Assembly: GCA_963758525.1 (NCBI GenBank)
Contig: CAVWVQ010000003.1
Coordinates: 1,856,001 to 1,920,000 of the forward strand
Source: an uncultured Phycisphaerales bacterium
GTDB lineage: Bacteria; Planctomycetota; Phycisphaerae; Tepidisphaerales; Tepidisphaeraceae
Reading direction: 5' to 3'
DNA: 64,000 bases
Position numbers and translations under genes: made by a program
Shown here: positions 1 through 64,000 of the stretch, one piece after another
Layout: each line of letters begins with the position of its first letter
Position numbering within the stretch: position 1 is the stretch's first letter
Notes under the pieces: generated by a model
Seen by the model: only the letters and a program-made list of their open reading frames with translations
Told to the model about the DNA's origin: nothing
The model's database searches: none

Positions 1-1231
1 GCGGTTTGCCTGCGTTGAGCATCAGGCCGGTGCGGATGACATTTCCGTAGACGCCGCCTTTGCCGAGCAGCACGCCGCGGCGCTTCGCTTCTTCGAACAC
101 CGCGGTGACTGCCGCGGGAGCCGGCTCCTTGGTCCTGGGATTTTTCACCAGTTCGATCGCCTGCATCATTCCCATCCCGCGGGCGTCGCCGATCAGGGGA
201 TGTTTTTCCTTCAACGCTTTGAACCGCTCGCCGAGATACGCGCCGGTGATCTTGCAGTTTTCGAGCAGGCTCTGTTCTTCGATCACTTCGATCGTCGATC
301 GAGCGGCAGCCATCGAAACGGGATTTCCTCCGAAGGTCGCGAAGGTGATGCCGGGAAATTTGTCCGCGACGGCAGGTGTTGCGATCGTCATGGCGACCGG
401 TGCGCCGTTCCCCATTCCCTTGGCCGACACCATGATGTCGGGATTGACGTCCCAGTGCTGAATTCCCCACCACTTTCCTCCCGTGCGACCCCAGGCGGTC
501 TGCACTTCGTCGGCGATGTAGAGACCGCCATACTTGCGCGCGATGGCGACCGCACGCTCGAAATAGCCGGGCGGCGGAACGATAAATCCGCCCGAGCCGA
601 TGATTGTCTCGGCCATGAACGCGGCGATCTCGCCGCCGGTCTCGGTCTGAATCAGCTCTTCGATGTCGTTGGCGCACTCGAGCCCGCATGCGTGCGGCCC
701 GGGCGCGTTAAACGGACAACGATAACAATACGGTGCATGCGCGTGACGGATCCCCGAGACGGGCAGCGGAATTTTCTTCCATCCGCTCTGCCCGCACCCG
801 GCCAGCGTCTGCAGGCTCCGGCCGGAATAGCTGTGACGCAGCGTGATGATGTCCATCCGCCCCGTCGCGACTCGGGCAGCGTTCATTGCCGTCTCGTTGG
901 CTTCGGTCCCGCTGCTGGTGAAGAACGTCTTCTTCAAGTCGCCCGGGGAGATCGACGCGAGCTTCTCGGCCAGGTTCGATTGCTCCGCGTTGGCGTAGAG
1001 CGTTGAGGTGTGGCTGATTTTCTTCACTTGCGCGACGATCGCCTCGACTATTTTCGGATTGGCATGGCCGACGCTCACGGTCAGCACGCCGCCAAAGGCG
1101 TCGAGATATCGCTTCCCCGTGTCATCCCAGACGTAGTTGCCGTCCCCCTTCACCAGAGCGATGGGCTCCTGGTAGTACATTGCCACGGCGGGAAAGAGAT
1201 ATTCCTTGTGTTTGCGTACGGCTTCACTCAT
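1..1231 (-). CDS. Class-III PLP aminotransferase (beta-alanine/omega-amino acid transaminase-like); 3' end runs off the window
   Basis: Manually translated from ATG 1231: MSEAVRKHKEYLFPAVAMYYQEP...YLDAFGG...SVGHANP...YIADEVQTAWGRTG...SAKGMGNG...ATFGGNP. These are class-III aminotransferase motifs; the frame is open to the window edge. Confidence 0.92.
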   Translation of the reverse strand, partial: MSEAVRKHKEYLFPAVAMYYQEPIALVKGDGNYVWDDTGKRYLDAFGGVLTVSVGHANPKIVEAIVAQVKKISHTSTLYANAEQSNLAEKLASISPGDLKKTFFTSSGTEANETAMNAARVATGRMDIITLRHSYSGRSLQTLAGCGQSGWKKIPLPVSGIRHAHAPYCYRCPFNAPGPHACGLECANDIEELIQTETGGEIAAFMAETIIGSGGFIVPPPGYFERAVAIARKYGGLYIADEVQTAWGRTGGKWWGIQHWDVNPDIMVSAKGMGNGAPVAMTIATPAVADKFPGITFATFGGNPVSMAAARSTIEVIEEQSLLENCKITGAYLGERFKALKEKHPLIGDARGMGMMQAIELVKNPRTKEPAPAAVTAVFEEAKRRGVLLGKGGVYGNVIRTGLMLNAGKP

Positions 1232-1536
1232 GTGCGGTCTTCCTGAATGTGCGATCCGTGTCACGGCCGAAGTGAGTTCGATCAACGTAATGTCTGAGGA
1301 GCGATAGCGGCCTCGCCAGCGCAAGAATCGAACATGAATTCGCCGGGATCAGACGTTGCAATGAATACCGGTGCTTGTGTGGTCCCGGAGGCGCAGGGCA
1401 GTTGGATTTCGATTCCGCTCAGCGCCATTGAGCGTGCGGGAAACTTGGCTAGCATAATGACGTTCGCTCGGATGTAAAGATTTTTCCGAGTTCTTCGGAG
1501 TTTTGGGGCGTCCTGATTACGCCGGAGCTATTTATC

Positions 1537-3087
1537 ATGCCGTCGCCCGCTTCGTCAGCCGTCTCGTCGGTTCCGACCGCAGACAATCCAACTCCTCCCC
1601 CCGCCGTCCCGATGCTGATTAACGGCAAGTGGATCACAAGCGGCAGCGCCCGATGTTCGGAGGTTTTCAACCCCTCCACCGGGCAGGTCATTGCCAAAGT
1701 TCCACTCGCTTCGAGCGCGGAGGTGGATGAGGTCGTTCGCGCGGCGGCCGCCGCGCTTCCTGCCTGGACGGGCACTCCGGTGGTCGAGCGCTGCCGAATC
1801 ATGTTCCGCTTCCGGGATCTGCTGAACCAGCGGTTTGATGAACTTGCCCGGCTGGTCACGCGCGAGCATGGTAAAACGCTGGTCGAGGCGCGTGCCTCAG
1901 TGCAACGGGGGCTGGAAGTGGTTGAGTTCGCTTGCGGCATGCCGTCGATGCTGATGGGGCAGTCGCTGCCTGATATCGCCCGTGGCGTTGATTGTGAAAC
2001 AGTGCGGCACCCAGTCGGCGTCTGCGTGGGAATTACTCCCTTCAACTTCCCCGCGATGGTTCCGATGTGGATGTTCCCAGTGGCCATTGCCTGCGGGAAT
2101 ACGTTCATTCTCAAGCCGAGCGAAAAGGTTCCGCTCTCGGCCAATCTGATCGGCCAGATCCTCACCGACGCCGGCTGCCCGGCGGGCGTGTTCAACATCG
2201 TGCATGGCGACAAGGAAGCGGTGGACGCGCTGCTGACACACGAGCATGTCGCGGCGATCTCCTTCGTCGGCTCCACTTCGATTGCCCGATACGTTCACGA
2301 AACCGGCACCCGCCACGGGAAGCGCGTGCAGGCGGCGGGCGGAGCGAAGAACCACCTGATCATCATGCCCGACGCGGATCTCGGCCAAGCCGTGGCCGCG
2401 CTGCAGGCGTCGGCTTTCGGATGCGCCGGCGAGCGCTGCATGGCCGGGTCTGTCGCGGTGCCGGTCGGCGATGTGAGCGACCATCTCGTCGATGCATTGT
2501 GCGAGACTGCCGGCCGAATGAGCGTGGGGCCCACCGACACCGGCGCCGCGGTCGACATGGGCCCGGTCATTACCGCGGCACATCGCGATCGCGTGGCGGG
2601 GTATCTCGACATCGCCAGCGGCGAAGGCGCGGCCGTCGTCCTCGACGGTCGGCAGAACCTCCCTGCCGGACCAGGCTTTTTCCTGCGTCCCACCGTAATC
2701 GACCGCGTCGAATCCGGGATGAAAGTCGCCACCGAAGAAATCTTCGGCCCCGTCCTCTCGGTCATCCGCGCGAACTCACTGGAACAAGCCCTGGAGGTCG
2801 GCCGGCGCAGCCCCTACGGCAACGGCGCGTCGATCTTCACGAGCAGCGGTCACTCCGCCCGGCAGTTCAAGCAGCATTTCAACGCGGGGATGATTGGCAT
2901 TAACGTCGGTGTTCCGGCACCAATGGCCTGGTTCCCGTTCACCGGATGGAACCAGTCCTTCTTCGGCGACCTCCACGTGCAGGGATCGGAATCGATCCAG
3001 TTCTACACGCGGCAAAAGACCATCACCACGCGATGGTTTGCCAGCGCCGACGAGAGCCATCAAGACCCGGTATGGCGGCAGAAGTGA
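1537..3087 (+). CDS. mmsA: CoA-acylating (methyl)malonate-semialdehyde dehydrogenase
   Basis: GITPFNFPAM, LKPSEKVP, FVGSTSIA, GGAKNH, AFGCAGERCMA (catalytic Cys), EEIFGP and YGNGASIFT. Confidence 0.93.
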   Translation: MPSPASSAVSSVPTADNPTPPPAVPMLINGKWITSGSARCSEVFNPSTGQVIAKVPLASSAEVDEVVRAAAAALPAWTGTPVVERCRIMFRFRDLLNQRFDELARLVTREHGKTLVEARASVQRGLEVVEFACGMPSMLMGQSLPDIARGVDCETVRHPVGVCVGITPFNFPAMVPMWMFPVAIACGNTFILKPSEKVPLSANLIGQILTDAGCPAGVFNIVHGDKEAVDALLTHEHVAAISFVGSTSIARYVHETGTRHGKRVQAAGGAKNHLIIMPDADLGQAVAALQASAFGCAGERCMAGSVAVPVGDVSDHLVDALCETAGRMSVGPTDTGAAVDMGPVITAAHRDRVAGYLDIASGEGAAVVLDGRQNLPAGPGFFLRPTVIDRVESGMKVATEEIFGPVLSVIRANSLEQALEVGRRSPYGNGASIFTSSGHSARQFKQHFNAGMIGINVGVPAPMAWFPFTGWNQSFFGDLHVQGSESIQFYTRQKTITTRWFASADESHQDPVWRQK

Positions 3088-3089
3088 AG

Positions 3090-3272
3090 CGCCGCTCCCT
3101 CCTCTCAGGAGGCCGCGGAGACTGCTCCCGCAATTACTGGTGAAGCCTTTTAGAGCGTCATTTGATTGGCGCACGGGAAACTACGAGTTGGCTTTATGGA
3201 GGCGCGCGAGGCGGTCGGTCAGATCGCGCACCTCGGCCGGATTTTCTTGTATTCGACGGCGGTCGGGATCAT
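3090..3272 (-). pseudogene. Degenerate small ORF remnant (MIPTAVEYKKI..EVRDLTDRLARLHKANS*..KGFT)
   Basis: Coiled-coil-like reading interrupted by a frameshift and an in-frame TAG, directly downstream of the putative antitoxin. Family assignment is from recollection only. Confidence 0.3.
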
Positions 3273-3288
3273 GGTTGGATCCGGCGTT

Positions 3289-3540
3289 TCAGGGCAGCGC
3301 CACCGCGTCGGCGTCGATCTCGATTTTGGCGGTCGCAAAGCCGGCGGCTTGGATTTGGCCGATGGCAGAACGGAACGCCTCTTCCAGTGAAACGGCCTTG
3401 CGGTCGAAGTGGACCCAGGCGGTGCCGTTAGACGATGCCGGCGTGCCGTCCTGGCAGCCCGCGTGGAACAGGGCATCGGCCTGGTCGTCTGTGACTTGCG
3501 TCGTATCTTTCAGCACTACGTTAAATTCATAAATCTTCAT
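3289..3540 (-). CDS. Small HicB-like putative antitoxin (83 aa)
   Basis: MKIYEFNVVL...DALFHAGCQDG...VHFDRKAVSLEEAFRSAI; GGAG Shine-Dalgarno 5 nt before ATG 3540; lies after a HicA-like gene. Confidence 0.6.
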   Translation of the reverse strand: MKIYEFNVVLKDTTQVTDDQADALFHAGCQDGTPASSNGTAWVHFDRKAVSLEEAFRSAIGQIQAAGFATAKIEIDADAVALP

Positions 3541-3788
3541 AGCGGCTCCATGGATACTGCCAGCGGACTCGTGCGGACAGGCATTCACCATCCGCCGAAG
3601 ATAGGCGACGTGGTGTTCGGGCACGCGGGGCGTGCCATACACACTGACGATGCAACCGCCGCGCACTGCGCGGGACAAAACAGCCGGCCCCACGCGTGGG
3701 CACGCGAACCCGATTTAATCAGCCGCCAGCCACTATCCAGCGCATAATCGATCGCTGCCCGGATGTGCTTGTTCGGGTGGTCGTTCAT
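3541..3788 (-). CDS. HicA-like putative toxin; frameshift ~3665; reads in frame into the downstream antitoxin
   Basis: MNDHPNKHIRAAIDYALDSGWRLIKSGSRAHAWGRLFCP joined to RGGCIVSVYGTPRVPEHHVAYLRRMVNACPH. The GW...xH pattern resembles HicA. Confidence 0.55.
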
Positions 3789-3890
3789 GAATCGGGCCGT
3801 TGATATTACGGGGCGCGCCTTTTGGAAACAACTTGCGCACGCCGCACCGAGAAAACAACGGAACCCAACGCCGGCATTGTAAATTGGCAA

Positions 3891-5149
3891 TTAGTCATCA
3901 CCATCTCTGAGCATCCAATGGATCGTTCTCTCGGCTAGATGATCGAGCGCGCGAACGGATAGCTCGATGTGTTCTTCTTTCGTGTCTTCAATTTTGTTAT
4001 GGGAGATGCCGCGCAGGCTCTGCACGAAAAGCATGACCGTCGGCACGCCCGCGCGAGAGACTTCCGCGGCGTCGTGAAGCGGACCGCTCGGCAGCCGATG
4101 GGAGATGCCGCAAACTTCTGCAATCGACTGATCGGCCATCGCGATCAGGTCGGGGTGAAACGGAATTGGCGGAATATTCCAGGTCTTTTGCCAGGCAACG
4201 TCGATCTTTTCCTCGACTGCGATTCGCTCGCTTGCTTCGCGGGTCTCGCGGAACATCGCGGCTAGTTTCCCGGCGTCGAGGTGGCGGAGGTCGAGGGTCA
4301 TCTCCGCCTCTCCGGCGACAGCGGTGACGATGCCGGGGCGGGTGACGACCTTGCCGACGGTACCGACGCCGCCGCGCCTGATTGCGATTTCGCGGACGGC
4401 CAGGTGCAGTTTCGACACACCGCCCAGCGCATCGCGCCGATGCGACATCGGCGTCGAGCCGGAATGGGCGGCCTGGCCCGTGAACGTGATTGCGTGGCGC
4501 TCGACGCCAAAGGTTCCCAGGACAGCGCCCATCGGCAAGCCAAGGTGCTTGAGCACCGGGCCTTGCTCGATATGCAGTTCCAGATAGGCGGCGGCGTTGC
4601 GAAGTTCGGCGCTCGCTTGCGGCGCCAGATCGAGATCGACGCCGTGCTGCTTCACCGCTTCAACGAGCTGAACGCCGGCGCGGTCGGTCAAATGCCGCAC
4701 TTCATCCGGCACCAGCGTCCCCGCCGCCGCGCTGGATCCGAAAAGGCTTCGGCCGAAGCGTGCTCCCTCTTCGTCCGCCCAATCCACGAGCCGGACTGTC
4801 ACCCCCGGCGTGCCTTGAGCGGCAATCCTGCGCAACACCTCCAGCCCGCCAAGGACATTCAGGCATCCATCGAGCCATCCGCCGTTGGGAACAGAATCGA
4901 TGTGACCGCCGATCAACAGCGCGCGATCGCTTTTGCCCCGCAAGGTCGCCCACAGATTGCCGGCCGGGTCGTTGTGCACCTCCACCGGCAGCGCCGCCAG
5001 CTTTTCCCGAAGCCATTTGCGGGCAAGCACCACGTGGGGGTGAACGCGACACGCTGCGCGCCGTCGGCATCGCCGGTCAGTTCGCGCAGTTCCTTCAATT
5101 CCTCAACGGTGCGTGCTGGCGAGAGAATGCCGTCGAGTGGCGTTGTCAT
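3891..5149 (-). CDS. M20-family Zn-dependent amidohydrolase (beta-ureidopropionase/N-carbamoylase-like); frameshift ~5030
   Basis: GGHIDSVPNGGWLDG, DEEGARFG, YLELHIEQGP, GQAAHSGSTPM, SGPLHDA, GISHNKIE. N-terminus is in ORF 4913..5149. Confidence 0.9.
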
Positions 5150-5273
5150 TCAGTGGTACCGGATCGGTCGCGGTCAGCCGGTTTGTCAGGCAAGCAAGGG
5201 AGAATGGCCGACGAACAGAATAGTACCGGAACTCCGCGGGCGAGAGAAAGTGCTGTTTGCCTTGAAATCAACC

Positions 5274-8200
5274 TCACTTTGCCGCTCTTGCGGGGTTCTG
5301 GGTCGGGGGATAGAAGCTTCCTGCCTGCGACGCGGCGATCCGCTCGATCTGATCGCGCGGCACGGTGGACGGCTTCACCAGGCACATAAAGCTTTCCATT
5401 TCCTGCACATCATTCTCGACCCCCATCACGAAGTGGCCGCGTGATTTTCTCGCGAGCTTGTCGGCAGTGTCCCCGAATCTGGAACGGAGTTTGTCAATTG
5501 CGGTTTTTGTTGTGAGCTTCCCGGCGAAAGTGGTGGTGATGTTGTCGAGGGCTTTATAGTCGAAGTCGCCGACGTTCTGACTTGCGAGCATCACGCCGAC
5601 GCCCGCCGCGCGGCGCGGCGCAGCAGGTTTTCCATGCCGGGTTTGGTCACCGGCTTGCTCGTGGCGGGAATGTAGAGATCGGCTTCGTCGAACATCAGCA
5701 GCGCCTGCAGCCGGCCGTCGGGGGAGGGAAATTGCTGGATGAAGCTTCCGGCCGCGGCCAGAAACTGCGCGATCCAGGCGAGCGACGAGTCACCTTCGAG
5801 AAATTGGGTGCAGATGATGTTGAGCGGCACCTTTCCGAGTCGGGGCTGCAGAAGCATGCGGGGCAGATCCACTTTCTCGCCGTCGTCGCTGAAGAGGCGG
5901 CCGTGCGCAACGCGCCGCTCGTTGAGGCGCCTGCCGACCTCCTCGCAATGTTTGGCGCCGTGTGCCGGCAGGCGGCCCAGCAGTTCCTGCGGCGCGCTGA
6001 GCAGCAGATTTTCAAGGGCGTCGAGGTTGTGCGACATCGGAGCGGTGCAGAGCAACTCGATCGCCTTCGAGAGCACGGTGGCGAACATGTCGGTCTTGGA
6101 CGGCGTTGCGGCGCAGATGTGACAGAGAATCATTGCGGCCTGGCGGGCCTGCTCCTGCCGCTCGTGTTCGTCAACCTTGCTCAGATCGGCCGGCAACAAC
6201 GGAAGCACCAATGGTCGACCGGCAGCGGAGCCGGGCGTGTAGAGAGAGATATCGAGCCGGTCGCGGAGCGCGCGGCGGCGCTCTGTTTCATCGGGCGCTT
6301 CGGTGTCCTGCGTCCAGGCTTCCTCGACCGCATACGTCGCCAGATCACCTTTTCGATCGAAGAGAATGACGGCCACGCCCCGCTCCAACAACCTTTCCAC
6401 GATGTTCAGGGCCAGCACGGTCTTGCCGCTCCCATTGGCGCCGAAGATGGCGGTGTGACGGGTGAGTGACTGGGGATCGAGCGTCACCTCTGTCCGAAGG
6501 AAGCCATCCGATGTGCCGATTGCGAGCGGGCCGGTCGATTGCAGCGGAACAAATCGAGGCTCCGCGGAAGCGAAATGCAGCCGCTCGGCCGGCAGAAGCA
6601 GGCGCTCTGCTTCGGGCGATGCCTCTGGCACTGCCTGGGCGGTGACGGTCGCAGCGCCCGCTGGATCAGACGCCGTGTCGACTACTGTGGCGGACGCTTG
6701 GGTCGCGGGAACCTGCTGCAATCCGCGCCGCTGGATAATGGCGTGAAGCTCCGGAAGTCCGGCAAGCGGCATATCGCTCTTTCGCCATTCCGCGACGATG
6801 TCCGGCGCGAACTTCGCGGCGTGCGATCCCAGGAAGTCGCGCATCGCCTGCATGGTCTGCCAGCATGGCTCGTCTATGACCTGACAGACGCCGCCCGATT
6901 TGCGCAGCTCCGCGAGGTGTTGAGCAAGCTTTCCTTTGCCGGGGAAACGGGTGCTGCGGATGACGACCACGCCTTGCTGGGGCGAGGTGCGGAGAGCCTC
7001 CAGCGTGGTCACCTGCTTGTACAGGCCATTGCCGCGAGCGTCTTTTTCGCAGAGGCCGATCAGACGCCGCAGGGGCGGATCGCCTGTCCGATTGAGGGAA
7101 AACGAAATCGGCGAAATGCCGCCGGCGGTGGCGAGCGAGGCATCGATCATGATGGTCGAGCGTTCGGGCAACTCATTGGGCAATTCGCCCAATGTCCACC
7201 TCAGCAGATCGAGATGCGCAGCCTCATTCTCGGCGACTTTGTGCTCGCCGGCGGTGCGAAACTCATTCCACGCGAGCCGCAGGCGGTCAACGTCTTCCGG
7301 CTCGGGTGAGATCGGCCGGACGATGTCCTCCTGCTTCCATTCCACGATCGCCTTGGCGCGATGACACGCATGCCAGTATCGGTGAACCTGCTGAAGCACG
7401 TCGCGCAGGTGTTGTCCTCCCAATCGTTCGGGGAGATTCTCCGGCATGGGATAGACCGAATCGGGCGGGACGTGCTGCAGCCCCACCCCTTCGTACAGGC
7501 CTTTCAGCCGGCGGGAAACGATCTGGCGGATCTCCTGGGAGCTTCGCGCGGCGATGAGCACGACGGGGCTTGGCTCGTTCTCAATCCGATGACGGTACGA
7601 CGTGATCAGATGCGGCGCGTGGACTTCGTATGCCGAATCGAGGCAACTCAGCAGCACCATCATCTTCGGCACATTCTCGATCAGCTCGCAGGCGCTCCCC
7701 ATCGCTCGCGTGAACGGGTCGTGGTTTTTTCCCGTGATGTCGCTGGCTTCGATCTGATCCACGCAGATGACCAGGGGCGAGCCGAGCGCGGCGACGGTGA
7801 TGTGCGCTAATTGTCCCAGCAGGTGCATCGGCTCACGGTTGCAATCAGGCGGTAGCGCGGCAAGCGTCCGCCAGTCCATGCCGCTGAGCGGCTCCCCATT
7901 GAGGAAGCTGCTCACGCGGCGCTGAATCGCCTTGCGATTGCTTTGCCGATACAGGAACGCGCGCAGCGTGTCCAAGTCCACGTCGGCGTAACGCACGCGC
8001 CCGTTCTCGTCCTTGGCCTCACTGAGCACATCGGCACATTCGTTGACGAGCCGTGCGAGCGATTCTTCATCAGCGTCCCGGAGTTTCTCCGCCGCTTCGT
8101 GCTCCAGTCCGGAGGATTCGGCGAGCGCGTCGCTGATCAGGTCCAGCGCACTGAACTGTTCCACCTGATCGGAAGCATGGAGATAGGCATCCGACAGCGA

Positions 8201-8541
8201 TCTGACCACCTGCCGGAGCAGATATTTGCGGTAGTCGCCGTGCTCGCTGGTCATGTGAACGTACGCGATGACACCGCGATGCTGGCGGTGCGTCTGCGCC
8301 CGCAGCGCAGGATCAGGTGGGTCTTCCCGCAGCCCGCTTCTCCCTTGATCAGCAAGACCCTGCTGACGCTTCCTGCGCGGACGCCGTCGAGCGTGGCGTT
8401 GAATGCCTCGCGCGCGCCAAGGTGAAGTTCCTCGACGTCGAAGGGATCGGCAAACGCGATCTGCGTCCCCTGCACCACCGAACCCAGCACCTCATGGCCG
8501 CGCTCGCGAAACACCTCGTCGCGACAATCGACTTCATCCAT
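5274..8541 (-). CDS. ~1089-aa double ATPase: N-terminal AAA+/STAND-like P-loop fused to a C-terminal HerA/VirB4/FtsK-like (DUF87/DUF853) ATPase; frameshifts ~8307 and ~5610
   Basis: Walker A GEAGCGKTH with Walker B VICVDQIE; second module HTAIFGANGSGKT, ILFDRKGD, YTPGS, LLMFDEAD, MLASQNVGDFDYK. One-base repairs join ORFs 8251..8856 (from ATG 8541), 5591..8254 and 5274..5594. Confidence 0.85.
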
Positions 8542-9625
8542 GGCTTCCCCCGGTATTGCTGACGCGGATGTAATGAAATCGCGATGCGCCGGTCCTGACC
8601 TCGGAATCGCTGAAATCCTGCGCGCGATCTTCCGGGATGAGATCCTCCCGCACGAGCACAAGCTGAGTGCCGTTGACTTCGGAGAGGTTCTGCTTGAACC
8701 GCTCCAGCGGAAGCGGCCCGTAGGTCCGCTCATATTGGCGCCAGGCATAATGCACGAGCACCTTGTCGCCGAGATTTGAAACACCGGCCCCGCCCACATG
8801 CGCGACCGCCTGGGCGGCGGCCAACGCCTGGCGGGAGAACGTGGCAGGATCGGCATACGAATCTGCGTGAGCGCCGAGCCCGGCCGGATCGAGTGGCGGC
8901 GCGGACGGCGTCGGAGCCCTGACGCCCAGCCATCGCTTTACGACGGCGAACTTGATTTGCTTCGCCTGGCAGTGATCCAGAATTTTGCAGACGACTGCAG
9001 CCAACAGCTGGTCGAGTTTTGCCGCCTTTGTTTCCGGTTCTCCCAACAGCGGACCGACTACAAGCGCTGGAAGCACGCCGTCCGTAAGCTTCTTCAAATA
9101 GATTCTATCCGTGGGCACGTGCGACATCCGCGACAGGGCAAGTTTCACCAGTTCAAGCTTTGCAACATCGAGTCCGCGATCGAGCGGAACCGGCAAATCA
9201 AGCTGTTGGATGCAAACGGCCAATGGGAGCAACGCGGTAAACGTCTTCTGAGATTTCTTGTCGGTCTGCGGAAGCGGCAAACCGCTGGCGATTGCCGGTA
9301 ATTCATAGGTGCTGATCGATCCGAACGGTCTGGTGCTCACCGGAAGACTCGTTCGTCCCAACCGCCGACTCACGTACGCCTGCCCCGATTCGGTGATTTT
9401 GAAACTGGCCTTGGCGGTTTTCCTCGCTGGCTGGATTCGCTCCGCGCGTGCCGATGTGACCAGTCGCTCGAGCGCCGTTGGCGCAAGGCTTTGGGCGGCG
9501 CCTTGCGGCACCATCGGCTTCATCGCGGTCGCCAGCGAAGCCGCAGTGGCCGGCTTGCCCGTCTGGCACCACAGCCATGCCAGTACCACAAGCTCCAATC
9601 GCTCTTCGTTGACTTCGCTCTGCAT
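8534..9625 (-). CDS. Hypothetical protein with predicted N-terminal winged helix and a C-terminal wHTH-like domain
   Basis: ...ALERLVTSARAERI...FKITESGQAYV is a typical wing followed by ITxxG; GGAGG SD; stop overlaps the ATPase start by 8 nt. Confidence 0.7.
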   Translation of the reverse strand: MQSEVNEERLELVVLAWLWCQTGKPATAASLATAMKPMVPQGAAQSLAPTALERLVTSARAERIQPARKTAKASFKITESGQAYVSRRLGRTSLPVSTRPFGSISTYELPAIASGLPLPQTDKKSQKTFTALLPLAVCIQQLDLPVPLDRGLDVAKLELVKLALSRMSHVPTDRIYLKKLTDGVLPALVVGPLLGEPETKAAKLDQLLAAVVCKILDHCQAKQIKFAVVKRWLGVRAPTPSAPPLDPAGLGAHADSYADPATFSRQALAAAQAVAHVGGAGVSNLGDKVLVHYAWRQYERTYGPLPLERFKQNLSEVNGTQLVLVREDLIPEDRAQDFSDSEVRTGASRFHYIRVSNTGGSHG

Positions 9626-9628
9626 TAT

Positions 9629-10969
9629 TCACCTCCCCAAAATCTCATCTTCAATCGGCGCACCCGCGTCGCGCCGCGACCGCCGTGACTGCACGACTTC
9701 GATCACCCGGCCGACGATCATCTCCAGTCGGTCGGGCACATCCTCGGCAAGAAACCGCAAAACCGCCATCCCCTGCCGCTGCATCAGCCAATCTTTGGCG
9801 CGATCCCTGCGATATGCCTCTTTGTCCTGAAAATGGAAGTAGCCGTCCACTTCGATCGCAATCGATAATGCCGGGCAGAGCAGATCGATTTCCGCCTTCC
9901 GATTCCCGAACATGAAACCGCCGTCGGCATTGAGTACGAACAGTCCGGTAGTCGCGGCATCGGCTTGCAGCGCAGCGTACAGCAGCGCTTCGGCCAGACT
10001 GCGCACCGCAGCATACTCGGCGGGCGGCTCGGTTTGGACCGACGGCGCGGATGCGCCGACCTGCAACGCAACTCTCACTGCTCCGCGGGCGCGATCACGC
10101 AAATTCTCGATCGCGGCGCTCGTTGGCAATCCAGGATCGGAGCGTCCCGCTCGGGCGTCAGCCCGTGGTTCGCACGCGATTTCGACGGCGGCTTGCGAAG
10201 AGCGTTGCATAAGCCCCGGCGGGTCGCTGGCGCAGACGCTGAGCCCATCTCGCAGGATCGCCGGCGTGTGGGAGTCGAGTAATTCCTGCAATCGGCTCCA
10301 CGCGTCGGAGTCGGCGACGACAACCAGCCGCATCTCGCGAATTACTTCGACAGCACCGGCGATCCACCGAATCGTTTCGGCCATTTGATCTGCCTGGCTC
10401 GACGCCATGATGACGATGGGCCGAAGCCCGCCCCACAACTCCGCCACCATTTCCAAGCGCTCGACGTCGCCCAGTCCCCGCGCCCGCAAGTGATCCAGAG
10501 TTTCGCGGACCACCTGAGCGGGACTGCCGGCGGTGCTTACTGCGAGCAGCCGGGCAAACTCGTCTGCGCCGTGGCGGCCTTGCAACGTCCGCTCCGACTC
10601 GGCTTGCCACAGTCGCTCGGGGACCGACTTCGCGGGCTCCGCAATCTGCAGCACTTCCCGCGTGCGACCCAGGAGCATGTCGGCAACGTGCGCATCGAGC
10701 GGTTCATCTACTCCGCACCAACTCGACAGGAAACGCGTCACGTCGAGCGGCGACTGCACGAAGAACGGTAGTGATTGGCGGCCCGACGGATCAGACAATC
10801 GGTCCGATATTTTGATCGCCTTTGACTCGAGCAAGACCGCAATTCGACGATCGGCCGTTAAGAGTTCCCGGAGGATCTGCGGAGGTCCAGGAAGTCCGGG
10901 AGGAACCAGTTGTGGAGAGAGAATGCCCATCCCTTTTCGTATCGTCCGCGATTCGATGGAGCGAGGCAA
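9629..10969 (-). CDS. Protein with C-terminal DUF559/Vsr-like PD-(D/E)xK endonuclease domain (start uncertain, alternative 10930)
   Basis: RSLAEALLY...EIDLLCPALSIAIEVDGYFHF...YRRDRAKDWLMQRQGMAVLRF. Confidence 0.85.
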   Translation of the reverse strand: MPRSIESRTIRKGMGILSPQLVPPGLPGPPQILRELLTADRRIAVLLESKAIKISDRLSDPSGRQSLPFFVQSPLDVTRFLSSWCGVDEPLDAHVADMLLGRTREVLQIAEPAKSVPERLWQAESERTLQGRHGADEFARLLAVSTAGSPAQVVRETLDHLRARGLGDVERLEMVAELWGGLRPIVIMASSQADQMAETIRWIAGAVEVIREMRLVVVADSDAWSRLQELLDSHTPAILRDGLSVCASDPPGLMQRSSQAAVEIACEPRADARAGRSDPGLPTSAAIENLRDRARGAVRVALQVGASAPSVQTEPPAEYAAVRSLAEALLYAALQADAATTGLFVLNADGGFMFGNRKAEIDLLCPALSIAIEVDGYFHFQDKEAYRRDRAKDWLMQRQGMAVLRFLAEDVPDRLEMIVGRVIEVVQSRRSRRDAGAPIEDEILGR

Positions 10970-11017
10970 GTTGCCGACGGCTGGACGAGTCTGCGAACCT
11001 TTTCCGAGATCATTAGA

Positions 11018-11362
11018 TTATTTGGCGAACATGAAGCGGCCTTCAACGCTCACCCGATCGTTCTTGCAACGCACGCCTTCGCTTTCGAGCATCTGGCGTT
11101 TTTTTTCCAGGCCTCCCGCATAGCCGGTTAATCGGCCGTCGCTGCCGACGACGCGATGGCAGGGGACGCCAGGGGCGTAGGGGTTGCGATTCATGGCGTT
11201 GCCGACGGCACGATATGCCTTGGTTCCCAAGGCGTGGGCGAGGTCGGCGTAGGTCGTCACCCTGCCGGGCGGAATCTGGCTCAGCAGCGCCCAGCACTTC
11301 TGGTTGAAGTTCATTCCTTCCACGATTTTCCCTTCCAAAATGCTCTGTTCGATGTCGGTCAT
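11018..11362 (-). CDS. Methylated-DNA-protein cysteine methyltransferase (MGMT/Ogt family, C-terminal domain only)
   Basis: IPPGRVTTYADLA, RAVGNAMNRNP, active-site PCHRVV; GGAG SD. Confidence 0.9.
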   Translation of the reverse strand: MTDIEQSILEGKIVEGMNFNQKCWALLSQIPPGRVTTYADLAHALGTKAYRAVGNAMNRNPYAPGVPCHRVVGSDGRLTGYAGGLEKKRQMLESEGVRCKNDRVSVEGRFMFAK

Positions 11363-11523
11363 GGCGGTGTTCTCCATTATTTAAATTAGGGTAATGTTCA
11401 GCGCATTTGATTGCAAGAGAAAAGAGACGGCTGGAGGTGAATTTTAAACCTTTTGCGACTTCTTTCGGACTGAATTTGGAAACGGGTGAATGCGAAAACG
11501 GGGCTTTGGGGAGCCGGGGATCT

Positions 11524-13020
11524 TCAGACTGCCGCGTCGTTCACACGGGCGGGACGTCCGTGCCACGGGGGAGTGTGCCAGGCGCCGTCGCTGGAGCCGT
11601 TGAGAAGTTCGGGATGGCGGGAGGTTTGGCGCTCGTACTCGATGAGGATGTCGTTCAGAGCGGCGTCGGCTGACGGACTGACGTCAGCTAAGACCGCGAC
11701 GGTGCCTCCGCTGCCGCCGCCAGTGATTTTGGCGCCGTAGAGGCCGGCGCGCTCGCGCTTGCGGACCAGAGACACCAGGAGATCGCATTCCTGGGCGCCG
11801 AGCATGGCGTCCATGGTGTAGGACTGATGGGATGCGTACATCAGATGACCGGCGCGGTCGAGAAGACCGCCGCGGCGTTTGGCATCGGGGGCGAGCGCGG
11901 CCTGGGTCAGAAATTCCACGAACCGTTCGACTCGCCGTGCCTCCAAAACGTGATGATCTGTTGCATGACGCACGAGATAGTCGACGGCGGGATCGACACT
12001 GGTTGCGCGATCGATCGTGGGACCATAGCGATCGAGAAATTCCTGGCCGCGGATCGTTTCGGGCACGCGGGGACGGAAGATCGATTTGTAGTCGTCGCGT
12101 TCGACGTTGGCGAGGTAGCCGCGCATCGGATCGCCGATCAGCTCGCGTCCGGCGGCGGCGCCGATCTCGCGCATCGCCGCGAGAATGATCGTGTGCCCCA
12201 TGAACGCGGCGCATCGGGTTCGGCCGTAGGCGCCGCCGCCGACGCTGTGCTTCACGTTGCTGTTGATGCCGACGAAACGCGCGCCGGGCGGCAACGGAAG
12301 CGGGTCCTGCAGCTCGTGGGGTTGGCAGACCATGCGGAGCAACGATCCGCTTTTTCCCAGGCAGCAGGCAACCTGGTCCATGATCCCGCAGGGCGCGCCA
12401 ACGATCCGATTCTCGACTTCCTGCGAGAGCGCCGCGACGACAAGGCCATCGGCAATGTGCTTCCCACGGGAGGGATCGCGCAGGGAAAAATGATCGACGA
12501 AATTCAGCATGGTCGCGACTTCGATGGCGGCCGACGAGCTGACGCCGGCGCCGAGCGGAACGGTGCTGAGAATCGCCAGATTGAATCCACAAATCCCCGG
12601 ATCGTTCAAGTCGATGTAGCCGTGCTCGTGAAGAATGAAGAGGCACCCCGCGACATATGCCGCCCATTGCCGGCCGGGCTCGGCAAATTCGCGGCGCAAC
12701 GCTTCAGGGCTGCCGCCGGCGAGGGCGTCGAGAGAGATGCCGAACGTGAAGGGACGGTGTTCGTCGAGCAGGTTGAAGCTGAAAATGCGCAGCTCGCGAT
12801 CGGTCCGCTCCTGCGAGATGACCGCGGCGGCGCGATCGAGCGTCGCCTCGGCGACGAGCGAGCCGGTGTAATCGGCGATGCCGCCCATCACGTCGAGCCG
12901 CCCGGGGGCCCGGCTCACGCGCATTGCGCGGGTGAAGTCGAAGGATGCGGAGAGTTCGGCACGAGTGCGCTGCAGCAGCATCGGCACGGGATCGAGCTGC
13001 AGAATGTCGTTGGCGGGCAT
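11524..13020 (-). CDS. GHMP sugar kinase (galactokinase / L-arabinokinase-like)
   Basis: APGRLDVMGGIADY, PLGAGVSSSAA, GAPCGIMDQ, GAKITGGGSGG. Confidence 0.88.
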   Translation of the reverse strand: MPANDILQLDPVPMLLQRTRAELSASFDFTRAMRVSRAPGRLDVMGGIADYTGSLVAEATLDRAAAVISQERTDRELRIFSFNLLDEHRPFTFGISLDALAGGSPEALRREFAEPGRQWAAYVAGCLFILHEHGYIDLNDPGICGFNLAILSTVPLGAGVSSSAAIEVATMLNFVDHFSLRDPSRGKHIADGLVVAALSQEVENRIVGAPCGIMDQVACCLGKSGSLLRMVCQPHELQDPLPLPPGARFVGINSNVKHSVGGGAYGRTRCAAFMGHTIILAAMREIGAAAGRELIGDPMRGYLANVERDDYKSIFRPRVPETIRGQEFLDRYGPTIDRATSVDPAVDYLVRHATDHHVLEARRVERFVEFLTQAALAPDAKRRGGLLDRAGHLMYASHQSYTMDAMLGAQECDLLVSLVRKRERAGLYGAKITGGGSGGTVAVLADVSPSADAALNDILIEYERQTSRHPELLNGSSDGAWHTPPWHGRPARVNDAAV

Positions 13021-13029
13021 GACAGGAAC

Positions 13030-13569
13030 TTAATGCGACGGCGTCTGCTCGGGCGCGTGTACGTTGTGTCGGCCGAAGGATTTCTTTTCGGGGTCATTGC
13101 CCTCGATGACAACCTGGTCGAACAGCCGATGCCCCCCAAGATCGAACTCGGCTGTCAGCACATAGTTTCGTTCGCGGGACAGATTGGGCTGGGCCAGCTC
13201 GAAGCTGTAGCCGCGGATGGCGCTGTTCCAATTGGCGATCTGCTCGTCCCTGGTGAGAAGCGAACCGACCCACGGCCCGCCGACGCGTTCGCCTTTGGGA
13301 TCGGGGGCCGAGTACCGATAGGCGTAGAGCTCGAAGATCACTTTGCCCGTGGCGCGAGTGGTATCGCCGAACTGATCCTGCAATTCGATGACGGCCTCGA
13401 TCCCATCGGGTTTATTGTCGCCGGTCCAGTCTTTGATTTCGGTAAACGTGGGATGCAGGCGCATGGACTGCGGGCCGAACATCTCGTCATCGGAGGCGGA
13501 GCGACCGATCGAGTTCCCCTGGCATCCCCAAGCCGTCAGAGCGAGCACGAGCCAGATTCCTCGCCGCAT
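13030..13569 (-). CDS. Hypothetical lipoprotein
   Basis: MRRGIWLVLALTAWGC is a lipobox-like signal; co-oriented with the kinase, 9-nt gap. Confidence 0.7.
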   Translation of the reverse strand: MRRGIWLVLALTAWGCQGNSIGRSASDDEMFGPQSMRLHPTFTEIKDWTGDNKPDGIEAVIELQDQFGDTTRATGKVIFELYAYRYSAPDPKGERVGGPWVGSLLTRDEQIANWNSAIRGYSFELAQPNLSRERNYVLTAEFDLGGHRLFDQVVIEGNDPEKKSFGRHNVHAPEQTPSH

Positions 13570-13671
13570 GAAGGGAAGGTAGGGGTGACGGGGAGGAGTG
13601 TCAAACTATGCCCGGTGAACAAAGCATTCAAAGGTGTCAAACGGCGGGCACTTGGCGATATACTAGCTGAT

Positions 13672-13983
13672 ATGACGCTCGCGGAAGTAGAAAAACGGGT
13701 GGCTGCACTCGAATCGGTCATCGGGAAGCTCGCCAACGGCAAAAAGAAGCCAAGTTTGCAAGGCTGGTGGCGTGAATCGGCTGGGAAGTTTGCCAACGAC
13801 CCAGTGTTCGATGAAATCGTTCGTCTCGGACGAGAGTATCGTCGGTCTCTTGGAAACAAGACGAAGGCGAAACGTGCTTTTGGAGAGGTTGGAGAGTTCG
13901 TCGGATCCAGACGTGCAAGTCACGATCGTGAGCTTCGAGGAACAGATGCGAGGCTGGCTTGCTTTCATATCAAATGCACGTAA
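13672..13983 (+). CDS. VapB-like antitoxin; native stop apparently lost ~13880, so the frame extends
   Basis: MTLAEVEKRVAALE...WWRESAGKFANDPVFDEIVRLGREYRRS is typical of antitoxins paired with PIN toxins. Confidence 0.65.
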   Translation: MTLAEVEKRVAALESVIGKLANGKKKPSLQGWWRESAGKFANDPVFDEIVRLGREYRRSLGNKTKAKRAFGEVGEFVGSRRASHDRELRGTDARLACFHIKCT

Positions 13984-14236
13984 CCCCGAAGCTCAGGTGA
14001 ATGGCTATTACCGCCTTCACGCCCTGCTCGACGACTACACTCGTCGACCGCTTCTAGACTTCGATGATATGGCGGCTGCAATCTTTCAGCGGCTTCGCAA
14101 GCAAAGGGTTCGCATCGGAACCATGGATCTCCGGGTCGCCGCGATCGCTCTTGGGAACGATGCAACGTTGATTTCGCGAAACCTCGCGGATTTTCGCCGC
14201 GTACCCGGTCTCAGGGTGGTCGATTGGACGACTTAA
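13874..14236 (+). pseudogene. vapC: VapC PIN-domain toxin lacking the N-terminal hhhDTD strand
   Basis: VTIVSFEEQMRGW...RIGTMDLRVAAIAL..DATLISRNLADFRRVPGLRVVDW; no N-terminal LDTD motif in this frame. Confidence 0.75.
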
Positions 14237-14337
14237 CATTCTTCCGCGGACTTTTCGCGCCGTCCATGGGACTGCTCAGCGAATGACGCCACATCTGTCA
14301 CGGGGAAGCGATTGCGGTGATGCCTTCATCTCGCCAT

Positions 14338-17300
14338 TCAATCTTCAATCACCACTTTGTTCTCGTCTGAATTGCCCTTCAATTCCGGTGCGTACATTGC
14401 ACTGGCTCTGGTCGGCAACGCGCTGAACTTTCCGGGGATTTCGGCTCTGAGCCGGTATGAGACAGAGTGCTTGCCGCGGGCCAGTGCCCGCGCGAAGAAG
14501 CTGACGCGGTCGTCGCGCAGTTCCATATAGGCGTTAAGATCGTTGCCGTTGTAGCCGCTCTGCAGATCGACAGGCTCGAAGCCGGCGGCTTTCATGTCTT
14601 CGAACAGGACATACTCGTAGTCGTTCTTGCTGTCGATCTCAAGCTCGACTTCGATCAGATCTCCGCTTTTGAGCGCTTCGCCGTCGGCGATTTCCTTCCG
14701 CTCGTATTTTTCCACACTCTGGTCCAGCGCCTGTCCGCGCTGCCCGGAAACTTTGGCGGTCTCTTTCACTTCGATCAGCTTGTAGAACTTGCGTTGCACG
14801 CGGACTTCCAGCCCGGCTTTTTTGATCGGATCCTCCAGCGTGAAGTTGGTGACATAGGCGCTGAAATAGAGCGGGCCGGCGCCGGATTTGGCGAATTCGA
14901 TCTTGTGCTGGCCGGTGATGACGTCGTTGCCGCTCAGCACGACCTTGTTGTCAAACGAGAAGAGATTGGTCGCATCGATATGCACCTGCTTCATCTGCTT
15001 GCCGTCGATGCTGACCGTCACGGTTTCGTCCGGCTTGTCTTCGCCGCTGGCGCGGATGTAGTCGGCCAGGGCCTCGATGCAGATCGCGGTATCGCGGGTG
15101 CTGTTCCAGTACGACGCGTGCTTGCGATTGGTGATCAGATACTTCGCGAGGCGGGCGGTCACTTCGCCGTGCGGATCGGTCCGGCTCAGGAGCTTGAGAT
15201 AGTACCCCATCGCCTCGGTGTCAGAGCCGTACCAGCACCACCAGTAATTCTCAGCGGGGAGCTTCAGGTACGCGGTTTGGTCTTCGTTGTCCTCAACGAC
15301 GTATTGGGAAATGTTCTGCAGCAGCATGTCGAGCTTCTGCTTCTCCCCCTGTTTTTCAAGAGCGAGCGCGAACATCGCTTTGCCGTAGACGGCGATATCG
15401 TTTCGATCGCGATAGAGAAATGCGGTCATCTTCGGATCATGCACATCCGCATCGGCCAGCACCATATAGACAAACGCGTCGAGATCGTCTGCCGTCTCCT
15501 TCCACGGATCGATCTTGGCAGGGGCATTTTCGAGCATTTTCACCTGGCGGTTCTGATAATCGACGAGCCACTGCTGGCCGCGTTCGAGCAGGTTGCCGGG
15601 GAGGACGACGCCGTTGGATTTGGCGATCTGCAGGCCGTGCACGACCAGCGCGGTGGTGTGCGGCCAGGAGGATTCGCCGATGCCGCTGAACCATCCCCAG
15701 CCGCCGTCGGCAACCTGCATGTTGGCCAGCCGCTCGATTCCTTCGGCTGTCATGTCCGCGACCACTTTCTCGTCGAAGACGGGATTGCGCTGCCCGACGC
15801 CGGGGTTTGGCGGATTGTTGCGTTTCCAGTCCTTGCGCGCTGGGCATCGTCGCCGATTTCCTGCGCGTTGAGATTGGTGCGTTTCTGCTCGATCGCCTTG
15901 AGATCGAGGTGCATCCCCAGCAGCACCTTCTGGGTGATGACCGTCGGAAGAAATCGATTCAGCGTCTGCTCGGTGCAGCCATAGGGATAGTCAACCAGAT
16001 AGGGCAACGCATCGACCATGGCGGACGCGACGCTGGGAGAATAGCGGATCTCCACCCGGCTCTGCTCGGGCAATCGCTCGGCGGGAACGTTGAACGTCAG
16101 CGACGCGTGTTCATCTTTCGGCCGCATCGCGCCGGAGAACGAATCGGTTTTGAGCATCCCATGAATTTCCACGGGGAAGGTCATCTGCATGGCATCGGAT
16201 TCTTCGTCGGTCAGCGCGGCAACTTTAATGTCCGCCGTGCCGGGAGCGACAGCTTTGACGCGCCAATCGACGCGGGTTTCCCCATCGGCGGGGATTTCCA
16301 CGGTTTGCGCAAGATTGCTGCCGGTCGACGAATCGACCAACGGCGCGAGCGTATTTCCGCCCAGATCGAGCGTGACCTTCACACTCTTGGCACTCTTGAG
16401 ATAATTGTGAACATTGGCCGAGAGAACCACTTCGTCCTTCTGCACGAAGAATCGCGGAGCCTGGAGACGGACGATCACGTTCTTGAAAGTGACGACTTCG
16501 GCTTCGCCTTGTCCGACGCGCGTGCCTGACGACATCGACCAGACCTTGGTCTTCCAAGTCGTGAGACTTTCGGGCATGGTCAGCTCAACCTCGGCGGTTC
16601 CATCAGCGTTGGTGTCGATGCGCCCGACCCATAGAGCGGTGTCGGCGAAATTCTTGCGGACGGTCGGTTGCACGGTTGGAGCGCCGCTTCCGCCGGGTTC
16701 GCGGGCGGACCGCTTGTCGCCGTCGGACCGGAAGTTACCCCCGGCGCCGGCAGCGTCGGCCGCCATCGGCGCAGCGGGCGCGGCGGAATCTGCCGCCATC
16801 AGTTGATTCTGCTCCGCCATTCCGAAGAGATTTCCTCGCACTGACTTCAACGCCTTGACTCTGCCGCCCGGCACCATTCCATGGACACGGCCCTCGTCCA
16901 TACCCACCTCTCCAAACGCGCCCAGCACGGACATCGCGACTTCATCCGAGTGATATAGCGGCGTTCCCTCGCGGTCGAGGCTCGATTCTGTCTGCGGATA
17001 GTGATTCCGTCGCCATTTCCAGAAGAATGCCTTGATCTCCTCGACGTTGGATCCGCCGGAGATGTACTCGACGGCTTTGTCGTAGATGCTCACAACTTCC
17101 GAGCCAGCGACCGGCGCTCCGTTGGCATCGGTCACCTTGATCTGGACTTTCGCCTTCTCCCCGGGCCGATATTTCTCCGCCGAGGGAGTGACCGCCACAT
17201 TCACCACCCTGCTCTCCGGCGGCACCACGATCTCGCGGACGTCGTCAAATACTTTTGCGTCGCCCACCGTCAGCGCCTCGATGAAAAAGTTCGGCGTGTC

Positions 17301-20300
17301 CTTCTTCACCACCGCCACGTCCTCAATGGTGCTCTTTCCCTTGAGCCGCAGAACCTTCGGCGGCAGGTAGATGCCATTGCTCGGGCGAAGGAACAGGACG
17401 ACCGTTGAATCGGCACGATCGGTGTTGATCATCAGCCGGACGGTGTCGCCGGCCTGGTATTCCTTCTTGTCGGTTGTCAGTTCAATGTCATTGAAGCGGA
17501 ACTGCTGGCCGTTGAATCCCTCGCCGCGAACCACCAATACGTACCCGCCCTCGATGCTCCTGCCCCTGGCATCAGTCACGCGATAGCTGAGGCGGTATTG
17601 CCCGCTGGCGGCAGCCTTGATCTGCTGATGCGCCAGGCCCTGCGCGTCGGTGTCGAGCGCCCAATGCTCGACCTCGTTTTCGACGGGATTGCGATCTTTG
17701 TCGTAAGTAACACGCAGGAGCTTCAGCTCCCCCTTCGCGCCGGCGATGGGCTTGTTGTCGAGCGTCTGCGCGGAGAATGAAGCCTCGATCGCATCGCCCG
17801 TGTTGTAGTAGCCGCGATCGACCCAGGCGTAGACGCTGAATGGCTTGCGCGCGACGAGCACGTCGCCGGCGCCGACGATCGTCCGGCGCGATTGGTCGGT
17901 GACCTCTGCCGTGATCGAATAGCTCTGATCTTCGTCGCCGTGGACGGCCTTGGCGGGCGCGGTGTCGATCTCGACTTTTACCGTGCCGTCGGGACCGACC
18001 GGCACGTCGTTCTCCGCCACCACTTCCGGCGGGGCTGACTGGCGCGGCCACCAGAGGCGCAGCGGCGCCCGCATGCCCCAGTCGTTCCAGCCGCGATACC
18101 AGTTGTATTCCGCCGCAAACCACCAATAGCCCGGCTCATAGAACCAGTCCCACCGCGCGGCGGGAAACCAGCGGGCGTCGTGCGCCTGCCGCAGGATTTT
18201 GTAATGCACTTTCGCGTTGACGACGGGCGTCCCGAAATAGTATTTCGCCCGGATCGTGGCGGTGATCTTGTCGCCGAGCTGGATCGGCTCGGTCGGCGCG
18301 TCGACGGTCACTTCGTATTCCGGTTTCTTGTATTCCTCGACGCGGAAATTCCCGCCGCCGAAGTTGTCGACTCCCAAGGCGTAAACACCCAGCGTCGCGT
18401 CGGCGGGTATCGTATATTCCCCGTCAAACCCCCCGAATTCATCTGTCTGGTACGTCTTTTCAAGCACCTTTTCGCCGCGCGGATCCTGCATTCGCAGCAG
18501 CGCGCTGACGTTGGCGAATTCTGATTTGCTCTCAAGATCGTATTTGGCGGTTTCGAGCCAGAGCTTGAACTTTACGGTCTGGCCCGGCCGGTAGACGGGC
18601 CGGTCGGTGATGAGAAAGGCCTTTCGCTGGTTGTACTGGGCGTCGTAATATTGGCCGCCCCAAATTCCGGTGAAACCCAGGTACGCCAGGCGACCGTCCG
18701 GCGTGGTGGCGGTCGTGAGCCACTGGAAATTGGCGTCATTGCCTGTTGCGTCCAGCGAGCACTGCCCGTCGGCGTCGGTCGTGCCGGAGGCATTTTGCGT
18801 AATGATGCGGACGCGATTGTCGGCATACTCCTGGCGATAGCCGAAAAACTGCATCTTCGCGTTGGGAACCGGCGCACCGGTGACGGCATCCGCAACGAAA
18901 AAGTACGCTCCGTTCTCGCCGCGCTTCTGGACGATCGCCGTGTCGGCGATCCAGAGAATGATGCGCGTCGTGTTTCCATCCTCCATCCGCGCGGTGATCA
19001 GATAGGCGCCGGGTTGCTTGATCGGCACATCGACTTTCACGCGCCGATCGAAGTGTTTGGGCCGGGGCTGCAGGTCCATGTCCCATTTGGCCGTTTGCCT
19101 GATCAAGTATTGCTTCTGGTTTTTCTCGACCAGGCGATAGCCGAGATTGTTGACGTCGATGGATTGCCAATCGAGTTCACGCGGGTGCGCGGCGATGGCT
19201 CCCTGCACATCGTCGAGCAGCCTTTTGACATCGATCTCCTGCGCATCGAATGACACTTTCGTGCCGTTGCGGAAAACCAGGTAGGCCGACGCATTGGTCC
19301 CGGACGGCTCGGTTTCCGCTGCGTCGAACACGGCCCAATTCTTCAGGATCTGATCGAGCCGCGATTGCTTCGCATGGTCGGGGCCCGGCCCATAATCGGC
19401 GATGCTCTTCTTCCAATACTCCGCCGCCCGGTCGTACTGCTGGCGATTCTCGAAAAGTTCGGCAAGCTGCTCCAGCGCCTGCTCGCCCCAGTTCGATTTC
19501 TTCTCCGCAACCGACTGGAAGAGATGGATGAAATTGAACTCCTCGGGCAGCTTGAACCGCTTAATCCCACTGGCCAATCGCGCGATCGTTTCATCCTCGC
19601 CGAGCGTCTGGACGGCATAGGGGCCGCTCTCGTCCTTGCGCGTGGAATCGTCGTCCGCGGCGGGGCCAATATCGGCGCCGCGACCGAAGAATCGCGGGCC
19701 CATGTAAGCCATCGTCTGCACACCGAACTGAGTGTGCAGAAATTCAGCAAAGACGTATTTCGCGTGCAACGCCGCGTCATCTGACGTTTGGCCGGCTTGC
19801 TCAAGACACCATCGCCAGCGTTCGCCGTCGGTCTTGGCGTCGTTCCAGGATTTGGGGATCGCGTGATAAACAGGCGATCCGTCTTCATTCACGGGGGCGC
19901 CACGATCGTTGCTGTCTCCGTAATAGCGGAATCCCTCCTCGTAGTCGGGAAGCTTGGCGAAGTCGGAGAGGTACTGCAGTTTCCAGGCGCCGTCGCCGGG
20001 GCGGTTATCGAGGAGAACGCCGGCAAAATTGAAATAGAAAGCTCCCAAGGCGTTCTTATCCGGCTCATTTGCCGCGATCGGCATCGCCTGCACCATAAGT
20101 TGCAGGGCGCGGACGCGATCGCGCTCGAAAGTTGCCACCTGGCGGCCGTCGCCTTGCCGGCGTCCGCCGCGGTAGAACTTTCCGGCGACGATGGTCCCGT
20201 ACCCTTCCCCGTTCAGGTAGCTCTGGGCCGCCGCATCGAGCAGCCGCCAGTTGTTTGCGTGGGCGGCGATGGTCTTTTCGCGGAAGTCGTCAATCTCGTC

Positions 20301-20552
20301 GCTTCGGCCGAGCTGCTGCAGACATTGAATGCCGTTGACCAGGTCGTCTGATACGAGCATGGGATCATCCGTCGGATCCGTGGCGAGCATTGCGAACCCC
20401 GATTCGTAGGCGTCTTTCCAGTTTCCCTTTTGTTGCGCGGATTGCGCGGCTTCTCGCCGTTGCCCGGCGCCCGATTCGGCGGCGACTGCTCCAAGATAAA
20501 GGCCGCTCAGCGTGAGAAACAGAGCGTACAACCCCAGAACGCGTTTCGACAT
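14338..20552 (-). CDS. Alpha-2-macroglobulin family protein (~2070 aa, secreted); frameshift ~15835
   Basis: Signal peptide, TDRPVYRPG, FRVEEYKKPEY, VRKNFADTALW, thioester YPYGCTEQT, QVADGGWGWF, YWNSTRDTA, ELRDDRV, AMYAPEL. Confidence 0.92.
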
Positions 20553-20739
20553 AGCAGTTTCCTCGAGTCCGCCCCCCGCCTTTGACGCAAGCGGCGCGCG
20601 GAAGTTCCCGCCGCTCGTACCACGGGTTCCCAACCCGTGCGAGAGATGCAGGATTCTAACGAGGATAGCTGAATGCTGCGGTTTTCTTACTACCGTGGCG
20701 CAGGGCGGGTTGGGAAAACCCGTGGTACGCCACGGCCGC

Positions 20740-20949
20740 TTACGCGTCGCGGCTGTTTTTCCCAATGAGGAAGTAAAGAATCATGCCGAGCACCGGCAGC
20801 AGCAAAATGACCAATGTCCAGAGAAGCTTATGCCCAGCCGTGCCGGCGCCGGCCAACACGCTGACGATCGCAATGATATCGAGTATCAGTACGATCAGTC
20901 CGAGCAAGCCGCCCCCTACCATCATGTCCGCGAGAATGAATTCAGCCAT
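20740..20949 (-). CDS. Small membrane protein, PLDc N-terminal domain
   Basis: KLLWTLVILLLPVLGMILYFLIG signature; GGAG SD. Confidence 0.8.
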   Translation of the reverse strand: MAEFILADMMVGGGLLGLIVLILDIIAIVSVLAGAGTAGHKLLWTLVILLLPVLGMILYFLIGKNSRDA

Positions 20950-21070
20950 GTCAATAACTCCTGGTACAAAATGCATCGTACCCGGATCTGCGCCTGCGCG
21001 TCTGCGCCGAAAGTCATTTGCGAGAATACCATCATGCGTGCGCAGCACTTTAAATCCAAGGAGACGAAGT

Positions 21071-22147
21071 ATGCTTCAACTGATGAAGGCCCGCATTGGA
21101 ATCATTTCGTTGTGTTGCGTCGCGCCAATGATTTTGGCATCGCGTCCGCTGATGGCGGACAGCGTTCGTCCGCCCGCGCAGCCCGCGGACGGGCCTGGCG
21201 GAGCCCGGGCAGCTCATGCGTCGGTCATCTCTCACGTCTACGGCCAAGGGGGGACTCAGTACTGGGTCTACGAGCCGGACGCCCCCCGGCCGGACTTGGC
21301 GCCGGTGGTGATTTTCATTCACGGCTGGTCCGCGATGAACCCGGCCATCTACGGCGCGTGGATCGACCACATCGTCAAACGCGGCAACATTGTGATCTTC
21401 CCGAAATATCAGGCGACGATGCTCACTTCCCCCCGCGATTTCACGCCCAATGCAATCGCTGCAATCCAGGACGCGCTGAAGCGGCTGCAGAGCGAGCCGG
21501 GCCACGTGAAGCCGGACCTCGCCCGGATGGCGGCGGTCGGACACTCTGTCGGCGGCCTGCTCGTTGCGAACGTGGCGGCGCTGGCTTCCGAATCGGGGCT
21601 GCCGCAGATCAAGGCGGTGATGTCCACGGAACCGGGGAAAACCGTTACCGGCGACGGCCGAACGTTCGTGCCGCTGGCGGACATGTCGAAACTCCCGGCC
21701 TCGACGCTGCTCCTTGCCGTCGCCGGCGATCACGACACGCTGGTCGGCAAGAGCGACGCGCTGCGCATCTTTCACGAGTCGACGACGATCCCACCGGAAA
21801 ACAAAAATTTCGTGCTGGTGCAGTCTGACTCGCACGGCATGCCGGCGCTGGTGGCCAATCATCTCGCGCCGGTCGCCCCCGATCTTGCCTATAACACGTC
21901 GTCCGGCAACGGCCCGTCGTCACGGCCGGCCCTGCGTAACCCCGGCATGATGCTCGACGCGATCGATTATTACGCTTTCTGGAAGTTGTTCGACGGGCTT
22001 TGCGACGCCGCGTTCCATGGGACAGATCGCGAATTCGCACTGGGCGACACGCCACAGCAGCGGTACATGGGCAAATGGTCGGATGGAACGCCCGTGAAAG
22101 AACTGGTGGTGACTTTGGGCGGCACGCCTGCAGCGGAGAAGAAGTGA
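21071..22147 (+). CDS. Secreted alpha/beta hydrolase (chlorophyllase/cutinase-like)
   Basis: PVVIFIHG, nucleophile motif GHSVGG, GDHD, ANH; AAGGAG SD. Confidence 0.85.
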   Translation: MLQLMKARIGIISLCCVAPMILASRPLMADSVRPPAQPADGPGGARAAHASVISHVYGQGGTQYWVYEPDAPRPDLAPVVIFIHGWSAMNPAIYGAWIDHIVKRGNIVIFPKYQATMLTSPRDFTPNAIAAIQDALKRLQSEPGHVKPDLARMAAVGHSVGGLLVANVAALASESGLPQIKAVMSTEPGKTVTGDGRTFVPLADMSKLPASTLLLAVAGDHDTLVGKSDALRIFHESTTIPPENKNFVLVQSDSHGMPALVANHLAPVAPDLAYNTSSGNGPSSRPALRNPGMMLDAIDYYAFWKLFDGLCDAAFHGTDREFALGDTPQQRYMGKWSDGTPVKELVVTLGGTPAAEKK

Positions 22148-22186
22148 TTTGCTCCATTTGTGAAGAGGGAAAGAGGGAAAAGAGGG

Positions 22187-22283
22187 AACACGAATCGGCA
22201 CGAATGCTCACCAATCTTCACGAATAAATGCGAAGGAAAATCTGCTTCGTGCAGATTCGTGCGAATTCGTGACGATTCGTGTT
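22187..22283. repeat. Inverted repeat made of 10-nt-period CACGAAT units
   Basis: Left arm cacgaatcgg-cacgaatgct-caccaatctt-cacgaat; right arm attcgtgcga-attcgtgacg-attcgtgtt; preceded by aagaggga x3. Lies between convergent genes. Confidence 0.8.
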
Positions 22284-22398
22284 CTGCATTTTCCGGTCGC
22301 CATGGACCATACGGGATTTGCGCACGCCCATCCAATCGGCTCGAACGTGACCATTTTGCACGGAGCCTGCAACACGACGCAGTTGCCCGAACCCGCGA

Positions 22399-23295
22399 TT
22401 AAAACCGCCGATTGCACATGCGGCGAATCAGATGCACCGGGGCGAAGGGCAACGCGCCAAGACGGCCAAGCATCAGCACGGGGGCTGTCAGCTTCACGGC
22501 CAAGGCCCCGCGCTTGGGGTAAACGCAGCCGTTCTGATCAGGCTTCTGCAGCACGATCGGGCACCAGTCAAAACGGCCGTCCACCAGCCGCAGTCCGGCC
22601 TGCTCATAGAGCGTCAGGCTCCCGCTGAATTTACGGCTGACGCGCAGATGCGTGGGATACCACGGGAGCACCATGTAAAAAGGCGCGCTGACGAACAATC
22701 GCCCGCCTGGACGGAGGCACGACGCCAGCGTCTTCACCATCCCGGCAGGATCGGGAACGTGTTCGAGCACGTCGAAACACGTGATTGCGTCGTAGGAATC
22801 GCGGCTCAGTTCGGAAGGATCAGTCACGATCGGAATTTCCGCGGCGCTTCTGGCGAACAACTCCCGCGCAAAGCGCTCGCACAGACCCGGCAGTTCGAAG
22901 TACGCGACGCGATGTCCCTTGCGTGCAAAGTAGAGGCAATCAAATCCCAGACCGTCGCCGATGCTGAGGATGTCGAGGGAGGGACCCTGCTGACGATCCA
23001 TCAGGCGCGCCGTCCAGCGGCGCATTCGCGATTTAACGCTGTTGCGATTCCAGACCGCCAGCTCGTAGAGAAACGCGTTGGTCTGGCCGTAGAACGATTC
23101 GAGATGTGGCCCCCATACGTATCGCGGGCCGCCGTGCCGCGCGAAGTCTTCGGCGACGGAGCAGCCCGGGTGAAGGCGCTCCCATTCGAGCCGGCGTTTG
23201 GCGATATCGACGGACTCCCCGCTGATCTGAGCAATCAGTTCCGCCATTTGCTGCAAACTGTGCAGCGGATTGAACCGCGCCGCCAAACGGGTCAT
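22399..23295 (-). CDS. Class I SAM-dependent methyltransferase
   Basis: ILSIGDGLG, YDAITCFDVLEHVPDP, LRPGGRLFV. Confidence 0.85.
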   Translation of the reverse strand: MTRLAARFNPLHSLQQMAELIAQISGESVDIAKRRLEWERLHPGCSVAEDFARHGGPRYVWGPHLESFYGQTNAFLYELAVWNRNSVKSRMRRWTARLMDRQQGPSLDILSIGDGLGFDCLYFARKGHRVAYFELPGLCERFARELFARSAAEIPIVTDPSELSRDSYDAITCFDVLEHVPDPAGMVKTLASCLRPGGRLFVSAPFYMVLPWYPTHLRVSRKFSGSLTLYEQAGLRLVDGRFDWCPIVLQKPDQNGCVYPKRGALAVKLTAPVLMLGRLGALPFAPVHLIRRMCNRRF

Positions 23296-23353
23296 GGGGT
23301 ACAGAATGCCAGAAAAGTCGGAAAGAAAAAAGGCTTCGCCGGCGCTGTGCGCC

Positions 23354-23428
23354 GGAAACCCGAATGGCGAAGCCCGAAACCAGAATCTAATTCTGATTCG
23401 GGGATTCTGGTTTCGTCATTTTGGTCAT
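23354..23428. repeat. Heptamer-based (GAATGAC/CGAAACC) palindromic intergenic element
   Basis: 27 nt at 23394-23420 are the exact reverse complement of 33446-33472. Confidence 0.75.
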
Positions 23429-23432
23429 GCGC

Positions 23433-25352
23433 TCACGACCCCACCGACGCCAGCGGGCGCTCGCCCGCAGGGTCGGGCGCCAGCACTTTCACGGTGGTCT
23501 CCGGCGGAAGCATTTCTTCCAGGCGTTTCTGGAACTCTCCCTTGACCAGTCGGTAGAACGCGCCGCGACGGCTCGTGCCAATCAGCACTTGATCCACGCC
23601 GTAGATGGCGGCGGACTCGGCGATCAGCTCGACGGCGTCGTAACCCGTGTCATACGACGGCAGCACGGCAACACCGATCTCATGCGCCAGGGCCAGAAAT
23701 CGGCTGAATGTCCGCAGGGCCGCCAGGTCGGTATCGATCGTCATGCGGCGGTCGTATTTGTAGGACAACGTCACCTCGCGAATGAAGCAGATGACCAGCG
23801 TCTTGCCCGAGCGCTTGGCTTCCTCCAATGCGCCTCTGGCCAGGTGATCGGAGCCGTACGTGCCCAGGAGAACCTTGGGGCGGGCCATGGCTTCGGGGGT
23901 GAGTTGTTCCATGATCGCCTGGCGCAGGAGCGTCGGGCGCACGCCATCGCGGTTGGCGAGCCACTTGGTGAAAGCCCGCGCCGTCAGCCCGATGGTCATC
24001 ACCACGGCGACGAAGACCAGCGCGTGCAGCTTCGTGAATGCGAGGGTGACCCAGATCGCCAGCAGCACGATTCCCAGCAGCATCATGGGAACCTTGCGCG
24101 ACAGGCGTCGCAGGCGGGGGTGGATGGCGCAGAGCGTGACGTTAATGGCGACCGCGCCGATCACGCCGATGGCATACAGCGCCGCGAGACTGTCGAGATC
24201 GTGGCTGACCAGCAGGACGAGGATGGGGACCGATGCCGCCAGCGCCGCGGGCATCCAAGGCACGCCGAAGCGGTTGAGGGCGGCCATTCCCTGCGGCAAT
24301 TCGCCGTCGCGGGCCATCAGGTATTGAACGGAGATCATGTCGGTGATAGCGGTGTTGGTGGCGGAGAGCAGCAGCACGCCGCCGATAATGCGAACCGCCC
24401 ACTCCCCCCACTGCCCGACGTACACCCCGCTGAGAAACGCGAGCATGTCGCTTTGATGCTTATCGCGGTCGAGGGGAAAGATCGCGAGCATGCAGGCGGC
24501 CAGGAGAACGTTGAAGATGGCAACTTCGGCGGAAACGACCCAGATCGCCTTACTGGCGGTTTTCAGGACCGGGCGGGTCATCACGCCGGTGAGGTTGGCG
24601 ATGGCTTCCACGCCGCTCAGCGCCAGCACGATCGAGACGAACGCGACCCACATCTCGCCGGGCTGATGATTGAGATGCCCGATACGCCCCGGCAAGTCAT
24701 GCCAGGAAACCTGCGGAATGGCGAATGCCGCGATGAGCAGGGTGATGAGCACCATCCCCACTGCCGCCAAGAGCGCGAACATTCCGGTGTGTTTTGGGCC
24801 CATCAGATTGAACATGCCGATGGCGGCGATCGCGACGATCGCCCACAGCGCCGGCGAGTCAAAGGCCAGGAGTTTGTCGGCCTCGGTCGCCTCGGAACTG
24901 CGCTTTACGTCGAGCTTGGCGCCGGCGTCAACTCGATCCGGCTCGGCCTGAACGTGACGCCCGACGGGGAGACCAAAATAGTGAAACGCGTCCAGCGAAC
25001 TGAGGCTTGCCGTCACCGTGTAGTCGGCGAAGAGCAACAACGCGCCGACGACGGCGAGCGTGCGGCTTTTGTGCTTTGCGGCGGTGTAGACGCCGCCACC
25101 GTCGGGATAGATCCGGCAGATTTGCGTGTAGGCCCAGCCCACCGCCAGGATCAACAGGCTCATGGCTACGATCAGCCAAAAGCTGGTGCGCCCGGCGAAG
25201 AAGAGGGCGATGCCCAGCACGTACAGTCGACTGGTGCCCCAATCGCCAAAGAGAAGTCCCGCGGCTTGCTTCCACCCGACGTTGCGGGGCCGCTCGCCCG
25301 CGAGGAGACTCAAGGCTGCCGGCTTTCGGGGGCCGCTTTCGATGGTGTGCAT
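23433..25352 (-). CDS. APC-superfamily transporter (KUP/KimA-like K+ symporter) with C-terminal USP-like domain
   Basis: About 12 TM segments; FGDWGTSRLY resembles KUP GDIGTSPLY; YPDGGGVY, DYTVTASLS, LALSGVEAIAN; C-terminal VDQVLIGTSRR is USP-like. Confidence 0.85.
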   Translation of the reverse strand: MHTIESGPRKPAALSLLAGERPRNVGWKQAAGLLFGDWGTSRLYVLGIALFFAGRTSFWLIVAMSLLILAVGWAYTQICRIYPDGGGVYTAAKHKSRTLAVVGALLLFADYTVTASLSSLDAFHYFGLPVGRHVQAEPDRVDAGAKLDVKRSSEATEADKLLAFDSPALWAIVAIAAIGMFNLMGPKHTGMFALLAAVGMVLITLLIAAFAIPQVSWHDLPGRIGHLNHQPGEMWVAFVSIVLALSGVEAIANLTGVMTRPVLKTASKAIWVVSAEVAIFNVLLAACMLAIFPLDRDKHQSDMLAFLSGVYVGQWGEWAVRIIGGVLLLSATNTAITDMISVQYLMARDGELPQGMAALNRFGVPWMPAALAASVPILVLLVSHDLDSLAALYAIGVIGAVAINVTLCAIHPRLRRLSRKVPMMLLGIVLLAIWVTLAFTKLHALVFVAVVMTIGLTARAFTKWLANRDGVRPTLLRQAIMEQLTPEAMARPKVLLGTYGSDHLARGALEEAKRSGKTLVICFIREVTLSYKYDRRMTIDTDLAALRTFSRFLALAHEIGVAVLPSYDTGYDAVELIAESAAIYGVDQVLIGTSRRGAFYRLVKGEFQKRLEEMLPPETTVKVLAPDPAGERPLASVGS

Positions 25353-25524
25353 AGACGTGTCGCTGCCATCGGACTGCGCGGAAGCGCGCGGCGGTCCTGC
25401 CCGCCACGGGCCGGCATATCCTCATTCTGCGCAACGAGGGGCTCGGGAGCTTTTTGGAGACCGCTGCAAGCGATCACCGGGGCGAGTGCCCCGCTCAGGA
25501 GAGCGTCGTTGTGCCCTTTCAAGG

Positions 25525-25665
25525 GCCTACGGGGTTAGCTGACGGGCTAGGGCTTGAAAGTGCCCCGGAACGTTTGTTCGTCCCTAAGCCCCTGGTGCCG
25601 ACTACTTCCATCGACGACACCCTTGGGTTCCCCGCGCCCTGCGCCACACGCGAAGCCTCGGCGGT
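25525..25665 (-). ncRNA. c-di-AMP riboswitch (ydaO/yuaA class)
   Basis: Minus strand reads GCCGA...GGCGCGGGGAACCCA...GGGGCUUA...GGGCAC..GCCCUAGCCCGUCAGCUAACCCCGUAGGC, matching the ydaO consensus core; it lies upstream of a K+ transporter-like gene. Confidence 0.88.
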
Positions 25666-25680
25666 CACATAACACCGATA

Positions 25681-25710
25681 ACCTTACGATTTTCGATCTG
25701 GCATTGTCAA
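25681..25710 (-). promoter_or_regulatory. Sigma70 promoter driving the riboswitch/transporter
   Basis: TTGACA-18 nt-TAAGGT immediately 5' of the aptamer. Confidence 0.7.
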
Positions 25711-25951
25711 CAGGAAAGGGGGGAGGAAGGCACGAAGGCGCGAAGGCACAGAGCCACGGAGGGGAATGCCATGGCGGGTTTAAATGCGGTAAGCATATTA
25801 TCTACAGACATTTATGAATTTGGTCCGGAGCAGAATTCGTTAGTGCCAACGTCCGACGAGGGGCGCGGGCGACGCTCGTAGGCTGCGAATCGAATTTAGT
25901 TGTGGTTTTCACCGGTTTGGTGATTACTTCGATGGGTGATGTTAAAATGGG

Positions 25952-25979
25952 TAAAGAATTTCTCAGGCGTATCCGATAG
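25952..25979 (+). promoter_or_regulatory. Possible sigma28/FliA-type promoter
   Basis: TAAA-16 nt-TCCGATAG versus consensus TAAA-N15-GCCGATAA. Confidence 0.3.
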
Positions 25980-26099
25980 TTTAAGCATCGCAAGTTATCC
26001 AGTTTAACATGCGAATCGATTTCAAGGCTGGCACGGATGCCGGTTTGTTAATTTGGAGAACTCGCGAAAAGGTTCGCGATACTCCCCGGAGAAACATCC

Positions 26100-26875
26100 A
26101 TGCATCATGTTAAGCCGACCATCACCGCCGTTGCCCGCGAATACCTCGAACCGCTTCTGAAGGGCGATCGTGCCGTTGCTCGCGAGGTCATCGCGGCTGC
26201 GATGGAACTTCAGGTGAGCGCGTATGACCTGCTCACCCAATTGATCTGGCCGACAATGGAAACCATCCAGGAAATGTACCGCGACGACCGTATCAACGTC
26301 AGCACGCTCAATCTAGCCACCCGGTTGAATCGCTCGATTGCCGACCAGCTTTGCTCGCGGCTTGAGCAGGCACCGTCCAACGGACGCAAAGTATTGATTT
26401 TCTGTGGCAACGATGAGCCCGAAGAACTCGGCGGCCAGATTTGCGCGACCTGTTTGAAGCCGATGGCTTCTCCGTCCGCTTCGCCGGCGGCGGCGTGCCG
26501 GAGGACGAAGTGCTGACTCTGATCGGCGAGATGCGACCCGACCTGCTGGTCATGTTCGGCACCCTTCCGGCAGGCATCCCGTCGGTCCGCAAATTGATCG
26601 ACTACCTCCGCGAGGTGAACAGTTGTCCGACCATGCAGGTTCTCTGCTGCGGGGGGATCTACAAGCGGGCCGAAGGCCTTGCCGAGGAAATCGGCGCGGA
26701 CCTTTACGCCCCCGACGCTGCCACCGCAGTCAAGACCGCCAATGCCCATCCGACTCGACGGGCGACGGTGGATCAGCAGACGGTTGGCCGAACGCGTCGC
26801 ATTCGCAAAGCCGCCGCCCGGCGTAGCGAGCAGGCGATGCGCGAACCAGCGTCGGTGGCCGTTGAAGCAATGTAA
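26100..26875 (+). CDS. Cobalamin-binding-like protein (cap helices plus Rossmann domain); frameshift ~26445
   Basis: YLEPLLKGDR...LIWPTMETI; EPEELGGQI.ADLFEADGF; GGGVP; VLCCGG; IGADLYAPDA. Confidence 0.8.
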
Positions 26876-26949
26876 AACTCATGCCCCATCCAGATTCGGC
26901 AACGTATGCCGAGCTCGGTTTAGAAAGACCCACAGCCGATCATGGATGC

Positions 26950-26988
26950 CGCCGCCGGCGCACGGAGTGCGCCGGCGGCGAGGTTTTT
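26950..26988 (+). terminator. Intrinsic terminator
   Basis: 14-bp stem cgccgccggcgcac/gtgcgccggcggcg followed by aggttttt. Confidence 0.75.
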
Positions 26989-27052
26989 AATAAGACGTCA
27001 GGAGTAAGGAGCCGGAAGTCAGAATGAATTGCGGCGCGTGTACTATAGTCTC

Positions 27053-27635
27053 GTGGTGTTTCGCTCGAAGCCCGCATCACTGATCCGATTTCTCTCGCTG
27101 CTCGCGGGGCTGTTCTTCGTCGGGGTCTGGATTCGCAGCCATTACTCGAACGATCTGTTGTTTTTCACGACGCCGCATCGCGACTATGTTGAAGTTGCGA
27201 CGATTCCGGATCAATTCCGCATTACCGTCGTCGACCGATGGCCCTCGACCGTTCCGCCGAGATTTGTCGAATCGCGCTATCTGTCGCCGGGGTGGCCGGT
27301 CTTTGGCGAGGGGCCGATCTATCATCGCTGGTTTCCGCTCGGTTTTGCGATTACCCACGGCTCGCGACCGATCCCCTTGATGGCCGTTCTATTCCGGTGG
27401 TCTCTGCTTCGTTCTATCTCCGTTACCTTCTCGCAACTGGCCGTTCCGTTTCCGCTGCCGGTCTCGGTTTGCGCGGCAATCTGTTTCTGGCCATTGGTCC
27501 GACGACTTCGCCGCCGACGGAGCGAGGACAGCCGCGCGATCAAGGGCTTCTGTCGGCAATGCGGGTATGACTTGCGCGACTCCCGGGCGATGTCCTGAAT
27601 GCGGCACAGAGAGAGATGCGCGACTGATCGCATGA
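27053..27635 (+). CDS. Membrane protein with C-terminal Zn-ribbon (CRQCGYDLRATPGRCPECG after repairing a 2-nt loss ~27577)
   Basis: TM segments, WIRSH and a CxxC...CPECG motif; the repaired stop TGA overlaps the next ATG (ATGA). Confidence 0.75.
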
Positions 27636-28306
27636 CCGAGCGTTCCTCAATGAATCTCACTTCATTTCACTGGTGGTTCAAGACGGACGCTGGTCTTGCC
27701 GCCAGGATTGCGATTGGCGCGAGCATCTTCGCGATGCTGGCCGCGACAGACCTGATGCGGCACGGGCGGGCGGCGCAGCGATGGCGCGAATATGCCTTTC
27801 TGCTGCTCGCGACGCTGGCCGGGATCGCCTATGGGGTCGTGAACGATGCCGTGACCAGCTCGATTTCGTGGGAGTACTATTTCTATGGGAAAGGCCTCGC
27901 CGACGTGATGCCCGCGAAGACTCCGCCGGACCCGCGGGCATTACGCAATCAAGCGATGGGGATCGGGATGAGAGCCGGCGGGTCAGCAGGGATTGTGATC
28001 GGAGCGATACTGCTCATCGCCAACAACCCGCGACCGAACCGGCGCCGGCTCACGTACAAACAGCTTGCTTCGCATCTGTCGATGATCTTCGCGGTGACAA
28101 TTGCTTGTTCTCTTCTTCTTGGCGCAGCCGGGGCGAGTGGCTGGCTCCTCTGGACCAGCAACGATCTGGCCGACCTGTGGCACACCGGAGACTTTCGGCC
28201 CATTCGCTTCCTCGGCGTCTACGGAATTCATCTCGGCGCATACATTGGCGGCGCGATCGGGATCACGATCGCGGTCGTGAGGATCGCTCAAGCCCGCTGG
28301 GACTAA
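27632..28306 (+). CDS. Hypothetical multi-pass membrane protein
   Basis: Five hydrophobic segments; YGVVNDAVTSSISWEYYFYGKG; GIHLGAYIGG. Confidence 0.75.
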   Translation: MTERSSMNLTSFHWWFKTDAGLAARIAIGASIFAMLAATDLMRHGRAAQRWREYAFLLLATLAGIAYGVVNDAVTSSISWEYYFYGKGLADVMPAKTPPDPRALRNQAMGIGMRAGGSAGIVIGAILLIANNPRPNRRRLTYKQLASHLSMIFAVTIACSLLLGAAGASGWLLWTSNDLADLWHTGDFRPIRFLGVYGIHLGAYIGGAIGITIAVVRIAQARWD

Positions 28307-28314
28307 ATCCGGCT

Positions 28315-28584
28315 TTATCCGCGCTTCTTTGGCCTCTTGCCCGAGACAGGTTCATCAATGTCACTGAACTGAACCATGTGCGCCAGAGCGACCGTGCGCA
28401 AGCGCTTCACGAGCGGATAGCCCTCGGAGTCGTGTCCCAGTTCTACGGGCAGGATCACCGAGGACTCGCCGACAAGCACCATGCCGGCGTTGGTGATGGG
28501 AATCGCTGACCCGTCAGTCAAATGAACTCGGAACGGGCGAAACGGGACATCATAGATGCGATGATTGAGATCAACCGCGTGCAT
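28315..28584 (-). CDS. Small hypothetical protein (PFxPFxhxLxDG family)
   Basis: VPFRPFRVHLTDGSAIPI; TACAAT 6 nt before ATG. Confidence 0.7.
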   Translation of the reverse strand: MHAVDLNHRIYDVPFRPFRVHLTDGSAIPITNAGMVLVGESSVILPVELGHDSEGYPLVKRLRTVALAHMVQFSDIDEPVSGKRPKKRG

Positions 28585-28680
28585 TGGTTGATTGTAACGA
28601 TCGGTTGGCGCCGTCTCCAATTTATTCGACGGAGAACGCCGGTGGGGAGTGTGGCGCTCGAAAGTGGCGACCGGCTCCGA

Positions 28681-28748
28681 GTAGGGCGGGATTCATCCCG
28701 CCGATTTATTGGCCGGCCGGGAAAACGGCGGGATGAATCCCGCCCTAC
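28681..28748. repeat. GTAG-type REP doublet (REPIN)
   Basis: GTAGGGCGGGATTCATCCCGCC...GGCGGGATGAATCCCGCCCTAC form perfect 22-bp inverted arms, each internally palindromic. Confidence 0.85.
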
Positions 28749-28835
28749 GATCGCAAGATCCGCAATCGCCACAATTAAAAAAAAGTTCACCCGCGCTGGA
28801 AGCTGGATGAGCCCGGTCGTCCTCAAGCCGATTTC

Positions 28836-30358
28836 CTACGCCGCCGTCGGCTTTGCTTCGGGTTTGGGAGCGGAGAAGACGCGGACACAGTTTCGGCCGG
28901 CGCGCTTCGCGGCATAGACAGCCAGGTCGGCGGCTTTCAGCAGGTGGGCGGCCTCTTTGAACGGGCCGCCTGGCTCGTAGCAGGCAACGCCGATGCTGGC
29001 GGTAACCGGAAGGGTGACGGCGATGCAGGCGACCGGGCGCGATGCGATGGCCCGGCGGATGCTCTCGGCGACCGCGGCAGCGGTCGATCGGCTGGTGCCG
29101 GGGAGCACCAGGACCATTTCTTCCCCGCCGTAGCGGGCGGCAAGGTCCTGGGTGCGGGTCGCGGTCGACAAGAGCTTGCCCAGAGCACGGAGCACTTCGT
29201 CGCCGGTCTGGTGGCCGTGCTGATCGTTGACGCTCTTGAACTTGTCCACGTCGAGCAGGAGCAGCGAAATTGGCTTGCGGGCGCGGACGGCGGCGGCAAA
29301 TTGCTCCGCGAGAAACTGATCGAACGACACACGGTTGGCCAGGCCCGTGAGCCCGTCGGTGGTCGCCTGGATCTTCAATTGCTGATTCTGCTCGGCCAGC
29401 GTGCTGGCTTTTTCCTGCAGCACCGTTGCATGCTGCTGGGACTGGAGCGTGATTTCGACGAGCGCTTCGTTGGCTTTTTTCAAGATGGCGTCGTACTCCA
29501 GCGACGAACCCATGTTGATCTCGAAGAGCGACGCGACTTCCTTGCTGCGCGTGCCGATCTCGTCGAGCAGCGCGTCGCATTCCGGCTGGCTCATCTTGTA
29601 CGACTGCATGCAGATCTGCCGGACGTCAGCGATCGCCGGCGCCGGCATCGCATCGACGAATACATCCGCGCAGCGACCGGCGAGACCGACCAGCTCGGTC
29701 AATTTGCGCAGGCTCGCGTCAGCGACCTTTTCCGGCACGGCGTGAAACGCGATCGGCATGATCAACAGCGGCGGGAGCTTCCACTGCGTGGCGAGAATGC
29801 CTCCGACGTCGGCGTGCGTCATTCCCAGCGCCTGCTGCTCGAGCGGCGCCAGCTCGCCATGCGAATGGACCTTGAGGTGCAGCTCGCCGTACTGCTCGGC
29901 GAGAACCTGGTCGAGCACCAGCATTCCGATATCCATGAGCAGCGCCGCAAGAAAAGCTTCTTCCTGCTGAACGATGCCGAGCTTTGCCGCGATCGTACGG
30001 GCGGCCGTCGCGGCATGAATGCTGCGCTTCCAATAATGCAGATGCTGAAAGCCCTTCCCTTTGGCCTTGGTGAGGTTGGTCACCAGCGAGAAGCCCAGCA
30101 CCAGCGTCTTGACCGACTGCAGTCCGAGAATCACCAGCGCATGGCTGATGGTGCCGACGTTCTGGCTCCGCGCATAGAAGCTGGAGTTCACCGTACGCAG
30201 GATCTTGGACGAGAGGGCCGGGTCGCGCGAAATGATGCGCACGATCTCCGCGATGTCCACGTCAGTTTTTTGCGCAAGTCGAGCACCTGCACGGCGATCG
30301 TTGGCAGGGAGGGTAAAGTGGCGCACTGGCGGATTCGTTGAATGAGCTGTTCGTTCAT
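28836..30358 (-). CDS. HDOD-GGDEF diguanylate cyclase; frameshift ~30273
   Basis: MNEQLIQRIRQCATLPSLP; DPALSSKILRTVNSSFY; LLMDIG; TDGLTGLANR; DVDKFKSVNDQHGHQTGD; I-site RTQD; RYGGEEM. Confidence 0.92.
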
Positions 30359-30573
30359 AGACGCAGAAAGCGGTTTCGCGTGGGCGGACTGCGCACGGCG
30401 CGAAATATCTCTGCCGGGTTTCTATCGACCAGTTGAACCCGCTACGTTGCATCTTGTGCGGCTTTCAAAAAAGACGACAAGTTACCGTATCGCGAGCCGA
30501 GGTATTATCGCAACAGGCAGTTTTTGCGCGCGGCGCTGGCCCCAATGGTGCATTCAAATGGCATCCCGTTGTA

Positions 30574-31821
30574 CTACTGCGCCATCGCGTCCTTCACCGC
30601 GGCGACGATCTTCTCCTCGGTGTCGGGATCGAAGCCGATGAACACCTTGCGAATTTTTCCGTCTTTGCCGATGACGACCGTCTCGGGTATCGCGCCTTCT
30701 CCGTACTTGGGCAGCACTGAGCTGTCTGTATCGAGCAACACCGGCACGGCAAGTTTGGTCTGATCGACAAACGCCTGCACCACCTGCTTCTCCTCACCGA
30801 CGTTAATCGCATACACCTTCAACCCGTCGCCTTTCAACTTGGCGTAGGTCTCGTCCAGATGTGGGAGCGACGCGCGACAAGGGGGACACCAGGTCGCCCA
30901 GAAGTCGACGATCGCGACCGACCCCTTCAGATCCGCCAGGCTCACCTGCTTGTCGTCGAGGCCGGCGAGTTTGAAGTCGGGCGCGTCTTTCCCTTCCAGC
31001 GGGCTGGCATCCATCTCTGCGGCCGGCCCGCGATGCGCCGCGGCGTCGCGTGCACCTTGCGGCGGCGTCCAGGCGAACTGCTCGCTCTTCAAATCAGCCC
31101 CTGGCGTCACCGTTGCGTAGTTGATCGTGAGCAGCGCCGATTCGACATTCGCGTCGCCCTTCGCTTCCAACTGCCCGCGCGCGTCGGTCAGCGCGCGACG
31201 CAGCAGATGCGTTTTCGGATCGAAGAGGAGAGTCAGAACATCGCCGTTCTTTTCCCTGACGACCAGGGTTGGGAAAGCGACGCCTTCGATAGTCGCAGCG
31301 TCGCCCGTGGAAACATCCGTCGCACTGCGAGTCAACGCAGCCGACGGGACCTGCGCGATGGCGAGCATCAGCGACGGATCGATCAACGCATCGATCGGCG
31401 ATGGGAGTTTGTCGACCGTCGTGCGTTCTTTCGGTGCGTCGGTCAGCGTGTAGAGGCCCTGCCGTTCCAAATACGAAAAGACCTTTTCGCCCGTCGATCC
31501 GCACAGCATGTTTCCCTTGACCTCATGACGGAAAAAGTTGGGGGCCAGGAAGCTTGAGGTGAAGTCGGCGGAGCCTTCCCGCTTGCGCCCGTCAACGCGA
31601 ACGTCTTGCGAAATCGTGCCGGCAAGGTCGAGGGTCGTCAGTTTTCCGTAGGCGGCATCGACTTCATCGAGCAGCTTACGCGCATCGGCAGAAACCGCAG
31701 TGGGCGAAGCGGTGCTCGGCTGTGATGTTGGATCCCCGCCCGAAAGTGCCTGGGCTCTCGCGCCGGCAAGCGATAACCAGAGGACCGCGGCAGCAACTCT
31801 GAGCAGGGATTTGCGAAGCAT
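30574..31821 (-). CDS. Periplasmic TlpA-like redoxin with N-terminal LolA-like (DUF2092) domain
   Basis: Signal peptide; APDFKL; DFWATWCPPC; AIPETVVIGKDG. Confidence 0.85.
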   Translation of the reverse strand: MLRKSLLRVAAAVLWLSLAGARAQALSGGDPTSQPSTASPTAVSADARKLLDEVDAAYGKLTTLDLAGTISQDVRVDGRKREGSADFTSSFLAPNFFRHEVKGNMLCGSTGEKVFSYLERQGLYTLTDAPKERTTVDKLPSPIDALIDPSLMLAIAQVPSAALTRSATDVSTGDAATIEGVAFPTLVVREKNGDVLTLLFDPKTHLLRRALTDARGQLEAKGDANVESALLTINYATVTPGADLKSEQFAWTPPQGARDAAAHRGPAAEMDASPLEGKDAPDFKLAGLDDKQVSLADLKGSVAIVDFWATWCPPCRASLPHLDETYAKLKGDGLKVYAINVGEEKQVVQAFVDQTKLAVPVLLDTDSSVLPKYGEGAIPETVVIGKDGKIRKVFIGFDPDTEEKIVAAVKDAMAQ

Positions 31822-31871
31822 ACATCACCTTTACGGAGCGGAAACGGACGAACACCTCTTCAAACGCGTGT

Positions 31872-32609
31872 TCAATCAAATTCATCGCCGCGGAACAAAT
31901 TCCCGAAGTACGCGGCACGCACGGCAGTGTTGTTCACCAACTGCCTGGGCGTTCCCTCGGCCATCACTTCGCCGTCGACAATAATCAGGGCGCGATCGCA
32001 TACCTTCAGCGTCTGCTCGACATTGTGATCCGTAATCAGAACGCTTTTGCCAAACTCCTTGCGCAGCCGGCGAACCTCCACCTGCAGGTCCTGCACCGCG
32101 ATCGGATCGACGCCGCTGAACGGTTCGTCGAGCAATATGAGTTTAGGCTGGGTGACCAGCGCGCGGGAGATTTCCAGCTTTCGGCGTTCGCCGCCGCTGA
32201 GCGTGTCGGCCGGCTGATTGCGCACCTTGGCCAGCCCGTATTGATCCAGGAGCAGATTGGCGCGACGGTGGCGTTCGCCGCGCGACAGATGAAGCGTCTC
32301 CAGAATCGCCTGCAGGTTCTGCCAAACGGTCAGCTTGCGAAAGTCGCTACGTTCCTGCGACAGGTAGCCGATTCCGCGCCGGGCGCGTTTGTACATCGGC
32401 AAATGGGTGATGTCCGCGCCGTCAAACGCAACCGCGCCGCTATCGGGCGTCACCATTCCCAGGATCATGCGGAAGGTCGTGGTTTTCCCGGCTCCATTGC
32501 GGCCCAAGAGCCCGACGATCTCCTCCTGAGCCAACACAAAGCTGACTTCCTTGACGACCGCACGGCCGCCGTAACTTTTGCACAGCTTTGTCGTTTCAAG
32601 CAGGTTCAT
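31872..32609 (-). CDS. lptB: LPS export ABC transporter ATP-binding protein
   Basis: GLLGRNGAGKTT, LPMYKRARRGIGYLSQE, LSGGERR, LLDEPFSGVDPIAV, ITDHNV. Confidence 0.92.
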   Translation of the reverse strand: MNLLETTKLCKSYGGRAVVKEVSFVLAQEEIVGLLGRNGAGKTTTFRMILGMVTPDSGAVAFDGADITHLPMYKRARRGIGYLSQERSDFRKLTVWQNLQAILETLHLSRGERHRRANLLLDQYGLAKVRNQPADTLSGGERRKLEISRALVTQPKLILLDEPFSGVDPIAVQDLQVEVRRLRKEFGKSVLITDHNVEQTLKVCDRALIIVDGEVMAEGTPRQLVNNTAVRAAYFGNLFRGDEFD

Positions 32610-32995
32610 GCAGTGATATCGTCGGGCAAAAATATTTCCGGACTGTTAAGGAAAGCCCTGAATCCACCGGGAGTTCCATCGCATGCCACATTGTGGATAA
32701 CCGGTGGAGAACCAATCTGGGAGAGGCTGCGAAAATGTCACTTTTCACGGCTCCCGCAAGTAGGCCTTGCATTTTAGAGCGCGTCCGACGCCCTGATTTC
32801 TTTGGTATACATAAGGCCTGAATTAACAAACGCTTATGAGATATTCCCTCATCTCTCGCCGTGGGGGTGCGCCGAGGCAGAGTGTCCCCGAAAAAATCAG
32901 CGGCCCGGGCATACTCCGAAGGGGGTGACATATCAATATCGCAAAATGTGAATAAGTCGTCGATACCCCACCCATGACGCGACCGAAGATTTTTT

Positions 32996-33023
32996 TTGCT
33001 TTCGTTAAGTCCGTTGTTATTCT
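32996..33023 (+). promoter_or_regulatory. Promoter of cold-shock gene, implying a ~125-nt 5' UTR
   Basis: TTGCTT-16 nt-TATTCT with extended -10 TGn; AAGGAG SD before ATG 33155. Confidence 0.5.
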
Positions 33024-33154
33024 CCACCTCCATCTCATGTCGTCCCAAGGCACAGGGGCGAATTCCCGCGAGGATGGGCTCGATGGGAACTAACGTGCTG
33101 AGTTCACGGGGAAGTGTATCGCATCCCCTCACGTCGGGAAAGGAGTGGCGTTGC

Positions 33155-33370
33155 ATGGCCACCGGTAAAGTGAAATGGTTCAACGACCAAAAGGGCTACG
33201 GGTTCATCACGGCGCAGGAAAGCAACAGGGATGTGTTCGTGCACCACTCTGCCATTGAGGGGGAAGGCTTCAAAACCCTGGCGGAAAACGAAACGGTTGA
33301 ATACGACTTCGAGGATGGCCCCAAGGGCATGAAGGCCCTGAAGGTGCGACGGCTGGTTGCTGCAAGCTGA
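33155..33370 (+). CDS. Cold-shock protein (CspA family)
   Basis: MATGKVKWFNDQKGYGFI, DVFVHHSAI, GFKTLAE, GPKG. Confidence 0.95.
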   Translation: MATGKVKWFNDQKGYGFITAQESNRDVFVHHSAIEGEGFKTLAENETVEYDFEDGPKGMKALKVRRLVAAS

Positions 33371-33436
33371 CGGCGCGGCGCCTGTTGACGTCGGTTCTCC
33401 ACCGAAAGCGGTCGGGGTGCGCACCTCCGTCAATCA

Positions 33437-33666
33437 AAAATGCCGAATGACGAAACCAGAATCCCCGAATCAAATGAATCAAATCCGAATGACGAATGAC
33501 CGAATGACAACAGAATGCACGGAATGAAGCGCCCCGGGGTGTTCGGGCACATCGTTCGTCGGAAATGGTCGATAGCCCAGTAACCGCGAGCCAGGGCAGT
33601 TTCGGTCATTCGTCATTCGGATTTGATTATTTGATTCTGATTTCTGGTTTCGGAATTCTGGTTTTC
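33437..33666. repeat. Long inverted repeat built from GAATGAC-type heptamers (MITE-like)
   Basis: Arms of ~65-70 nt (33437-33504 and 33601-33666) are imperfect reverse complements around a ~95-nt spacer, between convergent csp and pyrG. Confidence 0.8.
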
Positions 33667-33667
33667 C

Positions 33668-35458
33668 CTACACCGTCTGCGTCGTCCGACGCTTCCGCTC
33701 GCAGAATTGGACTGCGGCGGCAACCAATCCCATGAACATCGGCTGAGGACGTAACGGCCGGCTCGTCAGCTCAGGATGCGCCTGGGTGCCGACAAAATAG
33801 GGATGCACGTCCTGCGGCAATTCAAGGATCTGCATGATCGGCTGGCCGGGGGCTTTGCCGCTGAAAATCATGCCGCCGGCCTCCAGCGCAGGAATGTATC
33901 TCGGATCGACTTCGTAACGATGGCGGAACCGCAGGCGGATCTTGGCGGCATTGTCAAAGAGCTTGGCGGCAAGCGTGTTGGGAGAGATGTCAACGTCCTT
34001 TCCTCCCAGCCGCATGTTGCCGCCCAAACCTTCGATCCGCTTCTGCTCGGGGAGAATATCAATCACCGGGTTCTGGCAACCTGGTTCAAACTCGGTGCTG
34101 TTGGCGCCGGCGATGCCGCAGACGTTTCTCGCATACTCGATCACCGCCATCTGGAAGCCCAGGCACAAGCCCAGATACGGCATCTGATGTTCGCGGGCGT
34201 AGCGAATACACTCGATCTTCCCTTCGGTTCCGCGCACCCCAAATCCGCCGGGCACGACAATCGCCTGACAGTCCGCCAGCCGTCGCTCGACGTTGCTGGC
34301 GTCGATGTTGGTGGTGTCAATCCATTTGAACTTCACGTCAACGCCCTGATGCACGGCGCAATGCTCGCCCGCTTTGATGATGCTGGCGTAGGCATCGCGC
34401 AACGAGGTGTACTTGCCTGTGACGGCAATCGTGATCTCGCGACGCGCCTTGCCGATGCGATCGATGAACCATTGCCATTTCACGCGCGCCTGATCTTCGG
34501 TGCGCTGATCGACGCGGTCGTGCAAATCGAGCAGCGTGAGCACTTCGCGATCGGTGCCGGCTTCACGCAGCGATTCTGGAATCACGTAAATGCTTTCGAC
34601 ATCGTGCATTGAGAACACGCGCCGGATCGGCACGTTCGTATAGACCGAAATCTTCTCCCGCACTTTCTCCGTCACCGGCTGCGTTGCCCGGCAGGCGATC
34701 AAATGCGGCATGATGCCCACCTTCATCAGCTCGCGAATGCCCAGCTGCGCGGGCTTCGACTTTTGCTCGCCAAGCGTCCGGGGCTCGGGCACGAACGTGA
34801 GCGCCACGAACACCACCGAGTTTTCCCCTTCCTCGAATGCCAGTTGCCGGCAGGCTTCGAGGTAATGCGAATTCTCGTAGTCGCCGACAGTTCCGCCAAC
34901 CTCGACGAAGATCACGTCCGCATCAGTCTTGGCGGCCAGTTCGCGCAGCTTCAGCTTGATCTCGCCGGTGACGTGCGGGATGGCCTGCACGTCGCGGCCC
35001 AGGTACGCCCCTTCGCGCTCCTTCTTCAGCACCGCCGAGTGGATCTGGCCATTGGTCGTGAAATTGGCGGCCGAGAGGTTCTGGTCGAGCAATCGCTCAT
35101 AGGTGCCCAGATCCATGTCGGTTTCCATCCCGTCATCGAGCACGAACACTTCGCCGTGCCGATAGGGGTTAAGCGTGCCGGAATCGATGTTGTAGTACCC
35201 CTCCATCTTGATCGGCGCGATGCGAAGGCCCTTGTCCTGCAGCAACTTGGCTAAAGACGAGGAGAAGATCCCCTTGCCGAGTCCGCTCATCACGGTGCCG
35301 ACGACGATGACGTACTTATGATGCCCGCGCCGATATCCGGGGGGCATCGGCGTGTAAAATTCGGTCTCTTCCGACGACTGCCCGATCTTGGCCAGTAGTT
35401 CCTGATTGCTCATATTCGCTGCTCTCCGGTCCGTCATCATCCGTATGTCTTCGTCCAT
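33668..35458 (-). CDS. pyrG: CTP synthase
   Basis: GTVMSGLGKG, GTLNPYRHGEVFV, EVGGTVGD, KSKPAQ, PGGFG, GLCLGFQ, RFRHRYEV, QAHPE. Confidence 0.96.
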   Translation of the reverse strand: MDEDIRMMTDRRAANMSNQELLAKIGQSSEETEFYTPMPPGYRRGHHKYVIVVGTVMSGLGKGIFSSSLAKLLQDKGLRIAPIKMEGYYNIDSGTLNPYRHGEVFVLDDGMETDMDLGTYERLLDQNLSAANFTTNGQIHSAVLKKEREGAYLGRDVQAIPHVTGEIKLKLRELAAKTDADVIFVEVGGTVGDYENSHYLEACRQLAFEEGENSVVFVALTFVPEPRTLGEQKSKPAQLGIRELMKVGIMPHLIACRATQPVTEKVREKISVYTNVPIRRVFSMHDVESIYVIPESLREAGTDREVLTLLDLHDRVDQRTEDQARVKWQWFIDRIGKARREITIAVTGKYTSLRDAYASIIKAGEHCAVHQGVDVKFKWIDTTNIDASNVERRLADCQAIVVPGGFGVRGTEGKIECIRYAREHQMPYLGLCLGFQMAVIEYARNVCGIAGANSTEFEPGCQNPVIDILPEQKRIEGLGGNMRLGGKDVDISPNTLAAKLFDNAAKIRLRFRHRYEVDPRYIPALEAGGMIFSGKAPGQPIMQILELPQDVHPYFVGTQAHPELTSRPLRPQPMFMGLVAAAVQFCERKRRTTQTV

Positions 35459-35521
35459 TTGTCGTCGTGCCCGAAGGTTTTACACCCGACATCCAGGGTC
35501 AGCGACCCCGGCCGCCGGGCA

Positions 35522-36271
35522 TCATCCGTTCGCCATCGCGGCCGTCCGTCTGGTCCGGGCCACAAACTCGGCGTATTGCTCGGGCGTGTCGATGCCATGC
35601 GTCGCACGCCGGACTTCAAGCACATGAATCGCTGCGCCGTGTTCAAGCGCCCGCAGTTGCTCGAGCTTCTCGATTGCCTCCAGCCGCGTCGGCGGCCACG
35701 AAGCGAACTGGAGCAAAAAATCCCGCCGATAGGCGTAAATGCCCAGATGCAGTTGATACGCTGGCGGCTGCGCCGAGGTCGGGTCTCGGCGAAACGGAAT
35801 CGCCGACCTCGAGAAGTATCGCGCCCGACGCCGCAGGTCGGTCACCACCTTCACCAGATTCGCGTCATTCGGATCAGCTCCATCTGGAAACGCAGTTGAC
35901 GCGGTCGCCATCTCTCCGCGCGACGCTTCCATCCAGCCGATCAGTCCGTCCACCACCTCTGGCTCAATCTCCGGCTCATCCCCCTGCACATTGACGACAA
36001 TCGCATCGCTCAGCCCCCGCGCCACTTCCGCAATCCGATCCGTCCCGCTGGCGTGCCCGGGATCCGTCATCACGCAGCGCGTCCCGAACGGGGCAAGCGC
36101 ATCAACAATGCGCGGGTCGTCCGTTGCGACAATGATCTCGTTCACTGACTTGCACTTGCGCACGCGATCCACGACATGCTGCACGAGCGGCCGGCCGGTC
36201 TCACTGGCGAGAATCTTGGCGGGAAAGCGCGTCGAACCAAAGCGGGCGGGAATGACAACTGTCGCAGCCAA
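35522..36271 (-). CDS. kdsB: 3-deoxy-manno-octulosonate cytidylyltransferase
   Basis: IPARFGSTRFPAK, SGTDRIAE, NVQGDEP, YFSRSAIP, HLGIYAY, EKLEQLRAL, IDTPE. Confidence 0.95.
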   Translation of the reverse strand: MAATVVIPARFGSTRFPAKILASETGRPLVQHVVDRVRKCKSVNEIIVATDDPRIVDALAPFGTRCVMTDPGHASGTDRIAEVARGLSDAIVVNVQGDEPEIEPEVVDGLIGWMEASRGEMATASTAFPDGADPNDANLVKVVTDLRRRARYFSRSAIPFRRDPTSAQPPAYQLHLGIYAYRRDFLLQFASWPPTRLEAIEKLEQLRALEHGAAIHVLEVRRATHGIDTPEQYAEFVARTRRTAAMANG

Positions 36272-36433
36272 AGTCGCGCCTCACGTGAGCCACCGGCCAA
36301 CTTCAAACTGCGGAGCAAAAATAGTGAGGGGAAAGGGGTGTGTCAAACCACCATCTGCAATGATCGTCAACGGGGCAGAAGAGAAGGTGATTGGGATGTG
36401 GAACCTGACGGGGCTGTGACTCCACCCATTTAG

Positions 36434-36457
36434 TTTAGCGGCCGGGCTTGCCCGGCG
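36434..36457. repeat. REP-like hairpin at the 3' end of the RAYT remnant
   Basis: TTTAGC-G-GCCGGGC-TT-GCCCGGC-G. Confidence 0.65.
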
Positions 36458-36464
36458 CTCCACT

Positions 36465-36860
36465 TCACCGAAAATCATCCCCCGATGCAAAGCCCTCGAC
36501 AAACTCCCAGCTCTGCCGTGGCAGCCCCTGCTTGACCGGATTCTCTTCGACGTATTTCACCGCGCGTTGCACGTCGTCGCCGGTGTTGAGAAAAACCTTC
36601 CAGCCTCTGTGCGCCCATATGGAAGGAACGGCTCCCGATGCATCGCGTTGAGTCGCAAGCGGATGCAATCCCTCTGCCGCAAGCTGCTGGGTCGCTCGCG
36701 CTTTGAGGTGCCCGATGATCCGCTCCCCTGGGTTCCTGTGCCGCGCTGCCACCACATGCACATGTTCCGGCAGGATCGAACACGCCAGCAGCCTATAGCC
36801 GCTCTCTGATACCGCGCGGGCAAATCCTTTGCCGACACACGCAAAGCTGAAGAAACCACT
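36465..36860 (-). mobile_element. 5'-truncated Y1 HUH transposase (RAYT/IS200-like)
   Basis: [17 protein letters not shown] (HUH), IGHLKARAT, IWAHRGW, AVKYVEENP (catalytic Tyr). An in-frame stop lies upstream and the N-terminal part is missing. Confidence 0.8.
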
Positions 36861-36885
36861 TCACGCCGCTCGTATAATCCCCCCT

Positions 36886-39800
36886 GTGCCACTTGCCGGT
36901 TTTCATCCCACCATCCAACGCTGGTTCCAACAGCGCTTTGGCGAACCCACCGAGCCGCAACGGGAGGGGTGGCCGAAAATCCGCGCCGGCGCCCACACCC
37001 TGATTTCCGCCCCCACCGGCATGGGCAAAACCCTGGCGGCTTACCTCGCCGCGATCGATGGCCTCGCCCGTCAGGGACCCGCGCTTGCCGATCAGACATC
37101 TGTGCTCTACGTCTCGCCGCTGCGGGCATTGAGCAATGACGTTCAGAAGAACCTGCAAGGTCCGCTGCACGAATTGGCGGAGCTTGATCCGAACTTCCCG
37201 CAGATCCGCGTCCTGGTTCGTACCGGCGATACGCCGCAGCGCGATCGCGCGGCAATGCTGCGCAAACCGCCGCACATCCTCGTCACCACCCCCGAGTCGC
37301 TCTACATCCTGTTGACCAGCGCCGGCGGACGCGAAATGCTGCGAAGCGTCAGGACGGCAATTGTCGATGAAATTCACGCGCTTGCCCGCGACAAACGCGG
37401 CTCTCATCTGGCGCTCTCGCTGGAGCGCCTGGAAGCATTGACGGGCCCGATTCAACGCATCGGCTTGTCCGCCACGCAAAAGCCGCTGGAAGAGGTCGCC
37501 CGATTTCTCGTGGGCGTGGGGCGGGATTGCACGCTGGTGGACGTCGGACACCGTCGCAAGATGGACGTGGCAGTCGTCGTACCACCCTCGCCGCTTGCGA
37601 CGGTCTGTTCGCACGAGCAGTGGCATGAGATCTACGGGCAGATCGCGGGGCTTATCGACAGTCATCGCACGACGTTGATCTTCGTGAATACCCGCAAGCT
37701 GGCCGAGCGCGTCACCGCGCACCTGACCGAAGTGCTCGGCGAGGAGAAGGTCACCTGCCATCACAGCAGCCTGTCCAAAGAGCGGCGGCTGGACGCAGAA
37801 GCTCGGCTGAAATCAGGGACGCTTCGCGCTGGTGGCGACCGCTTCGCTGGAACTGGGCATCGATATCGGCGATGTCGATCTGGTGATTCAAATCGGAGCC
37901 ACGCGATCGATCGCGACGTTTCTCCAGCGCGTCGGCCGATCCGGGCATGCCGTGCGACGGATTCCAAAGGGCCGCCTGTTCCCGCTGACCATCGACGAAC
38001 TGGTCGAGGCCGCGGCGCTGCTGCGCGCCACAAAGCGGGGCGAGCTGGATCGCACGCCCCAGCCGCGAGCCCCGCTCGATATTCTCTCGCAGCAGATCGT
38101 GGCGGCATGCGTCGCGGCCGGGGAGCAGGGGTGGAACGAGCAGACGTTGTTCGAAACATTGATCCGCGCCTGGCCTTATCGGCGGCTCCCGCGGGAGGAT
38201 TTTGACGCCGTCATCAACCTGCACATCGACGGTCGCCACGGCCTGCTCCATCGCGACGCGGTGGGCGGGCGGATCATGGCCCGCAAGCGTGCCCGCATCA
38301 CCGCCATCACCGGCGGCGGGGCCATTCCCGACGTTGCCGATTATCGCGTGCTTCAGGATCCGCAGGGACTCTTCATCGGAACGCTCAACGAGGACTTTGC
38401 GGTCGAATCGAACGTTGGCGACATTTTTCAGTTGGGAAACACTTCGTGGCGCATCCTCAAGGTCGAGCGCGGCGTGGTTCGCGTGGCCGATGCCCAGGGA
38501 CAAGCGCCCTCCATTCCCTTCTGGCTCGGTGAAGGTCCATCACGAACCGCTGAGCTATCGGCGGAGATCGCGGAACTGCGCGATCAATGCGCCGCCCCAT
38601 TCGCCGCAAACGATGTCGCGTTACAGTCCACTTGCGACAACTTTCCAGCGGCTGCCCCAAGTGCAGCGTGCATGTATCTCGAACAAGAAATCGGACTCTC
38701 GCCCGACGCGGCGGCGCAAATCGCCGAGTATGTTGCCGACGGGCGACGCGTGCTCGGAACCGTGCCGACGCAAAAACGAGTCGTCCTCGAACGGTTCTTC
38801 GATGAAAGCGGCGGCATGCAGATGGTGCTGCATGCGCCGTTTGGAGGAAAGATCAACCGCGCCTGGGGCCTGGCGCTGCAAGAGATTCTGCCGTGGCTTT
38901 GGCTTCGAGCTCCAGGCCGCCGCCAACGAAGAGGCGATCGTCATTTCCCTGGGTCCGCAGCACAGCTTTCCGCTCGAAGACGTTTTCAATTATCTGCATC
39001 CCAACAGCGTGAGGGAGATTCTCACGCAGGCCGTGCTGGACCAGCCGATGTTCGAATCGAGATGGCGGTGGAACGCCACGCGGGCGCTGGTGCTTCCTCG
39101 TTCGCAAAACGGCAAAGCGGTCCCGCCGCAAATCCTGCGCATGCGTGGCGCCGATCTGCTGGCGCAGGCGTTTCCTGCCGCGGTGGCGTGTCCCGAGAAT
39201 ATGCCCGCAGGCGATCTGCCAATTCCGATGGAACATCCATTGGTGCGGCAGACGATCGAGGATTGCCTGACGGAAGCGACGGACATTGCCGGGCTGATCG
39301 AAGTTCTCCGCCACTTGCGCGATGGGTCGATCGAGCACGTCGCGGTCGATACTCCCGAACCATCCGCGTTCGCCCGCGGAATTCTCAACTCCGAGCTGTA
39401 TACGTTTTTGGATGATGCTCCGCTGGAAGAACGCCGCACGCAGGCGGTCCTCTCCCGGCGGAGTCTCGATGCGCGATTGCAGGATCAGATTGCGCGCTCG
39501 ACCCTGCAGCCGTCGAACGCGTCCGGCAGGAAGCGTGGCCGCAGCCTGAAAGCGCGGAGGAGGTCCATGACGCATTGCTATGGATCGGCTTTGTGACGGA
39601 CGCAGAGGCCGTGGATTGGAACGGCTGGCTCAGCGCGCTGGCAAGCCAACAGCGAGTGGTGCACAAAGACGGACGATGGCTCGCGGTCGACGGCCCCAGT
39701 GAGCCTGGAAAAATGCTGCTGGGCCGGCTCGAGGCGTTGGGACCGGTGTTTGAGGACGATCCGCGCATCGCCGTCGGCGATGGACCACACGCCCTGCTGA

Positions 39801-40865
39801 TGCAACTCGAACACGAAGGCACGATCCTCCGGACGCGCCTGGACGGTCGAACCGCCTGGTGCGAGCGACGCCTGCTGGCACGCATCCACCGCTACACGCT
39901 CGACAGACTCCGACAGGAAATAGAGCCCGTCAGCGCGAATGAGTTCCTTCAATTCCTCGCCTGCTGGCAGCACGTCGACGAAGAATACCGGCTCGAAGGT
40001 CCGCGCGGAGTCAGTGAGGTGTTGCGCCAACTGGCGGGATTCGAACTTCCGGCGTGGGCGTGGGAGAGCCACGTCCTGCAACGGCGCGTTCGCGATTACA
40101 AGCGCGAATGGCTCGACGACGTGACGATGAGCGGCGAGTTCGCCTGGGGAAGACTTTGGGGCGGCGCTGCGACACCGATTCGAGTGACGCCGATCGGCTT
40201 TGTCCCGCGCGAAGAGATTGACTCCTGGCTGAGCATGGCCGAGGCTCCAGCAAGCATTGGAATGTGCGGCCCTGCCAGCGACCTGCTCAACCCGCTGCGA
40301 GCTCGCGGCGCGATGTTCCCACAGCATCTGCAAAAGGCCGCCAACCTCGTGCCCGCGCACCTTGAGATGGGGCTGGCGGATCTGGTGGCGCGCGGCATGG
40401 CGACCTGCGATTCGTTTGCCGCCTTGCGGCAAATGATCACCCCGGCGTCGCGGCGCCGGGCGCCGATTCGTCCCGTCGGCCGGTGGAGTTGCTTCCGAAC
40501 GGCGGCATCGCCGGGCGAGTCGGATGAATTGAACGAGCTTGCGGCGCGGCAGCTTCTTCGCCGCACCGGCGTAGTCTTCCGGCGGACGATCGACCGAGAA
40601 AAACTGCCCGTCAACTGGTTTCGCCTGACGCGCGCCTATCGCCGATTGGAGCTCCGCGGCGAAGTGCGCGGCGGCCGATTCGTCGCCGGTTTCTCCGGCG
40701 AGCAATTCGCCCTTCCCGAAGCGGTTGAGCTGCTCAGGCACCTGCGCCGGCAAGGCCCCCGCGCCGATCAACGTTGTCTCTGCCGACCCGCTCAATTTCC
40801 AGGGCATCCTCACGCCGGAAGCGCGCATCGCGCCCGCCAGGCGACGCGAAGTGCTTGTGGGATAG
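36886..40865 (+). CDS. lhr: Lhr-family SF2 helicase (~1325 aa); four frameshifts ~37828, ~38878, ~39492, ~40760
   Basis: [59 protein letters not shown]-terminal [19 protein letters not shown] and SADPLN. Confidence 0.92.
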
Positions 40866-41204
40866 CACTTCCACTCACGAGTTCAACATCGCCGTGGCTT
40901 GCCCCTTCGCGGCCCGCGAGCAACAGCAATTTTCGATGGCCGCGGTCGCCGGCGTACACAATTAGCATGTCCCGTCACTTCCCTGTCGGTGCGAGCAACT
41001 CTCCTCCGCCAGGCTGCGTTGTGGCGCCGCCTCCCCGTTGCGCGGGCATGGGAACCACCTGCACCTTTCCCAGGCGCAACAGCTGGTCTTTCACCTCCGC
41101 GGCGGGCGCGACGACGACAATCGTCATCGCGCCGGGATCGGCGTATTTGTTCATCACATCGCGAATCTGCAGCGGCGTCAGCGCCGATCTTGCTGGAGTA
41201 GGCG

Positions 41205-41395
41205 GTAGGGTCCGCTAAAGAGCCGGGCGAAAATGTTTGTTCGAACGCAGACCCTGGCCGGCTCTTTTGCGGACCACTCGGGCACGCATGTGACGCTCAG
41301 AGTTAGTCTCTCGCGACCCCCGGGGACGGTCCGCACGGCGGCGTGGCGGTCTGCCTCTAACTCAGGGCAGCAGCGCGCCGCCGTGCGGACCCTAC
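41205..41395. repeat. GTAG-REP doublet with extended stems, copy 1
   Basis: GTAGGGTCCGC...GCGGACC and GGTCCGCACGGCGGCG...CGCCGCCGTGCGGACCCTAC; termini are inverted. Confidence 0.8.
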
Positions 41396-41699
41396 GGGTT
41401 TGGACACGCCTCGCGAGCGAGGCGGCTAAAGGATGCGGAGTGCTGCGTACGCGGGGAAGATTCTCACTCACTTCCCTGTCGGTGCAAGTAGCTCTCCTCC
41501 GCCAGGCTGCGTTGTGGCGCCGCCTTCCCGTTGCGCGGGCATGGGAACCACCTGCACCTTTCCCAGGCGCAACAGCTGGTCTTTCACCTCCGCGGCGGGC
41601 GCGACGACGACAATCGTCATCGCGCCGGGATCGGCGTATTTGTTCATCACGTCGCGAATCTGCTGCGGGGTGACGGCGGAGATCTTGCCGGGGTAGGCG

Positions 41700-41891
41700 G
41701 TAGGGTCCGCTAGAGAGCCGGGCGAAAATGTTTGTTCGAACGCAGACCCTGGCCGGCTCTTTTGCGGACCACTCGAGCACGCATGTGACGCTCAGAGTTA
41801 GTCTCTCGCGACCCCCGGGGACGGTCCGCACGGCGGCGTGGCGGTCTGCCTCTAACTCAGGGCCAGCAGCGCACCGCCGTGCGGACCCTAC
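41700..41891. repeat. GTAG-REP doublet, copy 2
   Basis: Same as 41205-41395 with a few substitutions. Confidence 0.8.
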
Positions 41892-42196
41892 GGGTTTGGA
41901 CACGCCTCGCGAGCGAGGCGGCTAAAGGATGCGGAGTGCTGCGTACGCGGGGAAGATTCTCACTCATTTCCCTGTCGGTGCGAGCAACTCTCCTCCGCCA
42001 GGCTGCGTTGTGGCGCCGCCTTCCCGCTGCGCGGGCATCGGAACCACCTGCACCTTTCCCAGGCGCAACAGCTGGTCTTTCACCTCCGCGGCGGGCGCGA
42101 CGACGACAATCGTCATCGCGTCGGGATCGGCGTATTTGTTCATCACGTCGCGCATCTGCTCCGCGGTGAACCGCGGAGATCTTGCCGGGGCAGGCG

Positions 42197-42387
42197 GTAG
42201 GGTCCGCTAAAGAGCCGGGCGAAAATGTTTGTTCGAACGCAGACCCTGGCCGGCTCTTTTGCGGACCACTCGGGCACGCATGTGACGCTCAGAGTTAGTC
42301 TCTCGCGACCCCCGGGGACGGTCCGCACGGCGGCGTGGCGGTCTGCCTCTAACTCAGGGCAGCAGCGCGCCGCCGTGCGGACCCTAC
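42197..42387. repeat. GTAG-REP doublet, copy 3
   Basis: Same as 41205-41395. Confidence 0.8.
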
Positions 42388-42459
42388 GGGTTTGGACACG
42401 CCTCACGAGCGAGGCGGCTAAAGGATGCGGAGTGCTGCGCACGCGGGGACGATTCTCAC

Positions 42460-45348
42460 TCACTTCCCTGTCGGTGCAAGTAGCTCTCCTCCGCCAGGCT
42501 GCGTTGTGGCGCCGCCTTCCCGTTGCGCGGGCATGGGAACCACCTGCACCTTTCCCAGGCGCAACAGCTGGTCTTTCACCTCCGCGGCGGGCGCGACGAC
42601 GACAATCGTCATCGCGCCGGGATCGGCGTATTTGTTCATCACGTCGCGAATCTGCTGCGGGGTGACGGCGGAGATCTTGCCGGTGTAGAGGTCGAAATAG
42701 TCGATCGGGTAGCCGTTCAGCATGGCATCGACGCGCAGGCCGGCCTGCTGGGCAATGGTCTGCATGTTCATCACCATGCCGCCGATGACGCGGCGTTTGG
42801 CCTCGCTGAGTTCGTCGGGCGTCACGTCGGCGTTGCGCACGTCACCGAGCACCTTGAAGATCGCCTCAATCGTGTCAGCCGTGGTCTGCAGCTTCGTCTC
42901 TGTGCCGCAGACAAATGCGCCCGCGTGACGGCCCGGCTGGAAGACGCCGCTGACGCCGTAGACGTAGCCTTTTTCAGCCCGGACGTAGAGATTGAGGCGC
43001 GACTCGATCCCGCCGCTGAGGATGGCGCCGGCCAGGTTGCCGGCAAACTTTTGCGGAGTGTTGATGTCATAGGCGCGAATGCCGATGCGGATCAACGCTC
43101 CTTTCCCGCCGGGGCGGTCGACGAGGATGATCTGGCGGTCTTTGGAAGGTTGGGGAAGCGCGTACGTGATCGAGGGAAGCGGCTTGGCTGTCCATTGATC
43201 AGTCAACTGTTTGGCCAGCTCGCGGGCGCGATCGAGCGTGATGTTGCCGCTGATGACCAGAATCGCGTCCTGGGGGCGATAGAGATCGGCGTAGCATTGT
43301 TTCACATCGGCCAGCGTGATCGCGGAAATACTGCCGGGAGTGGCATGCTGCCCCAGCGGTGAGGTTCCGTAGAGGGCGTGGGCCATTTCCCACCCGCCGA
43401 CGGTGACGGGGCTCTCCTCCGCGACGGCCAGCGTGTTGAGCGCGCTCACCTTGAGCTTGTCGAATTCATCAGCGGGGAACGTCGGCGCCAGCAGCAGATC
43501 GCGCGAGCGGGCGAACGCGCGGTCGAGCTGATCGGAGATGCACGAGCCGCTGAGCCGCGTGAAGTCGCCGCCGTCGGCGATGCTCAGTGATATTCCATGT
43601 GATTCGAGTTCCTCGTTGAGCTGCGCGTAGGTGAACGCGCCGGCCCCGCGCTGAATCATGTCGGCAGTGAGGGAAGCGAGTCCCTCCTTGCCCAGCGGAT
43701 CACTGTGCGAGCCGCGGCGAATCGTGAGGCTCCAATCGACCAGCGGCAGCCGCGTGTCGGGCATCACAATGACGTGAACGCCATTGATCATGCTCTCCTG
43801 GCCCTTTTCGAAGCTCGCGACCGCGCGCGGCTCCGCCATCGGCGCGTGCCCGGGGTATCCTTCGGGAAAGTGAACGTCGCGTCCGGCGACGGGTTGCGTG
43901 GAGGGAACCACCTGCGCATTGGGAGGAATCGCCGCGATCGCTTTGCGCGTCGCGGCGCCGAGCGGGTCGGGCTTGATCACCAGCAGCGTCGACCCCTGCG
44001 GGCGAAGGTATTTCCCAGCGACCGCCTCCACGTCGGCAGCCGTCACCGCATCCAGCTTGATCAAGTCGGAATTCACTCGGCGGGGATCGCCGGTATACAG
44101 CGCCGCGTTGCCCAGTTCGCCGGCAATCTGCTCGGCCGTCATTCGGCCGTGCACCATGGCGACGCGTGCCAGTGTTTTCGCCTTAGCCAGCTCGTCGTCA
44201 GTCACTCCGTTGGCAACGAGGTCGGCGACGGACTTGGTCAGCGCCGCTGTCACGTCATCGGAATTCTTCCCGCTGAGCACGCGGCCCGCAACCCCGATGA
44301 TCCCGCCATCCTCCAGCGGCTCATAGAGTGTCGATGCATCGAGGCACAGCGGCTTGCCGCCGGTCACCAGCAGGCGGGAAAGCCGGCTCGAGGAGCCTTC
44401 CCCCAGAATGACCGACAGCACCGTCAGCGCATACTGGTCGTCCGACCGATACGGAGGGATGTGATACCCCAGCACGACTTCCGTCAGCGGCGCGAGGCGA
44501 TCGGGAATCGTCGCAGACCGCGGCACGGTTTGCAGCGGCTCGGCTTCCGCCAGGCGATGAATCTCCGCTCCGCGGGGAATCCAATCGTAGTACTTGTGCA
44601 CCAGTTTCTGCGCCGCGTCGACATCGATGTCCCCCGCGATCACCAGGACGGCGTTGTTCGGAACATAATACGTGTTGAAGAAGTCCTGCAGTTCGCTGAC
44701 CGGCGCCGCCAGCAGGTGCTGCATGTTGCCGATCGGCGTCCAGCGATAGCTGTGGGTGGTGAACGCGGTTTTCAGGAAATCGTCGAACAGATTTCCATAT
44801 GGCTTGTTTTGCTTGATGCGCCATTCTTCGGAAACCACCCGCCGCTCGGTTTTGTAAATCTCCTCCGACACCTTGAAGCTGCTCATGCGATCGGCTTCGA
44901 GATAGAGCGCCATCTCCAGATCCTCTGCCGGCACGGTGTTCACGTAAACAGTTTCATCGAAGCTCGTGAAAGCGTTGGAAATTCCTCCCACCCCGTCAAT
45001 GCGTTTCATGTGCTCCTGCGGCGCGACGTGGGCCGAGCCGCGAAACATCATGTGCTCGAACATGTGAGCAAACCCCTGGCGATCGGGCCGCTCGTCGCGC
45101 GAGCCGACGTGATAGAGAACCCGCACATGGACAACGGGGGCCTGATGGAGCGGCGAGTAGATGACACGAAGTCCGTTGGAGAGGGTTTCCTGCGTGAAGG
45201 GGATGGAGTTGTTCGCACCACGTAGCGATTCTCCTGCTGCATAGCTCCCTGTAGTAGAGAGAAGAAAGAAAAGCAGGCACAAAGGAAAGAGGCAAAGATG
45301 AAAGGTGCGGATTGGGCGACGCGGAAGCGCAATAAAATCTGTCGGCAT
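42460..45348 (-). CDS. M16 (pitrilysin/insulinase) zinc peptidase, secreted (start uncertain)
   Basis: GFAHMFEHMMFRGS (HxxEH), NAFTSFD, YYVPNNAVLVIAGD; second inactive half with VRAEKGYVYG. Confidence 0.92.
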   Translation of the reverse strand: MPTDFIALPRRPIRTFHLCLFPLCLLFFLLSTTGSYAAGESLRGANNSIPFTQETLSNGLRVIYSPLHQAPVVHVRVLYHVGSRDERPDRQGFAHMFEHMMFRGSAHVAPQEHMKRIDGVGGISNAFTSFDETVYVNTVPAEDLEMALYLEADRMSSFKVSEEIYKTERRVVSEEWRIKQNKPYGNLFDDFLKTAFTTHSYRWTPIGNMQHLLAAPVSELQDFFNTYYVPNNAVLVIAGDIDVDAAQKLVHKYYDWIPRGAEIHRLAEAEPLQTVPRSATIPDRLAPLTEVVLGYHIPPYRSDDQYALTVLSVILGEGSSSRLSRLLVTGGKPLCLDASTLYEPLEDGGIIGVAGRVLSGKNSDDVTAALTKSVADLVANGVTDDELAKAKTLARVAMVHGRMTAEQIAGELGNAALYTGDPRRVNSDLIKLDAVTAADVEAVAGKYLRPQGSTLLVIKPDPLGAATRKAIAAIPPNAQVVPSTQPVAGRDVHFPEGYPGHAPMAEPRAVASFEKGQESMINGVHVIVMPDTRLPLVDWSLTIRRGSHSDPLGKEGLASLTADMIQRGAGAFTYAQLNEELESHGISLSIADGGDFTRLSGSCISDQLDRAFARSRDLLLAPTFPADEFDKLKVSALNTLAVAEESPVTVGGWEMAHALYGTSPLGQHATPGSISAITLADVKQCYADLYRPQDAILVISGNITLDRARELAKQLTDQWTAKPLPSITYALPQPSKDRQIILVDRPGGKGALIRIGIRAYDINTPQKFAGNLAGAILSGGIESRLNLYVRAEKGYVYGVSGVFQPGRHAGAFVCGTETKLQTTADTIEAIFKVLGDVRNADVTPDELSEAKRRVIGGMVMNMQTIAQQAGLRVDAMLNGYPIDYFDLYTGKISAVTPQQIRDVMNKYADPGAMTIVVVAPAAEVKDQLLRLGKVQVVPMPAQREGGATTQPGGGELLAPTGK

Positions 45349-45468
45349 GCCCTGTCTATCCCAAAAGCGGTAAAGAGTTGCACGGCGTGTCAGCATTTTT
45401 GCGTATGATCTGTTCTGTTGCCGTGAACACGTGAAGACCATCGATTACCCGATGATTGGAAATCTTAC

Positions 45469-46092
45469 ATGAATCCTCCTTCCCCCGGCCGGCAGCGTTG
45501 GGCGATGACCCGCCTCTTCCTCGCACTCGTCGGCGTCGTGGTGATGTTCGTCGCAACCAAATGGGCGAGAGCCCTCTTCAGCAAGCCGACACTGGCGGAT
45601 CTGCGGTTTCCGGTGCTGGTGCTCCCGCCGGGAAACGCGGAGCCGTCTTTCGCAGCCGAGGCCGGCGAATTGACCACCGTCCCCGAAAAAAGCGGCACGT
45701 CACCAACCGAGGGAACGATCCTCATTGATTCTGACTTCAAACAATATGAAGAAACAGATGTGCATGCTTTGCCGCAGGGAGAGATCTCCGCAATCTTCCA
45801 CGCGCTCATCCCGATAGAGCGATCGTATCGCTACAAGTTCTCACTCAAACGGGTCAAAGCTGCTGGCTTGCCAGCGGCATTACGTCAGTTGCAAGCGTGC
45901 GTCTCCTATCCCGGCGAGCGCGCCGATCTCGAGAAGAAACGCACGCAAATTGCAGGCGCGAAAACCGTGGACGAAATCGTCACGCTCCTGCGCCTCGCAC
46001 CCGCGCCACCGGCCATGCCAGATGCCGCGCCAGCCGTGCCCGCCACCATGGCGCTGGAGGGTGAACAACCGCCGCCAGGTCCAAATGATTGA
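45469..46092 (+). CDS. Hypothetical protein with N-terminal TM anchor
   Basis: 207-aa ORF with a hydrophobic N-terminal segment; fills the gap between divergent and convergent genes. Confidence 0.55.
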   Translation: MNPPSPGRQRWAMTRLFLALVGVVVMFVATKWARALFSKPTLADLRFPVLVLPPGNAEPSFAAEAGELTTVPEKSGTSPTEGTILIDSDFKQYEETDVHALPQGEISAIFHALIPIERSYRYKFSLKRVKAAGLPAALRQLQACVSYPGERADLEKKRTQIAGAKTVDEIVTLLRLAPAPPAMPDAAPAVPATMALEGEQPPPGPND

Positions 46093-46110
46093 AGACCAGG
46101 CGCAAAGAAC

Positions 46111-46141
46111 AGACCCGGCTCCTTGCAGGAGCCGGGTCTTT
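46111..46141. terminator. Hairpin terminator between convergent genes
   Basis: AGACCCGGCTCC-TTGCA-GGAGCCGGGTCT followed by TT. Confidence 0.7.
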
Positions 46142-46176
46142 CAGCAAATCGCCGCAGCGGGTTCTGTGGGGGTCTT

Positions 46177-46494
46177 TTACTTGACCATATCCTTGAGGCT
46201 CTTGAGCGCCCGGACTTTCACGCCGCGCGAGGCGGGCTTCGCCTTGAACATTCTCTCGACCTTGGTGAACGGATCGATGCCCTTGCGTGCCGGCTTGGCG
46301 GGCTTGTGAACGACGGTGATCTTGAACAGGCCCGGCAGGGCGAAGATCCCGGGGCCCTTTTTGCCCAGCGCGGTCTTGATCTGCCCGGCGAGGGATTCGA
46401 GGACCGATGCGACTTGCTTGCGACTGAGGCCAGTGGTCTCGGCGACGCCAGCGAGAATCTCGCTTTTGGTCGCCGACTTTGCGGTTGCTGCCAT
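46177..46494 (-). CDS. HU-family DNA-binding protein
   Basis: TKSEILAGVAETTGLSRKQV, LPGLFKI, ARKGIDPFT, FKAKPAS; AAGGAG SD. Confidence 0.92.
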   Translation of the reverse strand: MAATAKSATKSEILAGVAETTGLSRKQVASVLESLAGQIKTALGKKGPGIFALPGLFKITVVHKPAKPARKGIDPFTKVERMFKAKPASRGVKVRALKSLKDMVK

Positions 46495-46639
46495 GTGAAT
46501 GGCTCCTTCCTGAAAAAGTGATTGGGTTCGAATCTGCGGCAGGGGGACGTTTTCAGGGAAATTGCGGGGAAATTCAAGTGGACAACTCGGAAAAGCACTG
46601 GAAATCCAGTATTTTTCGCTCTCCCGGCGTCTCTTGGGC

Positions 46640-49329
46640 TTACTTGTTGAGCCGTTGCTGCCATTCCCTGATCATGTCCAGGGCTTGCTGCGGCGTGGTG
46701 TGATCGAGGTTGGCGGTCTTCAACGACTGGGCAATTTCCTTCGTCGGATCTGCGAAGAGCTGCAGCTGGCTGTCGTCTTCACTCCGCCGATGACGCGCAG
46801 CGCGGTTGGAGCCCACGTGATGAACCGCCAGTTCTGAAAGGAGTTGGCGGGCGCGATCGAGCACGCTGCGCGGCACGCCTGCGAGGCGCGCGACGTGGAT
46901 GCCGTAGGAGCGATCGGTTCCCCCCTCGACAATCCGGTGCAGGAAGACCACCTGATCCTCCCACTCGCGGACGGCCACATTCAGGTTGCGCACGCCGCGG
47001 AAACGCTGGGCCAGATCGGTCAGCTCATGATAGTGGGTGGCGAACAGCGTGCGGCAACGGAGGTTGGAGGCGATGTGCTCGGCAATCGCCCACGCAAGAC
47101 TCAAGCCGTCCAGCGTGCTCGTCCCGCGCCCGATTTCATCGAGAATCACCAGGCTCCGATCGGTCGCGTTGTTGAGAATGTTCGCCGTCTCGGTCATCTC
47201 AACCATGAACGTCGACTGGCCGCTGTGAATCTCATCGCTGGCGCCGATGCGGGTGAAAAGCCGATCGACCAGCCCGATGGTCGCGCTGGCGGCGGGTACG
47301 TAGCTTCCCACCTGTGCCAGGAGCGTGATCAATGCAACCTGGCGGATATAGGTGCTTTTGCCGGCCATGTTAGGGCCGGTGATCAGACAGAGCGCATCTT
47401 CGGCCCCGAAGCGCGTGTCGTTGGCGACGAACTCGCTGCCGAGCTGTTTGTCGAGAACGGGATGGCGGCCGTCGACGATCTCCAGAACGCGATCTTCGCT
47501 TAGCAGCGGGCGGCAGTAGCGCCGCTCGGCGGCAAGCACCGCGAAGCCGGCCAATACATCCACGCGAGCGAGGCTGTGAGCAAGCTCCTGAAACGTTGGA
47601 AGGTGCGGCAGCAGCGTCTGGCGGATCTGCTCAAAGAGGCTTTGCTCGAGCGCAATCGACTTGTCCTGCGCCCCCAGAGCCTCCTCCTCGAATTTCTTCA
47701 GCTCCTCGGTGATGTATCGCTCGGCGTTCTTGACCGTCTGCTTCCGCGTCCAGGCGATCGGCACTTTGGCGCGATGGGAGTCGGTGACCTCGATGTAATA
47801 GCCAAAGACCTTGTTGAACCCGATGCGAAGGGAAGCGATCCCGGATTCCTGCGCCAGTTGCGCCTGGTAGCGGGCAAGCCATTGCTGGCTGTTGGTGCTG
47901 ATTTCGCGAAGACGGTCCAACTCGGCATCGAAACCATGCGCAATCACGCCTCCTTCGCGCAATGCGGCGCCGGATCGGGCTTGACCGCGCCGGCGAGGTA
48001 GGCGGACTGTGTCTGGCAGAACGACCGAAGCGAGGCAAACTCCGGGCAGACTTCGCTGGCGCGGGCGAGCGATTCGAGCTGATCGATCAACGCCGGCATT
48101 GCCGCAAGGCACTTGCTCAGGGCGGCCATGTCGCGCGGCGCGGCTCGCCCGAGCGATATTCTCCCGACGATGCGTTCGACGTCGCAGACGTCCTTCAGGC
48201 TGGCTCCCAACGCCCGCAGCACGCCGGGCGAATCCAAAAACGACGCGACAGCGCTTTGCCGCGCCGCGATATGCTCGATGTCGCGCAACGGCGTGCGCAG
48301 CCACTGCCGCAACAGGCGCGATCCCATCGGGGTGCGCGTGCGCTCGATCGCCTTGAGGAGAGATCCTTCTTCGGTTCCAGCGCGCATCGTGCGATCGACT
48401 TCCAGACTGCGCCAACTGGCTGGATCGATGCTCAGATGCGCCTCCAGCACATGGCGGCGCAGCGGACGGATGTGCGCGGAGGCGGATTTCTGGGTCTCCC
48501 GCAGATAACTGAGGACCGCCGCCGTCGCGAAAACGGCGGGGTCGTCGTCGGCAAATCCAAACCCGGCGGCGGAGCGCGCCTGCCACTGGTGCTGCAACTG
48601 CTCGCGAGAGTGGTGCTGCGTGAACTGCCAGCCCGGGCGAACGGTGACGGCACGAATTCCCCGAGCCTGCAGCTTCGCGGCAAGATCGTGTGGTTGGCCG
48701 GAGGGGAGCTCCTGAACGAGCACCTCGGCCGGCGCCAGCCGAACCAGCTCGTCGAGAATGTCATCCTCCACGCCGCTGGCCGCCACGCAAGCGCCGGTCG
48801 AAAGTTCCACCCAGCACAACCCGGTGCGATAGCCGTCGGCCTTGGTGATGCCCACGCCCAATGCCGCGAGAAAATTGTCGGCCGTGCCGTCAAGAAGCGG
48901 ATCGTCGGTGAGGGTTCCCGGCGTCATCAGCCGTACCACTTCGCGCTGGATCACTCCCTTGGCCTGCGAAGCGTCTTCCGTCTGCTCGCAGATGGCGACA
49001 CGATGCCCGGCAGCAATCATCTTCCGCAAGTACCCCTCAACCGCGTGAAACGGCACCCCTGCCATTGGAATGGCGTCCTCGGCGCCGAGCCCCCCACGGC
49101 TGCGGCTGGTCAGCGTGACGCCGAGCGTTTTTGCGGCAAGCTGGGCGTCTTCCCAAAACATCTCGTAGAAATCCCCCATCCTGAAGAAGAGCACGTAGCC
49201 GGGATATTGGGCCTTGAACTGCTGATACTGGCGCATCGCCGGAGAAAGCGCGGGTTTGTCCGCCGGCGCAGGCGCGGAGGGCGCAGCAGCGGGTTGGGAG
49301 TCGGAGGTGGAAGACGCGGCGACGGTCAT
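46640..49329 (-). CDS. mutS: DNA mismatch repair protein MutS; frameshift ~47961
   Basis: FRMGDFYEMF, PMAGVP, TPGT, RHPV, ITGPNMAGKSTY, SGQSTFMVEM, DEIGRGTST, FATHYHEL, SYGIHVA. Confidence 0.96.
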
Positions 49330-49434
49330 CGGAGGAACGGGGCAGGTTATGAGACGGAGTGGGACAGAGCAAGAAAATCGCCATGAGGCGTCACGTCGTC
49401 CACGTTCCGGCGGATCGTCGGGATCAATCCCGGC

Positions 49435-50058
49435 CTACCGGGAATCCGGCGAGCCGGTGATCGTCGTACCTTCCCTGCGGCTGAAGTCGATGCGGTCGAA
49501 CACTTCAGCCAGCGGCAAACGAACATTGATGTCCGCAAGCGTCAGCACCTGGTCGAGGCCTTCAAGTTCGCGAAGGCCCCACATTCCGTCGGCCTGGCGG
49601 AAATACGCCTCAACGCGGGGAAGGTCCTGCGAAACCAGCACGAGCGTCTTGAGCGATTCGATGCGTCGATAGTCCGACGCCTTCAAACCACGGTCGTAGC
49701 TCTCAGTGGTCGGGGAGAGAACCTCGAAGAGCACTGTCGGGTTCGTCAAAGTTTGACCGGATGGATCTTCGGGGTCGAGCTCGCGCAGCGCGCAATAGAC
49801 AGAGGCATCCGGGTAGGTACGCAGACCCGATGCCTTTACCAGCAATCGCATGTTGGGATCGTAGACCGCGCAGGGCCTGCCCTTCAGTGCGGTGCCCAAT
49901 TCGCGTATAAGATTGGCGCAGATCAGGCTGTGGGCTTCGCTGCCGCCAGCCGTCGCGAAAATCTCGCCCTTGTAGAAATCGCTTTTGTACGTTGCCCCCT
50001 GTTCAAGGCGGTAATACTCGGCGGGAGTAAATTGCCGGCTCGTTTTGACCATTCCCAT
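49435..50058 (-). CDS. Uma2-family endonuclease
   Basis: YPDASVYC, NPTVLFEVLSPTTESYDRG, LVLVSQD. Confidence 0.9.
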   Translation of the reverse strand: MGMVKTSRQFTPAEYYRLEQGATYKSDFYKGEIFATAGGSEAHSLICANLIRELGTALKGRPCAVYDPNMRLLVKASGLRTYPDASVYCALRELDPEDPSGQTLTNPTVLFEVLSPTTESYDRGLKASDYRRIESLKTLVLVSQDLPRVEAYFRQADGMWGLRELEGLDQVLTLADINVRLPLAEVFDRIDFSRREGTTITGSPDSR

Positions 50059-50131
50059 GGGGGCATCTTACCGGATATTTGAAAGCTGCGTAGTGTCGCG
50101 ATGCGTTCGGCAGGCGTAAGATCGCTTCTGA

Positions 50132-50991
50132 ATGACTCAGGTTGGCACAATCACAAGTTCCGCATCCACCGAGCATGACGCCGTCCACCACGCAGCCTCG
50201 CCTGGTCTGCTGCTGCCGGCATTGTCCCTCTGCCAGCGCGAGCTCGTGCGCTTTCTGCGGCAACGCAACCGGATTATTGGGGCGCTGGCCACGCCAATCG
50301 TGTTCTGGCTGCTCATCGGCGGCGGCATGGGCCGGAGTTTCTCGTCGTCGAATGTGCCGGGTGGTGGCAGCTATCTCCAGTATTTTTTCCCAGGCACCGT
50401 CCTGATGATACTTCTGTTCACGGCGATCTTTTCGACCATCTCGATCATCGAAGATCGTCGGGAGGGATTTTTGCAGTCGGTGCTGGTGGCGCCGGTGTCC
50501 CGCCAGGCCATCGTGCTCGGGAAAGTATTAGGGGGAACGATTCTTGCGTTCGGTCAGGGATTGATCTTTCTGCTGCTGGCGCCGCTGGTCGGCCTGCGAC
50601 TGAGCGTCGGCGGGTTTCTGGCGGCCAGCGCGATGATGTTTCTGATCGCGTTCGCGCTGACTGGATTGGGATTTGTCATCGCCTGGCGAATGAGTTCGAC
50701 ACAGGGATTTCATGCGATCATGAATCTGTTTTTGATGCCGCTCTGGTTTCTGTCCGGGCGCTCTTTCCGCCACAGAACGCCTGGGGCGGTTTGCGCTGGC
50801 TGATGCGTGTGAATCCGCTGAGTTATGGACTGGCGGGAATCTGGCGCGCGATTTACTTTGCCGAGCCCGACAAAGTGAGCCTGCTGCCGGGTTGGCCGGC
50901 GATCCTGGCGATGAGCATCGGGTTCGCCGCGGCTATGTTCCTCCTGGCGACGGTGATGGCCGGGGGTCGCGTGTCGGCTGACTGGCAATAA
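50132..50991 (+). CDS. ABC-2 type transporter permease; frameshift ~50758
   Basis: YFFPG, IIEDRREGFLQSVLVAPVSR, PLWFLSG(A)LFP, NPLSYG. Confidence 0.9.
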
Positions 50992-50994
50992 GGC

Positions 50995-51603
50995 ATGGGT
51001 ACCAAGCACAAGAAGATCACGACGCTGCTCTGGGCCGGTCTGGTGCTGGTGATGGTGGGCGTTGTTGTCGGCAAACTGTGCAAGCCGAGAGGTTCGGCCC
51101 TGCCCAGACTTTTCCCGGCTGCGTCCTTTGTCCTGACCGACGAAAAGGGGCAGCGGTTTTCCAACGTTGATCTGGCGGGTCATCCTTATATCGCAGCGTT
51201 CATCTTCACGCGCTGCGCATCATCATGCCCGGTGGTGAGCGCGCGGATGGCGCAGGTGCAGAAGCAAACCCCGGCCAGCGTGCAGATGGTCTCCTTTACC
51301 GTCGATCCCGCTTTTGACACGCCGGCCGTTCTCGACCGCTATGCAAAATCGTATCAGGCCGACCCATCCCGCTGGCACTTTTTGACGGGCGATAGCGCCG
51401 CGATGGCAGACGTCGAAGCCGCGATGAAAATGACCGCGCCGGCCCCTTCCAAGGGCGATCAGCCGATCGTTCACAGCGACCATCTGCTGCTGATCGATGG
51501 TCGGGGCGATGTGCGGGGAGTGTACGACAGCGAAGATTTGCAGAGCGTCAAACAGCTTGCCACTGACGCGACCGCCCTGGCGGGCTGGAGCATCCTGCCG
51601 TGA
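50995..51603 (+). CDS. SCO-family copper chaperone
   Basis: FIFTRCASSCP (CxxxCP), TVDPAFDTP, WHFLTG, IVHSDHLLLID. Confidence 0.9.
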   Translation: MGTKHKKITTLLWAGLVLVMVGVVVGKLCKPRGSALPRLFPAASFVLTDEKGQRFSNVDLAGHPYIAAFIFTRCASSCPVVSARMAQVQKQTPASVQMVSFTVDPAFDTPAVLDRYAKSYQADPSRWHFLTGDSAAMADVEAAMKMTAPAPSKGDQPIVHSDHLLLIDGRGDVRGVYDSEDLQSVKQLATDATALAGWSILP

Positions 51604-52043
51604 CGCTTGAGACGTTTCCCGTAGTCAATGCGACGCTCAACGGCGCCAGCGCCGCCATGCTGCTGGCGGGGTTTCTGTTCATCAAAAGGGGACGGGTCAC
51701 GGCCCATGTCACCATGATGCTTTCGGCCCTGGCCACATCGACGGTCTTTCTTGCCTGCTACATCATCTATCACACGATTCGCGTCAGGCACGGCATCACC
51801 GTCACGCGCTTCCCCCCGGGACGCATTCATCCGATTTACATCGCGATCCTCTTCTCCCATACGGTTCTGGCGATCGCGATTCTGCCGTTGATCGGCGTCA
51901 CGCTCTATCGTGCGGTTTCCAGGCAATGGGACCAACACCGGCGGATCGCGATCATCACGTTTCCGCTATGGTTTTACGTGTCGGTGACCGGGGTGGTGGT
52001 GTATTGGATGCTGTATCAGCTGGCGCCGCGGCTGTCGCGGTGA
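51600..52043 (+). CDS. DUF420 (CtaM-like) membrane protein
   Basis: PVVNATLNG, FLACYIIYH, ILFSHTVLA, HRRIA, WFYVSVTGVVVY. Confidence 0.88.
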   Translation: MTLETFPVVNATLNGASAAMLLAGFLFIKRGRVTAHVTMMLSALATSTVFLACYIIYHTIRVRHGITVTRFPPGRIHPIYIAILFSHTVLAIAILPLIGVTLYRAVSRQWDQHRRIAIITFPLWFYVSVTGVVVYWMLYQLAPRLSR

Positions 52044-52077
52044 GGAGTATCACCGCGGCAGACTGATGTTGCGACAT

Positions 52078-52115
52078 GCACCCGAATTGGGTACGATCGT
52101 ACTCACAATGGTTGC
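52078..52115 (+). promoter_or_regulatory. Paired 17-bp imperfect palindromes, probable autoregulatory operators of the MNT-HEPN operon
   Basis: GCACCC-GAATT-GGGTAC (52078-94) and GTACTC-ACAAT-GGTTGC (52099-115), 21 bp apart; the second overlaps the start codon. Confidence 0.55.
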
Positions 52116-52812
52116 ACCCGCCGATCCCGGCGCGATCCTGTTTGGAAGCACTCGTCAGGCAATCCTGGCGCTCACATTCCTCCGCCCGGACGAGTCGTTT
52201 TATCTGCGCGAGATCGTTCGGCGCACGGGGTGTGGAACGGGAGCGGTGCAGCGCGAGTTGAAACTGCTGACCGATTGCGGGATTCTTTGTCGCGATCGTC
52301 AACGGTTCTTCCGAGCGAACCCTGACTCGCCGATTTTCAAGCCGCTCCAGCAGATTGTCATCCGCACCGCGGGACTGGGCGAACGGCTTCGGAATGCCCT
52401 CAACCCCGTGGCCGGCCACATCGCGGCGGCATTTATCTTCGGTTCGTTTTCCCGTGGCGAACACCACGAACGGAGCGACGTCGATGTGCTGGTGATCACG
52501 AAAGACGACCAGGTGACCCCGGAGCAGATCAATGTGTCGCTGAGCCACGAGCAGGAGCGCCTGGGCCGCGAGATCAATTCGTTTGTACTGACGGCTCAGG
52601 AGTGGGAAAAAAAAGTGAAAGCCGGCAGTCCATTCGTCGATCGATTGCTGGATGGCGAGAAGATCTATCTGATCGGAGACGACAATGAGCTTAAACGACT
52701 GGCTGCAAAACGGGTGGCTCAAACCGCACAAGCCGACGGGGCGGGAAGTCGTCGATCTGCTCGCGCTCGCCGACCGCGATCTGAAAGACTCGAAGGTCAG
52801 CGGACTCGGTAA
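52108..52812 (+). CDS. wHTH-fused minimal nucleotidyltransferase (MNT antitoxin)
   Basis: YLREIVRRTGCGTGAVQRELKLL (HTH); AFIFGSFSRGE...SDVDVLVI (GS...DxD). Confidence 0.88.
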   Translation: MVAPADPGAILFGSTRQAILALTFLRPDESFYLREIVRRTGCGTGAVQRELKLLTDCGILCRDRQRFFRANPDSPIFKPLQQIVIRTAGLGERLRNALNPVAGHIAAAFIFGSFSRGEHHERSDVDVLVITKDDQVTPEQINVSLSHEQERLGREINSFVLTAQEWEKKVKAGSPFVDRLLDGEKIYLIGDDNELKRLAAKRVAQTAQADGAGSRRSARARRPRSERLEGQRTR

Positions 52813-53137
52813 CGACTGGAGCTTCAACATCGCCTACAATGCCGCGCTCCAGGCCGCAACGGTGGCGCTGATCGCGTCGGGGTACAGCGTCCCCAAAGGA
52901 GACTCACATCACTTTCGCGTCATCGGCTCGCTGGAATTCACGATTGGATTGGACCGCAAGCTGATCGACAACCTCGACCGCTATCGAAAGAAAAGAAGCG
53001 TGAGCATTTACGACGTCGCCGGCGCGATTACCGATGCAGAGGCAAAGGCGATGCAGGCGGTCGCGCAAGAACTCGTGAAGCAGGTTCGCGCTTGGATTGT
53101 GCGGAATCACGCAAACCTGATGAAGCGGGCAAAGTGA
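52685..53137 (+). CDS. HEPN-domain putative toxin
   Basis: ADRDLKDS, AYNAALQAA, HH, RKKRSVSIYD (Rx4Y HEPN variant); follows the MNT gene. Confidence 0.8.
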   Translation: MSLNDWLQNGWLKPHKPTGREVVDLLALADRDLKDSKVSGLGNDWSFNIAYNAALQAATVALIASGYSVPKGDSHHFRVIGSLEFTIGLDRKLIDNLDRYRKKRSVSIYDVAGAITDAEAKAMQAVAQELVKQVRAWIVRNHANLMKRAK

Positions 53138-53146
53138 GCCGGTTCC

Positions 53147-53758
53147 TCACATCCCCGCGAAATTCGCAAGAATCTGCAGGCCGACCTTCTGGCTTTTCTC
53201 CGGGTGAAACTGGGTGGCAACGACATTCTCGCGCCAGACGCTGCTCACGAACGGCCGGCCGTAATCCGTTGTGGTTGCGATCACGTGCGCGTCGTCGGGG
53301 ACCACGTGATACCCGTGCACGAAATAAACGCCGCAGCCGGCCGGCAGATCTCGCAGGATCGGCGACGGCCGCCGGACGCTCAGCGTGTTCCAGCCCATGT
53401 GCGGGACTTTGAGATGCAGCGTCTGGTCCACGTCAAAACGAATGCACTTGCCGGGGAGCACGCCGAGTCCGCGGTGTTCGCCGTCCTCGTAGCCGGTCTC
53501 GAAAAGCATCTGCAATCCGAGGCAGATGCCGAGGAACGGCTTTCCTTTTTCAATGTGACGAAGAATCGGGGCGTCCAGCGAGCGATCGCGAAGGGTCGCA
53601 ATGGCATCCTGGAACGCGCCTACGCCCGGCAGCACGATGCGCTCGGCGGAGTCGATCTGCTCCGGCTCGGAAATAATCTGCGCGGGAATCCCCACCTGCT
53701 CGAATCCCTTCTGGACCGAGCGCAGGTTCGCCATTCCATAATCGACGATGCTGATCAT
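53147..53758 (-). CDS. hisH: Imidazole glycerol phosphate synthase glutaminase subunit
   Basis: [45 protein letters not shown]. Confidence 0.96.
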
Positions 53759-54384
53759 CCGGTGATAACAACCACCTCGACACGGCGGGAGAGCGCTTTG
53801 GTGGCTTTTGGCTTGGTGTCGCCGTACCCCTTGGTGGTGATGCGCGAGCCGTCGATCCCGTGAGCGATCAGATAGTCGCTGACAGCGGTGGCGCGAGCAT
53901 CAGACAATTCCTTGTTGCTCTTCCAATGGCTATGCACGATCGGGTCGGTATCGGTATACCCTTCGATACGAACGGCCTTGCCGGCATATTGCTTCCTGAG
54001 GGCGGCCACCACCTTATCGAGCGAGCCTTTAGCCGAGTCTTTGATGACGTCGCGGCCCGAGTCAAAGAAAACATCGCCGGGCAGGCTGACCGTTGTGGTG
54101 CCGGCCTTGGCGTCTTCTGTCACAACCAGCGGCCCAAGATCGGGCTTGGTCGGCGGGGCCACCGGCGCTGGCGCCGGCGCCGGGACGGGCGCAGGAGGGG
54201 TTTGCACAACTGGCGCCGGAGCAGGCTGCGCTTCTCTGGCGCGCTGCGCCTCATCGAGTTGTGCCTGGAGTTCGACGTTCTGCCGATGCAGATCGCGGTT
54301 TTCATCCATGACTTTGTTGTCGCACCCCGCGACGAGGAACGTCAACAGCCCGAGCGTGCTCGAAGTAATCCACGGCCTTCCCAT
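53755..54384 (-). CDS. OmpA/MotB-family peptidoglycan-binding lipoprotein
   Basis: Lipobox VAGC; VFFDSG, IEGYTD, LSDARA, GYGDTKP, RRVEV. Confidence 0.88.
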
Positions 54385-54433
54385 GATGAGTCCTTTCATT
54401 CTTGGGAGAATGCTAAAGGTAAACGCGCGCGCG

Positions 54434-54799
54434 TCAAGTATTGGGCGGGGCCGATGCATCCGCGCCAGGCGCCGCGGGCTTGGGACGAAGCATGGCGGCT
54501 TTGGCGCGCATCTCCGCCATCTCGCGCTCCAATCGGTCGGTGCGGCCCTTGGTCCGCAGATCGCGCACCTGACGGACCGTCCGGAGAGTCGTGCTGACCA
54601 GAACCGTAAACACGATCCCCGTAAGCACTGCATAGAGCGCAAAGAGCAGGATCGAAGTTTCCGCGGTCCTGTTGAACCAGAACCAGAACTTCACCGGCTC
54701 GGTGCTGTTCTTCGCCGTGAAGATCAGCACGTAAATCAGGATCGCGGCAACGAAACTGACCTTGCTCCAGATTTTAATTTTCAGCCAGAGGTTTCCCAT
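54434..54799 (-). CDS. LapA-family (DUF1049) small membrane protein
   Basis: Two TM segments around KNSTEPVKFWFWF, followed by a coiled coil. Confidence 0.65.
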   Translation of the reverse strand: MGNLWLKIKIWSKVSFVAAILIYVLIFTAKNSTEPVKFWFWFNRTAETSILLFALYAVLTGIVFTVLVSTTLRTVRQVRDLRTKGRTDRLEREMAEMRAKAAMLRPKPAAPGADASAPPNT

Positions 54800-54879
54800 A
54801 TCGCGCCTTCCAACCAACTCGCGCGAGGACGCGCTCGCGCAACGTTATATGCTTTCCTTTGGGCAGCCGCGCAACCCCT

Positions 54880-56136
54880 TCAGTGTCCCTGCATGCCCTG
54901 CTGCACCATTGTCACGAGCCAGTTCAGGGGGGCAAGGTAATCGGCAATCGGACAATAAAACAGCATCACGATCGCGGTGGCCAGGCTCAGGTAAGGCCCG
55001 TAGGGCAATTCGCGCTTGCCCCCAAACCAGAGATAGACGGCGAATGCCAGTCCGAACAGCGGCGCGAGGAAGAACGCAACCGTGGCCGCGCCAGCGCCCA
55101 GAACGGCGCCGACGCCGGCCATCAGGTCGACGTCGCCCATGCCCATCGCCTCGCGGCCAAAAAACATCGAGCCGGCGATGCGCGTGAACCAGACGACGAA
55201 TCCGCCAACCAAACCTCCCAGGATCGATCCCAGCAATCCGGAGATCCATTGAGTTTTCAGCAGTCCTTCCCACTGGCGGTGCAGCGGGCCGCCGCTCCAG
55301 GTCAACAGCATCCAGACGAACGCGAAGAACAGCGGCGGAATGAGGAACAGCATCTCCTTGCGAATCTCAGCGCGAATCTCCCGCGGCGAATATTCGCGCG
55401 GCTCGGGCGGCTGTGCCACACCTTGCGCCGTCGCGGCGTCAACCGCGCGGGCATGGTGAACTTTGTCTATCTCAAGCATCGGCCCCCCCTCGGCAAAGCT
55501 CAGCGGAAGTTTTCCAAGCCGCAACAGCAAAAGGCTGAGCAACAGTCCCAGCCCGCCCCCCGCCGCCAGCGCCGCTGGCAGCGGGCCGGCGTTGAGTGAA
55601 CCTGCAACCCTCGGCTCGTCAAACAACGTATGCACGACCACCGCGACGACGGCGAAGCCACCCTTCCAACTCCAGATGATCTCCGGCGGGATGATGAATA
55701 ACTCGGCATCGATCAGGCTCGCGGCCAGCAGCGCAGCGAGCAGGTACAGATAGAGAGCGAAGTGCGGCCAGGTGACGAGAAACGACCGGCCTCCCTCCGA
55801 CCTCGCGCAAAATCCAAGCCGCCATTCCGGCGGCGTCAGATAGAACAACAGGTAGTACAGGACGAACAATCCCGCCGTCAGCGCTTCGACGACCGGATAG
55901 CGCGCGGAGATCAGCGTGCTGCAATATCGGCACCTTCCCCGTAACTTGATCCACGCGAAAATGGGGATGTTGTCGTACCACTGCAACGGCGTGTTGCATT
56001 TTGGGCAATGCGATCCCGGAAAAATTAGCGATTCATTGCGCGGCAATCGCCAGATCACCACATTTAGAAAGCTGCCGACGCACGCGCCGAACATGAACAG
56101 GAACAGCAGTATCGTCAGGTGCAATTGAAGGGTCAT
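54880..56136 (-). CDS. pilD: Prepilin peptidase (A24)
   Basis: GSFLNVVIWRLP, SHCPKC...RCRYC, ISARYP, IDAELFIIP, MGMGDVDL, PYGPYLS. Confidence 0.92.
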   Translation of the reverse strand: MTLQLHLTILLFLFMFGACVGSFLNVVIWRLPRNESLIFPGSHCPKCNTPLQWYDNIPIFAWIKLRGRCRYCSTLISARYPVVEALTAGLFVLYYLLFYLTPPEWRLGFCARSEGGRSFLVTWPHFALYLYLLAALLAASLIDAELFIIPPEIIWSWKGGFAVVAVVVHTLFDEPRVAGSLNAGPLPAALAAGGGLGLLLSLLLLRLGKLPLSFAEGGPMLEIDKVHHARAVDAATAQGVAQPPEPREYSPREIRAEIRKEMLFLIPPLFFAFVWMLLTWSGGPLHRQWEGLLKTQWISGLLGSILGGLVGGFVVWFTRIAGSMFFGREAMGMGDVDLMAGVGAVLGAGAATVAFFLAPLFGLAFAVYLWFGGKRELPYGPYLSLATAIVMLFYCPIADYLAPLNWLVTMVQQGMQGH

Positions 56137-56648
56137 GAAGCTCCGATGATGCGATCGACGACTTGCGCGGGGGAAAGATGCGTGACGTCGATCTCTTCGG
56201 TCATAACTGAACGATAGATCGGCTCGCGCCGGGCCAGAACAGTCCTGATTTCGTCGATCCCGCCGTCGAACTGCGTCAGCGCCGGCCGCATGGCCGCAGT
56301 TTGGGAATCGGCACGGATTCGTCGCAAGAGCTCATCGGATTCGCAGCGCAAGTAGATTATGCGGTGCCCGCCGCCCGCGAAGAGCCTGCGGTTCTCTTCC
56401 GATTCGATCGCCCCGCCGCCAACAGAGAGTACGTGATCGAGTTTTGAGAGAACCTGCTGGAGTACCGCGGACTCATGCTCGCGGAAAACCCGCTCGCCGT
56501 CTTTCTCGAAAATCTCTCGAATGGTTTTACGCGCGCGGGCGACAACCAGCTCGTCGGCGTCAATGAACTGCTGACCAAGTCGCTCGCCGAGCTTTCGCCC
56601 GACGGTTGTCTTGCCGCTGCCGCGATAACCGATCAGGACCACGCCCAT
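56133..56648 (-). CDS. aroK: Shikimate kinase
   Basis: IGYRGSGKTTVG, DAD, IFEKDGERVFREHE, GGG, RP, REPIY. Confidence 0.93.
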   Translation of the reverse strand: MGVVLIGYRGSGKTTVGRKLGERLGQQFIDADELVVARARKTIREIFEKDGERVFREHESAVLQQVLSKLDHVLSVGGGAIESEENRRLFAGGGHRIIYLRCESDELLRRIRADSQTAAMRPALTQFDGGIDEIRTVLARREPIYRSVMTEEIDVTHLSPAQVVDRIIGAS

Positions 56649-56818
56649 GGAGGCATTATCGACAATATCCAGCGGTTGTCAGCGAAAGGATGATCGGAAG
56701 ACGTGACCTTCGGATCACCTGTCAAATAATGCGTCCCACAATCCGGCCAAGTCCGCAGATAGGCTTTCCTCGCCGCGATCCCTGACATCCAACGCAAGAT
56801 CGTTATAATCACCCTCCT

Positions 56819-57550
56819 ATGGCTCACGAAGGCAAATCGGTCTACAAGCGCGTTCTTCTGAAAATCAGCGGCGAAGGGTTCTGCGAAGAAGGCGGCTTCG
56901 GAATCGAAGCGGGACAATTGGAAAACATCGCCCAGCAATGCGTGGACGTCGCCAAGATGGGCGTGGAACTGGCGATCGTGGTCGGCGGAGGCAACTTTAT
57001 CCGCGGCGCGACATTCGCCGAGGATGGGCACATCCCGCGAGCCACGGCTGACTACATGGGCATGCTCGCAACGGTGCTGAACGCAGTCGCTCTGCAGGAG
57101 ACCATGGAGAAGCTGGGACAGCCGACGCGCGTGCAGTCGGCCATCAGCGTCTACAGCGTCTGCGAGCCGTTCATCCGTCGGCGCGCGGTGCGTCACCTGG
57201 AGAAGGGTCGGGCGGTGATTCTGGCGGCGGGAACGGGCAACCCGTTCTTTACGACCGACACGTGCGCGGCGCTGCGGGCGACGGAGATTGCCGCGGACGT
57301 CTTGCTCAAGGCCACCAAAGTGGACGGAATTTATTCATCCGATCCAAAGAAGGACAAGAACGCCACGCTGTATCACAACATTTCGTATGAGGAGATGCAC
57401 CAGAAGCAATTGCGCGTGATGGATCTGACCGCGGTGACGCTCTGCATGGAGCAGAAGATCCCGCTGGTCGTCTTCAACCTCAAGGTGCCCGGGAACATCG
57501 CGCGTGTCATGCGTGGCGAGAAGATCGGCACTAAAATCGTTCCTTCGTGA
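56819..57550 (+). CDS. pyrH: UMP kinase
   Basis: RVLLKISGE, VGGGNFIRG, DYMGMLAT, GTGNPFFTTD, KVDGIY, VMDLTA. Confidence 0.96.
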   Translation: MAHEGKSVYKRVLLKISGEGFCEEGGFGIEAGQLENIAQQCVDVAKMGVELAIVVGGGNFIRGATFAEDGHIPRATADYMGMLATVLNAVALQETMEKLGQPTRVQSAISVYSVCEPFIRRRAVRHLEKGRAVILAAGTGNPFFTTDTCAALRATEIAADVLLKATKVDGIYSSDPKKDKNATLYHNISYEEMHQKQLRVMDLTAVTLCMEQKIPLVVFNLKVPGNIARVMRGEKIGTKIVPS

Positions 57551-57559
57551 AAGGGCTGC

Positions 57560-58120
57560 ATGCCAAGCGACGACATTCTGCTGGATTGTGAAGAGGCGAT
57601 GGACAAGACGCTGGACCATCTGCGCCACGAGCTGCGCGGTTTGCGCACCGGACGGGCCACCCCGGCGCTGGTGGAGAACATCAAGGTGGATTATTACGGC
57701 ACGCCGACGGAGCTGCGCTCCATCTCGGCCATCAGCGTTCCTGAGGCCACCCAGATTCTCATCAAGCCTTTCAGTCCCGGCGATCTCAAGGCGATCGAAA
57801 AGGCCATCAGCGACAGCAAGCTGGGGCTTACGCCTCACAGCGATGGCAAGCAGTTGCGGCTGATGCTTCCCGCGTTATCGCAGGAGCGGCGTCAGCAACT
57901 CGCGGGTCAGGCGAAGGGATTCGGCGAGGAAGCCAAAATTCGCATTCGCAATGCTCGACGCGATGCCAACAAGCTCACGGATGCCGAAGGCAAGGGGGGC
58001 CTGATGACCGAAGACGAAACCACTGCGACGAAGGATCAGATTCAGGAACTGACCAAGACTTACGAGGGGAAGGTCGACGAAGTGCTGGAGCACAAGAAGA
58101 AAGAGATCATGGCCGTTTGA
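57560..58120 (+). CDS. frr: Ribosome recycling factor
   Basis: LRTGRATP, VDYYG, LSQERR, IRNARRDAN, KKKEIM. Confidence 0.96.
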   Translation: MPSDDILLDCEEAMDKTLDHLRHELRGLRTGRATPALVENIKVDYYGTPTELRSISAISVPEATQILIKPFSPGDLKAIEKAISDSKLGLTPHSDGKQLRLMLPALSQERRQQLAGQAKGFGEEAKIRIRNARRDANKLTDAEGKGGLMTEDETTATKDQIQELTKTYEGKVDEVLEHKKKEIMAV

Positions 58121-58941
58121 ACTCGCGCGGCAGCGGAAGTTCAAACGTCATCGGGCGGCCGCTGCGGGGGTGGACGATTGCCAGACGCCGGGCGATCAAC
58201 AGAAGTCGCTGGGACTTGGAGTTCTCCGGGCCATACAGAACATCGCCGATGATCGGATTCCCCCGTTCTTTGAGATGCACGCGGATCTGATGTTTCTTTC
58301 CGGTCTGAAGCGTCACGCGTACGAGCGATCGATCTGCCCGGCTCTCAACCACCTCATAATCCGTGACGGCGAGCTCGCCCCGGCCGCGCTGACGCGTGGA
58401 ATAAACGCTCCCATCGGCGCGCTCCACGAGATGTGAAGAGATCCGCTCCGCACCCCGCGCCGGCGTGCCGTGCACAACGGCGGCGTATTCGCGCAAGACC
58501 GTATGTTCAAAAAACTGGGCTTTGAGCGAGCGGTACGCGTGATCGTTCTTCGAGAAGATCAGCAGACCCGATGCATCACGATCGAGCCGATGAATCAACC
58601 CGACGCGCGCACGCGGCTCGGCGTCCGCCAGACACCGTTGCACCCGCGCCAGCAGCGTCGGCCTGCGTTCATTTGGAACAGTGCTTGTCAGCAGGCCGGG
58701 CGGCTTGTTGACTACCAGCACGTCGTCGTCTTCATATACAACGTCGATCTCATCACCCGCTGACTTCGCACGCGAAGTGGAGGAGACGACTTCAACAGTG
58801 GTTTCGGGGAAAATCTGCTGCTGAACGCTCCTGGCCGGCGCCCCCCACCATCACCCGCCGAGCCTGAACCATACGGCGAAGGGTTTGCCGCTTCGCGCTG
58901 GGATAGTGCCGAATGAGCCAATCGAGCAGCGATTCAGGCAT
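58107..58941 (-). CDS. RluA-family pseudouridine synthase; frameshift ~58838
   Basis: VYEDDDVLVVNKPPGL, HRLDRDASG, TGKKHQIRVH, PIIGDVLYG; N-terminus MPESLLDWL... Confidence 0.9.
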
Positions 58942-59315
58942 AACGGACCGAGCAAATAGAAAAGCCCCGGCGCCACCCACGGCACCGGGGCCTCAAAACA
59001 AAGCTGCTCAGGCGGTTTTGTCCGCCGAAACAGTCGCCTCTGGCTGGGGCATGCCATCTTCGGGCACACGCGGCAGCCCTCTTCCCTCTCTTACCCAACT
59101 ATCGGGGACTATTTTGGAAAAGCTTGAGCCCGCGGCAACCCGAATCTGGAACATCAAACGTGGTTTCTGGTGTAATAGACGCGACTGCGGAAAATTGTTA
59201 ACTCAGCAGGAGGGCAAAATGTGAAACTGGGGAACATTATTCTCGAAGAAATGTTTCCGGAGTCGCCGAAGTAGGGTATTGCCGTGGGGACCATTCGCGA
59301 GGAAGTGTCATCGAC

Positions 59316-59537
59316 ATGATTGATCGGCTGCTCAGTACCGGACTCAGGCTTACCATCGTGTCACTCGCGGGCGGTGTCGCCGCGGGATCGGTCGCATTGG
59401 GGTATTGGGGACTCCTGCAGACGGTGCAGGGAAAGATGGTTTCGGGGCCGATTGATATTGGGCTCGGCGTTGGATTGGGCGTCGGCTCGTGGCTGTTGGC
59501 AAAAAATCGCAACGATTTGGCAGATTGTCAGCGGTAA
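59316..59537 (+). CDS. Small two-TM hypothetical protein
   Basis: 73 aa with two hydrophobic Gly-rich segments; GAGGA upstream. Confidence 0.5.
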   Translation: MIDRLLSTGLRLTIVSLAGGVAAGSVALGYWGLLQTVQGKMVSGPIDIGLGVGLGVGSWLLAKNRNDLADCQR

Positions 59538-60226
59538 CTGCTGGCCGGCTGAGCCGCGCGGGCGGCCATCATCAGCCGTTGCATCAGCCGGGATTTGACT
59601 TCGGCAGCATCGAACCGGCGGGTCGTCAATTGCACCGCCCGCAATCCTCGCGTGGTGCTCAGCACAAATCCCGCGTGCGGCAGAATCTCCCGCCATCGCG
59701 GATCCTCGGTCTGTGTCGTCGTCAGCAGCGGTTCAACCCATTCCTCCGGGACGCTGAACGCGCGCAGCCGCACCGATCGCTGCAGACCCAGATTCGAGTC
59801 GAGGCAGAGTTCAGAGCAGGCTTGGGGCGACGGCTGAATGCGGACGCTGCCAACAATTTCCAACGGCGGTGTATCCACCTTGCACGCTTCGGAAATACAA
59901 AAGCGCCCGGTCAGATCAGGCTCGGTCAGATGCGTGAAAGCAGGAAGCAACTCGCGGGCAGTCAAGGGCCCGTCGAGACGGATCACCACCTCTTCCCCTG
60001 GCTCGCGCATCGCCGCGATGGCGTGCGGCAGTGCCATGCGCAGCTGCTTCTGACGGAAGCCCTCATCCAGCGACTGGCTCTGTTCATCGCGATCGAGAAT
60101 CAGAAATTCGAAGATGCGCGTGTCGGAAGGCCAGGTGTACCAGAGCGGCCCCAACATTCCCTGCGAAGCCCAGTTCGACTCCTGCTCTGCGCGGCCCACG
60201 TCGAGCTGATTGATCCTCACAATCAC
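59528..60226 (-). CDS. Hypothetical protein
   Basis: 232-aa ORF; GTG start overlaps the upstream TGA. Confidence 0.7.
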   Translation of the reverse strand: MIVRINQLDVGRAEQESNWASQGMLGPLWYTWPSDTRIFEFLILDRDEQSQSLDEGFRQKQLRMALPHAIAAMREPGEEVVIRLDGPLTARELLPAFTHLTEPDLTGRFCISEACKVDTPPLEIVGSVRIQPSPQACSELCLDSNLGLQRSVRLRAFSVPEEWVEPLLTTTQTEDPRWREILPHAGFVLSTTRGLRAVQLTTRRFDAAEVKSRLMQRLMMAARAAQPASSYR

Positions 60227-60636
60227 TTGATCTCGATCCTCGCACCAGGCTGGGCAACCACGTTGACCATGACACCGACCGAGATTCCCCCGTTGGCCAA
60301 ATCGAACGCCGAGTCATCCGTCGGAAATTCCACCACGATCGGCGTTCCCGCCTGCACGACCATCGACTGCTGATCCAGTGCCCGCACCCGCCCCTGAATC
60401 GTGCGCGGCGTACCCAGAATCGGCGCGATGAAATTGCCGCCGCTGGGGACCGTCCAGATCTTCCGTGCCATCACCCGGATCACCGCCTTCACCGGCACAT
60501 TGAGCGTTCCGTCGTACGGCCTGGATACCAGATGCAGCTCGTAGTTCGTGCCAGTGGGGCTGAAAATCACCACGCCGTCACGTTGTGAGGTGATTTTTCC
60601 CGATGCCATGAGATCCGAAGTCGCCGCTGTCGTCAT
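60223..60636 (-). CDS. Hypothetical beta-rich protein
   Basis: GTNYELHL, SGGNFIAPILGTPRTIQGRV; GGAG SD. Confidence 0.7.
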   Translation of the reverse strand: MTTAATSDLMASGKITSQRDGVVIFSPTGTNYELHLVSRPYDGTLNVPVKAVIRVMARKIWTVPSGGNFIAPILGTPRTIQGRVRALDQQSMVVQAGTPIVVEFPTDDSAFDLANGGISVGVMVNVVAQPGARIEIK

Positions 60637-60793
60637 GATTGCTGCTCCGTGGAGTTGAGCGAGCAATGTATCCGCAGGGGGCGGGGATGGGAATAAGCCT
60701 TGTCAAAGCTTGCCGGACGTGCGCATGAAAATGGCGGAGCAATCACGCTCCGCCTGCTCTTCTGGGAAGGAGCGCAACATGAGCCTCCACTGC

Positions 60794-62829
60794 TCAGCTC
60801 CACATCGCGGATATCTTCCGCCGAATCTCACCTGCCAACGGCGTGGTCGCTGTAGGTTCCACCTCAGCCACCAGCGGTGAGAGCGTCACCCGCTCAAAAC
60901 GATCCAGGATGTCTTTTGAGAGAAATCGCGACATTTGGGCATACGAATGGCGATCGCTCATGCCGGATTTCTTCTGGTAGTAACGCAGGGGAAAGCAAAC
61001 TTCCAAAAAATCGCGGGCGCGCGTCAGCGCGACGTAGAAGAGCCGGCGTTCTTCCTCGATCTGCTCGTCCGAGCCAGTCGCCATGTCAGAGGGAATGTTG
61101 CCGTCGGCGGCATGGATCACGTAGACGGCATCCCATTCGCACCCCTTGGCCGAGTGAATCGTCGAGAGAATCAGGTAATCCTCTTCGCGCAGCGGTGGGC
61201 CGGCATGGTCCTGCGTGGAGGCGGGCGGATCGAGCGTCAGATCGGTCAGCATCTGCGATCGCGAGCGGAAATTCCCCGCGATGTGCGAGAGCTGATCGAC
61301 GTCGCAGGCGCGCTGCGGCGCCTGGTCGTACCGCCGTTCGAGAATCGGAACGTAGAACGCGCGAACCTGCGCGACCTGTTCCGGCAGCGGCATCGCATCG
61401 GGCGCCAGATCAGTCAATAGCTTCACGAATGGGCCCCATTGCGCCGATGCCGCCGGCGGCGGTTCGTAGCCGATCCACGACTTGAGGTCGTGCTGAGATT
61501 CCTGCAGGTGAGCGATCGCACGACGGGCGTGTGACGGTCCGACGCCATCGAGCAACTGCAGGACGCGCAGTGCGCTGGTGGAATCGCGGGGATTTTCCAC
61601 GAGGCGCAAAATCGCCAGCACGTCTTTCACGTGGGCCGCTTCGAGGAACTTCAGGCCGCCATATTTCACGAACGGAATGTTCCGCCGGCCCAGCTCGACT
61701 TCGAGCGCATCGCTGTGATGGGCCGCCCGAAACAGCACGGCCTGGCGTCGCAACGGAATGCCGGCTTCCAAATGCTCCAGGCATCGGCCGATCAGGTAAT
61801 CGCTCTGCTGCTGTTCGTCGATCAGCGTCACCAGCCGAGGCTTCTGTCTGCTCGACCGCTCGGAATACAGTTCTTTGTTGTAGCGATGCACGCACTGCGC
61901 GATCACCGCATTGGTTGCATCGAGAATCGGCTGCACGCTGCGATAATTCCGCTCCAGCTTCACCACCGTCGCGGCTGGAAAAGTTTGGCAGAAATTCAGA
62001 ATGTTGTGAACGGTGGCCGCGCAAATGAGTAAATGCTCTGCGCGTCGTCGCCGACGACGGTCAGCCCTTTTCCGCCCGGACAGAGCCGCGGCAGGATCGA
62101 CGCCTGAAGAGCGTTGGTGTCTTGATATTCATCGACGAGGACGGCGTCGAACCGGCGCCCAACCTCCTGCGCCAGCAGTTCATCTTCCATCAGGTGATGC
62201 CAATAGAGCAGGAGATCATCATAATCGAGCACGCTCTGCTGCTGTTTGCGTTCGACGTACGCCCGGAAGAGTTGCTTGAGCTGCTCGGGATAACTCATGC
62301 ACCAGGGAAAGCTCGACTTGAGCGCCACGTCCACCGGTTCCTGCGCATTGACGCACCGGCTGTAGATCGACAGGCACGTTGCCTTTCGCGGGAAGCGTAC
62401 TTCTCCCTGATCGAGCTGCAGCTCGCCGCGCAGTTCGTTGAGCAGGTCTTCGGCATCAGTCCGATCCGCGACGGTAAAGTTCTCCGCGATTCCCACCGAT
62501 CGCGCATGCAGCCGCAGCAATCGATTCGCCACGGCGTGAAAAGTGCCGCTCCAGATCTGGCTCGCCGCTGCCGATGCGCCGCGCAATCCGCTGGCGCCGC
62601 GCACAATATTTTCGACGCGTCGCGTCATTTCCGCAGCCGCGCGACGCGTGAAAGTCAGAAGGAGAATTCGTCCCGGGCTGACGCCGGTGGAAAGCAGATA
62701 TGCCACGCGATGGGCAAGGGCGTTGGTTTTTCCGGTGCCTGCCCCGGCAATGATCAGAAGCGGGCCGCCAGCGAAGATCGCAGCGGTTCGCTGTTGTTCG
62801 TTGAGTGATTCCAACCAGTTCGCATCCAT
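60794..62829 (-). CDS. UvrD/PcrA-family SF1 helicase; frameshift ~62022
   Basis: LNEQQ, AGAGTGKT, LTFTRRAA, GTFH, VDEYQDTN, VGDDAQSIYSF, LERNYRS, STIHSAKGCEW, EERRLFYVALTRA. Confidence 0.93.
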
Positions 62830-62980
62830 GCGAAACGCTCCGTCCATGAGCCACATTCAGTTTTTCGTTCGCCCCTTACGACAGCCGAACATGTTACCAG
62901 AAATGTTTGTCGGGATGCAGGCGCAGGACAGGCCCGGCTGAAATGTGGTGACGGCCGCCGCCTCAGTCATTACGCGCCCG

Positions 62981-64000
62981 CTATTGCGCGTCCAGCACGC
63001 CGCTGCCCGGCGCGCCACTGGCGGGAGCCGCGGTTGCCTTGTAGTCCGGCTGCGAGACGGTGATCATGTTGCTCATCAATTGCGTGGCGCTGGCTGGTGT
63101 GTAGCCGATGATTCCGTCCACGGGCTCTCCAACGAGGCCGCCGCTGATGTCTTCCCGGCTGTAGAAAACGCCGACGCGGCCGTTCACGGAAATGCCGCAG
63201 ATGCGCGCCGATTTCAGATTGCCCGTGGTCCGGGTCGCATAGACTCGGTAGCCGACGGTGCTGATTTTATCGCCGGCAGAGAAGACCGGAGCATCCATCG
63301 GGAGCGGCCGGGCAAGCCCCGCGATGGCGTCCTTGCCGAACATCAGCCGCAGCTCGGATTCGATGCTGTTGGCAAACTCCGCGTCGCCGCCGGCGGCGTC
63401 GATGATCAAAGTCCCGCCTTTGGTGACAAAAGCCTGAAGCTCCTGTCGCTGCGCTGCGGTGAAGATGATTTTTGATGTTCCCGTGAGATGCGCGATCGAA
63501 TACCCGGCCAGCGCGCCCGAGCCAAGCTTGACTGGCGCGGCATCGAGTTGCGTGTCGCGGGTGTTGTGAAAGATGGCAGAGAGGCGGGCCCACCCGCCTG
63601 GCTCGGGATCCCAGTTGCCGTCGGTTTCGATCCGGGCGATCTTCAGATTCTTGGACGCCGCCGACGACGTGGGGACCACCACATACGGATCGGCCTTGAA
63701 GAAGAGATTCTGCCGGTCGGTCGCGTAGAGAAAAATGTTGGCCCCGAGTTCGAAGAACTCGGGGTGGATTTTGCTGTCTTCCATTTGCCAGGCGCGGCCG
63801 GCGTCCCCATCCGGCAGAAGGATCATCAATTCGCGCACGCCATTGCTCATCGCCAGGATATGCGGGTGCAGCCTCCACTTCTTTGCAAGGTATTGCTCGC
63901 CGTTGAAAATCACGTGACCCGCGGGCAGTTGGCGAAATTCATACTTGAACATCGCGGAACCGAGTTTCCTGAAGCTCTGGGAGAAGACTCCCGATCCGCA
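62981..64000 (-). CDS. DUF4159-domain protein; 5' end off the window
   Basis: GANIFLYATD, WDPEP, HLTG, FVTKGGTLIIDAAGG, VFYSREDIS; frame open to position 64000. Confidence 0.75.
   Translation of the reverse strand, partial: CGSGVFSQSFRKLGSAMFKYEFRQLPAGHVIFNGEQYLAKKWRLHPHILAMSNGVRELMILLPDGDAGRAWQMEDSKIHPEFFELGANIFLYATDRQNLFFKADPYVVVPTSSAASKNLKIARIETDGNWDPEPGGWARLSAIFHNTRDTQLDAAPVKLGSGALAGYSIAHLTGTSKIIFTAAQRQELQAFVTKGGTLIIDAAGGDAEFANSIESELRLMFGKDAIAGLARPLPMDAPVFSAGDKISTVGYRVYATRTTGNLKSARICGISVNGRVGVFYSREDISGGLVGEPVDGIIGYTPASATQLMSNMITVSQPDYKATAAPASGAPGSGVLDAQ

Follow-up and report, generated by a model that had tools for sequence, protein, structure and literature searches.

A conserved nuclease, winged-helix and double-ATPase cassette of myxobacteria and planctomycetes resembles the predicted Orc/Cdc6-HerA/FtsK capture systems

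What might a nuclease, a small middle protein and a large ATPase do together? The question is raised by three co-oriented genes on the minus strand of the window (the whole 64,000-nucleotide stretch analysed here) at 5274..10969. An earlier note on this DNA had described them as a translationally coupled triad, and the sequence confirms this arrangement: a 3-nt gap (9626-9628) separates the stop codon of the nuclease gene (gene 1) from the ATG of gene 2, a GGAGG ribosome-binding motif (9632..9636, minus strand) lies 6 nt ahead of that ATG, in the final part of gene 1, and genes 2 and 3 overlap by 8 nt (8534-8541). The survey of synteny that the note had proposed was equally clear. Gene order and strand are kept at 23 of 26 assessable GTDB loci and at all 30 further myxobacterial (Myxococcota) loci, and gene 2 lies directly upstream of the ATPase gene at 27/27 loci with upstream DNA. 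The linkage of the three genes is thus far beyond chance, and the cassette is real and conserved in myxobacteria and planctomycetes. At 3 of the 26 GTDB loci the nuclease gene is absent, which shows that genes 2 and 3 can persist as a core of their own. The neighbourhood comparison across related loci found no fourth gene conserved alongside, and no methylase or other DNA-marking gene travels with the cassette (none conserved around 30 loci).

Gene 3 (5274..8541, minus strand, about 1089 codons) has the predicted domain order Orc/Cdc6-type AAA+ ATPase, dead restriction-nuclease fold, proline-rich linker and HerA/FtsK ATPase. The assignment of the first domain is suggested by Walker A, Walker B, arginine finger and sensor 2 motifs kept in 60-62 of 62 homologues (on this AAA+ side, residues K78, D262, E265, R319 and R380), by Pfam AAA_16/AAA_22 and BrxC_BrxD, which reach cut-off in the homologues P0008 and P0034, and by the Archangium ATPases, whose database source names include 'Cdc6-like AAA superfamily ATPase'. 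The HerA/FtsK-type domain (5274..6550, minus strand) matches Pfam DUF87 (E 2e-11) and HerA_C, and YjgR and HerA in PDB profile searches. Between its Walker A and Walker B the alignment shows an insert of some 150 residues whose pattern is helical, predicted to be a four-helix bundle. The ATPase residues K675, D925, E926, R949, R951 and Q962 are likewise kept in 60-62/62 homologues and, judged by these residues, both ATPase sites are intact across the family.

A model of the window's own sequence places a restriction-endonuclease-like fold (iREase) that lacks a conserved PD-(D/E)xK site at 6725..7225 on the minus strand. Its top VIA rows are nuclease folds, with middling but concordant Z scores of 8.3-6.0, and its top Foldseek rows are MspJI and EcoT38I (E 1.6e-3 to 3.4e-3); column counts over the 62 ATPase homologues show that the acidic/lysine site is not conserved. 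A PDB profile search with the middle region of the ATPase gave no match. After the iREase the model has short helices, no wing, and then the proline-rich linker; the VIA list for the iREase model, filled by one domain, contains no wHTH. The double P-loop protein of about 1089 aa in the earlier note keeps its two P-loop modules, but it is not one open frame in the assembly; the dead nuclease fold had been missed, and the frame breaks were left unstated in the reasoning. A TerB-like identity for a 200-aa extension in some homologues found no confirmation in Pfam.

By tblastn, the open frames of gene 3 run over 8541-8311, 8308-5612 and 5612-5274, and the length of 1089 aa holds only on the assumption that each break lacks a single base. 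Both breaks are at catalytic motifs: break 1 (8306..8314, about 8310, minus strand) lies just past Walker A of the AAA+ domain, break 2 (5606..5616, about 5612, minus strand) in the HerA domain, at its arginine-finger motif. This position, and the occurrence of two breaks within a single gene (given a measured rate of 0.46 per 1000 aa, the probability of at least two in 1089 codons is about 9%), would suit a decaying pseudogene with both breaks real, whatever the family does, and neither break is covered by any read or contig. We nevertheless consider a pseudogene rather unlikely. In the same assembly, 17 of 75 orthologues of a same-genus genome are frameshifted; in-frame stops are absent, all three pieces of gene 3 are 70-88% identical to intact relatives, and genes 1 and 2 are open. 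Additionally, contigs of a near-identical strain from run X1 carry segments of each of the three genes and span neither break. Because the relatives are intact and the assembly is indel-prone, the two breaks are probably sequencing or assembly errors and the ATPase gene is probably intact in life.

Gene 1 (9629..10930, minus strand) encodes a 433-aa member of a family of at least 385 proteins. The earlier note had started it at TTG 10969; ATG 10930, which is also the start of the database gene call P0236, is more likely. Its DUF559 C-terminus was correctly recognised (Pfam E 6.7e-6, above cut-off; MTES_1575 weak). This Vsr-like nuclease domain (9692..10033, minus strand) has an intact E...D...ExDG..H motif, and E312, D348, E359, D361, G362 and H365, all present in the window protein, are invariant in 88/88 homologues. 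The nuclease may be a member of the AbiJ-type REase family, to which a weak Atlas lead (0.81) points.

The N-terminus of the same protein had been called unexplained. It models as an inactive Orc/Cdc6-type (iSTAND-like) domain, the model being that of the Singulisphaera orthologue and not of the window protein itself: residues 5-253 match Cdc6 1fnn (VIA Z 11.3), residues 307-417 match 3hrl (Z 11.6), and other VIA matches of the N-terminus are TnsC (Z 9.8), MuB (9.7), ORC5 (9.6) and BrxC (9.4). Foldseek with the whole nuclease model was uninformative alone. Alignment to the modelled orthologue gives an approximate span of 10226..10888 (minus strand) in the window, whose clade is colinear with the gene 1 family from residue 52 to 423; the window N-terminus alone scores 11.0 bits against the family N-terminal profile, the best of 200 shuffles 9.4. 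Walker A is intact in 0/88 nuclease N-termini, and R244 (Singulisphaera numbering), the likely arginine finger, is kept in 84/88. On this modelling we predict that the nuclease carries a catalytically dead Orc/Cdc6 domain, an identification added by the present analysis. An origin by duplication of the partner AAA+ domain gains no support from the profile-profile alignment, which is in register but whose E value of 0.14 is not significant. Since the nuclease N-terminus models as a dead Orc/Cdc6 domain and the ATPase carries a dead nuclease fold, the two large proteins are predicted to be mirror images, a live ATPase with a dead nuclease facing a dead ATPase with a live nuclease.

Gene 2 (8534..9625, minus strand) has the 363 aa given in the earlier note; the winged helix applies only to the first ~95 residues (about 9341-9625, minus strand), where 13 of 18 PDB profile rows are wHTH regulators, all sub-significant (E 0.03-0.57). 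A middle region and a conserved C-terminal domain follow. No Pfam family matches the window's protein, and the searches returned neither a wHTH match nor a fold assignment for its second half with the C-terminal domain. We regard gene 2 as a probable DNA-binding adaptor.

The anatomy of the cassette matches the parts list of the Orc/CDC6-coupled 'HerA/FtsK capture' systems, a class that Rakesh, Aravind and Krishnan (NAR 2024, PMC10853773) predicted, as the sections of that paper on this class give it, and by these parts the cassette is probably of the same kind. Both have an Orc/Cdc6 ATPase with an inactive REase behind it and a HerA/FtsK domain that lacks FtsK-alpha but has a helical insert; both further have an active REase and, as a separate protein, a winged-helix one that evolves fast, and neither has a modification enzyme; one family of the active REases is common with AbiJ (PMC10853773). 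According to the same sections, the class has a C-terminal wHTH after the iREase, where the model of the cassette ATPase shows no winged helix, and two to four winged helices, whereas gene 2 has only one, supported by sub-significant rows. Conversely, the fusion of an inactive Orc/Cdc6 domain to the active nuclease, predicted for the cassette, goes unmentioned in sections 22 and 26 of PMC10853773. The statement in the earlier note that no characterised system with this triad is known thus holds for experiments, as our literature search found no experimental test of the capture class and the relevant papers are two computational ones, but a class with the same parts had been predicted computationally in 2024. 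As far as this search shows, the class is in print only as a prediction.

A second likeness is to the BREX core BrxA-BrxB-BrxC and to BREX-Related Capture (BRC), as described in parts of Rakesh and Krishnan (NAR 2026, PMC12839542). These share with the cassette a winged-helix protein, an inactive STAND/Orc domain and an active Orc/Cdc6 ATPase; PglW and type-4 PglZ have an iSTAND fused to a nuclease effector, like gene 1, and BRC adds HerA/FtsK, which the cassette also has (PMC12839542). The counterpart of the BrxB-like inactive STAND domain would be the Cdc6/ORC/BrxC fold without Walker motifs, a fold-level likeness seen in the orthologue model. In contrast to BREX and BRC, the effector of the cassette is DUF559 and its HerA is fused to the Orc/Cdc6 ATPase; PglZ, methylase, GNAT and TGT are absent, as are BrxX and PT genes around 30 loci, and PADLOC gave no BREX match in the cassette or 136 flanking ORFs. 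DUF559, Vsr, myxobacteria and planctomycetes are never mentioned in PMC12839542. Through the dead Orc/Cdc6 domain, the cassette would be linked to BREX and its BrxA-BrxB-BrxC core, but without a DNA-marking enzyme. DndFGH, described in PMC10853773, is likewise a three-gene counter-invader module with a winged-helix protein (DndG), a REase, and also a HerA/FtsK domain; there, however, DndF is a P-loop kinase and DndH joins active REase and HerA in one chain, as that paper's account has it. The DptH C-domain matches the cassette HerA at E 0.89 only.

Other HerA systems share less. Sir2-HerA (Nezha) and DUF4297-HerA are two-gene anti-phage systems that pair a HerA motor with a nuclease or other effector; in the cassette, HerA forms one chain with an AAA+ unit and has DUF559 as its partner instead of Sir2 or DUF4297, and Orc/Cdc6 domains and a winged-helix partner, which those systems are not known to have, are present. 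PDB entries of their HerA proteins are among the profile matches of the HerA domain, and with the PADLOC/NCBIfam HerA models the match is confined to the Walker A region and scores far under cut-off. HerA-NurA end resection, which has a nuclease partner, and Ced DNA import also use HerA/FtsK-family pumps. The cassette has no NurA, Mre11, Rad50 or membrane channel gene, and the CedD model scores 36 bits (cut-off 600) and the CedB model 14 bits (cut-off 700). Overall, PADLOC and NCBIfam returned no family at cut-off for the cassette, only weak Walker-A or nuclease matches. The defence-island enrichment that the earlier note had wanted surveyed received little support: at 1e-10, PADLOC matched 8 of 129 flanking ORFs across 24 loci, and the only complete system beside the cassette is a Septu pair at one of the 24 loci (L026), the remaining matched neighbours being kinases, a cyclase, an ABC ATPase and a reverse transcriptase.

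We lean, by a little, toward the reading that the cassette is a machine of the Orc/Cdc6-HerA/FtsK capture kind that seizes and cuts invading DNA, and we infer a defence role from it. The sketch in the earlier note, in which the wHTH protein and the AAA+ module engage DNA, HerA moves it and DUF559 cuts, fits the domain evidence and is still its best reading. The ATP-bound Orc/Cdc6 domain would assemble on DNA with the winged-helix protein, in the manner of ORC, TnsC, MuB and BrxC, and the nuclease would join this assembly via its dead Orc/Cdc6 domain. Its retained arginine may complete or gate the ATP site of a neighbour, so that cutting would be switched on only in the assembled complex, while the HerA ring would pump DNA past the nuclease. 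Without a self-mark, the target could be told by its form, such as transfer, packaging or replication intermediates or free ends; alternatively, cutting could be a suicide response. A bolder version we regard as doubtful: the large proteins would be complementary halves of one ORC-like hetero-oligomer on a HerA pump, discriminating without marks, and in predatory or aggregating soil bacteria they would guard against, or dispose of, the DNA of prey or neighbours instead of serving ordinary phage defence.

Possible but unlikely, in our estimate, is a host DNA-processing machine of large-genome soil bacteria that would repair breaks, resect ends, rescue forks or dispose of DNA from prey or siblings; it would work on the HerA-NurA pattern, but its nuclease would be Vsr-like and its loader ORC-like. 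HerA-NurA and Vsr do act in repair. The distribution partly suits this reading. In the Archangium family, 27 of the 36 genomes of at least 9 Mb are positive and 0/45 of the smaller ones. Glutathione synthetase adjoins 12 of 31 loci in large myxobacteria, and this conserved position, together with the frequency of the cassette there, looks more like stable inheritance. Metabolic neighbours and the absence of any match in plasmid (72,556 records), phage or viral-contig collections point the same way. A host function is harder to reconcile with 9/36 large genomes that lack the cassette, with two copies in 6 of the 27 positive Archangium-family genomes, with the scatter across phyla and with the rapid divergence of adaptor and nuclease N-terminus (~25% identity between clades), which is typical of conflict proteins. 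The full ATPase was found in 0/60 close relatives of the window organism, the wHTH gene in 3/300 other Planctomycetota, and the cassette or its wHTH gene in 29/60 genomes of the Singulisphaera family and 27/81 of the Archangium family; this patchy spread speaks for the capture reading, and the cassette was likely acquired sideways in this organism. MGMT and TA loci are indeed local neighbours in the window, but 0/11 flanking genes match any of the 31 related loci; the MGMT neighbour is thus not conserved, and we rejected a link of the cassette to the MGMT gene or the TA loci.

We very much doubt a reading of the cassette as a selfish element or an addiction module, or as the domesticated part of a transposon or a conjugative element (with a nuclease, a TnsC/MuB-like ATPase and a coupling-protein-like pump), retained because losing it would do harm. 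TnsC and MuB are among the fold neighbours, there are weak matches to TraD/TrwB/VirB4 models, TA modules lie near several loci, and insertion sites differ within one subclade, that of the window, where three loci have three different gene contexts. However, the cassette is not accompanied by a transposase, integrase, relaxase or terminal repeats, the plasmid records contain none, and nuclease-less versions persist. At the window locus no integrase, tRNA or flanking repeat was found, and the G+C is like that of the genome; an empty-site comparison with four relatives showed that their gene order diverges past the galactokinase pair. In a FastTree tree of 49 rows, the window, represented by the 887-aa middle ATPase piece only, falls in a long-branch subclade of 9 rows whose one named member is from the Tepidisphaeraceae; the tree was not taken to point to a donor. 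Reads with cassette sequence are listed for three soil runs and for no RNA run.

The window copy, with its metagenome assembly and frame breaks, is a poor test object. Intact copies are present in the cultured strains Singulisphaera acidiphila, Archangium and Corallococcus, so the cassette can be tested, and the predicted dead Orc/Cdc6 domain on the nuclease offers a concrete, mutable switch.

The cassette in the window is a real, conserved and experimentally uncharacterised system that belongs to a class so far predicted, the Orc/CDC6-coupled HerA/FtsK systems of PMC10853773. It lies on part of contig C3 of a 6.47 Mb source genome that is 91% complete. The sequence places gene 1, the DUF559 nuclease, at 10930-9629, gene 2, the middle gene, at 9625-8534 and gene 3, the double ATPase, at 8541-5274, all on the minus strand, and bears out the 3-nt gap, the GGAGG motif and the 8-nt overlap among three co-oriented genes described in the earlier note. 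The same note read the third gene as a single protein of ~1089 aa, which did not hold: tblastn with intact homologues shifts frame near 8310 and near 5612. The closest gene 3 homologues are whole (1056-1129 aa, 54-72% identity), and locus L114 has the entire cassette intact. From a genome of the same genus we sampled 20 segments of 20 kb, which gave 199 ORFs; 75 have an orthologue in this assembly, and 17 of these 75 are frameshifted here (0.46 shifts per 1000 aa), from which we calculate a chance of about 9% for two shifts in 1089 codons. Neither break is covered by any public contig, and assembly error is probably their cause. Cassette genes also have frame breaks, at a different position each time, at L021 (a Tepidisphaeraceae assembly and the nearest named relative of the window cassette), L028, L032, L036, L049 and L050. 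Elsewhere in the window, a large gene that we take from its sequence to be alpha-2-macroglobulin-like (14338-20765, minus strand) runs in two overlapping frames near 15750-15765, probably through another assembly indel.

All 88 homologues of gene 1, and the window protein too, retain E, D, ExDG and H in the C-terminal DUF559 domain. In the model of a Singulisphaera orthologue (pLDDT 80) this domain matches 3hrl (Z 11.6), I-Bth0305I (10.6) and Vsr (9.2). Residues 5-253 of this model match Cdc6 (Z 11.3, rmsd 3.5, 147 aligned), then, at Z 9.3-9.8, TnsC, MuB, ORC subunits and BrxC; further AAA+ proteins follow closely (Z 8-10). In the N-terminus of the 88 homologues, GxxxxGK[ST] was never found and no acidic residue is conserved in the Walker B strand; an arginine ahead of strand 5 is kept in 84. 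Because the fold match is Cdc6-like and both the GxxxxGK[ST] motif and a conserved Walker B acid are missing, the gene 1 N-terminus is, on the orthologue model, an inactive AAA+ domain closest to the Orc/Cdc6 clade. The earlier note was right about the nuclease, and the N-terminus it called unexplained can be given a predicted identity. The window's own N-terminus is divergent and alone scores 11.0 bits on the family profile, hardly above the 9.4 of the best shuffle; its three-member clade aligns unbroken to the nuclease family from residue 52 to 423, with a score carried largely by the nuclease domain. Direct profile comparison of the nuclease N-terminus with the partner ATPase gave no significant match.

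In gene 3, the residues that we take to be Walker A, Walker B, arginine finger and sensor-2 in the N-terminal module, and Walker A, Walker B, RxR motif and glutamine sensor in the C-terminal module, are each conserved in 60-62 of the 62 homologues. Pfam assigns AAA_16/AAA_22 and BrxC_BrxD to the first module and DUF87/HerA_C to the second, and an Archangium member is named "Cdc6-like AAA superfamily ATPase" in its source. The window's own inter-module stretch folded (pLDDT 82) as helix, three strands, helix, strand, helix, strand. Its top rows are nuclease folds in VIA (VC1899 Z 8.3, Can2 7.6, LlaBIII 6.8) and MspJI and EcoT38I in Foldseek (E about 2e-3); these scores are middling and agree on a predicted nuclease fold, which is likely catalytically dead because the homologue alignment has no conserved acidic or lysine catalytic columns. 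No winged helix was seen after this fold in the model. On these models the two large proteins mirror each other, gene 3 combining an active ATPase with an inactive nuclease fold and gene 1 the reverse, and this is the detail most worth retaining. The gene 2 protein matches no Pfam family; for its first 95 residues, 13 of 18 PDB rows are DtxR/IdeR/MntR and RosR winged helices (E 0.03-0.57). Its C-terminal domain is conserved and drew no winged-helix match. Atlas look-alikes of the gene 2 protein fall into unnamed clusters from Myxococcota and Planctomycetota.

A GTDB genome scan gave 30 cassette loci; three of these break off within the ATPase gene, and a fourth stops short of the nuclease position. 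The three-gene synteny that the earlier note proposed to survey was recovered: the middle gene is directly upstream of the ATPase gene at 27/27 loci and the nuclease gene upstream of the middle gene at 23/26, and the triad is in order at 30/30 further Myxococcota loci, which were located via the middle gene and are kin, not independent. L033, L043 and L044, of one subclade, have the winged-helix and ATPase genes, and the DNA retrieved for them contains no nuclease gene. Among 1.84 billion representatives, the ATPase profile found at least 150 rows at E < 1e-145, mostly full length, and at least 385 nuclease homologues pass 1e-25 among the candidates scored. The distribution searches score part of the candidates per genome, with many genomes incomplete, so that a blank means "not found". 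Its distribution is uneven. The middle gene was found in 36/151 Myxococcota, in 27/81 genomes of the Archangium family (by our count, 27/36 of 9 Mb or more and 0/45 smaller), in 29/60 of the Singulisphaera family and in 3/300 other Planctomycetota. The full ATPase was found in 0/60 close relatives of the source organism, a tally that includes the unpublished genome G004, and no cassette match came from 72,556 plasmids, 50,697 phages or IMG/VR. Some myxobacteria (G203, G204, G214, G544, G553 and G561) have two copies of the middle gene, and the Archangium ATPases form two clades (loci L030 and L048).

Eleven of the window's neighbouring genes were compared with 31 related loci and none recurs there, so the context of TA loci and an MGMT gene, mentioned in the earlier note, does not extend to them. 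Defence-island enrichment, which that note also proposed to survey, came out weak by raw count: of 129 flanking ORFs from 24 of these loci, crudely predicted and limited to three per side, eight match PADLOC at 1e-10, and the sole complete system is a Septu (PtuAB) pair inserted two genes from the cassette at L026 (4485-6496). At Archangium-type loci the usual neighbour is presumably a glutathione synthetase, by our reading of its sequence (12/31 loci). Across the surveyed loci, the cassette is accompanied by no methylase, no integrase and no other fourth gene. The window also has a small HicAB-looking two-gene pair (3289-3890, minus strand), whose 101-aa ORF matches PADLOC PDC-M06A at 5.8e-12, and a PIN-domain gene (13772-14236; weak Pfam match).

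PMC10853773 reports mobile gene neighbourhoods that encode an Orc/CDC6 ATPase whose core is followed by an inactive REase, together with an active REase, HerA/FtsK (in one version with a four-helix insert) and a wHTH; in some of them a separate protein carries 2-4 wHTH units. It proposes that they intercept invader DNA. Of seven features of the class, four are found in the cassette and none is contradicted. The earlier note knew of no characterised system with this triad; we likewise found no experimental study in the literature outside subscription papers, and the class itself had been predicted. PMC12839542 reports inactive STAND domains of the BrxB type that are fused to nucleases and proposed to act as switches, and a BREX-related HerA system with PglZ, from which the cassette differs in having no PglZ.

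We lean towards a model of DNA capture and defence. Its linkage, motifs and folds are observed or modelled; the binding, the sequence of steps and the function in defence are inferred. In the likeliest scheme, the live Orc/Cdc6 domain would load onto DNA together with the winged-helix protein; the nuclease would dock via its dead Orc/Cdc6 domain and be licensed only in the assembled complex, and HerA would pump DNA to the nuclease. The machine would probably act on incoming DNA and recognise it by its form, because no marking enzyme is present. Two rivals are less likely: a host DNA-processing role, which gains weight from steady persistence in large myxobacteria and from the weakness of the defence-island signal, and, lower again, a mobile module that is selfish or domesticated.

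By our count, 28 of the best 150 ATPase homologues (P0024, P0025 and P0036 among them) have an extra ~200-aa N-terminal helical domain; by eye it resembles TerB, which Pfam did not bear out. The long homologues P0142, P0152 and P0164 have a strong AAA+ match and little or no Pfam HerA match, perhaps reflecting a degenerate or replaced pump. Eight relatives of the source organism (L002-L009) carry a HerA-family gene of 810-880 codons that matches the C-terminal module only and is of a different family. L030 has, 4 kb downstream and on the opposite strand, another HerA-family gene (11694-13946, minus strand), which stands alone and encodes 750 aa.
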